The translations under genes were made by a program, and so were the position numbers. A DNA stretch of 61,174 nucleotides, the filler included. It is 4 parts of 4 records of this genome, joined end to end, with 100 filler letters (N's around TTAATTAATTAA, not from the genome) between each part and the next. Parts side by side here need not be neighbours in the genome. Positions count along the whole stretch, not along the records: positions 29,993 to 47,001 come from SRR20825019_2422; 3 more parts are not named here. One strand, given 5' to 3'. This document shows positions 1-61,174 of this stretch, piece after piece. Position 1 is the stretch's first letter. Every line of letters starts with the position of its first letter. Under the pieces are notes generated by a model, which was not told the origin of the DNA, did no database searches, and worked only from the letters and a program-made list of their open reading frames with translations.

Positions 1-26
1 CCCCCCCCCCCCCCCCCCCCCCCCCC
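1..26. repeat. poly-C homopolymer at contig 1 start
   Basis: 26 consecutive C. Confidence 0.95.
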
Positions 27-75
27 AAGTAGCAGTATTACTGACGAAAACATTTCATTTATTGCATCATATACT

Positions 76-1360
76 CTAGAACTCATTCGGGGGAGGGTGT
101 TTGGTTTCGAGCCATTTTTCACCAACTGAGGGAATCGGCCAACCAGTGTTATCCAGACTTGCCCTTGCAACCTTTGTTTGGACTGGTTGATAGGCAACTC
201 TACAATAGGCATACTTAGAGCTGATGGCGACGAACATTCTAATTGCCTGTACCTGTCATTTGCTGTTCTTTTAGGCGACACTGGTTTCTGCAGACTGCTA
301 CATATTGTTATCGGAGACCCGGTTCCTTGTGAAGCGGAAGACCCTACATTAACAACATCAACCAATGCTCGAGTATTGCCACTGTAGATGGTGTGTGTGG
401 ACTGGACTTACCATTCCGCATGGCACTCCGTGCCCGTGGTATTGATTTCTGCGGCAACTTTGGTGACTGCGGAACAAAATTGGAATTAATCCATTAATCC
501 TTCCAAGAAATGATAGCCCATTCATTCATTCCTACCAATGGTGATGCCGGATTCGGCCCCCCGGAGCTACTGATGCCAAGCCTATCCTTTTCTTGAAACT
601 TCGTGACAATCGTGTTGATATCAAATTCGTTGCTTCGATTCTTGGCAAGCATCATCCGTACACTTGTGGTTGTATCTCCCAAGTGACCGGGGCTACTTGG
701 ACGGCCCATATTCGCGGTGGAAGCAAGTCCTGCGGGTGACGCTGCTCTCTTTGGCGACCCAGTTGACCCAAATGTAGACGATGCCACTGTCTTAGAGAGT
801 GGGCTATTTGCGCTGAAGGAAAACAAACTCAGCATGATAGCGCCACAACTGTACTTCCCGATAGGTTGTTTGTACTAGAGTACATACCGTAATGTTCTCA
901 TCGTTGGTGACCCTGGCTGTCGACTCGTTGAACTGTTTTCGACAACGAAATCATCGATGGAGTTCCACTTTGCTGCTTCATGAAGAGCGGGTGTTGCTTT
1001 AATCCTCTGATACTCTCTTCACATGTGATGAGTATTACATGCTATATCCTGAAATCTGCGCGCCTACCTAAACCTAACAAGAATTCCGCCTGTTAAATCC
1101 GTAGCATCAACTTTGCGGTGATAGTTCTTTTCGAACCGAATCGCCCACTGCCTCCACTCCTCTGGAGACCGAAACATTTTCAGCACAGTTTGTCCCATGT
1201 TGACCTACACGCACTTCTTACCCCCCATCTGGTTCTTCAGAAAGTCTTCCACTTGTGTGATCTCGTAAGCTGTATTCTTAATGCGCTGCTGTTTTCGGTA
1301 GGGTACATCAGGAAGCATTTTAGAGTGCGCCGGATTGTATTTGAGGTTGGCCGGCTTCAT
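76..1360 (-). CDS. hypothetical protein, multi-exon
   Basis: ATG at 1360 (MKPANLKYNPAHSK...). The first three GT-AG introns of ~50-75 nt restore the frame (..NQMG/EEWRQWAIRFEKNY..) and join ORF 494-835. Last exon ends ..KHPPPNEF-TAG at 76-78 with AATAAA downstream. The 3' introns were not fully traced. Confidence 0.6.
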
Positions 1361-1539
1361 AATTCTCTAGCCTTTGTTGCCTTTGCCCCCTTAACTACCC
1401 GTGTTGCGTGTAACAAATTCCAACAACGACACCCATGAATATTCATGCTAGTCCTTCCCCTACAGTGCTTGCCTGCTGTTTCTCGGTGGGCAAGGTAGCC
1501 GCCCCGACGAGGTCAAGCCCCTAACTCAGTTCGAATGGT

Positions 1540-2230
1540 TGTGAGGTGTGGACAGTCGGCTTTCTCTTGGAGCGGCCGGGGCCGTGGCGGTGAGTCGTCG
1601 GGCCTGTCTGAGGCACCTCAGAAACTAGGGTCGCCATCGCTCGATCAATCCGCCTGTAGGCCCCGACCGGCTGCCGGGCACCCCGCCACTGACCCGGTGT
1701 GCGCAGGACGGCTCCACTGCCATGAGCGGAGCCGGCAAAAGCGGCCCCTCATTGACCATACCTCCGGGCGAGGGCCAAGGGCCGGGTGTCTCATCAGAAC
1801 AGGGCCCTCCGGCACCGGGCGGTGGCAACCACCGTCATGCGGTGGTAGGTCTGCAATCTGGCGTCATCTCAGCACGGCATCCCACACTCCTCCCATTTGG
1901 GAAGTATCTTGTACTTGATCTCCCGACCTGGAGATCCAGGCAGTTGATCACTTGCGGCCCCGGCGCCGGACTCACCGGGCCGGGCCGGGCCCCGGGCGCC
2001 GGCCGGCGGACGCCGTCGGGTCTAGTACTCCCACTGATGACATCTGTGTGTCCCTGGCCAGGCAAGGGGGCCCTCGGCACGCCACGCGGCCTCGTCACTC
2101 CCCGGCACTGGTGATGGACGAGTCCGGTCAGCCCGGCCGCCGCGGCGCGGCCACGGCCGAGGACTCAGACCGTTGGGAGCCGGTGGGACCCTGTGGGACC
2201 CACAGTATTGGCCGGCGGAGTGCGCCACAA
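1540..2230. promoter_or_regulatory. GC-rich island between divergent genes
   Basis: CCGG/GGCC-dense non-coding stretch between two 5' ends; contains TCCCATTTGGGA at 1891-1902. Confidence 0.55.
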
Positions 2231-2608
2231 GGACGGATACTGACCAGCTGTGAGGACCACCTTGTTAGTGTGGTCTGCACAACACTATGAATAAAAATAA
2301 TGTCCCCATATGCTGCAGCTATTTATCAGACTGCAGCGAGCGCTCGGCAACCGGTGAGAAGCGGCAATGCCGTTCTTTTCTATCGCCAAGGGTGATGCCC
2401 CGCCGACTCTTCGTGACTTGTCACACGGCCTGGAGGGGAAGGAGGGTTACCGGGTGTGGGACGAGCACTCTCGCACCGAGGCGAAGGGCAAGATCCGTGT
2501 CCCCGGCTCCCCGAAGTGGATAACAAGGCATGAGGCAGTGTAAGGCACAAACACCGTGTTGTCGTGGAGTGGCTGACTGAGCGCGCGGGCAGGACGCTTG
2601 ATGTGGCC

Positions 2609-5600
2609 ATGACGGCACGCTCTAACGCTTCAAACACCAGTGTGGGCAGCTTTAGTCTGGGTGGTGAGAGGCGCTCTAGGTCATCTATGGACGTAGGTCC
2701 AAGCCAGTCCCGCGGTCAGATGCTGTTCTATTCAGGAAGGGTGTCGCCGAGGATCAAGCGGGAGGTGACCGAGGCCGCCCGCCGGGATGCGACCCCCGTG
2801 ATCAAGACACCCGTCCGGCTGGAGAGTCTCAACAACAAGCTAGTCAATCACTGCCAGAGCATTCACGACGACGTGAGTTACGCAGGGAACTGATACTGAC
2901 ACCACTGGGTACTGACTGAGAACAGGTCCTATGGATGCCCACCAGCTCCGCGGGCAGCAATGTGCACGCCCCAGCCACCGAGCACAACGCGATACGGCAC
3001 GTCGACCACCCGCTCAAGAAGCTTGGTGAAGATGTTGTCAAGCCCATGAATTATCTCCGGCCACGGCCTCACCCTGAGTGGTGCATGAAGGACACTGCAC
3101 CGGTGGTGGTGGTGCCTGAGAGTCACACCGTGCTCAACTCCATAGGGGACACACGCAGCCCTCGCAAGGGCAGCCCCAGGAAGAGCCCGCCGCGCCTCCT
3201 CCTCCCGCCCCCCCGCCCCGTGGTGTCACCACCCCAGGGACATCACACTACTGCGGCCACTGCGTCCTCTCACATGGCAGAAGACTCATCGAGCAAGCCC
3301 GAGCATGTGACAGAGGCGAAAGACGACCACAAGAAGTGCAGAGCGAATGTTGTCGTGGAGAAGGTAGAATACGGTATCAATATGACCGAAGAGCCTCCCC
3401 CGGGTTATAAAGGGACCAGCCCGGCAGGTGCAGGAGTGATAGCCCGGCCCCATTCCAGTGCTCTTGTGCGGCGGTCAAGCACAATTGTGCGGACGCCTGA
3501 AAAAGGAATTATCCGCTTTGCCCCAACTGAGGAAGCCCCAGTGAAACAGGACGAAGTCTCGCCATTCAGTCGGCGGCCGAGGGTTAATTACAAGCGGCCC
3601 AAGAGCGATCTGGGTATGCATGGGCACCGTGGTGAGGGCGGAGCAGAGGGTGGCGAGGGGAAGGTGCGGAAGCGGTGGGTGCGGATGCCAAAGGACGATG
3701 AGGCCGACCATGAGCACGAGCTCGAGAGCAAGGCCTTGGAGAAAGTCGATGACTACTTCAACCCGAAGAAAAAGGAACAGAAAGAGAAGGCGAATCCGTC
3801 AGGCAAGGGCGGGAAGAACAAGTCTGTGATTCCGGGTGTAGACACGTCTTCTCTCCTCCTCGCAGGTGGGTCTTGTACTGGTGTTGCAGTCGGTTGGGTA
3901 CTGCCACTCACGTAATTCTAGATGGTGTTTCTCTGGACGACTTGAAGATGCCTGTGCAAATGAAGTCGAAGTACATCAGTGAGTATATGAGGAAGGAGTT
4001 TGTAGACCCCACGAACGAGGAAGGCCTTGTGGTGAGCATGCGTGGTATCAACATGGGAATGAGGGCACCCCGTCAAAAGGTGGAGGCGGCATTTACTCCG
4101 TATGGTCGGGGGCATTCGTACAAGATGTTCGACACAGGAAATTGGGAGGAAGAGATCTTCCAGGAGCGGTGGGAGCGATATCACCAGATGAGAAGCATGG
4201 GTGATACCGACATTGCCGAGAAGGAAGATATGACCACCAATGGAGGCGAGGCCAAGGCGCGCAAGCATCGTCGCAAGATCACGGCACATTCCGTTATGAA
4301 CGCGACGGAAGTAGCGTCGAAACTGAAGGATCTGAGGAGGAATCGCAAGTGGTGGGATATGAAGGCGCCGTTCAAGATAGATAAGGTCCTTCCCAACAGA
4401 GGCGATCTCTTTGGCGGCACCAGAGTGGAAATCAAGGGGACCGGGTTCCCGGTGGACGCTCGCGAAGGGGAGGTGGCGGTGTACTTTGTATTCCAGATGG
4501 AAGACGACGAGTTTGAGGAGAAGGAGGCACAGGAGATTATGAGCATCGGCGAGAAATCAATCTTGGTTGTGGCGCCCCAAGGGTGCGGATTCGGTCCGCA
4601 CTACGTGATCATGGAGTACAAGGACCAACGAACGCGAATTACCCACAACTGCCGCTACGACTATTCGCAGCCCATCCTCAACTATATCCTCCCCGCCGTG
4701 GTCAAGTGCAACATTCCCAACCAGCGTGTTTCTCTCAACGGCATGTCGCTCGGCATCAAGGGCGCCAATGTATCTGTTACGGTCGGCAACAAGACCATCC
4801 CATCCTCGGCCATCGAGCCTGCAAAGCGGTGCGTTTGGATTACAATTCCCGAGGAAAAGGTGCCCGTGAAGGTTCCTATCGTCCTCACACTCACACTTGA
4901 CACCGGCGAGGCGTTCGCTACCAAGGTTACACCAAAGACGTACATCGAGTACTCAGACCAGGCCGACGACGATGACGGCGGAGACGGTGATGTTGGCCCC
5001 ATGAAGCTTATTAAGGTGAGTGCCCTCCGAGAGTTGAATTTCGCGAGAACTCATTGACTGATTGTGACATGTGCAGAACATCGACTACAGTAAGTCTCTG
5101 GAGGTGGACATCATGGATCTGTTCAAGAAGTCCGAGGACCCCGAGGCGGAGAAGAAGGAAGTGATCGAGATGCTTCTGAAGAACGTCAATATCATCCAGC
5201 CTATTTTCTACTACTACGCCGCAGAGGCCGGCTCGGCGGGGGAGGACGACCCCAACGACCTCACCATGAGGCAGTGGTGCCTCTTCGCCGAGCAGAGTAA
5301 GATTAGCGGCCGCAAGCAGATCGGGAACCAGCTGCCCATGGCCTCTATGGACATCATATTCGTGCGAGCCAACAGAGAATACGGCGATGACCCCGACGAC
5401 GACGACAACGACGACAATGCCCTGGTGATGCACGAGTTCTTCCAAGCGATCGTGCGTGTTGCTTATCAAAAGTATCCTAAGAGCGCGGGCACGCTCGGCG
5501 AACGGATCCAAATGCTCGTGGATGACCATCTGATCCCGCATGCCAACAAGATTGCCGACCAGAAACCCTTCCTCATGGCGCTCTGCGATCCCCACACGCA

Positions 5601-6165
5601 GGACATGATCCAACCCTTCATCCCCTGGATAGAGGACGCTTTCAATTACTGTGCTGGTCTTGATGGCTCGGCGATAGACGGAAGCGGCACCATGAATATG
5701 GCCGAGTTGAAGGAACTGATTGCAAAGTACCGCCTGCCGCTGAACAATCTCCCGGAGACGGAGATGAGGAATGCTTTTGTGAAGAGCAACATTGGTGACT
5801 GGGGAATGGTGGAGGATGACCACGATTGCCGAGGGTTCTGCACTTGTCCTCCGCCCAAGAACTACATCCGCATCTTCAATCCGCACATGACTGAGAAGGA
5901 GAAGAAGGCGTGGATCCGCAGGAAGAAGAAGGAAGCTGCAATGCAGGATGCGGGATCAGACCCCAACGAGCTGGGCTTCGAGGAGTTCCTTGAGATGCTC
6001 GTGCGGATGGTCATGATTGATGACGGGCAGGGCGACGACGAGGACCCTGACATCACGTATATCGACGTGATGCAGTGCCTTGAGCCTGTCCTCAAGCACT
6101 TTGTCAAATACAAACGCATCGGCGCCATCATAGACGCCCCCGACCCCCTGGCGCCAAAGACTTAG
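2609..6165 (+). CDS. IPT/TIG-domain protein with C-terminal EF-hand-like region, multi-exon (start uncertain)
   Basis: ORFs 2564-2893, 2935-3915, 3873-5057 and 5071-6165 are joined by GT-AG introns (~2873-2925, ~3866-3921, ~5016-5076). IDKVLPNRGDLFGGTRVEIKGTGF is a TIG repeat. DGSGTMNMAEL and LGFEEFLEML are EF-hand-like. Confidence 0.7.
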
Positions 6166-6327
6166 CCAGAATGGTGGTTCGGATATTATTTATACTGTAG
6201 GAATGTGCAAGCACTAACACGTGAGCAATAAATCGTTCACAAGCACTCGCGATAGTCGATCACAGTGCACTCAAATGCCTAGCTCTGTTCCCTCGCCTCA
6301 GGAGCTGTTATGAGAAGCGAAGCATGT

Positions 6328-8108
6328 CTACCGCCTTGCCAACTCCAGCTTGAGCTGCTCGTTCTCCTCCATCACCTTCGCCATGTCCCGCTTCAGCTGC
6401 ACGAACTCAGCAAACCGACTGTTGGAAGACTGCTGCAGATTCGCCTTTGGTGGAGGCTGTGGTGCACCATTGCCTGGTGGGGGACCAGGAGAGGGTCCTC
6501 CCCGCCCCGCGCCTTCCGCCCGGTTTTGCATCCCCTCGATATCTAGCTTCAGGGCAGCAACACTGCGCTCCGCATCATTCTTGGATTTTTTGAGGTCCCC
6601 GATCGTCTCCTGGAGCTCGGCAATCAGTTTCACGTTCGTCTGGTTGGCCATTTGGGTCGCCTTCTTGAAATTCTCCAGGTTTTGCATCTTCTTGCGGCAG
6701 CCGTCATGGTCCGCACGCACCTTCTCGTACTTGTCCTCGGCCTCCTTCAGTTGCTCGCCCATCACCTTTCTCGTCTCGGCATCGCGCTCGAAAGACTTGC
6801 GGAAGTCTGCCACCTGCTGGCGGAGCTCCATGACGGTCTCGTTGAGATCAATGTTCTGGCTCTGCAATCGCAGGTTCTCCTTCTTCAGGTCACGACCGCC
6901 CTCGCCCTCACCGACATCCCCGGCATCCAACAACTCCTGGAACTTTGTCTCAATATCGCGTATAGTCTTGGCGTGCCGCTCCTTCAGCTCCTCCATTTGA
7001 TCACGAAGGCCCTCACTCGTTGTTTTTTCGTTCTGCAGCTCAGCCTCGAGCGCCTTGAGCGTGGCCGAGGACACCACCTCACCACTCACAGAGGGCCGGC
7101 GATCAGTGGGCTCCAGGTTCTCTACAGAGCTACCATCGCCGGCAGCCGCGGACAGCCGTGAAATGACATCGTCTTTGGCCTGCATGGCCACCTGGATGGA
7201 ATCATGGTGGGACTTGAGCTGCTCGTTGGTGCGCGAGAGCTGGGCATTCTTGAACGTGAGATCGCGGACCTGGGCCCGTAGCAGTCGCATTTCCGTCTCA
7301 TCCGCTGTCCCCTGCACTGCCGTGCCTGCACTGCTGTACACCTCCCTCAACTGTGATCCCATGGTGTCCACCTGCTTCTCCAGCAACTCATACTGCCCCG
7401 CGGATGCACTCAGCACGTCGGTGACCTGAAGCAGCAGCGCCTCGGTCACCTTCTGTGACTCTTCAAGCACCTGCCACGCTGTGAGTCACCTCATACACAC
7501 CTTGTCATGGCAAGCCTCCTTACCCCCGACATGGCCATGAAAGTTTTCTCAGACTCCATCACATCCCGGGTCACCCCGCTCATCACCCGCTTCTGCGATT
7601 CCGCCATTTCAGCCAGCCCCTCCTCATGCTCGCGCCTCAGCTGCTTCTCGTTCACCCGCGCCACATCCCGTGCATTTTTCTCTCTCTGCTCCGCCTCCGA
7701 GTTTCTGGCATTCTTCAGCTCTTCAAGGTCCTTCTTCAGCAACTTGATGGCTGCAGCTGCTCAGTTCCAAGCGCACCAAGACTCAACTGAAACTTACCAA
7801 GTTTGAACTCATATATGTCCCTTTCGTAGCATCTGACGTCGTGTCGCAGTTTCTCAATCAACATATTCTCCTCCCCAGGAACAATTTTATATACCTCCAT
7901 CTAAACTCATCCGCATTAATGATGAATGTTAGAACCACTTCCATTGCCTCACCTTTTTGTCAATGTGAAGCTTAAGCGACTCATTCTCTTTCAGGATGCC
8001 GTCGATGCACTGAAGTGTTTGTTTGTGCGTCTCCTTGAGCTCTTTCTTCAAGATATCGTCGGCATTAACCGAGTTAAGGTCAATTTCTCCAAGGACTGCG
8101 TCAGGCAT
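6328..8108 (-). CDS. coiled-coil protein, multi-exon
   Basis: ATG 8108 (MPDAVLGEIDLNSVNADDILKKELKE..), exons include ORFs 7491-7742 and 6328-7470; E/K/L/Q heptad-rich. Confidence 0.7.
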
Positions 8109-8379
8109 TGCAGCAGTGATGGTGTTCAGTCCCTTGTTGAGTTAAACGACGAACACTGCGAATATATAGTCTCGACTCCGAATAGTTTGATGGCCGTAGC
8201 CATGATCTCGCATCACGGCGGTGCTTTGCACTTTTTGCGACCGCTCCAACCAGTGGGCAGCTAACGTGCCTCACGCCTGATGACTGCCCCAACAATGACA
8301 CCCTGCTGCCAACCCCGGTGAATGGCCACTCAGCCAGGCGTACGCCGCACAGCATGATTGCCCTGACCCGAAGGGCCGC

Positions 8380-8910
8380 CCAGCGAGTGCCAGGGTCGTG
8401 GCCGCGCCTTCAGGGCGGTGACAGTCGTCCGTCGCGACACTGAGAGGCTGGAGGCCGTAGGCCGGTGGGGTGACGACCGGATGGACAAGGGTTCATGACA
8501 GAACCCACCCTCAGTGACGGAGTGAGAGGATGGCAGTTACAATTGAACAGCAAATCGAGAACGGAACCTACACCTCCCCGGCAGGGTCCTCGGTCGGAAC
8601 AGCAAAATCCTGCGATGGATGTGAACCGCATGGTGCGCGGCGTATTCACAGAGTAATGCACATGTCAATCAATCGGCAGAATTTGGATCTCGTCATCCTG
8701 ATCCTCACCGCCACCGTCGGAGCGTTGCTGCCGCACGGTCCGGCTGGCCCGACTGCCACCGTCCCGCGGCGGCCGCGGCGGCCGCAGATGCCACCCGGCC
8801 GGCCCCTTGGCCGGCACGCCTCTCCGAACAGGGGCCCGCCCCGGCCTGCTCGGCCCTGGGCTGGCTGGCCAGCCCGACTGCCGCGCCGCATGCGCCGCGT
8901 TATGGGCCTT
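8380..8910. promoter_or_regulatory. GC-rich island between divergent genes
   Basis: GC-rich non-coding DNA flanked by TATA-like elements at ~8162 and ~8928. Confidence 0.5.
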
Positions 8911-8979
8911 GGGTAGTTCCGCACGCTGTATACATATCACAGCATGGCGGGTATCGAGTGGTGCAACATCCACGGCGCG

Positions 8980-11900
8980 ATGGACCCCAACAGTCGCGGC
9001 CTGCAAGACGCGCTGGAGGAGGCCAGCAACCGAATACACATCCTGGAGAGTGCCCTCGCACACTCCAACAGACACGCCGCACACGTACTTACGAGCAATC
9101 CGTACGCCACTCGAGATGGTCAGCGGCCCGGGGCGGCCTCGCCGAACCAAGCTGAGCTCGAGCAGACACGGCGAAAGTTGAAGAAGCTGTCCCGGCGCAT
9201 CAAGGGCCAACTGAATGATGAGGGCGGGGATGGGAGTCCGGTTCGTGTGCAAATAAACTACAACTCAACGTCGCCCGGATCACCAGTTACGGTGCAGGAG
9301 ATGGACGAGGCCGACGACAAGAGCGGTGTTTTGATTGCCGAGGCGATGTTGGCGGCCAAACAGTCTCTGTGGGAAATACTTAACTCCGTTCATGACACGC
9401 CTCTCAGAGACAGCTGGCAGCAGTACGACTGGGCGAGGCTGATCGAGCAGCTAAGTGACGAGGTGCGCCGGCTGAAGAAGAATCACGTGGGTGTGCTGGC
9501 GGAGATCGACGACGTATCGGAGAGGCTGCGGCGGTGGGTAGATTGAGTGCTCGTGACAAGGGCGGATGGGCTGACGCAGACGCAGGGCGGAGCACGAGCG
9601 TGACGTGCTGATGAGTGAGACTGAGGCGCAGACCAAGCTGATTGGAAGCACACTGAAGAAGGCGCGGGCGGAACAGGAGGTGTCGCTGGAGAAGCTGCAA
9701 GAGATCGAGAAGCAAAGCCTCGACACCGAGGTTGGCCGGAGTGGGGGTGTGGGTGTGATTGATGCTGACCTGGGTGCAGAAACGGTACCACGATGCAGTG
9801 ACGGCACAGGAGCAGGCGGAGCGGCGGCTGCAGGAGGTGCAGACGGTGTACGACTTTGTGAAGGATGAGAATGCGTCGTTGAAGGAGCGGCTCGAGCGGC
9901 TCGAAGGCAGCGCTGAGAGGGCGGGCGCACTGGAGGCACAGCTGCGCGAGGCGCAAGGCTACCACGAGGACTCGGAACGGATGCAGAAGACGAGAGAGCA
10001 GGTGGGCGTGCTGGGGAGCGAGTGGGTGGGACTGTGTGACTGATTGTAGGGCAGACACTGGCTGAGACAATTGTTACACTCAACGAGAAGATGCGCACCG
10101 AGGAGGAAAAGTACGCGACGACGCTGTCCGCAGCCAACCGGAACTACAGCCAGGAGCTTGGGGAGATGCGGAATTCGATGAATGCCCTGAACAAGGAACG
10201 CATGGAGCGGGAGGCCCAGCTGCGGAGTGAGCACGACAAGGTTGTGGATGAGCTGCGGAGGGAGTGTAACCACCTCAAGTCCTCACTCCACACTACAACG
10301 CGCGACCTGGAGGCGGAGCGCAACCGTGCCTCCATGAGCTCGGATCAGATGAAGGCGAACGAGGACCACTACAAGAAGCTGCTAGCAGACCTTGATGAAG
10401 CCCTGCGGACCTGCCGCAAGGAGGTCGACTCGGCCCAGCATTCGCTCAGCCAGAGTGAGATGAGGTGCACCTCTCTCGACCGCACTGTGGAACAGTTGCG
10501 CCACGAGGCCAAGAAGAACGAAGAGGACATCAACTCCCTCCGAGACGCCCTCCGGCGGTCACGGGAGAAGGCCGATGCGCAGGCTGCCGACCTTGATGCA
10601 GCAAGGAGAAGCAACGACTCTCTTCAACATGCCCTTGAGACGACCAAGGCAGTGGGGGGGCAGCAAGACCGTGATCTTGAGCGGAAAGAGGGCGAGCTGG
10701 CCCGCGTGCGGACGGAGTTGGCATCGGTTACCACTGAGCGGAACAACCTGGTTTCAGAAAAGGCGGCCGCGGAGAAAGATTCGCGGGACCTCCAGGGCCA
10801 GGTTGCGGCGCTGCGGAAGGAGGTTGCGGACAAGCACCAGAGCATTGGGGAGCTCCTCCAGAAGCACGAGGAGGAGCGCCAGCAACACGCATCCGCCCTT
10901 GCCCAGCGTGCAACGTCCGCAGAGGAGCTGCAGGTGAAGTTGTCCGCGGCACAGGCCGAGATATCCAGCGCCCAAGACCGTGCAGGCCTGCTCGAGAGCG
11001 AGCGGTCGTCGTTCCAGCGGCAAGTGGAGCACCTGCAGGAGATTGTGCGGCGGGTGGGCGATGAGAAGGACAAGGCGGTGATGGAATGGACGGCCGCGTC
11101 CTCTGAGTTAACCGGCCTACGCGGCAAGTTGGAAACAGCTGGTAGCGAGCGGGAGTACTACTCCAGCCAGGTTGCCCAGTTGCAGGATTCGTGCCGGCGA
11201 ATCGCCGAAGAAAAGGACCGATCGATCATGGAGCTGACCCGCCGGGTGCACGAGGTCAACGAGCGGGAGGCCGTCTTGAGGGATGAGCAGGAGCGGGCAC
11301 AGAAGGTGGGTTGGGGCAATCTGACGGGCATGTGCGTGACTGAATGAGGCTGGTTCCAGGCGCGGGCGGATGCCGAGCGTATGCAGACACTGCTCGGCGA
11401 GCAGTTGGACAAGTTGGGCCAGAGTTCCGCAGAGGCGACAGTGCGGGAGGCGGGCTTGCATGAGGAGATCAACCGCCTTGACGCGGACAACAAGCGCCTG
11501 AAGTTTACTGTGGATAATCTCTCTACCGAGGCAGAGGGCCTCAAGCGAGACTACGGTAGCCTCCACAAGGAGTGCAATCGCCTGACCAATGAATTGCGCG
11601 AAGTAACAGAGCGGTGCCATGCGGCCGAGCGTCTATCTAGCGAGCGCGAGAATGTGGAGGGCAGCCTTCGCCAGGTCACGACAGACTACCAGGAGGCTCG
11701 GCACAGGTGAGCGGCCGCGGTGCGATGTTGACTTGTGGTGCAGTGAAGATTGACGGGTGTGGCAGGGCGGAAACGAGCTCGCAGGCGCTCGCAGAGTTGG
11801 AGGAAAGGACGAAAGTTATGAAGAGAAACCACGAGGACACGGAGCTGCTGCTGGCGACTGAGAAGAAGCGCCGCCTCAAGTCCGAGGGTGATGTGGAGAC

Positions 11901-12758
11901 GGTAGGATGCGTGGCGTGGTGTGGTTTATTCGAGGGGGGGCTGAGGCGACTGCAGCTGCGGGACCAGTTGATGCGGCTGGAGGCGACGATGAACGAGCGA
12001 TTGAGGAGCAAGGACACGGAGATCAGCCAGGCCAAGCAGCAGATGGAGGTGTGCCAGGAGGAGGCTGCGGCGGCCAAGGCCCGCATGCACGAGCTAGAGG
12101 CCGAGCTGATGGAGGCGGAGGGAGACGCGGACCGCGAGAAAGATGAAAGAGACTCGCACCAGCGGCGGCTCCAGGAGGTCCGTGCCCAGTACGATGAGCA
12201 GAGAGAGGCGTACTCCAAGCAACTTGCGGGAATCCGCGGGGCCATGCGGCAAGCGCAGGTGGAGTTCAAGGTGCACATCGATGACTACCAGAGGCGGGAG
12301 GCGGAGCTCATCGCGTGCGTGAAGGAGTCGCGTGCAATCATCGGCAACTACGAGAGGCTCTCGGACTCGTTCAGAAGGGACTCGCAGGAGCTGGAAAGCA
12401 TGGTCAACCGCCTCAAGGACAGTGTGGAAGGCGTCTCGTCCAAGGTAAGATCTTCGCTGTGCTATGGCGAGAGGCACACACTGACTCTTTCACGCAGGGT
12501 CGGCCAGGCGAGCTGTCAGTGTGGTTGTCCCAGTGTAAGGCCATCAAGACTCACCTCTCAGTGATGGAGGGCAATCGCCAGTCCGAGCACACCCGCCAGG
12601 ACCAGCTCATCCGCCAACTGGAGCGCCATCCCGCCGTCAGCAACACCCCAGTGTCGTCCCGTGCCAGCAATGCGGTCGGATTCACTCCATCCCACGCCAA
12701 TGCCCCAAGCCCCACTCGCAACCTCTTTGCATCCATGTCTCCGGTCTCCACCACGTGA
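8980..12758 (+). CDS. long coiled-coil protein, multi-exon (alternative start 8944)
   Basis: ORFs 8944-9546, 9605-, 9759-, 10091-11347, 11381-11710, 11707-12564 and 12315-12758 are linked by short GT..CTGAC..AG introns; heptad pattern throughout. Confidence 0.75.
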
Positions 12759-12778
12759 CTCTGTTGTGCATTAAAATT

Positions 12779-14146
12779 TTATTCCTCTTCAAACTCAAAC
12801 TCATCAGTGTCTGCGTCATCGTCGTCGTCATCGTCACTGGCGTCGGAGCCAATCGCGGTGGTGACTGGATGCCGATTCCTCGACATCTCCCACTCATCGT
12901 ACCAATACTTCCATACACGCGCCTCCTCCTTCGTGCATATTCTGAACCCCCCCACCCCCTGGCCCTGCGCCCCTCGCTCATTCCGTCTATTTCGAAGTAC
13001 CACTTCATATGCCCATGGGGATGCAGGATTGAACTGCGTGAAGTGCACGCGGATGGACTCCTCCACGATGTCCACCGAGCTCACCACCCCGCGCCACCAT
13101 CCCCACACGTCATACCCCCGGAAGTGGAACTGGATCTCGACATCTTGCCCCACCAGCTTGGCCGCATCCTGCACGGTGACCCCTTCGGGCCAGTACAGCC
13201 CATACGGATCCAGGTCACGCACATCCGCCGGCACCGGCCGGATCCGCTCCTCCCCAAGCACCTCAGGATAGAAAACCTCCCGGGGCTCGTTCCTCCGGTA
13301 GTATTCACAATGGAACAGACGGCGAGGGTATCGCACCAGGCCGTCTGGGGCGGGCCCGCCCTTGGGCTGGCGGGGCACGGTCTTCTTGAGCGTGCATACG
13401 GCATCATATGCCGACTGGCGCACCCCTTCCCTCCGGTGCTTCTCGATCACCTGGCCCACGCAGCACAGCTTCCTCGTCACAAACGAGATATACGCCTGCC
13501 TCCAGTCAGTGATGGCGATGGCATTGGCCGGCAGAAACATTTCGTACGTGAAGTCCCACGAGTCACTGGGCAGGTCACTACGATAACGACACCGACTCCA
13601 GTCCCAGAAGGAGGGTGCCATGCGGAGGCAGATCCGCTCCCAGGCCGTGGACTGAGACGCCACTACGTAAAAGGCCTTGCAAGTGCGGCCGAGGCGGCAC
13701 AGATCCCGCGGCTCGTGGAGGAACTGGGCGATGTGAGAGAGCATGTCTGCGGACAGCACCTCGATCGTCACGGGGCCCTCCCCCTCCCTGGCCGCCACTA
13801 CATTGCCTGGCGGCTGCTGTGTCAACCTTGTGTTGACGGCACCGATGTACTTGGTGACGGTCTGCAGCTCGCCGTCGTCAAGGCCCATCAGTGCGTGGTG
13901 TGCCGAGTCCACAAACGCCCGGAAGTTGTCGGTGTCCACCACCCCTTCTCCAAGGTGCCCCGCGGTCTCGCGCAGGAGGGCTTCCACCTTGCCGCGGGAG
14001 GGTTTGGTCAGTGTATGCACCATCACCTCCTCCGAGTAGAGCGATAGTCCCCGCAGGCGCGTGAGCTCGTCCGTGACCGTCCCCCCCACAGACGAAGAGC
14101 CACTGGTGCTGCGGCCCTCGCTGCCCTTATTGGTCGCCTGCCCCAT
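12779..14146 (-). CDS. F-box protein
   Basis: LSADMLSHIAQFLHEPRDLCRLGRTCKAFYVVASQSTAWERIC is an F-box motif; single exon; likely ATG at 14146 (MGQATNK) with TATA-like element at ~14185. Confidence 0.8.
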   Translation of the reverse strand: MGQATNKGSEGRSTSGSSSVGGTVTDELTRLRGLSLYSEEVMVHTLTKPSRGKVEALLRETAGHLGEGVVDTDNFRAFVDSAHHALMGLDDGELQTVTKYIGAVNTRLTQQPPGNVVAAREGEGPVTIEVLSADMLSHIAQFLHEPRDLCRLGRTCKAFYVVASQSTAWERICLRMAPSFWDWSRCRYRSDLPSDSWDFTYEMFLPANAIAITDWRQAYISFVTRKLCCVGQVIEKHRREGVRQSAYDAVCTLKKTVPRQPKGGPAPDGLVRYPRRLFHCEYYRRNEPREVFYPEVLGEERIRPVPADVRDLDPYGLYWPEGVTVQDAAKLVGQDVEIQFHFRGYDVWGWWRGVVSSVDIVEESIRVHFTQFNPASPWAYEVVLRNRRNERGAQGQGVGGFRICTKEEARVWKYWYDEWEMSRNRHPVTTAIGSDASDDDDDDDADTDEFEFEEE

Positions 14147-14319
14147 TAGCCTGGAACTGGCAGCTCCCACACTCGAACTGTAGGTATATAACAAGCACAC
14201 GGCGGGTGCCGGCCCCGCCCGCCGGGTGCGAGCCACTGCACTCCGAACTTGCGAACTGACCTGAAACAGCGCGTCCGTCGCGCCACGCCGCACCATCTGA
14301 CGGAGAGACAAGTGGTTCC

Positions 14320-15100
14320 ACCGGAATGGTCAGGCTGGCTCGGTCGGCTCCCCGCAGGGCCCGGTGGTGGATCAGGCCGGGCCGGTGGGTGCTGCTGGAG
14401 GGCCGCGGTGCAACGCGGGGACAGCGTTCCGGAACGCCGAACTCCGAACCACCTGCTTGGCGGGTCCTCTGCCGCCCGGACTCGGCAGCACACCGTGTGC
14501 ATGACTGAGCGGCTGACGAGGCCAAACCGGGCCGCCTCCCTCCAGGGCTGAACCGGCCGCACCCGGCCGGGCACCCGGCCGGCTTGCCGTCGAGTGCGGG
14601 CCGGGCGGGCCCCGGATCAGTCTCCTAGGGTGACGGCGCTCACCGGCCCGGCTGACGATCAAACTGTGACCCGATGCGGGGCCGGCCAAAGCCCGGGAGC
14701 CGGGACGAGCCCCCGGGCGGGTGCACCTCCGGCGGGCCGGGGTCGGCCCTGCCCCCAATTGGGTCATCAGTCCCTGGCTGCCCTTGGGACAGCGGGTCAG
14801 TGACGGATCCCCGCACCTATAGTATACCCCCAATTGGGGAGTTTGCGGCGTGCCCTCACGAATCATGCGCACTGTCAATGGTCCGGCAGTGCCACCAGGC
14901 CGCCCCTCACAGCCGCACTCAGGGACGGAAAGAGCGGCCGGCGTACACAGAGATAGTTGTGGGGCCGGCCATGTGGCGACGCACCGCCGGCCTTGCCTGT
15001 CGCGTGCCAGGCCGGCCGGCCGGGTGGACCCGGCGGGACATAGTGGGAGTGGCCGGACGACAGCTAGGAAGCTGAGACACTCAGCCGACACTGGCTCACT
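14320..15100. promoter_or_regulatory. GC-rich bidirectional promoter island with two CCCAATTGGG palindromes
   Basis: Palindromes at 14754-14763 and 14828-14839 (CCCCAATTGGGG); lies between divergent genes. Confidence 0.6.
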
Positions 15101-15170
15101 CCGCCATGCTTGGCTGGTCATGCAGGTGCATATATGACACGGCGTCGCTCAGAAGGACCCCCAAGCAAGC

Positions 15171-18100
15171 ATGTCGGCACAGGAGCTGCGCGAGGAGTTT
15201 GCAGAGGAGTTCGCGCGATGTGCCCTCGGCAGCACGCCGAAAGAGACGTCGCAGAAGCGCGCGGCACTAATCCGGGAGCGGCTCACCGAGGGCACCGCTG
15301 ACTACGAATACTTCCGTCTGCTCCAGCACACCAACGACGCGAGCGACCCCACCCTTGACGCTGGGGAGCGGGCGGCGGCGCTGGTGGAGGCACAGAGGGC
15401 GCTCGATGCACTGAAGCAGTGCAAGCGCGGGCACGAGCGCCTCGACGAGTGCACCAGCCGCGTCGCACTCATCAAGTATGACCTCAGCCCTGGTAAGAGC
15501 CGGCTCGTCCACGTGTTGTTAGTGGAGTGGCCCTCACCCTCTCGTCTACAGACAAGAAGGCAGGCGCACGGGACCTGGCGTCATCGCTGGGCGTGCGCTT
15601 CCAGGACGCACAGGTACGTGTGCGGTTGCGGCAGTGGCCTAGGATGTTAATACCGGCACCGTTGAGGACTCACAACCCTCCCTCCAGGACCCCAGTGTAA
15701 TGGCGCTCACGGACACCCCCGGGGGCAAGCAGCCGGCCCACCCCTCACTGTGGGTGCCATCTTGCGTGCTGGATCATGACTGACGTTGGTGCAGGCGCGG
15801 GGAGAGCGGGGACCCGGACACGGTGGTGCGGGAGGCCCTGCGCGACCTCAAAAGTAACGGACTGGACAGTCGCTTCAGGGAGCAAGGTGGGTTGTGCGGT
15901 TTTATGGTGTGGCTCGTGTTGACAGGTGCCGACAGCGTATGCTCGTGTGGTGTCTATTCTTGGGGACGGATACGGCAAGTTCGACCGGGACCAGGTGCTG
16001 CTGCTGGCACGCGCCACGCCCCCGGGGAGCCCCATTCTTGTCGGCATGTGCGTTCACATCCTCACTGCCAAGTCAGCGCCCGGGCGCAAATCCGCCAAGG
16101 TGACCAGCCGGAGGCGGACCCCCTGCCGGCGTGTGACTGACGCATCCGCAGCCGTCCCTCGGGGACGTGTACCGCACGCGCCTCACTATTGCGCAGATGA
16201 AGGAGCTTCGCCAGAAGCACAAGGACGTGGTGAATGACGAGGAGTACATCCTGGCCATCGCGGAGAAGATTATCCGCCACGGCGCGGAGCCCAACCCCAC
16301 GGGCGCTGCCCTCCTGCAAGTGATGGACAACCTGTGGACCATGGTCAAGGACCTCCCCCCAAAATATGCCGCTCTCCGTCGCGCTGTCCTCTTCAACCTG
16401 GTTCGGGAGACCCGGGCCACCACCGGTGCCGTGCCAATAGAGCCGTTTCTTGAGTTCCTGCGCAGCCTTGCGGAGATGGAGGACAGCCGTAATGACTCAA
16501 AGGTACACTGTGTGTTTGATCAGGGGGCGTGCCGAACCTAACCACGCCTGCAGCTGAACACCCGACAGTACGCCAGCCTGATCGCCATCGAGGCCCCCCG
16601 TGTCCACCGGGCATTCGGTGAGTCCCCCCACCATCCCCAATCACCCTCCAGTGGAACTCATATGTTCGCACCCCCACAGCCGAAGAATGTTTGGCCGAGC
16701 TGTTCGCCCAAGACAGCATTGCGTTCGAGAAGGTACTGCCCCTGTGGAACGAGAACAAGCTTCGCAAAATCCAGAACATTGCCCGCCACCAGGCTGGCCT
16801 CCGTAAGTGACTCATGCTGCCTCAACCCCTCCCCTCTCATGCTCGCCCGCAGCCTGCTCGGAGCCCATCGACACGGAGACAGTGGACAGCGTGCTGATGG
16901 ACTTTGCTCCTCACAACAAGAAGCTGTTTGGGCCCCAGGAGACGGTGCGCCTGGACGTGGACGTCAAGAACGTCAAGACGCTGATTGTCAAGGTATTCTT
17001 CATCAACACCTATGAGTGGTACCGGGCAAACTCGCGCCGCGTGGACTTTGACATCACCGTCGACGGCATGGTTCCGAACCACGAGACGACGCTCGAGTAC
17101 TCCGAGCCGCCCGTCCGCAAGGTCCGTCGGACCATTGAGCTGCCGGATCTCCCCACTCGGGGAGTCTTTGTGGTCGATCTGATCGGCAACGGGATGAGCA
17201 GCCGGGCGGTGGTGGAGAAAGGGCATCTCCGCATCGTCGAGAAGCGCGTGGGCAGCGCGGGGCACGTGTTCCAGGTGCTGGATGAGGAGGGCAAGGCGGT
17301 GACGGGGCCTGTGGACGTGGAGCTGTCGGGCCATGTATACCATCCTGACTATCACAACGAGGTCACCATCCCCTTTACCTCCGCCTCTGGCGGCCGAGCC
17401 CTCCTGGCCACAGTCGGTGATTTCACGGATTTCCGCTTCTTTGAGCACAAGAGTGAGAATTTTTCGCTCGAATGCTCATTCGATGTGGACCGCGAGTCCC
17501 TCGTTGCGGGGCACATGGCATCCGTAATAGTGAGACCCATCCTTACTATCAACGGCCAGCGCGCATCCCTGGCAACGTTCAGTGACCCTGTCCTCAAGAT
17601 CACAAGCGAGGACTCCTCCAATGTAAAGGTGGGTGCTGACGGGCCGCGGGCGATTGCGTGCCGCACTGATGGCGATCCTCCTACAGACTGACAAGGATGT
17701 GCGCCCGTTCCCGGTGGTGGATGGAGAGGAGTCCGTGCACAAGTTCTATGTACCGGAGAATATGCGGAGTCTGACTTTCGCGCTGACGCTGGGGACACTA
17801 ACCAGCTCCCCAGTGACCTATGCGATCAACTCGGACTCGTCCAGCCCCTGCGACATCTTCCTTCGAGAGTAAGGTTGCGATGGGGGGGGATGTGAGCACG
17901 TCTGACATTGCAGGCTGCAGGACCGTGGAAGGACATTCGATCCATATCCTAGGCCGGAATGGCGAGCCCTTGCCTGGCGCCAAGGTTGACATCAAGCTGG
18001 CGCACCGCTATCTTAGCGGCAATACCAATGAGAGGTATGTCTCCCTGGTCAGGCGAGCCGCCCTGCTGACCTGACGCACAGCTATTGCACGGATGCGGCC

Positions 18101-21100
18101 GGAGTGGTGCGGCTCGGCCATCTGGACTGCTTTGAATCGCTTTCTGTGCAGACGTTTGGCTCCCACCGTGTTTTCTCCCTCCTGTCGTACCGGACCGCAG
18201 TGAAGTTCCCCCGCAAGGTCGTCGTATGCGAGGGATCCGACGCCGTGTTCCCGCTGTACTCCCAGCCGGGCCTCGGTCTCCTCCCCAAGTTTAGTCTGGT
18301 CCGGTGCAGTGCCATCGACGGCGACGTGTGCATCGAGGACTTCAGCGCAAACATCAAGTCGGACGGCGAGGCGGGCTTAACCAGGTGCAGCGGCCTTCCC
18401 GCAGGGGAGTACATGCTCCACATGGTGGAGGGTGGCCGCCCGGTTCATATCTGTGTGGTCAAAGGAACAGTGTCCGGCAATCTGGTCACCACCGCAAGAC
18501 GGGTCCAGTCCGTCGACGACAAGACGCCACTCAACGTGAAGGGCATCACCACCAACGGCGACCGGATCGCCATCCGCGTCACCGGCCACACCCGCCACAC
18601 GCGAGTGCACGCGTGGGTCACCAAGTTCGTCCCCTCTACCGACATATTGACGCTGACGGATGCTCACGCCCCCTCAGCCGCCGTCGATTACGAGACCGAG
18701 GGCCCAGGGAACAGATATTCTGACGGCTGCCGGCGCATTGGCGATGAGATGCGATATGTCCTCGACCGCAAGTTCTTGCCCAGCCAGACTGGTTGCATGC
18801 TACCACGGCCTTCCCTCCTTATCAACCCCGTCGCCCTCCGCAGCACCGAGGCGGACGCTGAGAAGCTGGAGGTTGGCGAGGAAGTGGGAATGGCGCGCTG
18901 TAAGATGATGATGAGCCCCAACGCGCCCATGATGAAGAAGAAAGCCAAGGCAAAGAAGCGGGGCGGCTACAGTAGCACTGAGTCACTTGACCCCAGCCTG
19001 GACTTCCTGGATGCCCCTGCGGATGTTTTTGCTAATCTCCGTGTGAATGAGAATGGGCTGGTGGAGGTGGATGGGACAGCGATCCTTGGGGGCGGGCAGC
19101 TTGTCCGCGTTGTTGCAACGGATGGCGACCGCTCCTGTGTTCATGTTGCCCCAGTCTCCTTCGGCGCCGGCACCCAACTCGATCTGCGCACGCGCGACCG
19201 GCGGCAGGTGGAGCTCAGCCCCGCGGAACACTACATGGAGAAGGAATCAATCACGGCGGTGCAGGCGGGGCATGCCACCGAGGTGACAGACGCCTCCGGC
19301 AAGGGAATGAGCGTGTTTGATTCTGTCGCGCGCTGCTACCAGCTGGTCTCCACCCTTAACCCCGGAGCGGGGCTTGACCGGTTCGATTTCATCACGCGTT
19401 GGCACGTGCTGTCGACAAAAGACAAGAGCAAGTTTCTCTCCAAGCACGCGTGCTTCGAGCTTTACCTGTATGTATACTTCAAGGACCCCGCTGCATTCAC
19501 CGAGCTCGTCCGGCCCCACCTCGCCAACAAGATCCCCGACCAAAGGCAGTTCCTTGACCAATACATGCTGGGTGAAGACCTGGGTGCCTACCTCTCCCTG
19601 CCCCACTTTAGCCGCCTCAATGCACTTGAGAAGGCACTCCTTGCGGGTCGAGTGGGCGCGGACGATGCTGCGTCCATCATTGCACACCTCGCCGACCTCA
19701 GTGGCGCTCCCAGTGCAGGCCACGTCAAGCGGATATTTCAGACCGCCCTGCAGAGCGAGGCCATGAGCGAGCCGGAGCCAGTCATGGTCGAGGCGGCGTT
19801 CTGCGATGTAATGGCACCGCCTCCGCCCGGTGGCCCTGCAGAGCGGAGCGTTGGCGGCGGGCGCCGCCGCCTGATGGCCAGAAAGATGGATACCCCTGTA
19901 AGCGAATCAGAAGAGGAGGAGAGTGATGATGATGAGATGGGCGAAGGTATGTTTTCGGATGCCAGCAGCCGCAGCGGCTCGGACGATGATGATGGCATCC
20001 TCCGCGATGCGGACAGATTCGCCTCGAACCACCGTCGCACGTTCTACAAGCCCGTGGGCAAGACGCAGGAGCTTGCGGAGACCGGATACCTGGAAGTGAA
20101 GCCGGGCGCGTCAACGTCGCAGCTAGTGGAGCCGTCTGTGTTCTGGCTGGCGCTCGCGCGGCATCAGGCGAACTCAGCGCAGGATCCGTTTGTGTCGGAG
20201 CACTTCGGGCTGGCCGCGCTGTCCGGGTCCCTGGCGGAGATGATGGGGTGCCTCGCCGTGCTTGGGGTCGAGGCCAACCCCAGGACGTACACAGTCACCC
20301 GCGGTGACAATGGATGCCACGTCGTCACCGCGACATCGCCCATGGTCCTCTTCGGCAAGTCCCGCCAGCGTGTGGAGCCCGACACGGAGGGAGCGGGGAT
20401 CCTGGTCGCTCAGAACTTCTTCGACCCGCAGGACCGCTATGTGCAAGACAGCCACGGCCGCCGGGAGAAATTCGTGGTGGGAGAGTTCATTCGGCGTAGG
20501 AGATACGGGTGCCAGGTGACTCTGACCAACGTCTCGTGCGGGGTCAAGCACGTGGACATGATCCGCTTCATCCCCGCCGGCAGCATGCCGCTGGATGCCC
20601 CCACGCTCGCCTCGGACAACCAGCGATTCATGCTCGATCCTTACTCCACAAAGGTCATTGACTTCCACTTTTACTTTCCGGAGACGGGCACGTACGAGTG
20701 CTACCCGGTCCACGTCGGGGAGGCCGGGCGGCTGATCGGATATGTCGACCGTCTCCCGCCGCTCCAAGTGGTGGCGCACGCCTCCAAGGTGGACATGACC
20801 TCCTGGAAGCAGATGTCCCAGCTGGCGTCCCCCGCGGAGGTCCTCGCCTTCATGCGGTCGGCGGAGAGCGTCACCAGGCAGTGCTCGCCTCTCTCACTGA
20901 TATCGTGGCGGCTCAACGACGCAGGGTTCTTCGGCGAGTGCCTGTCGCTGCTGCGTGGCCGGCATGTGTTCCACACGGAACTGTGGAAGTACGCGTTCAT
21001 GCACGGTGACCACGAGGCCATCACCGAGTACATCGGGATGGCCGACCGGCTGCGCCGCGGTGTGGGCCCCAAGATCTCCACTAGCACCCTCACCCTCACC

Positions 21101-22153
21101 AGTGAGCAGACCGGGGCCTTCCATTACCTCGAGTACGCCCCGCTCGTCAATGCCCGCGCCCACCAGGTGTCCAAGCGCCGGAAGATACTCAACATGTCCC
21201 TCCGCGAGCAGTATGGCCGCCTGATGCGGTCTCTCGGCCACTCGAACACCCTGGAGCACCAAGAGATCCTCCAGTGGGCCGTGTACCTTCTCAAGCAGGA
21301 CCGCTTCGAGGAGGCGGCATCAACTTTTGCTGCCCTGCCCCCCTCCTCCGACGTGGCCCGGCTGGCGCAGACGCGCTATCTGGAGGCATACTTCGGCACG
21401 CTGAGAGGCGATCTGGATGCCGCCCTCGCAGTCGCGCGGGAGTTCACGTCCTATCCGAACGACAGGTGGAGAGAGCTGTTCAACACACTCCACGATTACC
21501 TGTCGGAATGCCGTGGCGATGTCGGCGGGGCGCTGCAGAAGGCCGGGCCGGGTGTTGCCGAGCACGAGGCGTCGCTGGAGTTTGAGATTGTGGACAACAA
21601 CGTCACGATCCACAGCGAGAATCTGAAGTCGTGCCGCGTTCGGTACTATCCCCTGGAGATCGAATCCCTGTTCTCCACGAATCCGTTCCTCTTTGTGGAG
21701 TCTGGCGCCGCGAGCGGGGGCATGTTTGCCAATATCATGCCGGCTCTCACTCAGGAAGTTCCCCTTGACCCGACCGGCGTGACGTCCATCCCTCAGCAAT
21801 CTGCGCAGAGCTCTATGCAGAACTACATGCTCGAGGTGTCCGCGGCGGGCATCGTGAGGCGCCGGCCCCACTGCACTTCCTCGCTCCGCGTGACCATCCT
21901 GGGCAACTCAGGCTGCCTCCGCGTGTGCGACGACGGGGGGAAGCCTCTGGCGCGCGTGTATGTGAAGGTGTACGCGGACACCGGGGACGCCGCGTCGCCC
22001 TTTTACAAGGACGGATACACTGATCTACGCGGCAAGTTCGACTACACCTCCCTCAGCAATAACCTGTTGGAGCGCACCCGTCGCTTTGCCATCCTTGTCA
22101 TCAGCAGCGACCATGGCGCTCAGGTCCGTGAGACCCGTCCGCCCGCCGTGTGA
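15171..22153 (+). CDS. very large (~2,000 aa) protein, multi-exon; resembles Dictyostelium AbpF-like / bacterial large conserved proteins
   Basis: Exons in ORFs 15171-, 15926-, 16167-, 16807-, 17633-, 17820- plus a 1349-codon terminal ORF. Motifs RYVLDRK..GCMLPRPSLLINP, YLEYAPLVNARAH and FYKDGYTDLRGKFDY. Family assignment is from memory. Confidence 0.75.
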
Positions 22154-22277
22154 GGGGACGGCTGACAGTATTCCCGCCATCGGTTGGCCGACTGGACTCG
22201 ATAAATACACTCCATGCACATTCCGGCTCGGATCATCGACCAGCGATTCATTGAGCAATACTCTTTATTCGGCAGGC

Positions 22278-23283
22278 TTAGTCCACTCGGCGCACATTGA
22301 AGCGCCCCGTCTTGGCGGGGCTCGCCATTGCCGTGCCCTGCGCGAAGGACTCGAGCACGGGCCACCAGTATGCCGGCGGCCACTGCTCATCAGCGTACTC
22401 CAAGCGGAAAATGTCAAGGACCGACCCACCGGACTGAACCACATACGCTATGATATCCTTCAACTTGTCTTCGGTCCAGTAGTCGGTCTGGTAGGGGCCG
22501 AGGCCTATCCCCGCCTTGCTAAGATTCCCGGATCCCGCCTTCACCTTGCCAAAGAAATTATCGATGATGCTTTTGAAGTCGTCATTGCCATACGTTTGCA
22601 TCTGCTGAAGCTCATCGAGTCCACCGGCGGCCGCGAGCGACTGATAGTCGCTGAGTAGGTGGGACCAGTCAGCGACGCATATGGTCAAGCGCAGGCCCTC
22701 CTTGTGCAGTGCCTCTCCAAGCGCATTCAGAAACTCCACCAACCTAGCCACCGCGTGCGGGTCGGTATCGGACGGATACTCATCCTCATAGTCAATGAAC
22801 CACCCGGAGAAGTTGAAGTGCTTGGCAATAGACACGGCGTCGGATATGAAGGCGGACTGGTTCTGGTACACGAGGTGCATCTGCGTGGAGTTGTCGATGT
22901 CCACCAGGTATGGGAGCACGGGGAGACTGATATCATTCAGCGGCTTCGTGTACTGCACACAAGTAAGGTCAGGGTTTGGTCAACCGCCCCACCACCATGA
23001 ACGTTACCGCGAATATGTCCTTTTCGTTCTGCCACCAATAAGTCAGGTTGCCGTCAAGAGGAAAGAAGTTGAAGTTGGGCTGCATGGTGGAGAAGGCAGC
23101 GCGGTGCTCCTTGATAATGGCATAGTTCTGAAAGAATTGTCTGTCGTCCACGATGTCCATCCACCACTGAATCCGTCGAGGGGACTCGGCGCCAGCGTCA
23201 ACATCTACACCGGCAAAGGTGCTGTTGGCCAAGAGCACCACAGCGAGCGATATTTTGACGAGGGTTGACGCCGACAGGTGCAT
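22278..23283 (-). CDS. secreted glycoside hydrolase family 18-like protein, two exons
   Basis: Signal peptide MHLSASTLVKISLAVVLLANSTFA; intron ~22953-23007 (GTAACG..CCTGAC..TGCAG); FSGWFIDYE and MQTY resemble GH18 beta4 and beta6 motifs. Confidence 0.65.
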
Positions 23284-23349
23284 TGCCACCTAAGGGAGTA
23301 ACCTAGCTAGTTCTTCCGTCACACTGTGGCATTTCAAGATAATATGTGA

Positions 23350-24000
23350 AGCTGTCCTCTACTCCAAGGAGCGCTGCAGGGACTTGCGCTGACCGCTGGC
23401 CCGATGACCATGGTGAGGGCAGCGGGCTGCCCGCCCGAGGCCCCGGTTCCGACGGGCAAACTGAGGTTTCTCCGACAGAGGCCCGAGCGCGACAGTACCG
23501 GGGTTGGCGGCCCGATCGGTCCGACGCCGCCGACTTGACTGGCCGCTGCGCTGCACGGTTGAAAGACGCCCTCCGCCGAGTGACCCACCAGGCTCATCCC
23601 AACGTCCAACAGTGCCCCGGCCCCGGCCGCGCCCGGGGCCACCGTCCGGTCCGGCGGCCCCCGGGGGCGCCGGCCCGACGCGGCTCTCATTGAGGCGGGG
23701 ACTCCCGACTCGACTCATCACGGAACTGTGCCTTCTCACTGGCAGTGATCCAATGGCGGGAAAACCATCACCCGGTCACACAGGTTGCAACAAACGACTC
23801 CCCAATTGGGATTATATTGGGGTGAGAGATGGATTTTCGCCCGGCCGGCTGATCTCCCGCAATCTCGGTCAGCGGGTGGCAGCCGATGCCTTTGCCCAGG
23901 GCGGACCGCGTCACGCACCCGAGTGGCCCGGGCCGTCCACCAACCCGAGGTGAACGGCAAATTGGGACCAGAGTTGGAGGGTTGACTCTGTCATCGTCAC
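23350..24000. promoter_or_regulatory. GC-rich island upstream of the GH18-like gene
   Basis: GC-rich non-coding DNA; CCCCAATTGGGAT at 23800-23812. Confidence 0.55.
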
Positions 24001-24014
24001 TCATCAGCCTTACA

Positions 24015-24039
24015 CCCCCCCCCCCCCCCCCCCCCCCCC
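24015..24039. repeat. poly-C homopolymer at contig 1 end
   Basis: 25 consecutive C. Confidence 0.95.
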
Positions 24040-24139
24040 NNNNNNNNNNNNNNNNNNNNNNNNNNNNNNNNNNNNNNNNNNNNTTAATTAATTAANNNNN
24101 NNNNNNNNNNNNNNNNNNNNNNNNNNNNNNNNNNNNNNN
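24040..24139. other. artificial contig linker
   Basis: N44-TTAATTAATTAA-N44, stops in all six frames. Confidence 0.98.
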
Positions 24140-24189
24140 ACACACAACACACACACACACACACACACAGACACACCGGCACACACACC
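24140..24189. repeat. (CA)n microsatellite at contig 2 start
   Basis: imperfect CA dinucleotide run. Confidence 0.9.
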
Positions 24190-24829
24190 TTTTCCGCTTC
24201 AGTCTTCGCTTGTATCGGACAGTCACCCGCATTCACGCCTATCCATAAAACTGCATCCATATGGTATGACATACTTTATTTACAAATAGTCAATATGCAC
24301 ACATCAAACTCCTCGAGCCCCGTCCATTCTAACGAAGCACTTGCAAAAATTATCAGTGCTCTCCCAAAACCTGTCTATATTCGCGACCAAAATCGCGTGG
24401 ACAGGTATTGCTTTGGAATTCCTACAACTACACCAGTGACGACAAGCAAACGCGTTGAATCCGCAAAGTAGATGAAAGTTCCCTGGCTGTCTCTCCAAAA
24501 GGCTTCGTCACTCAACATCCAATTCTGTCATGAAAGTTGCCCGCGGATGAGTATGAGCTTCCAGCAATCTGTGCGTTGGAAGGCCCGAGCTGCATGGCCT
24601 CTATATGTCTCCATTTGACACATACAAAGCAACTCCTTATTCATATAAAGCGTACACACTTTCCTGTTCACATCAGTCTTCTTGGGTTTCCCAAGTGCAT
24701 GCTCTGAGTTTTGAGCTGCCTATTTCTTGAGGCCTGCAGACACCCCGCAACAGGGAATATGTGCGGGCTCTGTTCATAGACCTTCCCATGCGCTCCAACC
24801 CACCCAATACACCCGAACAATTTTTCATT

Positions 24830-25300
24830 CCGATGCCGGCCTGCCTGAGCGGCCGGCCGGCCCGCCCCCCCGGCCCCCGGCCGCGGATGGCGGGCGCTCC
24901 GGTGGCCCCGTGACGTTGCCTACGTTACGACATCCATATCATATATTTAGTACATACGCGTACTTTCTACTTCCCATTGCTTGACGGATTAAGCCTCACC
25001 GAGCCGGCGGTGGCAGCGGTTCGGTAGCACGGCGAGGCCGGCCCGGGCCCCGGCCCGGCCGCGACGCCGCTGACCCGGCCAACGCGGCCCGGGCGGTCGC
25101 CGGCCGCCCGCCGCCCGCCCGCGGCGCCGGCGCGGCCCCGGACCGGACGTCCGGCCCCCGGGCGCCGCCGCCCCTGCCATGTGACCCACCGCGACCCAGA
25201 CGGCCGGGGGTGGGTGGAGGGCCGGGCTGGCAGCATCCAGTCAGCCCTCCGGCCCTCGGTCGCCGCCCGGGCCCTGGCTGGCTGCCCGTCCCGCCAGCCG
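24830..25300. promoter_or_regulatory. GC-rich island upstream of the gene at 25362
   Basis: Extremely GC-rich; followed by CATACATATT at ~25311. Confidence 0.5.
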
Positions 25301-25361
25301 ATGCCGCATACATACATATTGGTATCCTAGCGCGAGCTCCTATGTTCAAAGGTTGGTAACT

Positions 25362-26920
25362 ATGGGTTGCAAACATTCCTCGGCTGCATCGGAGGCAACA
25401 TTTTCACAAGGTCGGCCCGATTCTGGGTTCACAAGTTTGAGTGAAGGCAGCCCCATGAAGAAAGCAAGGTCGCTCCACATCAATACCGAGCTGACACCCG
25501 TCACCAATGGTAGAACGCCACGGCGAAAGTCCGGGAAACAGACCCCTGGATCGGCAAATCTCGGTGCCATGTGCGGCAAGTGTGGTGCGGCTGGTGATCA
25601 CCAACTGAACCCAGAGGCACCACCAGTCGAGCCCTTTGCTGTGATGCGACAAGTGAGTCTTTTTTTTTTTTGAACCTCCTCGTCTTCCTATTTATTTTTT
25701 TTGAATTTGTTGGGAATTTCTGACACTTTGAAAGGTTCATGAATGCATCAGAGCTACGCTTATTCAAATTCAAGATATGATTTCGGCGCGGGATTACGCA
25801 ACAGTGCGTACTTGTGCGTGTCAGTTTTTTGTTGGCCACGTTAACCATTCAAACTCGTAGGCATATGGGCTGTGGGTGGACCTTCTGCGGGCAATGGAAA
25901 CACATACTGCTATGGAGGAAGGTCCGCCAGGCAGCAAGTTGGGGTTGTTTGCGCTGCTGGATTGGAAGCACAACAACGTGAGTTCCCAGCTACGTAATTT
26001 CAATTTTGAGCTAATGGTGCCTAGATTGCAACGAGTTCTGGGCTTCATGTATTTCATTTGGAGGAGGAAGAAATGAAGACTCAGGTTGATTTCTTCCCGA
26101 GCAAGAAGCTTTTGCGCAAGTCTTCGCTCTCGATGCCCACACCTAACCGCGAGAGGCCGCCATCTATTAATATCACTCTCGCACCCGCTCAGGAAGGTCA
26201 ACTTAAAAAGGCTATGAACTCGTATATCACGTACACAGAGAGTCACTTGAGCGGGGAGGAAAAGGTTTTGCAAGGGTTCGTCAAAAAGGTATCTTCTCTT
26301 GCTGTGTGGCCACTGCTTCATAGCCTGACCGCGCATGCCTTAGACTGGGAGCTGCGAACAGGAAACATGTGACCTTATCCATCATTTTTTAGTTGGTCCG
26401 GTGATTGATGATATTGGCTCAAATGAGTTCGCGTGGTTTACGTCTTGGTGCGCACGCACATTACTGCAGCATCGAGGTAAGTGTTCTCGGCTCAGTGAAT
26501 GCACTTTCAGAAATACGTTTGTATTGAATAATATTCCAGGTATTGATTTAGCGCGGGAGTTTGTGGTGGCTATGCAGCGATGTACAACAAGCAAGGAATG
26601 GGTGCGGATCCTCGCACGCCTTCAACAGGATCTGAGACCTGAGGTATGGTTGTTCAGACTCTAGCTAGCCTTGTTGCGCGACTCACATGTGGTTGTTGCC
26701 CCGTCAGGATTTCTATGCAATGGATAACGCTGCGCCAATGGGGCTTGAAGCCGATGGGGGTGCGGTGGAGTTGGAATTAACGAGGTGGGAGAAACCACCT
26801 TCTTTAGCGGTAACTCCCGCCAAAACTCCAAGCAAGTCGGCGCGCACGCCAAGGTCCCCCTCGGTTGGGACCCCTCACTCCAACACTGAGTTTTTGACCC
26901 CGCCGTCCACTCCACAGTGA
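25362..26920 (+). CDS. hypothetical protein with N-terminal MGCxxS acylation motif, multi-exon
   Basis: MGCKHSS start; exon fragments in ORFs 25353-, 25876-, 26058-, 26401- and 26687-26920, separated by GT-AG introns. Confidence 0.55.
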
Positions 26921-26987
26921 GAATGGTGGACAGTGATCGCAAGGTTGACCGAAGCCGAGCCTTGGTAGGGATAATTGTTTTATTCTC

Positions 26988-28685
26988 CTATGCCTTGGCC
27001 TTGCGGATCTGCGCCTCGGTTTGCTCCTTCTGCAAATTCAATCCAGTCAGGTTCCTATCCCAAGAGGACCCACGCAAGACATTCAGCGGGCCAGGTGAAA
27101 CGCAAGTCCTTACCATTTGCTCTAGCTGCCATGCCCTGATGGCATCTTCACGGTGCTTCTCCACGAATGGATTCGGATCATCCGACTTCATAGTCGCAAA
27201 CGTGTGGTTGACGTCACGGTGGTGGCATTCATCAGCAAACATCGCTCTCAGGGCATCCACCCACTTGGATTCATCCTACACTGGCATGTAAAGACGTGAT
27301 GAATGAAAATTACATTCTGACACTTACTGGGAGGTGCCAGTAGTTCTTGGCAATTTCCGGGGCGGGAAGCTGGCTCCAGGCATCATGAAGCGGGGTTCCC
27401 GGAGCTGATTATTCCGGCATATTAATAAACGCAGCTATTGATGTCTATTTATACTTACTCTCCACCTGGGCGATGATATCAGCGTAGGTGTATACGGCTG
27501 TCTCTTCGAGATAGCCTACGAATCGGTGGACCCTGGTGGTAGCCTGGTTGAGTGGTGCATGGCAATATTGAAACACAATCTACTCACGCCTTGGGGTTGA
27601 CCGCATAGACAGCCGCAAGGAGCGGCGACATCAATCCCTGAGCGAGGATCACCATGCTCCGCGTGACCATACCGGCTTCGAACCTGTTATTGAGTTAGCC
27701 TCTTGGTCTTCAACACCAGCGGCAAAGATGAACAAACACCCACATTTTCAGACAAACCAGCAGGTGCATTCTCTCATTTTCAGCCTCTTCCAAAAGAGTA
27801 TAGATCCATCCGTGGTCACTGCAGGGCAGCGTCAGAACTGTCACACGCAAAATGAACACCGTTGCTCACTCACCGCTGGAGACGGCGCAATGAGCGGAAG
27901 TGGCGGAACCCAGCAGCAACGAATCTGGCAACGACGTTCATTGAGTTCAATGCGTCTGAAAATGAATATGCAAGACGCACCCTGGAACCCCCGCAAATGA
28001 CTCGAGGATGATGAGACGGTACTCGATGGACTTGACGGGAGTGTTGACTTTCTTGTATCCAGTGATGAAGTTGAAGGAATGGTAAGCGGTAGTCCTGCAA
28101 CTGTGGTGAGTGACTCCCATCATGAAGTCGCCACTAGGCGAAACACTCACATGATCATTCGGGCAATTCTGTCAGCCATGGTCTGGGGCTGGTGCTGTAA
28201 CTCCAAGTCATTATACAAGGAATCATTCAACGGTTATCAGTAATTCGAGCCACCTACCCTGGTTTTACCGTGTTCCATTAGCTCTTGAATTTCATCGTCA
28301 GTCCAGATATGGTTCTGCTGGTAGCCAAAGTGCTTGCCACCCAGGTTGTCTTTCTCTTCCTTCTTGCTAAAGGGATGTTAGTGACAAAATAATCTTTTCC
28401 CAGTAAAACAAATACATGAGGGGTTCGCCCTTGAGGGGGTGGGGCCGACTGGATAGACGGAAGTGGGTCATGATCCTTCCATCGTTGGTATCGTCAGGAA
28501 GAGGGGCTGCTTTAGAAAAAGTTAGTACATAATCTCGGAAAGTTGCCCACCCCATTCCACTTACGTGCTCCCTGCGCCCCGGCGGCGAATCCACGCAACA
28601 CCGGGAGCCGAGAAGTTTTGAAGAGTTGCTGGCGCAAGGATGGGAGGGTACCCATGGCGTAGCGTGCCGAAGCTATGCGCAGCAT
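26988..28685 (-). CDS. AOX: mitochondrial alternative oxidase, multi-exon
   Basis: Diiron motifs LESFAGVPG, ENERMHL, HRFVGYLEE and ADECHHRDVNH; Arg-rich transit peptide MLRIASARYAMGTLPSLRQQLFK. Confidence 0.93.
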
Positions 28686-28799
28686 TGCCTCAACACAAGA
28701 AAAAATATTCTGCAACGAATACGGTAGTTGACAAGCCACAATATTTCATCATAGAATAAGGCAATGCAGAGCCCTGAACATTCCGAAATTGACTTTTCG

Positions 28800-29800
28800 G
28801 AGTTACGAGTGGAGTTCGTGCGAGCGTCACCCTCACTGCCGGGCGGCGCGCTTGGGATGGGCGGCCGCTGAGGCCGTCCCCATGGCACGGCAGCCTCCGG
28901 GCTGCACGCGGGGGCGGGGGTCGGAAAGGAACTGACGTCGCCGGGACCGCCACTGCCGATCACCGGCTATTTGCCGAAAATACCCGCCGTCGGAGGCGAA
29001 CTTGCCGAGACGGTGCGGGCACCGCCCCGTCGGCGTCGCCGGCCGCTCAGCCGATCGCGATCAAGTGATCGAGAGTGAGTAATCCGGCCGGCGGCGGCCG
29101 GCCGTTGGTCGTCATGACCGTGTTCCCGACGACCCACTGAGCTGGCCCCCCGGGCCGGCGCAGCCGCCCGGGCTCAGGCCTGAAGGCCGACGGCCACTCA
29201 GCGGCGGCTGCCAGACCACGAGGGCCGGGACTCAGGCCGACGACTCGGCCCGCCGGCCCGCGCCAGCTGAGGTCTTCGAGTCGCGTGTCTCTCAACCACC
29301 GTAAGCCGGCAACTGACGACTTGGCATGACGTGGCGGCCGGGCAGCAGGCCCCGGCCGGCCGCACCCGGTCCGGATCAGTCCCAGACACTCGGAGGCGCC
29401 ACAACGCCGTTCAAACGCGGCTCCGATTCATTGGCGGAGGGACTTCAATCGCGTGCCCACCGCGACGGTCCTTTACGCGGTCGGGTGCCGGTCGTGGTCT
29501 CCCGTTTATCATCCCAATTGGGGGTTGGCCGAGTCAGGGGCCGCGTCGGACATAGTTACGTCCCGATCCCTAGCGCTGGCTTTTGCGGGACTGGTCCGCT
29601 TCAGCCACCACATGTCGGAGATGACTGCGCTGGGCTTTGGACCATTAGGCTTTGTCCGATGCCGGTTTCTATACTGTTAGCGCTTGGGCTCCTATCGAAC
29701 GTCCGGCTAACCATCGTGGTGGCGTTGGCCGGCGGACTTCACACGGACACTGATGGCGGCCCGCACCGGACCGGCCGCGTTGATTGACCTATAGAACTCC
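28800..29800. promoter_or_regulatory. GC-rich island upstream of AOX
   Basis: GC-rich non-coding DNA; ATCCCAATTGGGG at 29511-29523. Confidence 0.55.
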
Positions 29801-29869
29801 TATACTGAAACTGACTCCGCTTCGCACATCATCACCCACACCCATCCATCACAGGTGCCTGCGCGCTTA

Positions 29870-29892
29870 CCCCCCCCCCCCCCCCCCCCCCC
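29870..29892. repeat. poly-C homopolymer at contig 2 end
   Basis: 23 consecutive C. Confidence 0.95.
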
Positions 29893-29992
29893 NNNNNNNN
29901 NNNNNNNNNNNNNNNNNNNNNNNNNNNNNNNNNNNNTTAATTAATTAANNNNNNNNNNNNNNNNNNNNNNNNNNNNNNNNNNNNNNNNNNNN
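29893..29992. other. artificial contig linker
   Basis: N44-TTAATTAATTAA-N44. Confidence 0.98.
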
Positions 29993-29993
29993 T

Positions 29994-30575
29994 AAAACAA
30001 TTGGTCGTTTCCACTTAGACGGAATTCCACCAGCGCAGCGTGGTACGCCACAAATTGAAGTAACGTTCGATATTGATGCCAACGGTATCATTAAAGTAAG
30101 CGCTACCGATAAGGCTACAAACAAAACGCAGGACATTCGTATTGAAGCTTCTTCTGGGCTTACTGAAGAAGAAATTAAAAAGATGAAAGCAGATGCTGAA
30201 GCAAACGCTGAAACTGATAAAAATGCGAAAGAAAAAGTTGACAAACTAAATGAAGCTGATGGAATGATCTTCCAAACTGAAAAGCAACTTAAAGAATTTG
30301 GCGAAAAATTATCTGATGATAAAAAGAAACCAATTGAAGAAGCTTTGGAAGAACTGAAAAAAGCGTATGAAACTAAAGAAGTTGAAACAATTCAACCTGC
30401 TTTAGATAAAATAAACGAAGCTTGGAAAACGGCTTCTGAAGAAATGTACAAAGCCCAAGCAGAGCAGCAAGGTGCCCCAACTGGTGATGCCGGAGCAGGA
30501 GCAGAGCAAGGAAGCACAGGCGGCAGCGCAGAAAACAGCGATGTTGAAGACGTAGATTTCGAAGAAGTGAAATAA
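29994..30575 (+). CDS. dnaK: chaperone DnaK, C-terminal part (5' truncated by contig edge)
   Basis: [32 protein letters not shown] ... [10 protein letters not shown]. Confidence 0.97.
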
Positions 30576-30596
30576 GTTTTATAATATATTTAATGT

Positions 30597-30634
30597 AAAA
30601 AAACCGCAACCTTAATGGATTGCGGTTTTTTTTT
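30597..30634. terminator. intrinsic terminator after dnaK, probably bidirectional
   Basis: AAAAAAACCGCAA..TTGCGGTTTTTTTTT. Confidence 0.88.
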
Positions 30635-30722
30635 ATTTCAAAAATGAATACCCTTCTGTAAATGAACTTTAACTTTTTAGGGGCTTTCAATTACTTAAAC
30701 ATATAATAGCAGTATATTTTAC

Positions 30723-31718
30723 TTAAAGTTCAAAAACTTCACCAATTTGACCAACCTTAAATCCTTTTTCAACAACTGATTTTGCTTCAATACTATTAAT
30801 ATTAATCAATGGATTGGTATGATTAAAATGAATAAAAATTATTTTACTTTTCTCTTTTGCAGCTAAATTTTTAAAAAGCTCCAAGCTTTCAATTACAAAC
30901 GGATGAGGAATTTGTGAAATATCACGATTGTTTATTTCTTCACCACTATAAAAAGTAGCATCTAAAAAAGCGTAATCTACTTTTTTTATTTCTTCAGTAA
31001 TGTTTTTGCCCCATTTGTCCCACTTGTCAATATCTGGAATAAATAACGCACTTTTATTCGGACCTTTTATATGGTAACCAACTGTTTCGGAATATTCATC
31101 CCTATGTGGCACAAGAAAAGGAGTTACCTGCAAATCATTAGAAAGTTGTACGGTTTTTTCGTTTTCTAATGAATTTATAGCAATATTATTGAGTGTAACA
31201 AGTTGGTTCCATGGGCCATTATTCTCAAGAAAAAACTTCATTTTAGGCATTGCATATACTGGTATTTCTTTAGCATTTGTTGCTTCCTTTCCTAAATACA
31301 TCAAGCCAGTATAGTGACCAATGTGCGCGTGAGTTAAAAAAATACCATCCGCAAGTTCATTTTCATTTTGAGCTCCAAATACTTTTAATGCTTTCATTTG
31401 GGTTGTTATATCTGGTGTGGCATCAAATAAATATTTTTTTTTAGTTGAACTGTCAAACAATCCTAAAGCAATTACTCGCCTATTAGAATCGGGATGTTCA
31501 AATAAATTTTTACAACAATTCTTATTGCATCCAATATGTGGTGAACCAGCATCCTGAATGGTTCCCAAAAGGACAAGGGATGTGCCTAAGTGGTTCGTTT
31601 TCGCTACAGTTTTTGTATTAGAAGATGGATTGTTTTTACAAGCAATCAATAAAAATAGTAGTACTGTGTAGCTTGCTATTTTTACTGCTGAAAATGTTGA
31701 GAGTGATTCCATTGCCAT
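30723..31718 (-). CDS. PqqB-like metallo-beta-lactamase-fold protein, predicted lipoprotein
   Basis: LGTIQDAGSPHIGC, LFDATPD, FLTHAHIGHY, VPHRDE, HFNHTNP; lipobox LLIA-C. Confidence 0.85.
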   Translation of the reverse strand: MAMESLSTFSAVKIASYTVLLFLLIACKNNPSSNTKTVAKTNHLGTSLVLLGTIQDAGSPHIGCNKNCCKNLFEHPDSNRRVIALGLFDSSTKKKYLFDATPDITTQMKALKVFGAQNENELADGIFLTHAHIGHYTGLMYLGKEATNAKEIPVYAMPKMKFFLENNGPWNQLVTLNNIAINSLENEKTVQLSNDLQVTPFLVPHRDEYSETVGYHIKGPNKSALFIPDIDKWDKWGKNITEEIKKVDYAFLDATFYSGEEINNRDISQIPHPFVIESLELFKNLAAKEKSKIIFIHFNHTNPLININSIEAKSVVEKGFKVGQIGEVFEL

Positions 31719-31816
31719 AAATGTAGTTAAAAAGTGATAAAGAATGTATAACTAATCTCTGTTCGAAACAATTACTTCAGCTTAAAAAGAAAACTATCAG
31801 TGTGTTAATAAAATCG

Positions 31817-32464
31817 CTAACTTTCTTGTGAAATGCTTAAAAGAAAATTTTTGTTAACTTCATGAACACCGTTAAATACTTCAATATTTAAACGATTTTT
31901 GAAGAGTTTACTTCCTTTTAATTGTTCTTCGGTTTTACGAGCTTCGGTAATGTACTGATCTTTATTTCCGTAGATGTAAATAACAGAAGTTGATTGTTTT
32001 AAAAATTCAAAGTCTGAAGCTTTTAATTCATTTGGGATTCCGCCAGAGTGAAGAATTAATTTGTCACACTGTATTTTGCTATTTGCCACCCAGCGAGTAG
32101 CAATAGAAACTCCTTGCGAATACCCTAAAACAATAAGTTTTGGAATGGGTTTAGTAACTTCATTTTTATAAACTTCATCAATATAGCGTAGAATATTTTG
32201 GGTTTCAGCACCTGTATTTTCACGAGTTAGCCAAGATGCGCCAACATGCTTAAATGCTTTGTCTTGATAGTATTTTGAAGGTGCTTGTGGGGCAATTACA
32301 AAATTTTCATCTGGATTTAATTCTGAAAAATACCTGATAAAATATTTACTTAAATACCCCATACCATGAAATACCATCCAGACATTTTTTGTCTTTTCAG
32401 TAAAATTATTAAGTGTAGAATAGGTGTTAATTGTTTTGTAGGAAGCTTCTTTTTCAGTGCTCAT
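31817..32464 (-). CDS. alpha/beta hydrolase (esterase family)
   Basis: FHGMG oxyanion motif, GYSQG nucleophile elbow, GNKD and GVH. Confidence 0.88.
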   Translation of the reverse strand: MSTEKEASYKTINTYSTLNNFTEKTKNVWMVFHGMGYLSKYFIRYFSELNPDENFVIAPQAPSKYYQDKAFKHVGASWLTRENTGAETQNILRYIDEVYKNEVTKPIPKLIVLGYSQGVSIATRWVANSKIQCDKLILHSGGIPNELKASDFEFLKQSTSVIYIYGNKDQYITEARKTEEQLKGSKLFKNRLNIEVFNGVHEVNKNFLLSISQES

Positions 32465-32509
32465 TTTGTTGGGTTCAATTTTGTATTTTTACAAATGTAA
32501 ATTAATACG

Positions 32510-32935
32510 ATGAAGTATACCAAAGATGAAATTTTAGCCATTTCAAAAAAGATGTGTAAAAACACATTAATGGAAACGCTAGAGATAGAATTTACCGAAG
32601 TGGGTGATGATTTTTTAATTGCGCGAATGCCCGTAACTCCAAGAGTTCACCAGCCTGACGGTGTGCTACATGGCGGTGCTTCTGTAGCACTTGCAGAAAG
32701 CGTTGGAAGTGCGGGAGCTTACTTCTTTCTGAATTCAAAAGAAATTAGCATCCGTGGTATTGAAATTGCCGCAAACCATGTAAAAAGTGTTACTGAAGGT
32801 TATGTATACGCCCATGCATCTATTCTTCATAAAGGAAGAACAACACAGCTATGGCAAATAAAAATAACAAATGAAGCAGGGGAATTAGTTTCACTTGTAA
32901 AACTTACCACACTCTCTTTACCTAGAAAGAACTAA
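32510..32935 (+). CDS. PaaI-family hotdog thioesterase, probable DHNA-CoA thioesterase (MenI-like)
   Basis: HQPDGVLHGGASVALAES motif; overlaps the menF start. Confidence 0.88.
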   Translation: MKYTKDEILAISKKMCKNTLMETLEIEFTEVGDDFLIARMPVTPRVHQPDGVLHGGASVALAESVGSAGAYFFLNSKEISIRGIEIAANHVKSVTEGYVYAHASILHKGRTTQLWQIKITNEAGELVSLVKLTTLSLPRKN

Positions 32936-34002
32936 TGGATTATAAGTTGGTTATCGAAAAAGTTTCGAAGCATTATGCTAAAAAATTGCCATTTGTAATT
33001 TTTTCTATGCCTCAAAGTGAGCATGTTAAATTCTTTTTGCAAGAAGATAATACAGTACATACGGTTGAAAAACTTTCTGAAAATGGCTTTATTTTAGCAC
33101 CTTTTGATTATAAAGATGTAGCATTTTACATTCCTGAAAAAAACTCAGAACTACTTATTACACAAATACCAATTGAAGAAAAAAAAGTAAATTCCGTTGA
33201 AATACAAAAAGATATTAAGGAGCGTAATAAATATGTTAAGCTTCTTGATAAAGCAATTGAAACAATAAAAAAGAAGAATGCCGAAAAGATAGTGCTCTCT
33301 CGCTTTAAAGACTTTGAAGTAGAAAATTTTTCGCTTGAAAAACTTATAAAACAATTATTCTCTGTTTATCCATCAGCTTTTAAATATATTTGGTATCATC
33401 CAAATACTGGGCTGTGGTGTGGTGCAACGCCCGAAACATTAGTTGAAATTGATAATAATTCATTCAAAACTATGGCATTGGCTGGTACGCAAATTTTTAA
33501 AAATAAATCATACACCGCTTGGGGGCAAAAAGAGCAAGATGAACAGCAATTGGTAACCGATTCAATAACAACTAGCTTACAGAAAGTTACTTCTGTTTTA
33601 AAGGTTTCAAATCCATATACACATCGCGCTGGGCAACTACTGCATTTACGAACCGATATCACTGGAATACTAAAAACCAATAAAGCTACTTTAACATCTA
33701 TTACAACTGCACTTCATCCAACTCCTGCTGTTTGTGGCACACCTAAAAAATTTGCAAAAGAGTTTTTAAATGAAAATGAAGGTTATAATAGAGAGTTTTA
33801 CACGGGTTTTATTGGGCCAATAGAAAATGACGGCGCCTCTACTTTATTAATGGTAAACCTTCGTTGTATGAAGATTGAAGATAAAATAGCACGTGTTTTT
33901 GCCGGAGGTGGTATAACACGCGATTCCCAATCCATCGAGGAATGGGAAGAAACACAAAATAAAATGCAAACAATGCTACAAGTACTTCAGCCTATGCTGT
34001 AA
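32935..34002 (+). CDS. menF: isochorismate synthase
   Basis: KIVLSR, GATPE, ALAGT, LHPTPAVCG, NLRC, AGGGI; context with menD. Confidence 0.9.
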   Translation: MDYKLVIEKVSKHYAKKLPFVIFSMPQSEHVKFFLQEDNTVHTVEKLSENGFILAPFDYKDVAFYIPEKNSELLITQIPIEEKKVNSVEIQKDIKERNKYVKLLDKAIETIKKKNAEKIVLSRFKDFEVENFSLEKLIKQLFSVYPSAFKYIWYHPNTGLWCGATPETLVEIDNNSFKTMALAGTQIFKNKSYTAWGQKEQDEQQLVTDSITTSLQKVTSVLKVSNPYTHRAGQLLHLRTDITGILKTNKATLTSITTALHPTPAVCGTPKKFAKEFLNENEGYNREFYTGFIGPIENDGASTLLMVNLRCMKIEDKIARVFAGGGITRDSQSIEEWEETQNKMQTMLQVLQPML

Positions 34003-34019
34003 TATTTTTAGCGTCTTTG

Positions 34020-34027
34020 TACCTTTG
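34020..34027 (+). promoter_or_regulatory. Bacteroidota -7 promoter element (TAnnTTTG) before menD
   Basis: TACCTTTG, 6 nt before ATG 34034. Confidence 0.7.
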
Positions 34028-34033
34028 CACCGC

Positions 34034-35695
34034 ATGAAATTTTCAAATAAAATTCTTTCACAAACGCTTGTTCAACTATGTTTGGATAAGCATATAGAAC
34101 ATATAGTTATATCTCCTGGTTCACGAAATGCACCGCTTACTATTGGTTTCGGCGCGCATAATGATTTTAAGTGTTTTAGCATCGTTGATGAACGTTGTGC
34201 TGCTTTTTTTGCCTTAGGAATGGCACAACAATTAAACAAACCAGTTGCTGTTGTTTGTACTTCAGGCTCTGCATTGTTAAATTATTATCCTGCTGTTTCT
34301 GAAGCATTTTATAGCGATATTCCACTAGTGGTTATTTCGGCAGATAGACCAGCTAATTTTATTGATATTGGTGACGGACAAACAATTAGACAAGAAAATG
34401 TTTTTGAAAACCATATTCTTTATAACGCCAATTGTAAGGAAGGAAATGAGTTTCAGATACATAATGAAACCGAAATAAACGTTGCGCTTAATACTGCAAT
34501 AGAACTTAAGGGGCCAGTGCATATTAATATTCCTTTTACAGAACCGCTATACCAAACAGTTGAGGAGCAGTTAGTTTGGCCTCAAAATGTAGCGCCACGG
34601 ATAGCTGAAACTTTTAATCTAGATTTAATTCCTTTTATTGAAAAGTGGAACAAGTGCACTAAAAAAATGATACTTGTTGGCACGCTTCCACCCAATAGTT
34701 TGGAGGCTCGTTTTATAAAACAACTTGCAGAAGATAAAAGTATTTTGGTGCTTACCGAAACAACTTCAAACCTTAATAATAATAATTTTATTTCAGCTAT
34801 AGATCAGTTGATTGCACCATTAACAGCTGAAGAATTTAAAAAACTTCAACCAGAAATTTTACTCACTTTTGGCGGAATGGTGGTTTCAAAAAAGATAAAA
34901 GCTTTTTTACGAACGTATCCTCCAAAGGAGCATTGGCATGTAGATTTCAAAAAAGCTTACGATACTTTTTTTGTACTAAATCAACATTTTAAATTAGCTA
35001 TAAATAGTTTTTTCACTGAATTTCTTCCGAAAACACTAGCATTAAATAGTGACTACCAAAACACTTGGCTCAAGGTTAAAGAGCATCGATTAAAACGTCA
35101 TGAGGCGTATATAAATGAAATTCCATATTCAGACTTTAGGGTTTTTTGTGAAATTTTTCAGCAACTTCCACAAAACATTCAGTTACAATTAAGTAATAGT
35201 GCTACCATTCGCTACGCACAACTTTTTAATATACATTCTTCTGCTGAAGTATTCTGTAATCGTGGAACTAGTGGAATTGATGGAAGCATGAGTACCGCAA
35301 TTGGGGCAGGTTATGCATCAAAGCTTTCTACAGTTTTTTTAACGGGTGATCTTAGCTTTTTCTATGATAGCAATGCACTTTGGAACAATTATATTCCGAA
35401 TGATTTTAAAATAATTGTTGTGAATAATGGTGGTGGGGGTATTTTTAGAATTCTTCCCGGTGAAAAAGACTCCAAACTATTTGATACTTATTTTGAAACG
35501 AAACATAATTTAAGTGCCACCCATATTGCTAAAATGTATGGTTTTGAATATATGAATTCCCACACAATTGAAGATTTGGAGAAAACATTAAAAAGTTTTT
35601 TTGATGGAAACGGTGGAAGAAAATTATTGGAAATCTTCACCCCAGCGACGGTGAATGATAAAGTATTGCTTGATTATTTCAAATTCATTTTATAA
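34034..35695 (+). CDS. menD: SEPHCHC synthase MenD
   Basis: ISPGSRNAPL, DERCAAFFALG, CTSGSA, NRGTSGIDG, GDLSFFYD, NNGGGGIF. Confidence 0.97.
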   Translation: MKFSNKILSQTLVQLCLDKHIEHIVISPGSRNAPLTIGFGAHNDFKCFSIVDERCAAFFALGMAQQLNKPVAVVCTSGSALLNYYPAVSEAFYSDIPLVVISADRPANFIDIGDGQTIRQENVFENHILYNANCKEGNEFQIHNETEINVALNTAIELKGPVHINIPFTEPLYQTVEEQLVWPQNVAPRIAETFNLDLIPFIEKWNKCTKKMILVGTLPPNSLEARFIKQLAEDKSILVLTETTSNLNNNNFISAIDQLIAPLTAEEFKKLQPEILLTFGGMVVSKKIKAFLRTYPPKEHWHVDFKKAYDTFFVLNQHFKLAINSFFTEFLPKTLALNSDYQNTWLKVKEHRLKRHEAYINEIPYSDFRVFCEIFQQLPQNIQLQLSNSATIRYAQLFNIHSSAEVFCNRGTSGIDGSMSTAIGAGYASKLSTVFLTGDLSFFYDSNALWNNYIPNDFKIIVVNNGGGGIFRILPGEKDSKLFDTYFETKHNLSATHIAKMYGFEYMNSHTIEDLEKTLKSFFDGNGGRKLLEIFTPATVNDKVLLDYFKFIL

Positions 35696-36095
35696 GGAAA
35701 TCTTTCCCCCAGTTTATGGCTTCAGGAAGTTCATTGAAAATTTTAAATGGTTTTTCACAAAATTTAGCTTCTAAGTTAGCATTTTGATGTCCCACTTCAT
35801 TGTAATTAACAATTCCCATTGCTTTTAAAGTTGGCACTTTATTAAAGTATTTATAATCTATTGGATTGACTGAGTAGGAGTTAACCCTGTTTGAGATATA
35901 CACCCAGGGTTGAGCTCTTAGAATACTTAAGCTTTTTATTAAAATTGAAAATCCAGTTTTATATGAGAGCATAACTCCTTCATTTACTTCAAATACAACA
36001 ATGTATCCATAAAAATATAGCTTACCAATTTCGGTGTCTAATACCTTTTTTAATTGGAATTCTGGTGGAAGATTATGCGGAAATTGACTTACCAT
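35685..36095 (-). CDS. hypothetical protein (SpoIIAA/STAS-like, Flavobacteriaceae type)
   Basis: 136-aa ORF with YISNRVNSYSVNP and F..LPEAINW motifs. Confidence 0.7.
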   Translation of the reverse strand: MVSQFPHNLPPEFQLKKVLDTEIGKLYFYGYIVVFEVNEGVMLSYKTGFSILIKSLSILRAQPWVYISNRVNSYSVNPIDYKYFNKVPTLKAMGIVNYNEVGHQNANLEAKFCEKPFKIFNELPEAINWGKDFLIK

Positions 36096-36166
36096 TATAA
36101 AGTGTAATTTACATTTTATATTTCATCTCTATGCACAAGTTCCACATTTTTTTAAGGAATATGCAG

Positions 36167-36174
36167 TACCTTTG
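36167..36174 (+). promoter_or_regulatory. Bacteroidota -7 promoter element before the cvfB-like gene
   Basis: TACCTTTG, 5 nt before ATG 36180. Confidence 0.7.
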
Positions 36175-36179
36175 CAACT

Positions 36180-37010
36180 ATGATAAAACTGGGCGAATAC
36201 AATACATTAGAAATCCTTCGGGAAACCGAACCGGGTTTATATTTAGGTGATGATGAAGAAAATGTGGTGCTTTTACCACATAAATACAAGCCAGAAGCTT
36301 ATGAAATTGGTGATTCAATTTCTGTATTTATATACCTTGATAATGAAGAACGGCCTATTGCTACAACTTTAGATCCTTTCTTACAATTAAATACTTTCGG
36401 ATACCTCCATTGTAGTGATGTTACTGAATACGGTGCATTTATGGATTGGGGATTGGAAAAACAGTTGTTTGTTCCTTTTAAAGAACAGGCGCGTCCTATG
36501 AAAAAAGGAAATTGGTATATAGTTTACCTTTATATAGATGATAAAACAAACCGTCTTGTTGGTTCGAGTAAAACAAATCATTTCCTACAAAATGAAACAC
36601 TAACAGTTGAACCTTTTGAAGAAGTAGATATTTTAGTAACGCATCTTACCGAAAAAGGAGCCAACGTAATTGTAAACGGTGTTCACAAGGGGCTTATATA
36701 CATTGAAAATATATTTGAAGATATTCGTACTGGAGACAGAATGAAGGCGTTTATTAAAAATATTCGCCCTGATAATAAAATTGATATTGTTCTTCAAACT
36801 CCTGGTTACAAGAGTATAGAGCCAAATGCTAACTTTATTCGTGAAGAATTGGAAGCTGCAGGAGGTTTTTTACCATTGCATGATAAATCTGATCCAGATT
36901 CAATAAAAAATCTTTTGGGGATGAGTAAGAAAAGCTTTAAAAAAGCAATTGGCACGCTTTACAAAGACAAGCAAATTACAATTAAGGAAGACGGTATTGA
37001 ATTACTGTGA
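36180..37010 (+). CDS. cvfB: CvfB-family S1 RNA-binding protein
   Basis: GAFMDWGLEKQLFVPFKEQ; C-terminal winged helix MSKKSFKKAIGTLYK. Confidence 0.9.
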   Translation: MIKLGEYNTLEILRETEPGLYLGDDEENVVLLPHKYKPEAYEIGDSISVFIYLDNEERPIATTLDPFLQLNTFGYLHCSDVTEYGAFMDWGLEKQLFVPFKEQARPMKKGNWYIVYLYIDDKTNRLVGSSKTNHFLQNETLTVEPFEEVDILVTHLTEKGANVIVNGVHKGLIYIENIFEDIRTGDRMKAFIKNIRPDNKIDIVLQTPGYKSIEPNANFIREELEAAGGFLPLHDKSDPDSIKNLLGMSKKSFKKAIGTLYKDKQITIKEDGIELL

Positions 37011-37484
37011 TGGTGTTTGGTACATACCATAACCAACATAGAAACCACTTCTTCTGTTATTTCGAGGATAAAACCCATAGTTATAAGGCATAAGCTCTGG
37101 TCTTAAATACCCTCTAGATTCTTTATACGAAATATTTTTAACTGAGGTTGAGGCATCTGCAGAATATGTACTGTTACCTCCAAAAATACCGTATTCTTTA
37201 GGGTCTAGTGAGATTTCAATGTCAGATTTTACATAATTCTCAGTAGTTGCCATTGCATCAAACATACTTACAGGTTCCCGATAGTTGTCCTTACTAAGTT
37301 TAAAAGAAGGTAGTTTGTTTTTATTATTTGCTAAAAAACCTGTATCTGAGGATAGCGATGTACTCATTAAACTTTCAACTTCAGGCAAAATAGCAAAATT
37401 CAATTTAAGTTTATTGGTCTCAAAATCAAACTGCGCAGATGCTATCAGTGGAAAAAATAAAAGAAGAAATAACAACTTTTTCAT
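37002..37484 (-). CDS. hypothetical secreted protein
   Basis: Signal peptide MKKLLFLLLFFPLIASA; TATATTTG -7 element 5 nt upstream (37490-37497). Confidence 0.75.
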   Translation of the reverse strand: MKKLLFLLLFFPLIASAQFDFETNKLKLNFAILPEVESLMSTSLSSDTGFLANNKNKLPSFKLSKDNYREPVSMFDAMATTENYVKSDIEISLDPKEYGIFGGNSTYSADASTSVKNISYKESRGYLRPELMPYNYGFYPRNNRRSGFYVGYGMYQTPSQ

Positions 37485-37549
37485 TGTTGCAAATATATCA
37501 AAATTTACGCCAACTTTTTTATAGCCAGTGCGTAGTTGAAAGTTGTTTA

Positions 37550-38668
37550 TTATAAGTTTAATTTATTAGCTGTGTTTTTTGGCAATGCATCTTTATGAAC
37601 CGTAATACTAATAGCTTTTAAACGCATATAAGCTTCACTAAAATATACATAACCACCGTTGGCAACACGTGTTTCATCTGTACCCCAACTATTTTTTACC
37701 TTATAGTATTTTGTGCCATTTTGGTCTTGAAGCATCCCTGTAATATGCATTAAATGGTCATCTGTAGTGTCGTAATTTTCAAACTCTTTTTGGCGATACT
37801 CTTGGGTAATTGTTTTTTCTGGATAAACACCTTGCAATGCTTTTATAGTATTCTCAGCGTTTTCTGGAATAACTGCAACACCATCTTTTGATGAAAATGT
37901 TTTTTCACTTACATCACAATCTAATTCTATAGTAAAACCTTTTTCAAGCGCATTGTCTATCGTAGCCATCATTTCGTTTAAAGGAACATTATAAAAACTA
38001 CCATTACTCCAATTGTCTGGAATGTTCAAGATAAATTGTGAATAAAATGGCACATGAGTAAAACTTGTAATATTTACATAGTCTGCTGGCTCAATTTTAG
38101 TCATTTTTAGAAATGATTCAGGCGTATATTGTTTACCTTCATATGTAAAACTGGACACGTTTTTACCTAAATAAATATCTAAAACAGCATCAATTGCAGT
38201 TCTCCATTTCGGGCTCAATTTTCTTCCAGGATTATCAATATATGTTTTTAGCATCGCCTCCAAAACCGCAACCATTTCGGCGTGATTGTATACTGTTTCC
38301 CCTGCGAAAAGACCACTAAAAGCTTCTTCTGGAACCAATCCGTTTTTAGCTACAGAATTCATCACATCATGTGCTAAACCACCTTCACTAAACTGTGATT
38401 TACCTTGGCGCATAATAAAATTTTCAGCTTTTAAAGGATAGGTATTTCGCACTTGGTACATTTCACTTAGATCAATTTTCTTTCCAGTAAGGCGGATAAT
38501 TTCACTTTCTAAAAAAGAAGTGCTACTAAAACTCCAGCAAGTGCCTGTAATTCCTTGGCTAATTACTGGCGTTGCCTCAAGGTCAGTAACAGTTGTAAAT
38601 TTGTATGCTTCCTGTGCGGAAATCGTTATTGTAAAAAGTGTTGCGAGTAAAAAAAGAAGTCTGCGCAT
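37550..38668 (-). CDS. C1-family cysteine aminopeptidase (PepC/bleomycin hydrolase-like), secreted
   Basis: QGITGTCWSF, TTDDHLMHITG, VKNSWG; signal peptide. Confidence 0.92.
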   Translation of the reverse strand: MRRLLFLLATLFTITISAQEAYKFTTVTDLEATPVISQGITGTCWSFSSTSFLESEIIRLTGKKIDLSEMYQVRNTYPLKAENFIMRQGKSQFSEGGLAHDVMNSVAKNGLVPEEAFSGLFAGETVYNHAEMVAVLEAMLKTYIDNPGRKLSPKWRTAIDAVLDIYLGKNVSSFTYEGKQYTPESFLKMTKIEPADYVNITSFTHVPFYSQFILNIPDNWSNGSFYNVPLNEMMATIDNALEKGFTIELDCDVSEKTFSSKDGVAVIPENAENTIKALQGVYPEKTITQEYRQKEFENYDTTDDHLMHITGMLQDQNGTKYYKVKNSWGTDETRVANGGYVYFSEAYMRLKAISITVHKDALPKNTANKLNL

Positions 38669-38771
38669 GGGTTATTTTTTAATATTATTGTTTATCTGAA
38701 GTATTATTTCAAAAGAAATAGAAAATAATACTAAACAATATCTTCTATCTTTGAAAACAAAAATAACAATT

Positions 38772-39611
38772 ATGTCTTCAATCAATTGGAAAACTGTCAA
38801 AGAATATACAGATATAACATACAAAAAATGCGATGGCGTTGCTAGAATTGCTTTTAACAGGCCTGATGTGCGTAATGCATTTCGTCCTAAAACTACAGCC
38901 GAATTACTAGATGCTTTTCATAATGCCCAAGAAGATACCTCTGTTGGCGTGGTTTTACTTTCCGCTGAAGGGCCTTCCACAAAAGATGGAATTTATAGTT
39001 TTTGTAGTGGTGGCGATCAAAAAGCGCGAGGCCATCAAGGATATGTGGGGGATGATGGTTATCACCGGTTAAATATTTTAGATGTGCAACGATTAATACG
39101 TTTTATGCCGAAAGCCGTTATTTGTGTGGTTCCAGGATGGGCAGTAGGTGGCGGCCATAGTTTGCATGTGGTTTGCGATTTGACTTTAGCAAGTAAGGAA
39201 CACGCAATTTTTAAACAAACAGATGCCGATGTTACTAGTTTTGATGGCGGTTACGGAAGTGCATATCTAGCCAAAATGGTAGGGCAGAAGCGAGCTCGCG
39301 AAATCTTTTTCCTTGGTAGAAATTATTCTGCACAAGAAGCTTATGAAATGGGGATGGTAAACGCCGTAATCCCTCATGATAAACTTGAAGATACGGCTTA
39401 CGAATGGGCTCAGGAGATTCTCGCAAAATCACCTACATCTATAAAAATGTTGAAGTTTGCAATGAACCTTACTGATGACGGTATGGTGGGGCAACAAGTA
39501 TTTGCAGGAGAAGCAACACGACTTGCCTATATGACGGACGAAGCAAAAGAAGGTCGCGATGCTTTTCTAGAAAAAAGAAAACCTAATTTTGATAAAAAGT
39601 GGTTACCATAA
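38772..39611 (+). CDS. menB: 1,4-dihydroxy-2-naphthoyl-CoA synthase
   Basis: FCSGGDQK, WAVGGGHSLH, SFDGGYGS, AREIFFL; TATCTTTG -7 element at 38746-38753. Confidence 0.97.
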   Translation: MSSINWKTVKEYTDITYKKCDGVARIAFNRPDVRNAFRPKTTAELLDAFHNAQEDTSVGVVLLSAEGPSTKDGIYSFCSGGDQKARGHQGYVGDDGYHRLNILDVQRLIRFMPKAVICVVPGWAVGGGHSLHVVCDLTLASKEHAIFKQTDADVTSFDGGYGSAYLAKMVGQKRAREIFFLGRNYSAQEAYEMGMVNAVIPHDKLEDTAYEWAQEILAKSPTSIKMLKFAMNLTDDGMVGQQVFAGEATRLAYMTDEAKEGRDAFLEKRKPNFDKKWLP

Positions 39612-39655
39612 AATAAATACTTAGTTGCTTTTAGTATTCTTTTTGAGTTTTAATA

Positions 39656-39696
39656 CAGAAGACATCAATGAAATTAGTTTTTTTTGATGTCTTCTG
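39656..39696. terminator. 13-bp inverted repeat between convergent menB and asnB
   Basis: CAGAAGACATCAA-N15-TTGATGTCTTCTG. Confidence 0.65.
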
Positions 39697-39767
39697 AAAA
39701 AATTAATATTGATTTAAAGTGGTTTTTCTAAGAAATTAATTTTTTTAATAATTCTTTAAAATACCGC

Positions 39768-41435
39768 TCATTTCTCATAGGCATCTGTATGTACCTGTTG
39801 TACTGCTCGTCCGCTCGGGTCGTTCATGTTTTTAAAACTTGCATCCCATTCTAATGCAATTGGGCTACTACACGCCACCGATGGAACTGAAGGCACACAA
39901 AGCGCAGCAGTATCGCTAGGAAAATGTTCAGCGAAAATACTTCGATAATAAAACTCTTCCTTGCTGGTAGGAGTTTGCAATGGAAATTTATATTTTGCAT
40001 TTGCTAACTGCTCATCAGTTACTTTTTCATTTACCATTTCTTTTAAAGTATCTATCCAGCTATAACCCACACCGTCACTAAATTGCTCTTTTTGGCGCCA
40101 ACATACGCTTTCGGGAAGCATATCTTCAAAAGCTTTTCGTAAAATCCATTTTTCCATTCGCTCGCCATTAATCATTTTATCTTGTGGGTTGATGCGCATA
40201 GCAACATCCATAAATTCTTTGTCTAAGAAGGGAACGCGTCCTTCAATACCCCAACTTGCAAGCGATTTGTTGGCACGTAAGCAATCATACATATGTAATT
40301 TATCAAGTTTACGTACTGTTTCTTTATGAAGTTCTTCTGCATTTGGAGCTTTATGAAAGTAAAGATAGCCACCAAAAATTTCATCAGAACCTTCGCCGCT
40401 AAGCACCATTTTTATTCCCATTGCTTTAATAGCACGCGCCATTAAATACATTGGAGTGCTAGCACGAATTGTGGTAATATCATAGGTTTCTAAATGATAA
40501 ATTACATCACGAATGGCATCTATGCCTTCCTGTATAGTGAATTTTATTTCATGATGTATAGTCTTTAAATGGGTTGCTACTTTTTTTGCAGCTACAAGGT
40601 CAGGACTGCCTTCCAGTCCAATTGCAAAGCTGTGTAATTGTGGCCACCAAGCGCCTTCAGTATCTTCACTTTCAATACGTTTTTCGGCATATTTTTTTGC
40701 AATGGCAGAAGTAATACTGCTATCAAGTCCTCCAGAAAGTAATACGCCGTAAGGCACGTCGCTCATGAGTTGGCGATGCACTGCGGCTTCTAATGCTTTG
40801 CGGAGTTCAGCGATTTCAGTAGTATTGTTTTTTACATTTTTATAATCCATCCAATCGCGTGTGTACCAACGTTTCAATTCACCTTCACGGCTGTCTAAAT
40901 AATGTCCAGGGGGGAAGAGCTCAATTTTGGTGCAAATGCCTTCCAGCGCTTTTAATTCGGAAGCTACATAAAAAGTGCCGTGTTGGTCCCAACCAATATA
41001 AAGCGGGATGATTCCCATATGGTCGCGCGCCACAAAATATGTGTCGTTTTCAACATCATATAACGCAAAACCAAAGATGCCGTTCATTTCATCTAAAAAA
41101 TCAGCTCCTTTTTCTTTATATAAAGGTAGTATTACTTCGCAATCACTTTTTGTTTGAAAGGTGTAATGTTTTAATTTCTTCCGCAGTTCCATATGGTTGT
41201 ATATCTCACCATTGGCGGCTAAAACCAAGTTGCCATCACTGCTAATAAGGGGTTGTTTTCCAGATGTAGGGTCTACAATAGCAAGCCGTTCGTGTGCCAT
41301 TATTGCTTTTTCATTACTAAAAATTCCACTCCAATCGGGTCCGCGATGACGGATGTTTTTTGCCATTGTTAATACCTGAACCCTGAGTTCTTCCGCAGGT
41401 TCTTTAAGTTTGAATGCACATACAATTCCACACAT
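39768..41435 (-). CDS. asnB: asparagine synthetase B (glutamine-hydrolysing)
   Basis: N-terminal MCGI, RHRGPDW, HERLAIVD, LLSGGLDSS, SGEGSDE, RVPFLD. Confidence 0.98.
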   Translation of the reverse strand: MCGIVCAFKLKEPAEELRVQVLTMAKNIRHRGPDWSGIFSNEKAIMAHERLAIVDPTSGKQPLISSDGNLVLAANGEIYNHMELRKKLKHYTFQTKSDCEVILPLYKEKGADFLDEMNGIFGFALYDVENDTYFVARDHMGIIPLYIGWDQHGTFYVASELKALEGICTKIELFPPGHYLDSREGELKRWYTRDWMDYKNVKNNTTEIAELRKALEAAVHRQLMSDVPYGVLLSGGLDSSITSAIAKKYAEKRIESEDTEGAWWPQLHSFAIGLEGSPDLVAAKKVATHLKTIHHEIKFTIQEGIDAIRDVIYHLETYDITTIRASTPMYLMARAIKAMGIKMVLSGEGSDEIFGGYLYFHKAPNAEELHKETVRKLDKLHMYDCLRANKSLASWGIEGRVPFLDKEFMDVAMRINPQDKMINGERMEKWILRKAFEDMLPESVCWRQKEQFSDGVGYSWIDTLKEMVNEKVTDEQLANAKYKFPLQTPTSKEEFYYRSIFAEHFPSDTAALCVPSVPSVACSSPIALEWDASFKNMNDPSGRAVQQVHTDAYEK

Positions 41436-41503
41436 ATTTTATAATTTAAGTTTGTTTTTTAAGAATCTTTAGGCTTCATTTAATTATCAGTTAAGTTGAA
41501 ACC

Positions 41504-41536
41504 AAAAAAAAGCCTGTCAAGAAAAACTTGACAGGC
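41504..41536 (-). terminator. intrinsic terminator in the asnB 5' leader (attenuator)
   Basis: Minus strand GCCTGTCAAG-TTTTT-CTTGACAGGC then T8; perfect 10-bp stem ~70 nt upstream of the asnB ATG. Confidence 0.9.
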
Positions 41537-41558
41537 CATATATCGCGACAAGTTTTTG

Positions 41559-41600
41559 TTACGGTAGCTGGTTATTGTTATTAAGGCTGAAAAATGACAT
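41559..41600 (-). CDS. putative asnB leader peptide MSFFSLNNNNQLP
   Basis: ATG TCA TTT TTC AGC CTT AAT AAC AAT AAC CAG CTA CCG TAA; four tandem Asn codons; A-rich upstream region. Confidence 0.8.
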   Translation of the reverse strand: MSFFSLNNNNQLP

Positions 41601-41626
41601 AAACTTGCTTTCTTTTATTTGAATTG

Positions 41627-41659
41627 CTAATTTACTATAAATAAATTAAGGTTTCCAAG
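41627..41659 (-). promoter_or_regulatory. putative Bacteroidota sigma-70 promoter for the asnB leader
   Basis: CTTG-N21-TAAATTAG, one mismatch each to TTTG and TAnnTTTG. Confidence 0.55.
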
Positions 41660-41709
41660 TATTTTTTAAATAATATATAATTTTAGGTTGTGTGAATTAT
41701 GTATTCTAC

Positions 41710-44124
41710 TTATCTGAGTTTTGGAAATCCCGAAGGATTTGCTTCGTGCATAATTTCATATACTTTTTCATAAACGTCTTCTACACTTGGCTTGCTAAAG
41801 TAATCGCCATCTGTGCCATAAGCAGGTCGGTGCTCTTTGGCTGCAAGTGTTTGTGGTTTGCTGTCAAGATGTTTGTAACCACCTTGAACATCTATGATAT
41901 TTTGAAGTATATATGCAGAAGCGCCACCAGGAACGTCTTCATCAATAACTAAAAGTCTATTAGTTTTTGCTACACTTTTAACGATATCATGGTTTAAATC
42001 TAAAGGTAGCAGGGACTGCACATCAATAATTTCGGCACTAATACCAGCTTGTAGTAGCTCTTTTGCAGCTTCTTCAACAATGCGAATCGTACTTCCGTAG
42101 GAAACCAAAGTAATATCTGTTCCTTCTTTTATAGTTTCTACTACACCAATTGGAGTTTTTAGCTCGCCTAAGTTGTTAGGCATTTTTTCCTTTAAACGAT
42201 AACCATTTAAACATTCAACAACGAGAGCTGGTTCATCAGTTTCAAGCAAAGTATTGTAAAAACCTGCAGCTTTGGTCATGTTTCTTGGAACGAGTAAATA
42301 CATACCTCGCAAAAGGTGAATTAAACCACCCATCTGTGAGCCACTATGCCAAATACCTTCTAGTCTGTGGCCACGCGTTCTAACAATCAACGGCGCTTTC
42401 TGTGTGCCGTTGGTGCGGTAGCGTACCGTCACCAAATCATCACTCATTATTTGAAGGCAATATAAAATATAATCAAGGTATTGTATTTCTGCAATAGGGC
42501 GTAAACCACGCATAGCCATCCCAATTCCTTGACCTAAAATTGTAGCTTCACGAATTCCTGCATCGGCAACTCTAAGTTTTCCGTATTTTTCCTGCATGCC
42601 TTCCAAACCTTGGTTTACATCGCCAATTTCTCCTGCATCCTCTCCAAAAATTAAAGCTTCTGGATATTTGCTGAAAATAGCATCAAAGTTATCTCTTATA
42701 ATTACACGCCCATCAACTTCTTCAGCATCGTTAGTGTATGAAGGAAGAACTTCTTGTATGGTTTTAGCATTTTCGTTTGCTTCAGAATAAAGATGTGAGC
42801 TATATTTTGGTTGAATAGTATCGAAATAATTAGTCAACCAATCTTGCAATTGTTTCTTTTCAGATGAATCTTCTCCTACTACATAACGCAAGGCTTTTCG
42901 TGCTGAGGCAGCAATATTTCTACGTAAAGGTTCTTTTTCGGATGCAAGTTCATTTTTTAATTTCTCAATGAAATTTTTATTTGAACTATTTTCTGCTAGA
43001 TTTCCTAAAAGAAGAACAGCTTCTTCTTGTTCCTTTTTTTGCGGTGCAAGAAAGGCTTCCCAAGCTGCTTTTTTTCCATCACGAACTTGCTTTTTAATGG
43101 CTTTTTCTATTTCGGCAAGCGTTTCTTCTGAAGCAATATCGCTTGCAATAATCCATTCACGCATTTTTACGTTACAGTCGTAACTTGCTTCCCACTCTAA
43201 ACGATCTTTGCTTTTATAACGTTCGTGCGAACCACTGGTGCTGTGACCTTGCGGTTGTGTTAGTTGTTGCACGTGAATTAAAACAGGTACGTGTTCTTCT
43301 CGCGCTATTTGTGAAGCACGGCTATAAACTTCAATAAGGTCTGGATAATCCCAGCCTTTTACACGGATAATTTCATATCCATTTTCATCTTCAGTACGTT
43401 GAAATCCTTTAAGTACTTCTGAGATATTTTCTTTAGTAGTTTGGTATTTTGCGTGAACAGAAATTCCGTATTCATCATCCCAAACGCTCATAACCATTGG
43501 TACTTGCAATACTCCAGCGGCATTTATGGTTTCCCAAAAAAGCCCTTCACTGGTACTTGCATTACCGATGGTTCCCCAAGCAACTTCATTTCCGTTGATA
43601 GAGAAATTGGTTTTATTTTCAATCCCTTTTACGTTCCTAAATATTTTTGAAGCTTGTGCCAACCCCAATAAACGAGGCATTTGCCCAGCGGTAGGTGATA
43701 TATCTGCGCTACTATTTTTTTGTGCAGTAAGGTTTTTCCAGCTACCATCTTCGTTTAGACTGTGTGTTGCAAAGTGGCCACCCATTTGCCTTCCAGCACT
43801 CATTGGGTCTGACTTAATATCTGTATGTGCATAAAGGCCAGCAAAAAACTGTTCAATAGTAAGTTTGCCAATCGCCATCATAAATGTTTGGTCCCTGTAG
43901 TAACCGCTTCTCCAATCGCCATTCTTAAAAGCTTTGGCCCAAGCAAGTTGTGGCACTTCTTTTCCATCACCAAATATTCCAAATTTTGCTTTTCCGGTAA
44001 GTACTTCACGGCGACCTAACAAACTACATTCACGGCTAGTAACAGCTATTTTATAATCATTTAGGACAGTTTCCTTAAAATCATCAAAGTGAATTTCGCC
44101 GTTGGTCTTTGGGTCTGTTTGCAT
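41710..44124 (-). CDS. 2-oxoacid (probably branched-chain) dehydrogenase E1, fused alpha/beta subunits
   Basis: GYYRDQ, GNASTSEG, GHSTSGSHERY, GLRPIAEIQY; TATTTTTG -7 element at 44145-44152. Confidence 0.9.
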   Translation of the reverse strand: MQTDPKTNGEIHFDDFKETVLNDYKIAVTSRECSLLGRREVLTGKAKFGIFGDGKEVPQLAWAKAFKNGDWRSGYYRDQTFMMAIGKLTIEQFFAGLYAHTDIKSDPMSAGRQMGGHFATHSLNEDGSWKNLTAQKNSSADISPTAGQMPRLLGLAQASKIFRNVKGIENKTNFSINGNEVAWGTIGNASTSEGLFWETINAAGVLQVPMVMSVWDDEYGISVHAKYQTTKENISEVLKGFQRTEDENGYEIIRVKGWDYPDLIEVYSRASQIAREEHVPVLIHVQQLTQPQGHSTSGSHERYKSKDRLEWEASYDCNVKMREWIIASDIASEETLAEIEKAIKKQVRDGKKAAWEAFLAPQKKEQEEAVLLLGNLAENSSNKNFIEKLKNELASEKEPLRRNIAASARKALRYVVGEDSSEKKQLQDWLTNYFDTIQPKYSSHLYSEANENAKTIQEVLPSYTNDAEEVDGRVIIRDNFDAIFSKYPEALIFGEDAGEIGDVNQGLEGMQEKYGKLRVADAGIREATILGQGIGMAMRGLRPIAEIQYLDYILYCLQIMSDDLVTVRYRTNGTQKAPLIVRTRGHRLEGIWHSGSQMGGLIHLLRGMYLLVPRNMTKAAGFYNTLLETDEPALVVECLNGYRLKEKMPNNLGELKTPIGVVETIKEGTDITLVSYGSTIRIVEEAAKELLQAGISAEIIDVQSLLPLDLNHDIVKSVAKTNRLLVIDEDVPGGASAYILQNIIDVQGGYKHLDSKPQTLAAKEHRPAYGTDGDYFSKPSVEDVYEKVYEIMHEANPSGFPKLR

Positions 44125-44209
44125 TAGTTTAAATTTTAGAGGTACAAAAATAGCGAAATCGGGCGTGTTTCACAATGCTTAATTGTTATCAAAACCCTTT
44201 TTTTAGAAA

Positions 44210-44434
44210 TCATTTCTTTTTGAATAGGTTCAATTTTATAATAAGTAATCTACCTAATAAAATAAATGGAAAGCCATGAAGCAACACATCAAACCAATCT
44301 GCGGCTTTCATACCATTGGCTCCACCAGTTATCCAATTAATTTTTCCCAAGATATGTGGTTCAGGAAAGAAAGGTGCTAGGCCTAATGTAAGGCAGAGTA
44401 GCACTATAATACGCCAATTGTTTAAAATGCTCAT
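44210..44434 (-). CDS. small membrane protein
   Basis: LGLAPFFPEPHILGK...DWFDVLLHG; two hydrophobic segments. Confidence 0.75.
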   Translation of the reverse strand: MSILNNWRIIVLLCLTLGLAPFFPEPHILGKINWITGGANGMKAADWFDVLLHGFPFILLGRLLIIKLNLFKKK

Positions 44435-44472
44435 TGAATTAAAATATTTGAATTTTGAAAGGGAAATAAGAT

Positions 44473-44502
44473 AAAAAAAATCCCCGGAATTCCGAGGATT
44501 TT
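44473..44502 (-). terminator. intrinsic terminator after the yegP-like gene
   Basis: AAAATCCTCGG-AATT-CCGGGGATTTTTTTT on the minus strand. Confidence 0.8.
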
Positions 44503-44524
44503 AATTGGAAAGAAAATCTGTGTT

Positions 44525-44845
44525 TTATTCTACTTCTTTTACAGAAGCGTCTGGTGCATTTTTACGAACAGATTCTATACCGTTTTTAGCACCACTTTCA
44601 GCAGCATACATTTGGCTACTACCAATAATTTGTCCGTTACTAGCTTTAATATTGAAGTGAATTTTTCCGTTTTTTGCGGTTTTTAATTCAAAACTATCAT
44701 CTTTTCCGCAGTTTTTCTGAACAGACTCAATGCCATTCATTGCTGAGGCTTTTGAAGCATACATCTGGCTTGAGAGGATTACCTGACCATTGCTAGCTTT
44801 TAACACAAAGTGAAACTTATCACCGCTTTTTTTAAGTTCAAACAT
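44525..44845 (-). CDS. yegP: YegP/DUF1508 family protein
   Basis: Two repeats F.LKASNGQ.I.SSQMY....A.NGIESV. Confidence 0.92.
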   Translation of the reverse strand: MFELKKSGDKFHFVLKASNGQVILSSQMYASKASAMNGIESVQKNCGKDDSFELKTAKNGKIHFNIKASNGQIIGSSQMYAAESGAKNGIESVRKNAPDASVKEVE

Positions 44846-45031
44846 AGGTTTATTGTTTTAGGTTTTTATCATTAATGCTTAAATATCGGAAAAATGATTC
44901 TCATTAAAAAAGATTAGAAACTATTTTTTTAAATATAAGAAATAATTAATTAAATGAGTGACTTGTTGATATTTATGGGGTCTAATAAGTGGTTATAACG
45001 CCATTATTAATTATTATTTAACACAATTTAT

Positions 45032-46135
45032 ATGAAATTAAAATTATGTATTAGCTTGTTTTTTATATCAACTGCAAGCCTAACTTACGCACAAGATTTA
45101 CCGGCAAACCCAGAACCTGGGAAGTGCTATGTGCGCTGTACAACGCCAGCTGTTTATGTAAATGAAACAGTGCAGATTATGACAAAGCCGGCCTACAAAA
45201 AATTGAAGACGATTCCTGCGCAATATGAGACTGTCACGGAACGTGTTTTGGTGAAAGAAGAAGGTAAAAAACTTGTTGTAATTCCTGAAAAATGGGGTAC
45301 AGAAACAGTAACATATGTTAAAAAACAAGGTGCATCGACTTTAAGCGTGAATCCTGCAACTTTTTCAAACGATGCAGAAACTATTGAAATAAAACCTGCT
45401 TTTGCACAATGGGAGCTTGGCTCACCAGCACCAGATTGTGCCTCTTCTAATCCAGACGATTGCCGTTACTGGTGTTATAAAGGATATCCAGCAGAGTACA
45501 CAACGGTGCCGGTAATCCGTTTGGCAAATGATGCATCAACAAATAAAAGCCCAATTGAGGCTAAAGATGCTTCTTATACAAAAAAGGTTGTAATTGAGCC
45601 TGCTCGAGTTGAAGAAGTTATTATTCCTGCTGTTTATGATGAAATAACTAAAGTGGTTATGGTGAAAGACGCGCAAGTAGTTGAAGAGCTTATTGCTGCG
45701 GAATATAAAACGGTTTCAAAAGAGGTGTTAAAAGACAAAGGCGGTTTAACAAGCTGGAGAGAAGTAGAATGTGCTTTGGTAGAATATCAAGCCTTACCAA
45801 TAAACTGGAATCTTGGAAGCGCAACACTAACTGCAGAAGCAAAATCTTTGATTGACACTCGCTTAATGCCTGTTCTTGCTCAAAATCCAGGTGTAAAACT
45901 TGAAATAGCTTCGCATACAGATTCTAGAGGTACTAGCTCATCAAATCAAGATTTATCTGAAAGAAGAGCTCAGGCTGTGGCAATTTATTTACAATCAAAT
46001 GGAATCAACTCGAGTTTGCTTGTAGCAAATGGTTACGGGGAGAATAGATTAAAAAATAGATGTGCTGATGGTGTTTCATGTACGGAACGCGAACACGCTG
46101 TAAATAGAAGAACTGAATTTAGGCTGATTAATTAG
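45032..46135 (+). CDS. OmpA-family protein
   Basis: Signal peptide; C-terminal SHTDSRG..NQDLSERRA..GYGE..NRRTEF. Confidence 0.92.
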   Translation: MKLKLCISLFFISTASLTYAQDLPANPEPGKCYVRCTTPAVYVNETVQIMTKPAYKKLKTIPAQYETVTERVLVKEEGKKLVVIPEKWGTETVTYVKKQGASTLSVNPATFSNDAETIEIKPAFAQWELGSPAPDCASSNPDDCRYWCYKGYPAEYTTVPVIRLANDASTNKSPIEAKDASYTKKVVIEPARVEEVIIPAVYDEITKVVMVKDAQVVEELIAAEYKTVSKEVLKDKGGLTSWREVECALVEYQALPINWNLGSATLTAEAKSLIDTRLMPVLAQNPGVKLEIASHTDSRGTSSSNQDLSERRAQAVAIYLQSNGINSSLLVANGYGENRLKNRCADGVSCTEREHAVNRRTEFRLIN

Positions 46136-46159
46136 GTTATATTGAGGTTAATTGAATAG

Positions 46160-46191
46160 AATCCCCATACTTTTTGGGGATTTTGTTTTTT
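46160..46191 (+). terminator. intrinsic terminator after the OmpA-family gene
   Basis: AATCCCCA-N7-TGGGGATT followed by a T-rich tract. Confidence 0.75.
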
Positions 46192-46245
46192 AATAACACC
46201 TTTGGCATTAATTATGCTATTCAAGAAAAATACAATCTTATACTT

Positions 46246-46695
46246 ATGAAACTTTATCATTTTTGTTTCTTTCTTATGTTTTCACTTTTTTCTTTTTCAC
46301 AGGAAACGAGTGATTTAAATTGGTTAACAAATTTAGAAGAAGCGCGAAAAATAGCTAAAGATTCAAATAAGCCAATTTTACTGTATTTCACAGGAAGTGA
46401 TTGGTGTGCTCCATGCAAGATGCTAAAAGAAGATTTTTTTGAAAACCCTGAGTTTGTTGAAAAGGCAGCCAATATGGTTTTAGTATTGGTGGATTATCCA
46501 CGCCGTATAGATCTTATTTCTGAAGAACAAATGGCTTACAACAAAGAGTTGGTTGCTAAATACAATACAAAAAAAGTCTTCCCAAAACTATTATTTTTAG
46601 ACCATAAAGGAAGGGAAAAGGGAGAAATGGAAGGGTATAGCCCATTGCGCGATACCCAAAACCATTTTAAGTTTATTAATAAATTTCTTAAATAA
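46246..46695 (+). CDS. secreted thioredoxin-family protein
   Basis: FTGSDWCAPC motif; signal peptide from ATG 46246. Confidence 0.9.
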   Translation: MKLYHFCFFLMFSLFSFSQETSDLNWLTNLEEARKIAKDSNKPILLYFTGSDWCAPCKMLKEDFFENPEFVEKAANMVLVLVDYPRRIDLISEEQMAYNKELVAKYNTKKVFPKLLFLDHKGREKGEMEGYSPLRDTQNHFKFINKFLK

Positions 46696-46702
46696 AGTAG
46701 GT

Positions 46703-47001
46703 TTACTTAAACATATCCATTCCTGGAATGTTGGGCATTCCTTCTTTTGCAACAGCAGCAACTTCAGTTTCGTGAATCTTTGAAGCTTTTTCAATGGCTT
46801 TATTTAGTGTTAAAACCAAATAATCTTCCAATTGCTCTTTGTCTTCTAATAGGCTGTCATCAATTGCTATGCTTTTTATTTCTCGGTTTGCAGTAAGTGT
46901 AACTTTTAAAAGTCCGTCGTTGCTAACTTCATCAATTAAAACAGTGTCTAACCTTTTTTTTGTGGCTGCTACTTTTTCTTGGGTTTCTTTTAATTTACCT
47001 A
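46703..47001 (-). CDS. ybaB: YbaB/EbfC nucleoid-associated protein (5' truncated)
   Basis: Manual translation [67 protein letters not shown]. Confidence 0.88.
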
Positions 47002-47101
47002 NNNNNNNNNNNNNNNNNNNNNNNNNNNNNNNNNNNNNNNNNNNNTTAATTAATTAANNNNNNNNNNNNNNNNNNNNNNNNNNNNNNNNNNNNNNNNNNN
47101 N
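47002..47101. other. artificial contig linker
   Basis: N44-TTAATTAATTAA-N44. Confidence 0.98.
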
Positions 47102-47103
47102 TT

Positions 47104-47187
47104 CTTGTGGAGGAGAAACAGTGGCCCGAGACTGCAACTCATGGCCCGGGGATTAAACTTGAAGCAAACATCCACGCCAAGTTGTGA
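47104..47187 (+). CDS. 3' end of a truncated eukaryotic gene ending in -AKL
   Basis: Open frame from the contig edge: LVEEKQWPETATHGPGIKLEANIHAKL*. Confidence 0.5.
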   Translation, partial: LVEEKQWPETATHGPGIKLEANIHAKL

Positions 47188-47232
47188 CAAGTCTTAGATG
47201 GTGAAATAGTTTGATTCAATGTGTTACTATAT

Positions 47233-50200
47233 TTAGGACATATCGGGATTCGTCTGTAGCTCACTCAATTGATGCTTGTGCTCTGCCACTTGCTCCGCCA
47301 GTGCAGAGTACTTCAGCACCCGGGGTCCCAACATACTATTTCCCTGGTTGCCTGGATGAAGGCAAATATCCTCAAGGATCCTGCTTCCTTGTTCCACCCA
47401 CCATGACACAACGTCAGTACCCAGCATCAGTTGCTGGTGAAGGGCCTCTTTTGCTGTCAAAACAGCAATGCGGAGAGCGCATAGAGGCCTTGCTTTCGCC
47501 TCAGCGTCGCTGAGGCATTGCTTCAGAGAGTCGAACAAAGCCTTTGAAACATCCGAGGCACCTTCCTTGCTTGCAATTATTGCATTCTTAAGATGGCGAA
47601 TCGCGGTGATCTCAGTGGCGAAGATGTGGCACCGACTAAGGGCAAACTACACATATGCGAGTTAGAGTTCAAACTAGAGCAACCATTCTAGTGATTAGGC
47701 ATATACCTCGCGGTCTAATAATCCCAGTACTGTGTCAAGTGTTGTGGTTTCTCGCATATAAAGTTCGACCTCAGCCCACGCCATCAAAACATGCCCCAAG
47801 CCTGCATGAAATCGCGCCAGCCCATTCAGGCCCCAATCCCTCACAGCCTTTGCAGTGATGTCGGACCTCAATGTCCTGAATCGGTATACCAGCATCGACA
47901 TCTTGTGAATGCAGTGGAAGGAGGGATGCCGTAACCCGCCGGTGTGTACGGCCTCATCAATGGCGTGCAGCATATTAGCGCCGGCCGCAAAGGATCCAGT
48001 GCGGAGTAGGATCATGTTGATGAAGTAGCCGACGCTGACAAAGTGCTGAGAGGAAAGCTTGGTGACGAGACGAGTTGCATCATCGAGACATATTGAGTTC
48101 TCGAATACTGCTGGAGCGCCCCTCAGCATAAGGTCTTCCGCGGGAAGTAGCTTTCCCTCCTCCAAATAGTAAACCGCCATCCATCCCGACCCCGTTACAC
48201 CACCACCCACCATACCATATATGGGATTGCCAATATCCTTGAAGGTGCGATCAGTGACTCTGCGCGCCTCCTCCATGAGGTTGGGTGGGCAACCCTCATA
48301 ATGGGTGGGCCTATGGTTGCTAAGCACATAGAACATTACTGTTTGCATTACCCCCTTCACAGCGGCATCATGTTTTCCGTTCACTATCATATCGTAGTAT
48401 TTTTCGTCCAAATCTGGGAAGTTTGAATAGAAATCGGTTAAGTCCTCTGATATCATGGCCCGAACATGTATCAGAGCGTTGGTTACAGCCTCCTCATGTG
48501 TGTCATCCCCTATCCCACTATCCTCATCAAGCAATAGCCTCAGTTGTCTCAATTCCGTATGAATGGTTTCCAACTTTGGCGCAAAAGCGCGGTGCGACGG
48601 CGACGAACCAAACCGGAACAGTATCTCCTGTTCGATGCGCGCGCCAACCTTCATAACTTCATCACGCCACTTCTTGTGCAGCATGACCCGGTTTCTTTCG
48701 GCATCGCTGACGGGCTTGAGCTCCGGCCGCTGTCCATGAATGGCATCGAACAAAACAATTGCCTGGGCGAAAGACAACGTCACCAGACCCGCTCCATGTG
48801 TCAAAGAAAAGGCATCCTACCTCAGTGAATGGCCGCACAAAGGACGACGTCCCAGAATATTTCGCCAACAGCTCTGCCAGTCTAAGTAATGATCGTGGAA
48901 GGTCCCCACCGTAAGTCTTCAATACAGGCATGCTCCACTGCGAAACTTCTTGGATAGGGTGTAGTAGCGCCAGTTCTCGAATCTCATTTGCCTGGGATAT
49001 CAAAAGAATGAGCATATGCAAACATAAAGAGAGTCTTTCACGTACCTCTTGTTTGGCGGTGTGGACAGCCTGCAGGACACGGCTGACGGTAACAATCTCC
49101 ATGTCATGGATCTTCCCTCCGGTGATCACAAGCTGGGCCAGACGCAGGTGTAGCGAAGCAGCGTTGGCTCCTTGATGCGTTGACATGAGGATCGGGGACG
49201 CGCTCGACGAGGCGCCTATCATCTCACAGACTCGATCAAAGAGCACTGTCATATCGACATTCTCCTGTGGGATCTTGTTAGCCACACGACACAACGCCGA
49301 GAAAAATGCAAATGAGAGAGGGAGCCATACCAACAGGTTCGAGCAACGTGGCCCAAGGTAGAACTTGTCATCTATCACCTGCATCAATTCTGCCCAGTCC
49401 TCTTCTCGTTGATCCAATAAAATCCGCCCCAGGTATGCTCTGACTAGGGATCCGTATGACTCACCGATAGCCAATCCCTTCGTGCGGACGGTGTGCAAAG
49501 CCAGAATCTTCCGGATGACTGTTTTACACGCGCGAGCCGCCATTTCGGTAATAAGGGCCGCCACCCATGGGTGGTTGGGGTGACGCTGCTGCATCACCGC
49601 AGTGACCTGTTTGAGAAATCGTACATTCACGCCGTGAAGGTGCAACGTATGACTAATTTGGACATTATTAACCTCTTCCGGGGTTGAAAGGGCCAGAGAT
49701 GAAACTACATTGGAAATGCTTTCTGTAGTCCAGCAAAAGTAAAGAGTCAGCGGATAGGAAAGTCTTAGGTCTAGAAGTGAACTCACCGTTAATCATTCTT
49801 TGAAAGCACCTATCAACATCCTCGTTGTGTTCCTGCACCAGTTCTGCCGCAGAGTCGTCCCAGCCGCTGAATGCATCGCTGCAGAGAGCTTCGTGGTGTG
49901 ACATCACCAACTCCGGCCGCAACAGGCGCACCAGGAATGCACCGCCCCCGCCTCCACTGTGCCTCAAGGCATATGACGCTGAAACTGTGGAATCATCTCC
50001 ATTTGGTAGGGGTGAACACAAGGAATGAGTGCCACCCGCAACAGCCGGAGGCTCGCACGGCATGATACGGGCACAGTCCAGAGCATAGTATATTGGCTTG
50101 GCATTCGACTCATCGCCATCTGCGCACCTCCGTACCTCGATATCCCCGCACAGGTGCATCTGACAAGCACCCACAGTATGTGCCCTCAAATTCAAGGCCT

Positions 50201-51720
50201 GCCCAATGTTGCTCATCGCACTAGCCACGGCCGCGTCAGCACTACCATCGTGAACGGTCCGCCCACCATCGGCCGATCCGTACACCAGCTGCCCCTCTGG
50301 AAGCAATGCGACTGCCAGGATAGTTACACCGTTGAAATCCACAGCGCACGCAAGGGGAACGTGAATGTCATGCTGAGTGGCAGTCTGGGAAAGAAGGTTG
50401 ATGCCTCTTAGGTCGTGGCGAGCCGCCTTCGAAGCAAGTTCATCGCTGCCGTAGATCCCGGCTGCGTCTGTTGCTCGTTTAAAGAATACGCCACTATGAC
50501 CCCAGTCAACACTCGGTAAAAAATGCTGAAACAAAACTGCTACTCACGCGCATAAATACTTCTCACCGCCCGCAAGGCCACCGGCGGTAATTGGCTTGAT
50601 CACACGCTCAGAGTTTGGGAGGGCGTATTCAGCAGCAATCACCCGCGCGTAGAGACTGGCCGTGGATGTGAACGACTGATGTAAGGTCAGGAGACGTCGG
50701 GGGCAATTCCATGGGGGTACTATACCTTACTGTGGTTGGAAAGACGGACCAGAGTCTCAAGGTCTCCGGGCTTGGCCTTCAGTTGTGTTTGCAGGCGATG
50801 GTATTCCCTACATGCGCAGTTCAATTAGTTCGTGCCCTCTCTCCGACCGAGGGCCTCATCTTCGTCCAACCCTTACTCTGTCCAGTAGTACTGCCGCTTG
50901 TGGTCAAGCACCTCCCTGTGATCAATCCCGGCCTTTTCCTTCAGCTCCTTGTAGAGTGTGCCCACATCTGCCGACAATATTCATACAAATTCCCCACGCA
51001 ACAGCCCACACACTCACCACGATCACTTTCGACGCTGCTTCCTGTGCCAACCGTGGGCGCCGTGTACCGTGACGAGGACTTGAGGCTTTTTGGGGGTCCT
51101 TCTTCATCCTCCCGCACAGCAAGGGCTACCAATCCCGCTCTGACATTGGGCATGCAAGTAACAAGAGTGGCTGCAACCGTGGCAAAATCCTTGCTCAACG
51201 CCGCTGCGATCGATGATATGATGGCCTCCCGGCCGACTTCCTCGCCCACCTTACTAACTAAGCTGCAACAGCGACAACCGCATCAGCACCTTGCCAGTAT
51301 CCATACACACCCACGGTTCCAGTCCACCCCCCTCTAATAGTGACAACACCCCGAAAAGCAAAAGGCCACACCATTCAGACACATCTATCTTCTCTACAAT
51401 ATTCCGCGGCACATCACATACTTAGTGGCTCCGTTTGTATTCGCTGCGGCTGCTGCGATCTTGGGTACAAGATGGCTCAGCTGGGAGGCAACCACTCCAA
51501 CAACGCCATCCCCCAGTCCCTCATCCCCAACGTGCGCCTGAGGGGCAGAGATCTCGTTCCCGGATCCGTCGTCGTCGTCTTCGGAAGGCGCACTGAGCGA
51601 TGCAGACACAAGCACCTTCCCATGACCATCCGCGCGCCCCAACAGGACAGATCCAGGGCCTCGGGTAGCGAGGTGACCTCGCAGGCTGTCAATCACCTCG
51701 TTGGTGTCACCTGCTCCCAT
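47233..51720 (-). CDS. CLU-domain (clustered mitochondria-like) protein, multi-exon
   Basis: GGLAGGEKY, GVFFK, KAARHDLRG, VPLACAVDFNG, LVYGSADGGRTVH, ALDCARIMP, LLRPELV, LCSDAFS, LHLHGVNVRFL, EMAARACK. Confidence 0.8.
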
Positions 51721-51849
51721 TTTATATGCTGATAGGTACACCGTCACGTCGCCGATATACGTGTATATAAACCTAGCTAGACGTAACGAGAAGAGGTTCT
51801 CCTAACTTCATGACTCGCAAGGTGATGGTTTAGTATGGAGATATGCAGG

Positions 51850-52190
51850 TGGCCACGAACCGGCTGGCCATCTTGTGGCCGCCCCTTGACCGGCCGGCAC
51901 TCGGACTCCCAACCGCATCGGTCGGCCGGCCGCCGGCGGCCGTGCCGTGCCCCGCGGACCCACGTGGTGGGGCTGGCACCGGGCGCCGGCTGCCGGGCGA
52001 ACCGCGTCAACCCCAGGCCCCGGCCCCTCATCAGAGCCGCCGTTCAAATCGCCAGAGCCCCGGCCAGTCATAGCCGACGGTGAATTGGAATCCGCATAAT
52101 TTCTAAGCTTGTATTCATTCCCGGGGTTTTTGCCGCGTTTCGCCACTCAGTCAGTGCCGGCTGTTTGCCAAGTTGGGCTCAGGCCGATGC
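51850..52190. promoter_or_regulatory. GC-rich island upstream of the CLU-domain gene
   Basis: GC-rich non-coding DNA; TATA-like TTTATATAC on the minus strand at ~51763-51771. Confidence 0.5.
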
Positions 52191-52461
52191 ACGAAGAGCA
52201 CCCGAACGAGCAAAGCAATCATGAATAGTCCACTGGCGGCCAAGGATGAAGTAACCTGCAACAAGGACCGCAACAACAGAAACTTAGGGTATCATTTATT
52301 ACTAGAGATGTTCTGGCAGCTGATGTGGTTCTCAGATGTGTAGGCATGGTTTAGGGTGTATAGAGTACAAGAGTACAACATAAATATTTCGACCGTAAGG
52401 TACGAATTGTGGTAGAGAGTGAGATTGAGTTGGCATGGTAACAGTTTCGCTGTTTGGTGCC

Positions 52462-53676
52462 TTAGTCACTTTCTGTGATTTCGCAATTTCTCATGGCACT
52501 CAGCACACTCTGCGACATTTCACGAGAAACGAGCTTGTCGCTCATACGACTTGAACCGGTCATCTTCCTTCCCGTAATAAAGGGATGTGACATAATTTGC
52601 TGGAACGAAGGTCGCTCATCAGGGTTAACAGCCATCATTCTTGTCGTCAGGTCACGAAAAGCCGGATTGGACGCGGGGCCATTGGGGCTATGTTTTTCCA
52701 TCACACTCCATAATGAACGAGCTTTCCCTTGAGCCCACAAGCGGAAGTATGGGTCTGTCCCGCTTCGGATGCTATTCCAGGGTGGATGACCACAGCAAAG
52801 GGTAAACAAGCACACACCAAGGCCAAATATGTCCGACTTCTTGCCATCATATCCTTCAGCCCTGCGTGCTAACTTGGGTAGTAGCTGCTCTGGAGGACTA
52901 AACACGTCCGATCCACATGAACATGTATGTCGCACCTCGGAACCATTTTCATAGGTCCGACCCCAGAAACCGAAGTCGCCTAGCTTTACAGTGAATTTGT
53001 CCACTTTTTCGGGGTCCTTAATGTCTTCCACATTAATTGTTTCCGGGAAGGAAAGGAAGAAGTTTTCCAGCTTGATATCACGATGGCACATATTACGATG
53101 ATGTATATGTTCCACTGCGCTGACCATCTGACGAAACAGTGGCATGGCGCATTCATAGGGAAGTGTAAACTGCGTCACTTCAAACATATCAGTACGACAC
53201 AACTCTGTTATCATGTAGCCCCAGCCTTCAGCATGATCAATAATATTTTCATATGCAGCGAGAATGTTGGAATGGCGACCCGCTTTCTCTAGTCCTTTAA
53301 GTTCCCACCGCTGGCGTTGTGCCCTCTTCGCACACCTCTGTATCTGAGTGGCCTTGACAGCGACACGAGACCCTCTGGGGCCAATGACACTATCGTCTTC
53401 CACTATCGAAGCCTCGTACACGTGAGACTTCGAGTTCGGGCCACCACTCAGCAGCCTTCCAAGTATGTATATGTCGTCAATGCTGACAGGAATATCGTTC
53501 GTGTTTACCTTCCTGGCTTGTGTGTCATCGCCGGAAGAAACAGGATCGTCAGCAGGGCCAGTGGTATGGGTTCGAGGATTGTTCACAGGCGTCCCAGAAT
53601 TTCGGGGAGACGGCTTTGAAGCCTCTGGTTCAGAACAGCCATTGTCATTTGTCAGTGTAATAACCTTTAACGGCAT
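52462..53676 (-). CDS. Ser/Thr protein kinase (CAMK-like), single exon
   Basis: VAVK, HRDIKLEN, DFG, CGS..SPPE, DIFGLGV, RPS. Confidence 0.93.
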   Translation of the reverse strand: MPLKVITLTNDNGCSEPEASKPSPRNSGTPVNNPRTHTTGPADDPVSSGDDTQARKVNTNDIPVSIDDIYILGRLLSGGPNSKSHVYEASIVEDDSVIGPRGSRVAVKATQIQRCAKRAQRQRWELKGLEKAGRHSNILAAYENIIDHAEGWGYMITELCRTDMFEVTQFTLPYECAMPLFRQMVSAVEHIHHRNMCHRDIKLENFFLSFPETINVEDIKDPEKVDKFTVKLGDFGFWGRTYENGSEVRHTCSCGSDVFSPPEQLLPKLARRAEGYDGKKSDIFGLGVCLFTLCCGHPPWNSIRSGTDPYFRLWAQGKARSLWSVMEKHSPNGPASNPAFRDLTTRMMAVNPDERPSFQQIMSHPFITGRKMTGSSRMSDKLVSREMSQSVLSAMRNCEITESD

Positions 53677-54828
53677 GATATGCAGTCACAAGTCCTACTG
53701 CTGGACTGAAGTTCTTTTCGTGAGTACTTGTAGTTGGTTGCAGTTTGATATTTCTGCCAACAACAAAACCGCAAGTGTTTCGGGAAACCCGTCCGGATAC
53801 TATGCAGGGGTTGCTGATTTGGACCGGGCGTGGTCTCTTCAGTTCAGGCATTGCCGCATCGTGGAGCTTCATCAGTTGTCGTGTTTGAGGGCAATAACTG
53901 GCTTGATCAATCGGGCCGACTGGCGGAGGTTGACCCGTTGCGCAAATCAGCTTTGAAATCGGACCAAACGCCCAACCGCCGGGCTATTCCGCAGATCCCA
54001 CTTCCCTCATTCAGGCTGCAGTGATCATTACCGAAACCCTATCCTCAGCTCGTCAAATAGGTCACGCGTGAAGTCAATAGGACATAGTTCTATTGGTCAA
54101 CATCTAATGATGGTGGTTCTATTTTTGCACAGCGGAACGCGGCAAACGTGCCACCCTCACGAAATCAAATGCTACTGTCAAGTGTCAGCACAACAGGGAT
54201 GAGAAGCGCTCGTTTTATGAAGTCTTTGTAGTCATAGTGCAGTCATAAATATAAAAGTGGTTGACCTCATTTTATTGAAACAGAGGGGTACAACCGGAAC
54301 TAAGCCACTTAGCCAGTGCTACTATTCAGATCCCCAATCAATCTGGCGTTGGTGACAGTAGCGGTGGTCCTGGCCGCAGCAGCTCCAACACTCTCATCAA
54401 TCGGCCGGCTGACACTAGTACCGGGGAACGAGTGGAACTTCTGGGTTCGCCCGTTGTGACAACTCAGTCCGCCCACAACCATCACTCACCGGGGGGTCGC
54501 CACCGACTGTGAGGCCCTGTGAGGGACGGGCTAGCAGCTGGACTCGAAGGCACGTCCCCATTCAAAGTCCTCTTTCATTCCAAACGCTTGTGCAGCCTAG
54601 CACAAGATCACAGCACCGTAACTTTGCCTGCATACATTCTCCCACTCCTCTGGAGACATGTGCCGACTCGTCAGCGTTACGTTGATACAAGGTTGGATCG
54701 GTCGATTGAACGACATCTGACTTTTCGTCCTCTTCTTTGACGCGGATGAGGACCGCCATGTCGCCTCACAACTCACTCATCACACACATATATTTATGCG
54801 CACCCTAGGCAGGTACAGTCGGACAGGT

Positions 54829-56593
54829 ATGGTCTTTCTGCAGCGGGGCCGTTTTCTGGTCACGATAAGCCTCATAGCATTGCTCGCCCGAGTTCACAGC
54901 ACGCCCGAGTTCAGCGTTGATAAACTGAACGGGGACAATGGTTTGGTAGTGACTGGGCTCAGGGGCAGCGGCTACGTCAATAGATTTCAATGGAGACGGC
55001 ATCAGCGATACTTTAATTTGTGGATCAGAGACCACAACGACAAGCCAGTGTTATCTTCTCCTAGGTCATCTGGGCTCTTATCCTCGTAGCATTGACGTCA
55101 AGAACTCTATCACGGAAACCCCACGCCGTGTTGGCGACTCTAGTTTCAGAACAGCATACTACTTTGGGAACCAACGTTGCTTCCCTTGATATGAACAATG
55201 ACGGCCTGGGTGACTTTGTACTGGGCATTCCACCTGTGAAGGATTCCAAGGCAATGGTGGAGCACAGCGGAACGATTGCCGTGATTTATGGGCGAAAGAA
55301 CACACCACGGGAGATCAATATTGACAAACTTGATGGTAGCGACGGCTCCAAGATCAACTCAGGCGTTGACAACTCCTACTTTGGCAGGTACTTGGCCGCT
55401 GCTGGAGACATTGATGGCGACGGAATTGGAGATATGCTTCTCGGATTTTGCCAGTCTTCCTCCTCCGCCGGAATTGCTATGCACACACTTGGCGCAGTGC
55501 TTTACGGAAGCAACAAGGATAAACCGACTTCACAATCTCCGTGACGGTGGGAGGCCAATCCAGTGCGACACAAACCATCATCGTGGACACTGTCTGGATG
55601 TACCGTATAGGCTATCGGTGATGTTGATTCCGATGGGGCCAAGGACTTCCTAGTTGGTGGACACAATGCTGTAAGCCAAGGAATGGAGTATCTCGTGTAC
55701 GGCTTGCATGCCGGCCGCCATGGTACCGTGGACGTTGGGCCGCGGGCTGCGCAGTTGAGGACGCCGCGCGTTTCACCCGTCTTGTACGCGAGAGTGATCA
55801 ATCTTCGGGCCCCAACATTGTCGCCGGGATTGGTGATGTCAATAGCGATTTCATAGATGATTTTGCCATAGGTGAGGTGAAGCGCGGTCCTCAAAGGAAG
55901 GGAGGAGGGCTCGTCATGGTGATTTATGGGCAGAAAGGTGGTCTTCCCGCCGTTTTTAACCCCTTGTCCGTAGACGGGGATGATGGCTTCACCATTACCC
56001 GCCGGCCACACACTCAAGGTGCCATCGGATACTCTATCTCTGGGCTTGGAGACTGGGACGGCGATGGAGATCACGAATTCGTCATTTCTGATCCAGGAGA
56101 AGGTTCTGGAACAGGGAAAGCATATGTAATATTTGGAACTCCCGCCAAAGGGTTTCCAGGCCAGATAGATGTGGGACAGGGCGAGTTCGAGGGTGTAGAG
56201 CTACTGACAGAACGCCAGAATGGGCGGTTGGGCTCATACGTCTCAGCACTCGGCGACATCAATGGAGATACGCAAACGGATGCTGCCGTGTGCAGCCAGG
56301 GAAATTGCAATATCCTCTTCGGCGGCCAAAAGTTTGGCAGCAGCCATGGCCTTACATTGTGGGCAGTAGTGCGCACAATCCTTTTCTGTTTGGCCGGCGT
56401 CGCAGCGATTGCCGTCGTGGCGGTTATGTCCGGTATTATTATTTATATTGTATGTTCTGGGTTGTGGGCTACACACACTCCCGAGCTGTGTCGCCCAACT
56501 ACCGTGCTCTGCCTGACTGAAGAAAGCGAAGACGAAGAGGATGACCGCTGGTACCTTCCTGTTCCTAAAGAGAAGAAGAAATCTCTTAAATAG
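54829..56593 (+). pseudogene. FG-GAP/integrin-alpha-like repeat membrane protein, disrupted
   Basis: Signal peptide, about seven DxxxDG-type repeats and a C-terminal TM segment, spread over several frames, with an in-frame TAG at 55608-55610. Confidence 0.65.
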
Positions 56594-56651
56594 AATACAC
56601 AACGCCCTACTATCTGGGTCATCATTACATCTTAAAGCATGGTACCCCTCT

Positions 56652-57506
56652 TCAACTTTTCACTGACTGCTGCACCAGTTCAGGATCAAAGGCGGCCCTG
56701 TCCAGATTAGCATCAGGAGCCTCTCCCCAGTCTTTGTTGCTACCTTTCTTGAGTATGTGCAATGCGAGATCATTGAAACAACCCATATTCTCAAAGCAGT
56801 CTTCCAACTCAAATTCATCGAACTCTGCCTCAGCGGCAACCACGCAGCTTGTCGCATAGCCTTTGTCAGCCGGCCCTAACCTCAAGGTGACTGATGAAAA
56901 TCTATTCGAAACTAAAGCGACGTTCGAAAGACCATTGTTCGTCCAGTTGGCTCCGAGGACGTTGCTCACCATGCGATGACCACAGTGCGGCATGTAGAAC
57001 AGAGTCGGCCGCTCCACGTGGCGACGGCACTCTTCATTTTTCTCTATTACTTCTAGCCCCACAACCTCGCACCACGCTAAGTCAACATCACAAAATGTGG
57101 GGTCGTAGATATGAACCCGCTCGAATGCACCCTCCTCCTTAAGCACCAAGAGAAGAGCGGCCTGGTACTGTGCTACACGCGAAGTTGCCAACGGTCCAAT
57201 TCCATAACACACAATATCCTTGAAATTGTCGAACACACCCTTGTTACGCAGTAACCCCACTACTCCTTCACAATACCTAGAGGCTCGAAGAGGTGCCACT
57301 TTCTCGGAGATGTGGTTGTCCAGCAACGCAGTTCTCTCTTCCAAAGACGAGGCGCCACGGGGCCCCTTCCTGGCCTTCGGGTCCACGGCGTGAAATCCGC
57401 TCGAACCCTCTGCGAACTGTGCCCGGGCAAGTTTTTCTATGTCGGCGGTACCGGTTTTCTTCCCCTTGCGGCCCTTCCTCCCTACTGTAACAAACTCCCC
57501 ATCCAT
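56652..57506 (-). CDS. SRR1-domain protein
   Basis: IVCYGIG, YQAALL, YDPTF, NEECRR, PTLFYMPHC, ANW. Confidence 0.9.
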   Translation of the reverse strand: MDGEFVTVGRKGRKGKKTGTADIEKLARAQFAEGSSGFHAVDPKARKGPRGASSLEERTALLDNHISEKVAPLRASRYCEGVVGLLRNKGVFDNFKDIVCYGIGPLATSRVAQYQAALLLVLKEEGAFERVHIYDPTFCDVDLAWCEVVGLEVIEKNEECRRHVERPTLFYMPHCGHRMVSNVLGANWTNNGLSNVALVSNRFSSVTLRLGPADKGYATSCVVAAEAEFDEFELEDCFENMGCFNDLALHILKKGSNKDWGEAPDANLDRAAFDPELVQQSVKS

Positions 57507-57599
57507 CCTCCTAAAATATGGAAGCCTACTGCATAGTCTTTCAATACACTTCTCTCTTATATTGCGACATTAGGAGCGTAAGCCGCGAGGCGGCTACAG

Positions 57600-58450
57600 C
57601 CCAGCGATGATGCACGCAAATCAAATGGCAGGCTGGGCAGGCGTGCCCCGAGCCACTCATCAGTCGGGTTCAGTAGGCTGAGGGACCCAGCCCGCCCGTG
57701 GCGGCACCCAGCGCCCCGCGTCCCGCACTCTCAGAACGGTGGCGGCCGGTCCCAGTCGGCCCGGCCCGGGGGGGCGGGCTGCGCCGCCTCGCACCGCAGG
57801 GCGGCCACGGGCCCCCCGAACTGAAACACAGTTCGGGGCCGCGCGGCGCGGCGGTCGGGACTTCCGGACAGGTGTCTATGCAATCCCAATTGGGGTGCTC
57901 AGTGCTTGGTACAGTCTGATGCCGAATCGACTTGGGCACGCGCCGAGGCGCCGGCCGCGGCGGGGTGCGTGAGCCCACTGGCGCTGATGACGACCGGACA
58001 CTGGGACAGCCGCCCGGCGGCTGGCTGTGGAGCGGCCGTGGCGTCAGCCGGTCCGTCACTGTGTGGCGACCGGACCGGCTTCAACACCACCGCCCGCCGG
58101 CCCCCCCGGCCGGGCCTCAGATCGGGCAGTGGACGCCGGGTGTAGTACAGGCCGTGCATGATCGACCCGCGGAGGACTTGACCGTCACCGCGGCGAGTGG
58201 TTCCTCGGGGGCCGGGGCTGGGGAGTTCCGGATCGTTGAACACACCGTGACACGGCTAGGGAGCTGCCCGCCCGCGCGCGGTCCTCCGGTCGCCTGCTGG
58301 GCCTGCCCAGGCCCCATGTGACCGGTCCGAGCACTCGTTGAGCCCTGGCTGCTGCCCCCGGGCAGCCCAGGCCCAACTTGGACCGCAGCGCTGCGGCAGT
58401 CCAGCTCATGGCGGGCACGTGGTTGGGCGGGTCCCTTGGACAAGCTAGCA
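57600..58450. promoter_or_regulatory. GC-rich bidirectional promoter island
   Basis: Between divergent SRR1-like and Sly1 genes; ATCCCAATTGGGG at 57883-57895. Confidence 0.6.
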
Positions 58451-58664
58451 AGCGTAGCCGGTGATGTGACACTACTTTGCAGGAGTCACGAAGAGGCTTA
58501 CAGTTCTTTCGCTCCCCATGTGAACAGCTCCCTATGGCTCACCGGACAGGCCTGAACTGACGCCCCTCGTCATTACGGGCCCGTCCCTTCCAGCCCTGGT
58601 TTGGAAGAGCTGCTTCATATATATTTCAGCGTCGCGAACGCTTTTTCGTGGACGAAAGGGCGCA

Positions 58665-60813
58665 ATGGCTGCCACACCACAACGGTCTAGTACGCAGTCA
58701 AGTGATGTGAAGCCTTCAAGCATATCTATCAAAGCCAAACAAACAGGTAGAATCAGCAGACTCTATCCTTGCAGAATTTGTGTTTAACTGCTCTTTAGGA
58801 TCACTCCTGAAAATGGTGAACTTAATGTCGGATAGCCCGCCAATTGGGTGGAAGGTCCTCATTTATGACAGATACTGCCGCGATATAATTGCGCCTCTTT
58901 TGCGAGTTGCTGAACTGAGAAAGAATGGGGTGACACTCCATTTGTATGTTGGTTTACTCGCTATACTTCTTCGTTTATCTCTAATGGTTGTGCTCCAGAA
59001 TGATTGATTCGGACCGTCAGGCAATTTCTGATGTAACGGCGGTGTATTTTGTTCAGCCAACTGAGTCCAATATCCGACGTATTTGCCAAGACTGTTCAAA
59101 CCGCCTTTATGATTCTTTCCACCTAAACTTTTCCTCTTCTGTGCCCCGTAATCTCCTGGAGGAAATGGCACAGTCTACCCTCCAGTCCGACTCGGTGAAT
59201 CTAATTTCAAAGGTTCACGACCAATACCTCAACTTTGTTTCTCTGGAGGATGGTCTCTTTACGTTGAACCAGGTATGTTGTAGAGGTATACTATGCCTTC
59301 AAGAGCTCCATTTGACCACTTTGTTGACACAGCCGAGGTCATATGTCTCTCTGCACAACCCCACGCTGCGTGATGCTGAGGTGGAGGCCAACATTGAGAC
59401 TATCAGTAACGCTTTGTTTTCTATGGTTGTTACTTTGGGTCAAGTTCCCTTCATTAGATGTCCAAGGGGAGAGGCTGCCGAAATGGTTGCGCAGAAACTT
59501 TCAAATAAGCTGCGGGAGCACATTTTGGAGCACAGCAGGGATGGAGCTTTCAGCAACAATGCGTCCTCAGTGCAGGCACGGCCTGTGCTCATTATTCTTG
59601 ATCGGAGCATTGATATTCCAGTCATTTTGCATCACACATGGACGTATCAGGCCCTGGTGCACGACCTGCTGGGCCTGTCATCTAATCGTATTAAGCTCCA
59701 GGTTGGTGCAATGGGCAACCTGGTCCGTTTAGAATCCGCAGGACTGCAACTCACATTCCTTTGTAGGTCGATGACGGAACATCGACGGGAACGAAGGTTT
59801 CGAAGCAGTACGACCTGGACGACAATGATGACTTCTGGAAGTCACATGCCCACCAGCCCTTCCCTAAGCTCGCCGAGGACGTGGACAACGCTCTGACCGA
59901 ATACAAGACTCAGATGGAAGATGTGACCCGTGCGACTGGTGGTGTAGACTTGAATGATCCTAATGTTCAGTTCAATTCCAACACAACTGAAATCGCCTCT
60001 GCAATCAACCAGCTTCCTATTCTTGCGAGAAAGAAGCAACTGATTGATATGCACACCAATATTGCACATGCTCTCTTGAGTGGAATCAAGGAAAGAGAAT
60101 TGGACACTTTCTTTGGGATCGAGGAGAGTATCATGACTCGTGACCGCTTTGACAAAAAGGAACTGCAGGCATTGTTGGGCACCGTGGAGCGTGGCACGCT
60201 GGAGGACAAATTGCGACTTATGATCATTTATTATTTGTGTACGGAGAGCATGCCCAGCGGCGAGATGGAGCAATACCAGGAGTTCCTTAAAGAGAATGGC
60301 GTGGAGCTAGACTGCATGGATTACCTCCGGACGGTGAAACAGCTGACCAGCGCGTGGAAGATGGAGAGTGCTGGCAGTGGCGGGAAGACTGGACTGTTCT
60401 CCAGCGATGCCTTGGCCAAAGTGTGGCAGGGTGGACAGAAGGGCATTGGCCTGCTCGCCCAGGGTGTGAAGAACCTGCTGCCGGCGAACAAGACGCTGCC
60501 TGTTACTCGAATCGTGGAGTCTATCATGGACCAGAAGGAGAAGGCCGGGTCGCCCGCCGAAACGTTCCTCTACTATGATCCCAAAATGCTGAGCGTGTCG
60601 GAGAACGCCCCGCGCTCTCGCACTCCGTACCGTGACGCGATCGTGTTTGTCATTGGAGGCGGGAACTATGTAGAATATGCCAACTTGCAAGAATACGCCA
60701 CCAAGAAGCCCGAGGCCCCGAAGAACATCGTATACGGCTCTACCGAGATAGTGTCTGCCAACGAGTTCATCTCTCAACTCGCAGAGCTCGGGAAGTTGGG
60801 GAAGCAGTTTTAG
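58665..60813 (+). CDS. SLY1: Sec1/Munc18-family protein Sly1 (SCFD1), multi-exon
   Basis: WKVLIYD..DIIAPLL..ELRKNGVTLH, AVYFVQPT, RPVLIILDR, HTWTYQALVHD, IDMHTNIA, VFVIGGGNYVEY; four short introns. Confidence 0.95.
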
Positions 60814-60909
60814 TTCTTATCGAAGTCTACTCAATTGATTACAACACTACATCTATTCATTGTTTATATCAGTCATTACGGTATATTACTCACGAGTCAT
60901 CATATCTGC

Positions 60910-61174
60910 GCCCGTCCCAGCCCGGGACGCGGGACCCGTTTCCACGTGAACGCTACCCGGGTGGGACGCCTCGGGCGCCTGGCTGGAGTGACCGACTCGA
61001 GGCGCGGCCCCGCGCCGGCAGCCGGCGCCCGGCCAGCTCACCCGGCCCTGGGGGCCCGGGCCGCGCCGTGAGTCCTGCACTCGCGGCCGCCCGCGGCCGG
61101 GCTCCGGCGGCCGGGCCGCGGCGCAAGTTGGCGGGGTCGGGCGTGGGCACCGCATTGCTCCCCGACTGGCCCCC
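60910..61174. promoter_or_regulatory. start of another GC-rich island
   Basis: Same CCGG/GGCC-dense composition as the other islands; runs to the window edge. Confidence 0.45.

Follow-up and report, generated by a model that had tools for sequence, protein, structure and literature searches.

A candidate asparagine-sensing leader-peptide attenuator upstream of asnB in a group of marine flavobacteria

Introduction

Transcription attenuation by means of a translated leader peptide is known for tryptophan, histidine, leucine, threonine, phenylalanine and isoleucine/valine. For asparagine, Firmicutes carry Asn-specific T-box leaders, and the asnA gene of Escherichia coli is under the control of AsnC and Nac. 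In Bacteroidota, to which the host studied here belongs, translation initiation is not led by Shine-Dalgarno sequences, and promoters follow a −7/−33 consensus with a TAnnTTTG box. Among the RNA families of this phylum is Bacteroid-trp (RF01692), which we take to be a leader with Trp codons. Weinberg et al. (2010; PMC2864571) present it as a candidate cis-regulatory RNA of Bacteroidetes.

Here we analyse the region upstream of an asnB gene in a DNA stretch of 61,174 nucleotides (hereafter the window). An earlier note, made from the letters of this DNA, had proposed that the region holds an asparagine-sensing attenuator, and knew of no described attenuator based on Asn codons. The latter statement agrees with Rfam 15 and with the full-text literature, in which we found no Asn-codon attenuator; older comparative-genomics papers available by subscription are outside this scope and may list asnB. 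No Rfam 15 family, among them the leader families, Bacteroid-trp and the T-box, matches the window at its gathering threshold. In E-value mode the same search returned sub-threshold matches to unrelated families only, the best of which scored 26 bits against a threshold of 47. The one paper found to combine asnB, attenuator and leader, PMC9299463, deals with asnB of E. coli as a target of GcvB only.

Results

Layout of the leader

All parts of the leader lie on the minus strand, and each coordinate in the earlier note holds there base for base. The central part is a short upstream open reading frame (uORF) of 13 codons and a stop at positions 41600–41559, with ATG at 41600–41598 and TAA at 41561–41559; the peptide reads MSFFSLNNNNQLP. 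It includes four Asn codons in tandem, AAT AAC AAT AAC (41582–41571), which are the proposed stall site. Both the uORF and its Asn run had been claimed before and can be read directly from the DNA. A single C (41558) separates the stop codon from AAAAACTTG (41557–41549), the 5′ strand of the putative antiterminator, which we call strand 2. This strand is the exact 9-nt reverse complement of CAAGTTTTT (41530–41522), or strand 3, made up of the top of a terminator's 5′ arm and the loop. Direct reading thus bears out the claim that an antiterminator strand starts one base past the leader stop and complements the terminator arm plus loop.

The intrinsic terminator itself occupies 41537–41504 and is recognized both by a terminator scan and by folding. 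It had been described as a 10-bp stem followed by eight T residues. The arms of that stem (41536–41527 with 41521–41512) and the T8 tract (41511–41504) are present, and an additional G:U pair (41537:41511) lengthens the stem to 11 bp around a 5-nt loop (41526–41522). The scan lists the hairpin with 11 pairs, 6 of which are G-C. One more segment, strand 1 (41608–41597), coincides with the translation start region of the uORF, including its AUG, and is a candidate for pairing with strand 2.

The gene proposed to be regulated, asnB (41435–39768), starts 69 nt beyond the T8 tract and encodes a glutamine-hydrolysing asparagine synthetase. With the NCBIfam equivalog NF006949 (cut-off 499), its product scores 933 bits. 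We also considered that the uORF might encode a lasso-type RiPP precursor and asnB the matching cyclase, and rejected this identity, as the cyclase model NF033535 yields 163 bits with a cut-off of 525.

The spacer between terminator and asnB is longer at loci L001 (1383–1500), L003, L041, L046 and L054, where it measures 140–215 nt and contains extra G+C-rich hairpins. On the far side of asnB, menB (38751–39611, plus strand) converges on it. Two genes downstream of asnB, a 372-aa ORF (37550–38668, minus strand) has no NCBIfam match at E ≤ 0.001.

Upstream of the uORF, a Bacteroidota-like promoter had been placed at 41627–41659. We found a candidate −33 element, TTGG (41658–41655), located 20 nt upstream of a candidate −7 element, TAAATTAG (41634–41627), and the two fit the −33/−7 consensus of Bacteroidota. 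Many of the 28 aligned relatives have the same or a similar −7 box about 25–32 nt upstream of the uORF start, and in many of them TTTG or TTGG stands at a similar place; these boxes were searched with a loose rule, which misplaced them in several rows of the alignment. The model behind the sigma-70 promoter scan does not cover the Bacteroidota promoter type. Of the promoter claim, what stands is that the boxes exist and that many relatives have similar ones; the −7 box fits TAnnTTTG loosely. The stretch between the candidate promoter and the uORF is A-rich. Inspection by eye showed nothing else resembling a promoter box in the 69 nt from the T tract to asnB.

The layout of the leader exceeds chance, as seen from the Asn codon runs, the folding of the RNA and the recurrence in relatives described below. 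On both strands of the 61-kb window, four tandem AAY codons occur twice, with 0.12 occurrences expected from shuffles. Folding of the 131-nt leader gives a z-score of −3.25 against shuffled sequences. The second AAY run (34775–34786, plus strand) is in frame within a 556-aa ORF (34025–35695) and is ordinary coding sequence.

Distribution and linkage to asnB

With the AsnB protein of the window, we fetched 80 asnB loci from species genomes; the closest match among them, in Aequorivita aurantiaca, has 92% identity. An Asn-rich uORF in the same layout is found at 13 of the 80 loci, whose hosts are Aequorivita, Ulvibacter, Luteirhabdus, Patiriisocius, Jejudonia and other Flavobacteriaceae assemblies. 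These 13 loci and the window provided the 14 copies on which a covariance model was trained. Applied to the window and all 80 loci, the model scores the 14 copies at 78–123 bits, and the next best sequence at 31 bits. According to the same model, 67 of the 80 loci, including all Flavobacterium, are without the element. A generic scan for Asn-rich uORFs in front of motif-less asnB loci, which covered the 76 loci whose upstream sequence was 200 nt or longer, gave 4 hits in the sense and 9 in the antisense orientation, i.e., chance level. The Marinimicrobia and gammaproteobacterial entries among the 80 loci have no Asn-rich uORF within 350 nt.

Whole genomes contain one strong copy each (5 of 5 searched with the covariance model), and the element is likewise single in the leader-bearing genomes of the family and genus sets below. 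In a sample of the family that comprised 151 genomes, the model found 17 matches, 16 of which are real. A match of 49.7 bits in this sample was rejected as a bare terminator without asnB. The weak matches of 38–50 bits (L086, L088 and L103) are all plain terminators of this kind, with no asnB.

Within the genus of L001, the element is present in 44 of 57 genomes by covariance model, and its occurrence follows that of asnB: the two occur together in 42 genomes and are both missing from 12, and the 3 apparent mismatches (G180, G199 and G201) are all at contig ends. Wherever we looked with tblastn, asnB lies directly 3′ of the leader (19 of 19 loci). The genomes with neither the leader nor asnB (E ≤ 1e-100) are G156, G168, G176, G178, G179, G182, G188, G195, G200, G202, G205 and G206. 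These 12 may be asparagine auxotrophs, may use another route or may be incomplete assemblies.

The gene on the other side of the leader is less constant. In the window, the upstream co-directional gene (44124–41710) encodes a fused 2-oxoacid dehydrogenase E1. Among 27 relatives, E1 is directly upstream in 10, another ORF of about 170–270 aa stands between E1 and the leader in 14, and the flank contains no E1 in 3. Despite this changing neighbour, asnB follows the leader in all 27. Since the 5′ neighbour is inconstant and asnB is constant, we assign the leader unit to asnB rather than to the gene before it.

In five leader-bearing genomes, we also looked for other genes of asparagine metabolism. 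No asnA was found in any of the five by a search that had E. coli and B. thetaiotaomicron as positive controls. Each genome has exactly one asnB above the cut-off, namely the copy behind the leader, and each has the gene for asparaginyl-tRNA synthetase (asnS). With one asnB, no asnA found and asnS present, charged tRNA-Asn should be a direct read-out of the asnB product.

One further match of the covariance model, L087 (1498–1610; G003:C1, about 58311–58423), was rejected as an Asn leader, as it has Trp codons instead. It comes from a Patiriisocius that also carries the Asn leader. Its 16-codon uORF contains three tandem Trp codons and is followed by a complementary strand that includes CCACCA and by a strong terminator, upstream of an ORF resembling anthranilate synthase I (trpE-like). 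As a perfect TAnnTTTG box is separated from the ATG by only about 8 nt, this uORF may be nearly leaderless. The L087 leader scores below every Rfam gathering score.

The leader frame is kept as codons

An intact Asn-rich uORF is present at all 28 aligned loci and at all 28 further loci from the genus. Of the latter, 26 were found by pattern and 2 by eye, 14 further matches from the genus were left out, and the resulting total of 56 may include genomes reached twice. The arrangement recognized in the earlier note, i.e., an Asn-rich uORF, a terminator and a strand complementary to it, is kept in front of asnB at 56 of the 56 related loci examined.

The start codon is ATG in 27 of the 28 aligned sequences and GTG in one. 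Lengths of the uORF fall into eight classes of 12–19 codons, all in frame. The leader peptides at the 56 loci have 4–10 Asn residues, and the copy in the window, with 4, represents the minimum. Asn accounts for 46% of the non-initiator residues, compared with 3.9% in those ORFs of the window that are at least 300 aa long, and no other residue is comparably enriched in the leader peptides. There is a codon preference as well: AAT makes up 77% of the Asn codons in the leaders vs. 56% in the same long ORFs. Where the Asn repeat is interrupted, the interruptions are whole codons.

Between the Asn run and the stop codon there are exactly three sense codons at 56 of 56 loci, and strand 2 begins one base past the stop in the loci examined. 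The last residue of the peptide is Pro or Thr in every case, and the N-terminal residues vary. A C follows the stop codon in all 28 aligned sequences and in 27 of the 28 further genus loci; in the exception, L121, a second stop codon comes directly after the first.

Alternative structures of the leader RNA

A covariation check of the terminator and the antiterminator, both of which had been proposed from the window alone, revealed compensatory changes in both. In a MAFFT alignment of 14 sequences, 97.4% of the terminator cells are paired, and both sides have changed in 6 of its 11 pairs. Its covariation score is 0.453 vs. 0.248 for shuffles, and none of 500 shuffles reached this score. The count of double-sided changes was likewise reached by 0 of 500 shuffles, and the count of further pair types by 20 of 500. 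When the partner strand is slid by one column, pairing falls to 44–53%. An alignment of 28 sequences fitted to the model gives a result in agreement with that of the 14, and RNAalifold predicts the terminator helix independently.

The antiterminator, i.e., the pairing of strands 2 and 3, is retained in 96.0% of cells in the 14 sequences and in 96.4% of 252 cells in the 28. Among the 28, one of its pairs occurs as A-U in 14 sequences, as G-C in 9 and as G-U in 4. Where the terminator arm changes from CAAG to CAGG, strand 2 retains a G-U wobble. The covariation score is not reached by any of 500 shuffles; the double-sided changes are confined to 2 of the 9 pairs and are common to related sequences, and the covariation is modest. 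The antiterminator is short, rich in A-U pairs and weak next to the terminator: the bare 9-bp helix has −5.5 kcal/mol and the duplex −9.2 kcal/mol, against −18.6 kcal/mol for the terminator hairpin.

A third, candidate pairing, helix 1:2, would join 41608–41597 with the stop codon and strand 2 (41559–41548), and as a duplex it has an energy of −10.3 kcal/mol in the window. The mean over 28 sequences is −10.4 kcal/mol, compared with −3.6 kcal/mol when strand 1 is shuffled, and z is below −2 in 25 of 28 sequences. Covariation of its pairs does not rise above the shuffle controls; part of the helix is made up of the start and stop codons, whose conservation is expected in any case. We retain helix 1:2 in the model on energy grounds only. 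A small hint comes from the sequences that end in TAG, where 3 of 8 have a synonymous CTA as the second codon, which restores a pair of helix 1:2. The conserved bases next to the stop codon also belong to this helix.

When a block the size of a ribosome is placed on the Asn codons, equilibrium folding still gives helix 1:2 and the terminator, with no antiterminator. This outcome counts against the attenuator model, although we regard it as a limit of equilibrium folding. As equilibrium folds favour helix 1:2 plus terminator, the model requires a steric effect of the ribosome or folding under kinetic control.

RNAalifold additionally places a small hairpin at 41562–41545 (minus strand), where the last sense codon and the stop pair with the 3′ portion of strand 2 and the nucleotides behind it. 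It has two double-sided changes and competes with both helix 1:2 and helix 2:3. It could be a pause hairpin.

Proposed mechanism and alternative explanations

Judged from the sequence, the element very probably controls asnB as a leader-peptide transcription attenuator, with the ribosome as mediator and charged tRNA-Asn as the signal that is sensed. The parts, their conservation, pairing, covariation and spacing and the exclusive link to asnB are observed. From the way they are arranged we infer ribosome stalling, the size of the footprints, the succession of folding events and the effect of asparagine, as follows.

Transcription would start about 20 nt upstream of the leader ORF. The RNA would have four strands, the fourth being the 3′ arm of the terminator, and could form the alternative helices 1:2, 2:3 and 3:4. 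When asparagine is plentiful, the ribosome would reach the stop codon and its footprint would hide strand 2. After the ribosome is released, or if none has loaded, strand 1 would capture strand 2. Hidden or captured, strand 2 would leave strands 3 and 4 to form the terminator, and RNA polymerase would halt at the T8 tract without reaching asnB. If charged tRNA-Asn is scarce, the ribosome would stall on the Asn codons. The spacer of three codons and the stop would then place strand 2 just beyond the stalled ribosome, with strand 1 covered or kept apart. As strand 3 emerges, the free strand 2 could pair with it and so prevent the terminator, and transcription would read through into asnB.

The distances within the leader are consistent with this scheme. 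The edge of a ribosome's footprint lies about 12 nt past the first base of the A-site codon. A ribosome at the stop codon would thus extend over this codon and the following C into strand 2, of whose 9 bases it would cover about 8. With the A site at the last Asn codon, strand 2 would start about 4 nt past the footprint edge. By this spacing, a stalled ribosome should free strand 2 and a terminating ribosome should hide it. In E. coli, a C-terminal Pro and the fourth-base context affect termination. By analogy, the conserved last Pro or Thr and the C after the stop may slow release and so hold the terminating ribosome on strand 2. As strand 1 is the start-codon region, an untranslated leader would lock itself off, and a ribosome would have to load before strand 2 is made. 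In summary, the attenuator proposed in the earlier note agrees with the analysis wherever its predictions could be followed in the sequence, and the candidate helix 1:2, the three-codon spacer and the last Pro or Thr are additions to it.

Other explanations have to be weighed against the attenuator. The unit might be a small gene of its own, for a micropeptide or a small RNA, that happens to stand beside asnB and attenuates nothing. A candidate promoter and a strong terminator of its own would suit such a gene, as would a peptide conserved in length class and last residue. We consider this very unlikely, as the conservation is limited to the Asn run, the length of the spacer and the last residue, with the N-terminal half free to vary. 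Moreover, the strand past the stop complements the terminator arm and co-varies with it, the element occurs solely before asnB and is absent where asnB is absent, and the 69-nt gap from the T tract to asnB offers, by eye, no further promoter-like box. Still less credence is due to the idea that the hairpin merely terminates the E1 transcript and that the uORF is a chance frame in an A+T-rich spacer. The E1 gene is indeed co-directional, and the terminator scan predicts no other terminator between it and 41537, but the hairpin is about 170 nt past the E1 stop, and 17 of 27 relatives retain the whole unit in front of asnB even though its immediate 5′ neighbour is another gene or no E1 is present there. 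A chance frame is also at odds with the AAY runs, expected only 0.12 times in the window, and with the motif-less asnB loci, where Asn-rich uORFs are at chance level (4 sense vs. 9 antisense). We regard this explanation as hardly credible.

Two further alternatives would let the leader regulate asnB in another way. Tandem AAU/AAC triplets and the conserved block after the stop could in principle be the binding site of a trans-acting factor, comparable to TRAP on the Bacillus trp leader, in which case the reading frame would be incidental. The structural evidence would fit a ribosome or any other bulky ligand alike. The coding evidence, in contrast, makes such a factor highly improbable: all 56 loci, in eight length classes, keep start, stop and frame, the repeat is interrupted by whole codons, and the spacer has a fixed number of codons. 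Nor is there a candidate gene for a binding protein linked to the leader, whose neighbours vary. If the leader is translated, it might still report the general speed of translation, or stress, and not asparagine specifically. Whatever slows the ribosome on the leader would shift the balance towards the antiterminator, and the conserved Pro or Thr before the stop together with the C after it suggest tuned termination kinetics. An unspecific sensor is very improbable, however, given a peptide in which Asn provides 46% of the residues and none else is comparably enriched, and given that the regulated gene is the only dedicated asparagine synthetase found in 5 of 5 genomes. The Asn-specific leader-peptide attenuator thus remains the reading we prefer.

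Discussion

We put the chances at about even that the element represents a previously undescribed RNA family, and with it the first Asn-specific leader-peptide attenuator, having strand 1 at the start codon and the Pro/Thr–stop–C arrangement among its features. Neither the start-codon strand 1 nor the Pro/Thr-C stop context is a design feature that has been stressed in classical attenuators.

If the proposed mechanism is true, it extends attenuation to a new amino acid, asparagine, and explains how a group of marine flavobacteria controls asnB, which is apparently their only gene for asparagine synthesis. It would also provide a compact ribosome-stalling switch in Bacteroidota, a phylum whose translation initiation differs from that of E. 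coli and in which few cis-regulatory RNAs have been characterised. For annotation, the uORF and the RNA element mark a gap, being missing from Rfam 15.

Among the systems that serve the same physiological aim, AsnC and Nac are DNA-binding proteins, whereas the proposed sensor of the element in the window is the translating ribosome. The T-box is closer in that it, too, couples Asn genes to the supply of asparagine through a switch between terminator and antiterminator. It binds uncharged tRNA directly and has no uORF, in contrast to the translating ribosome proposed here, and Rfam finds no T-box match in the window. Bacteroid-trp (RF01692) shares with our element the phylum and the status of a candidate cis-regulatory leader. 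It differs in amino acid, gene and sequence, and the element in the window does not match it.

The closest likeness is to the enterobacterial attenuators. As in trpL, hisL, leuL, thrL, pheL and ilvL/ivbL, there is a short uORF rich in codons for the end product. The alternative helices 2:3 and 3:4 are alike, with 3:4 as the intrinsic terminator, and the candidate helix 1:2 would be the third; the stop codon adjoins strand 2, and a biosynthetic gene lies downstream. The element in the window would sense asparagine, and it has no sequence relationship to any of them. It also differs in its first strand: in the enterobacterial leaders strand 1 is formed by the control codons, whereas here it is the start-codon region, and helix 1:2 would therefore enclose the whole uORF.
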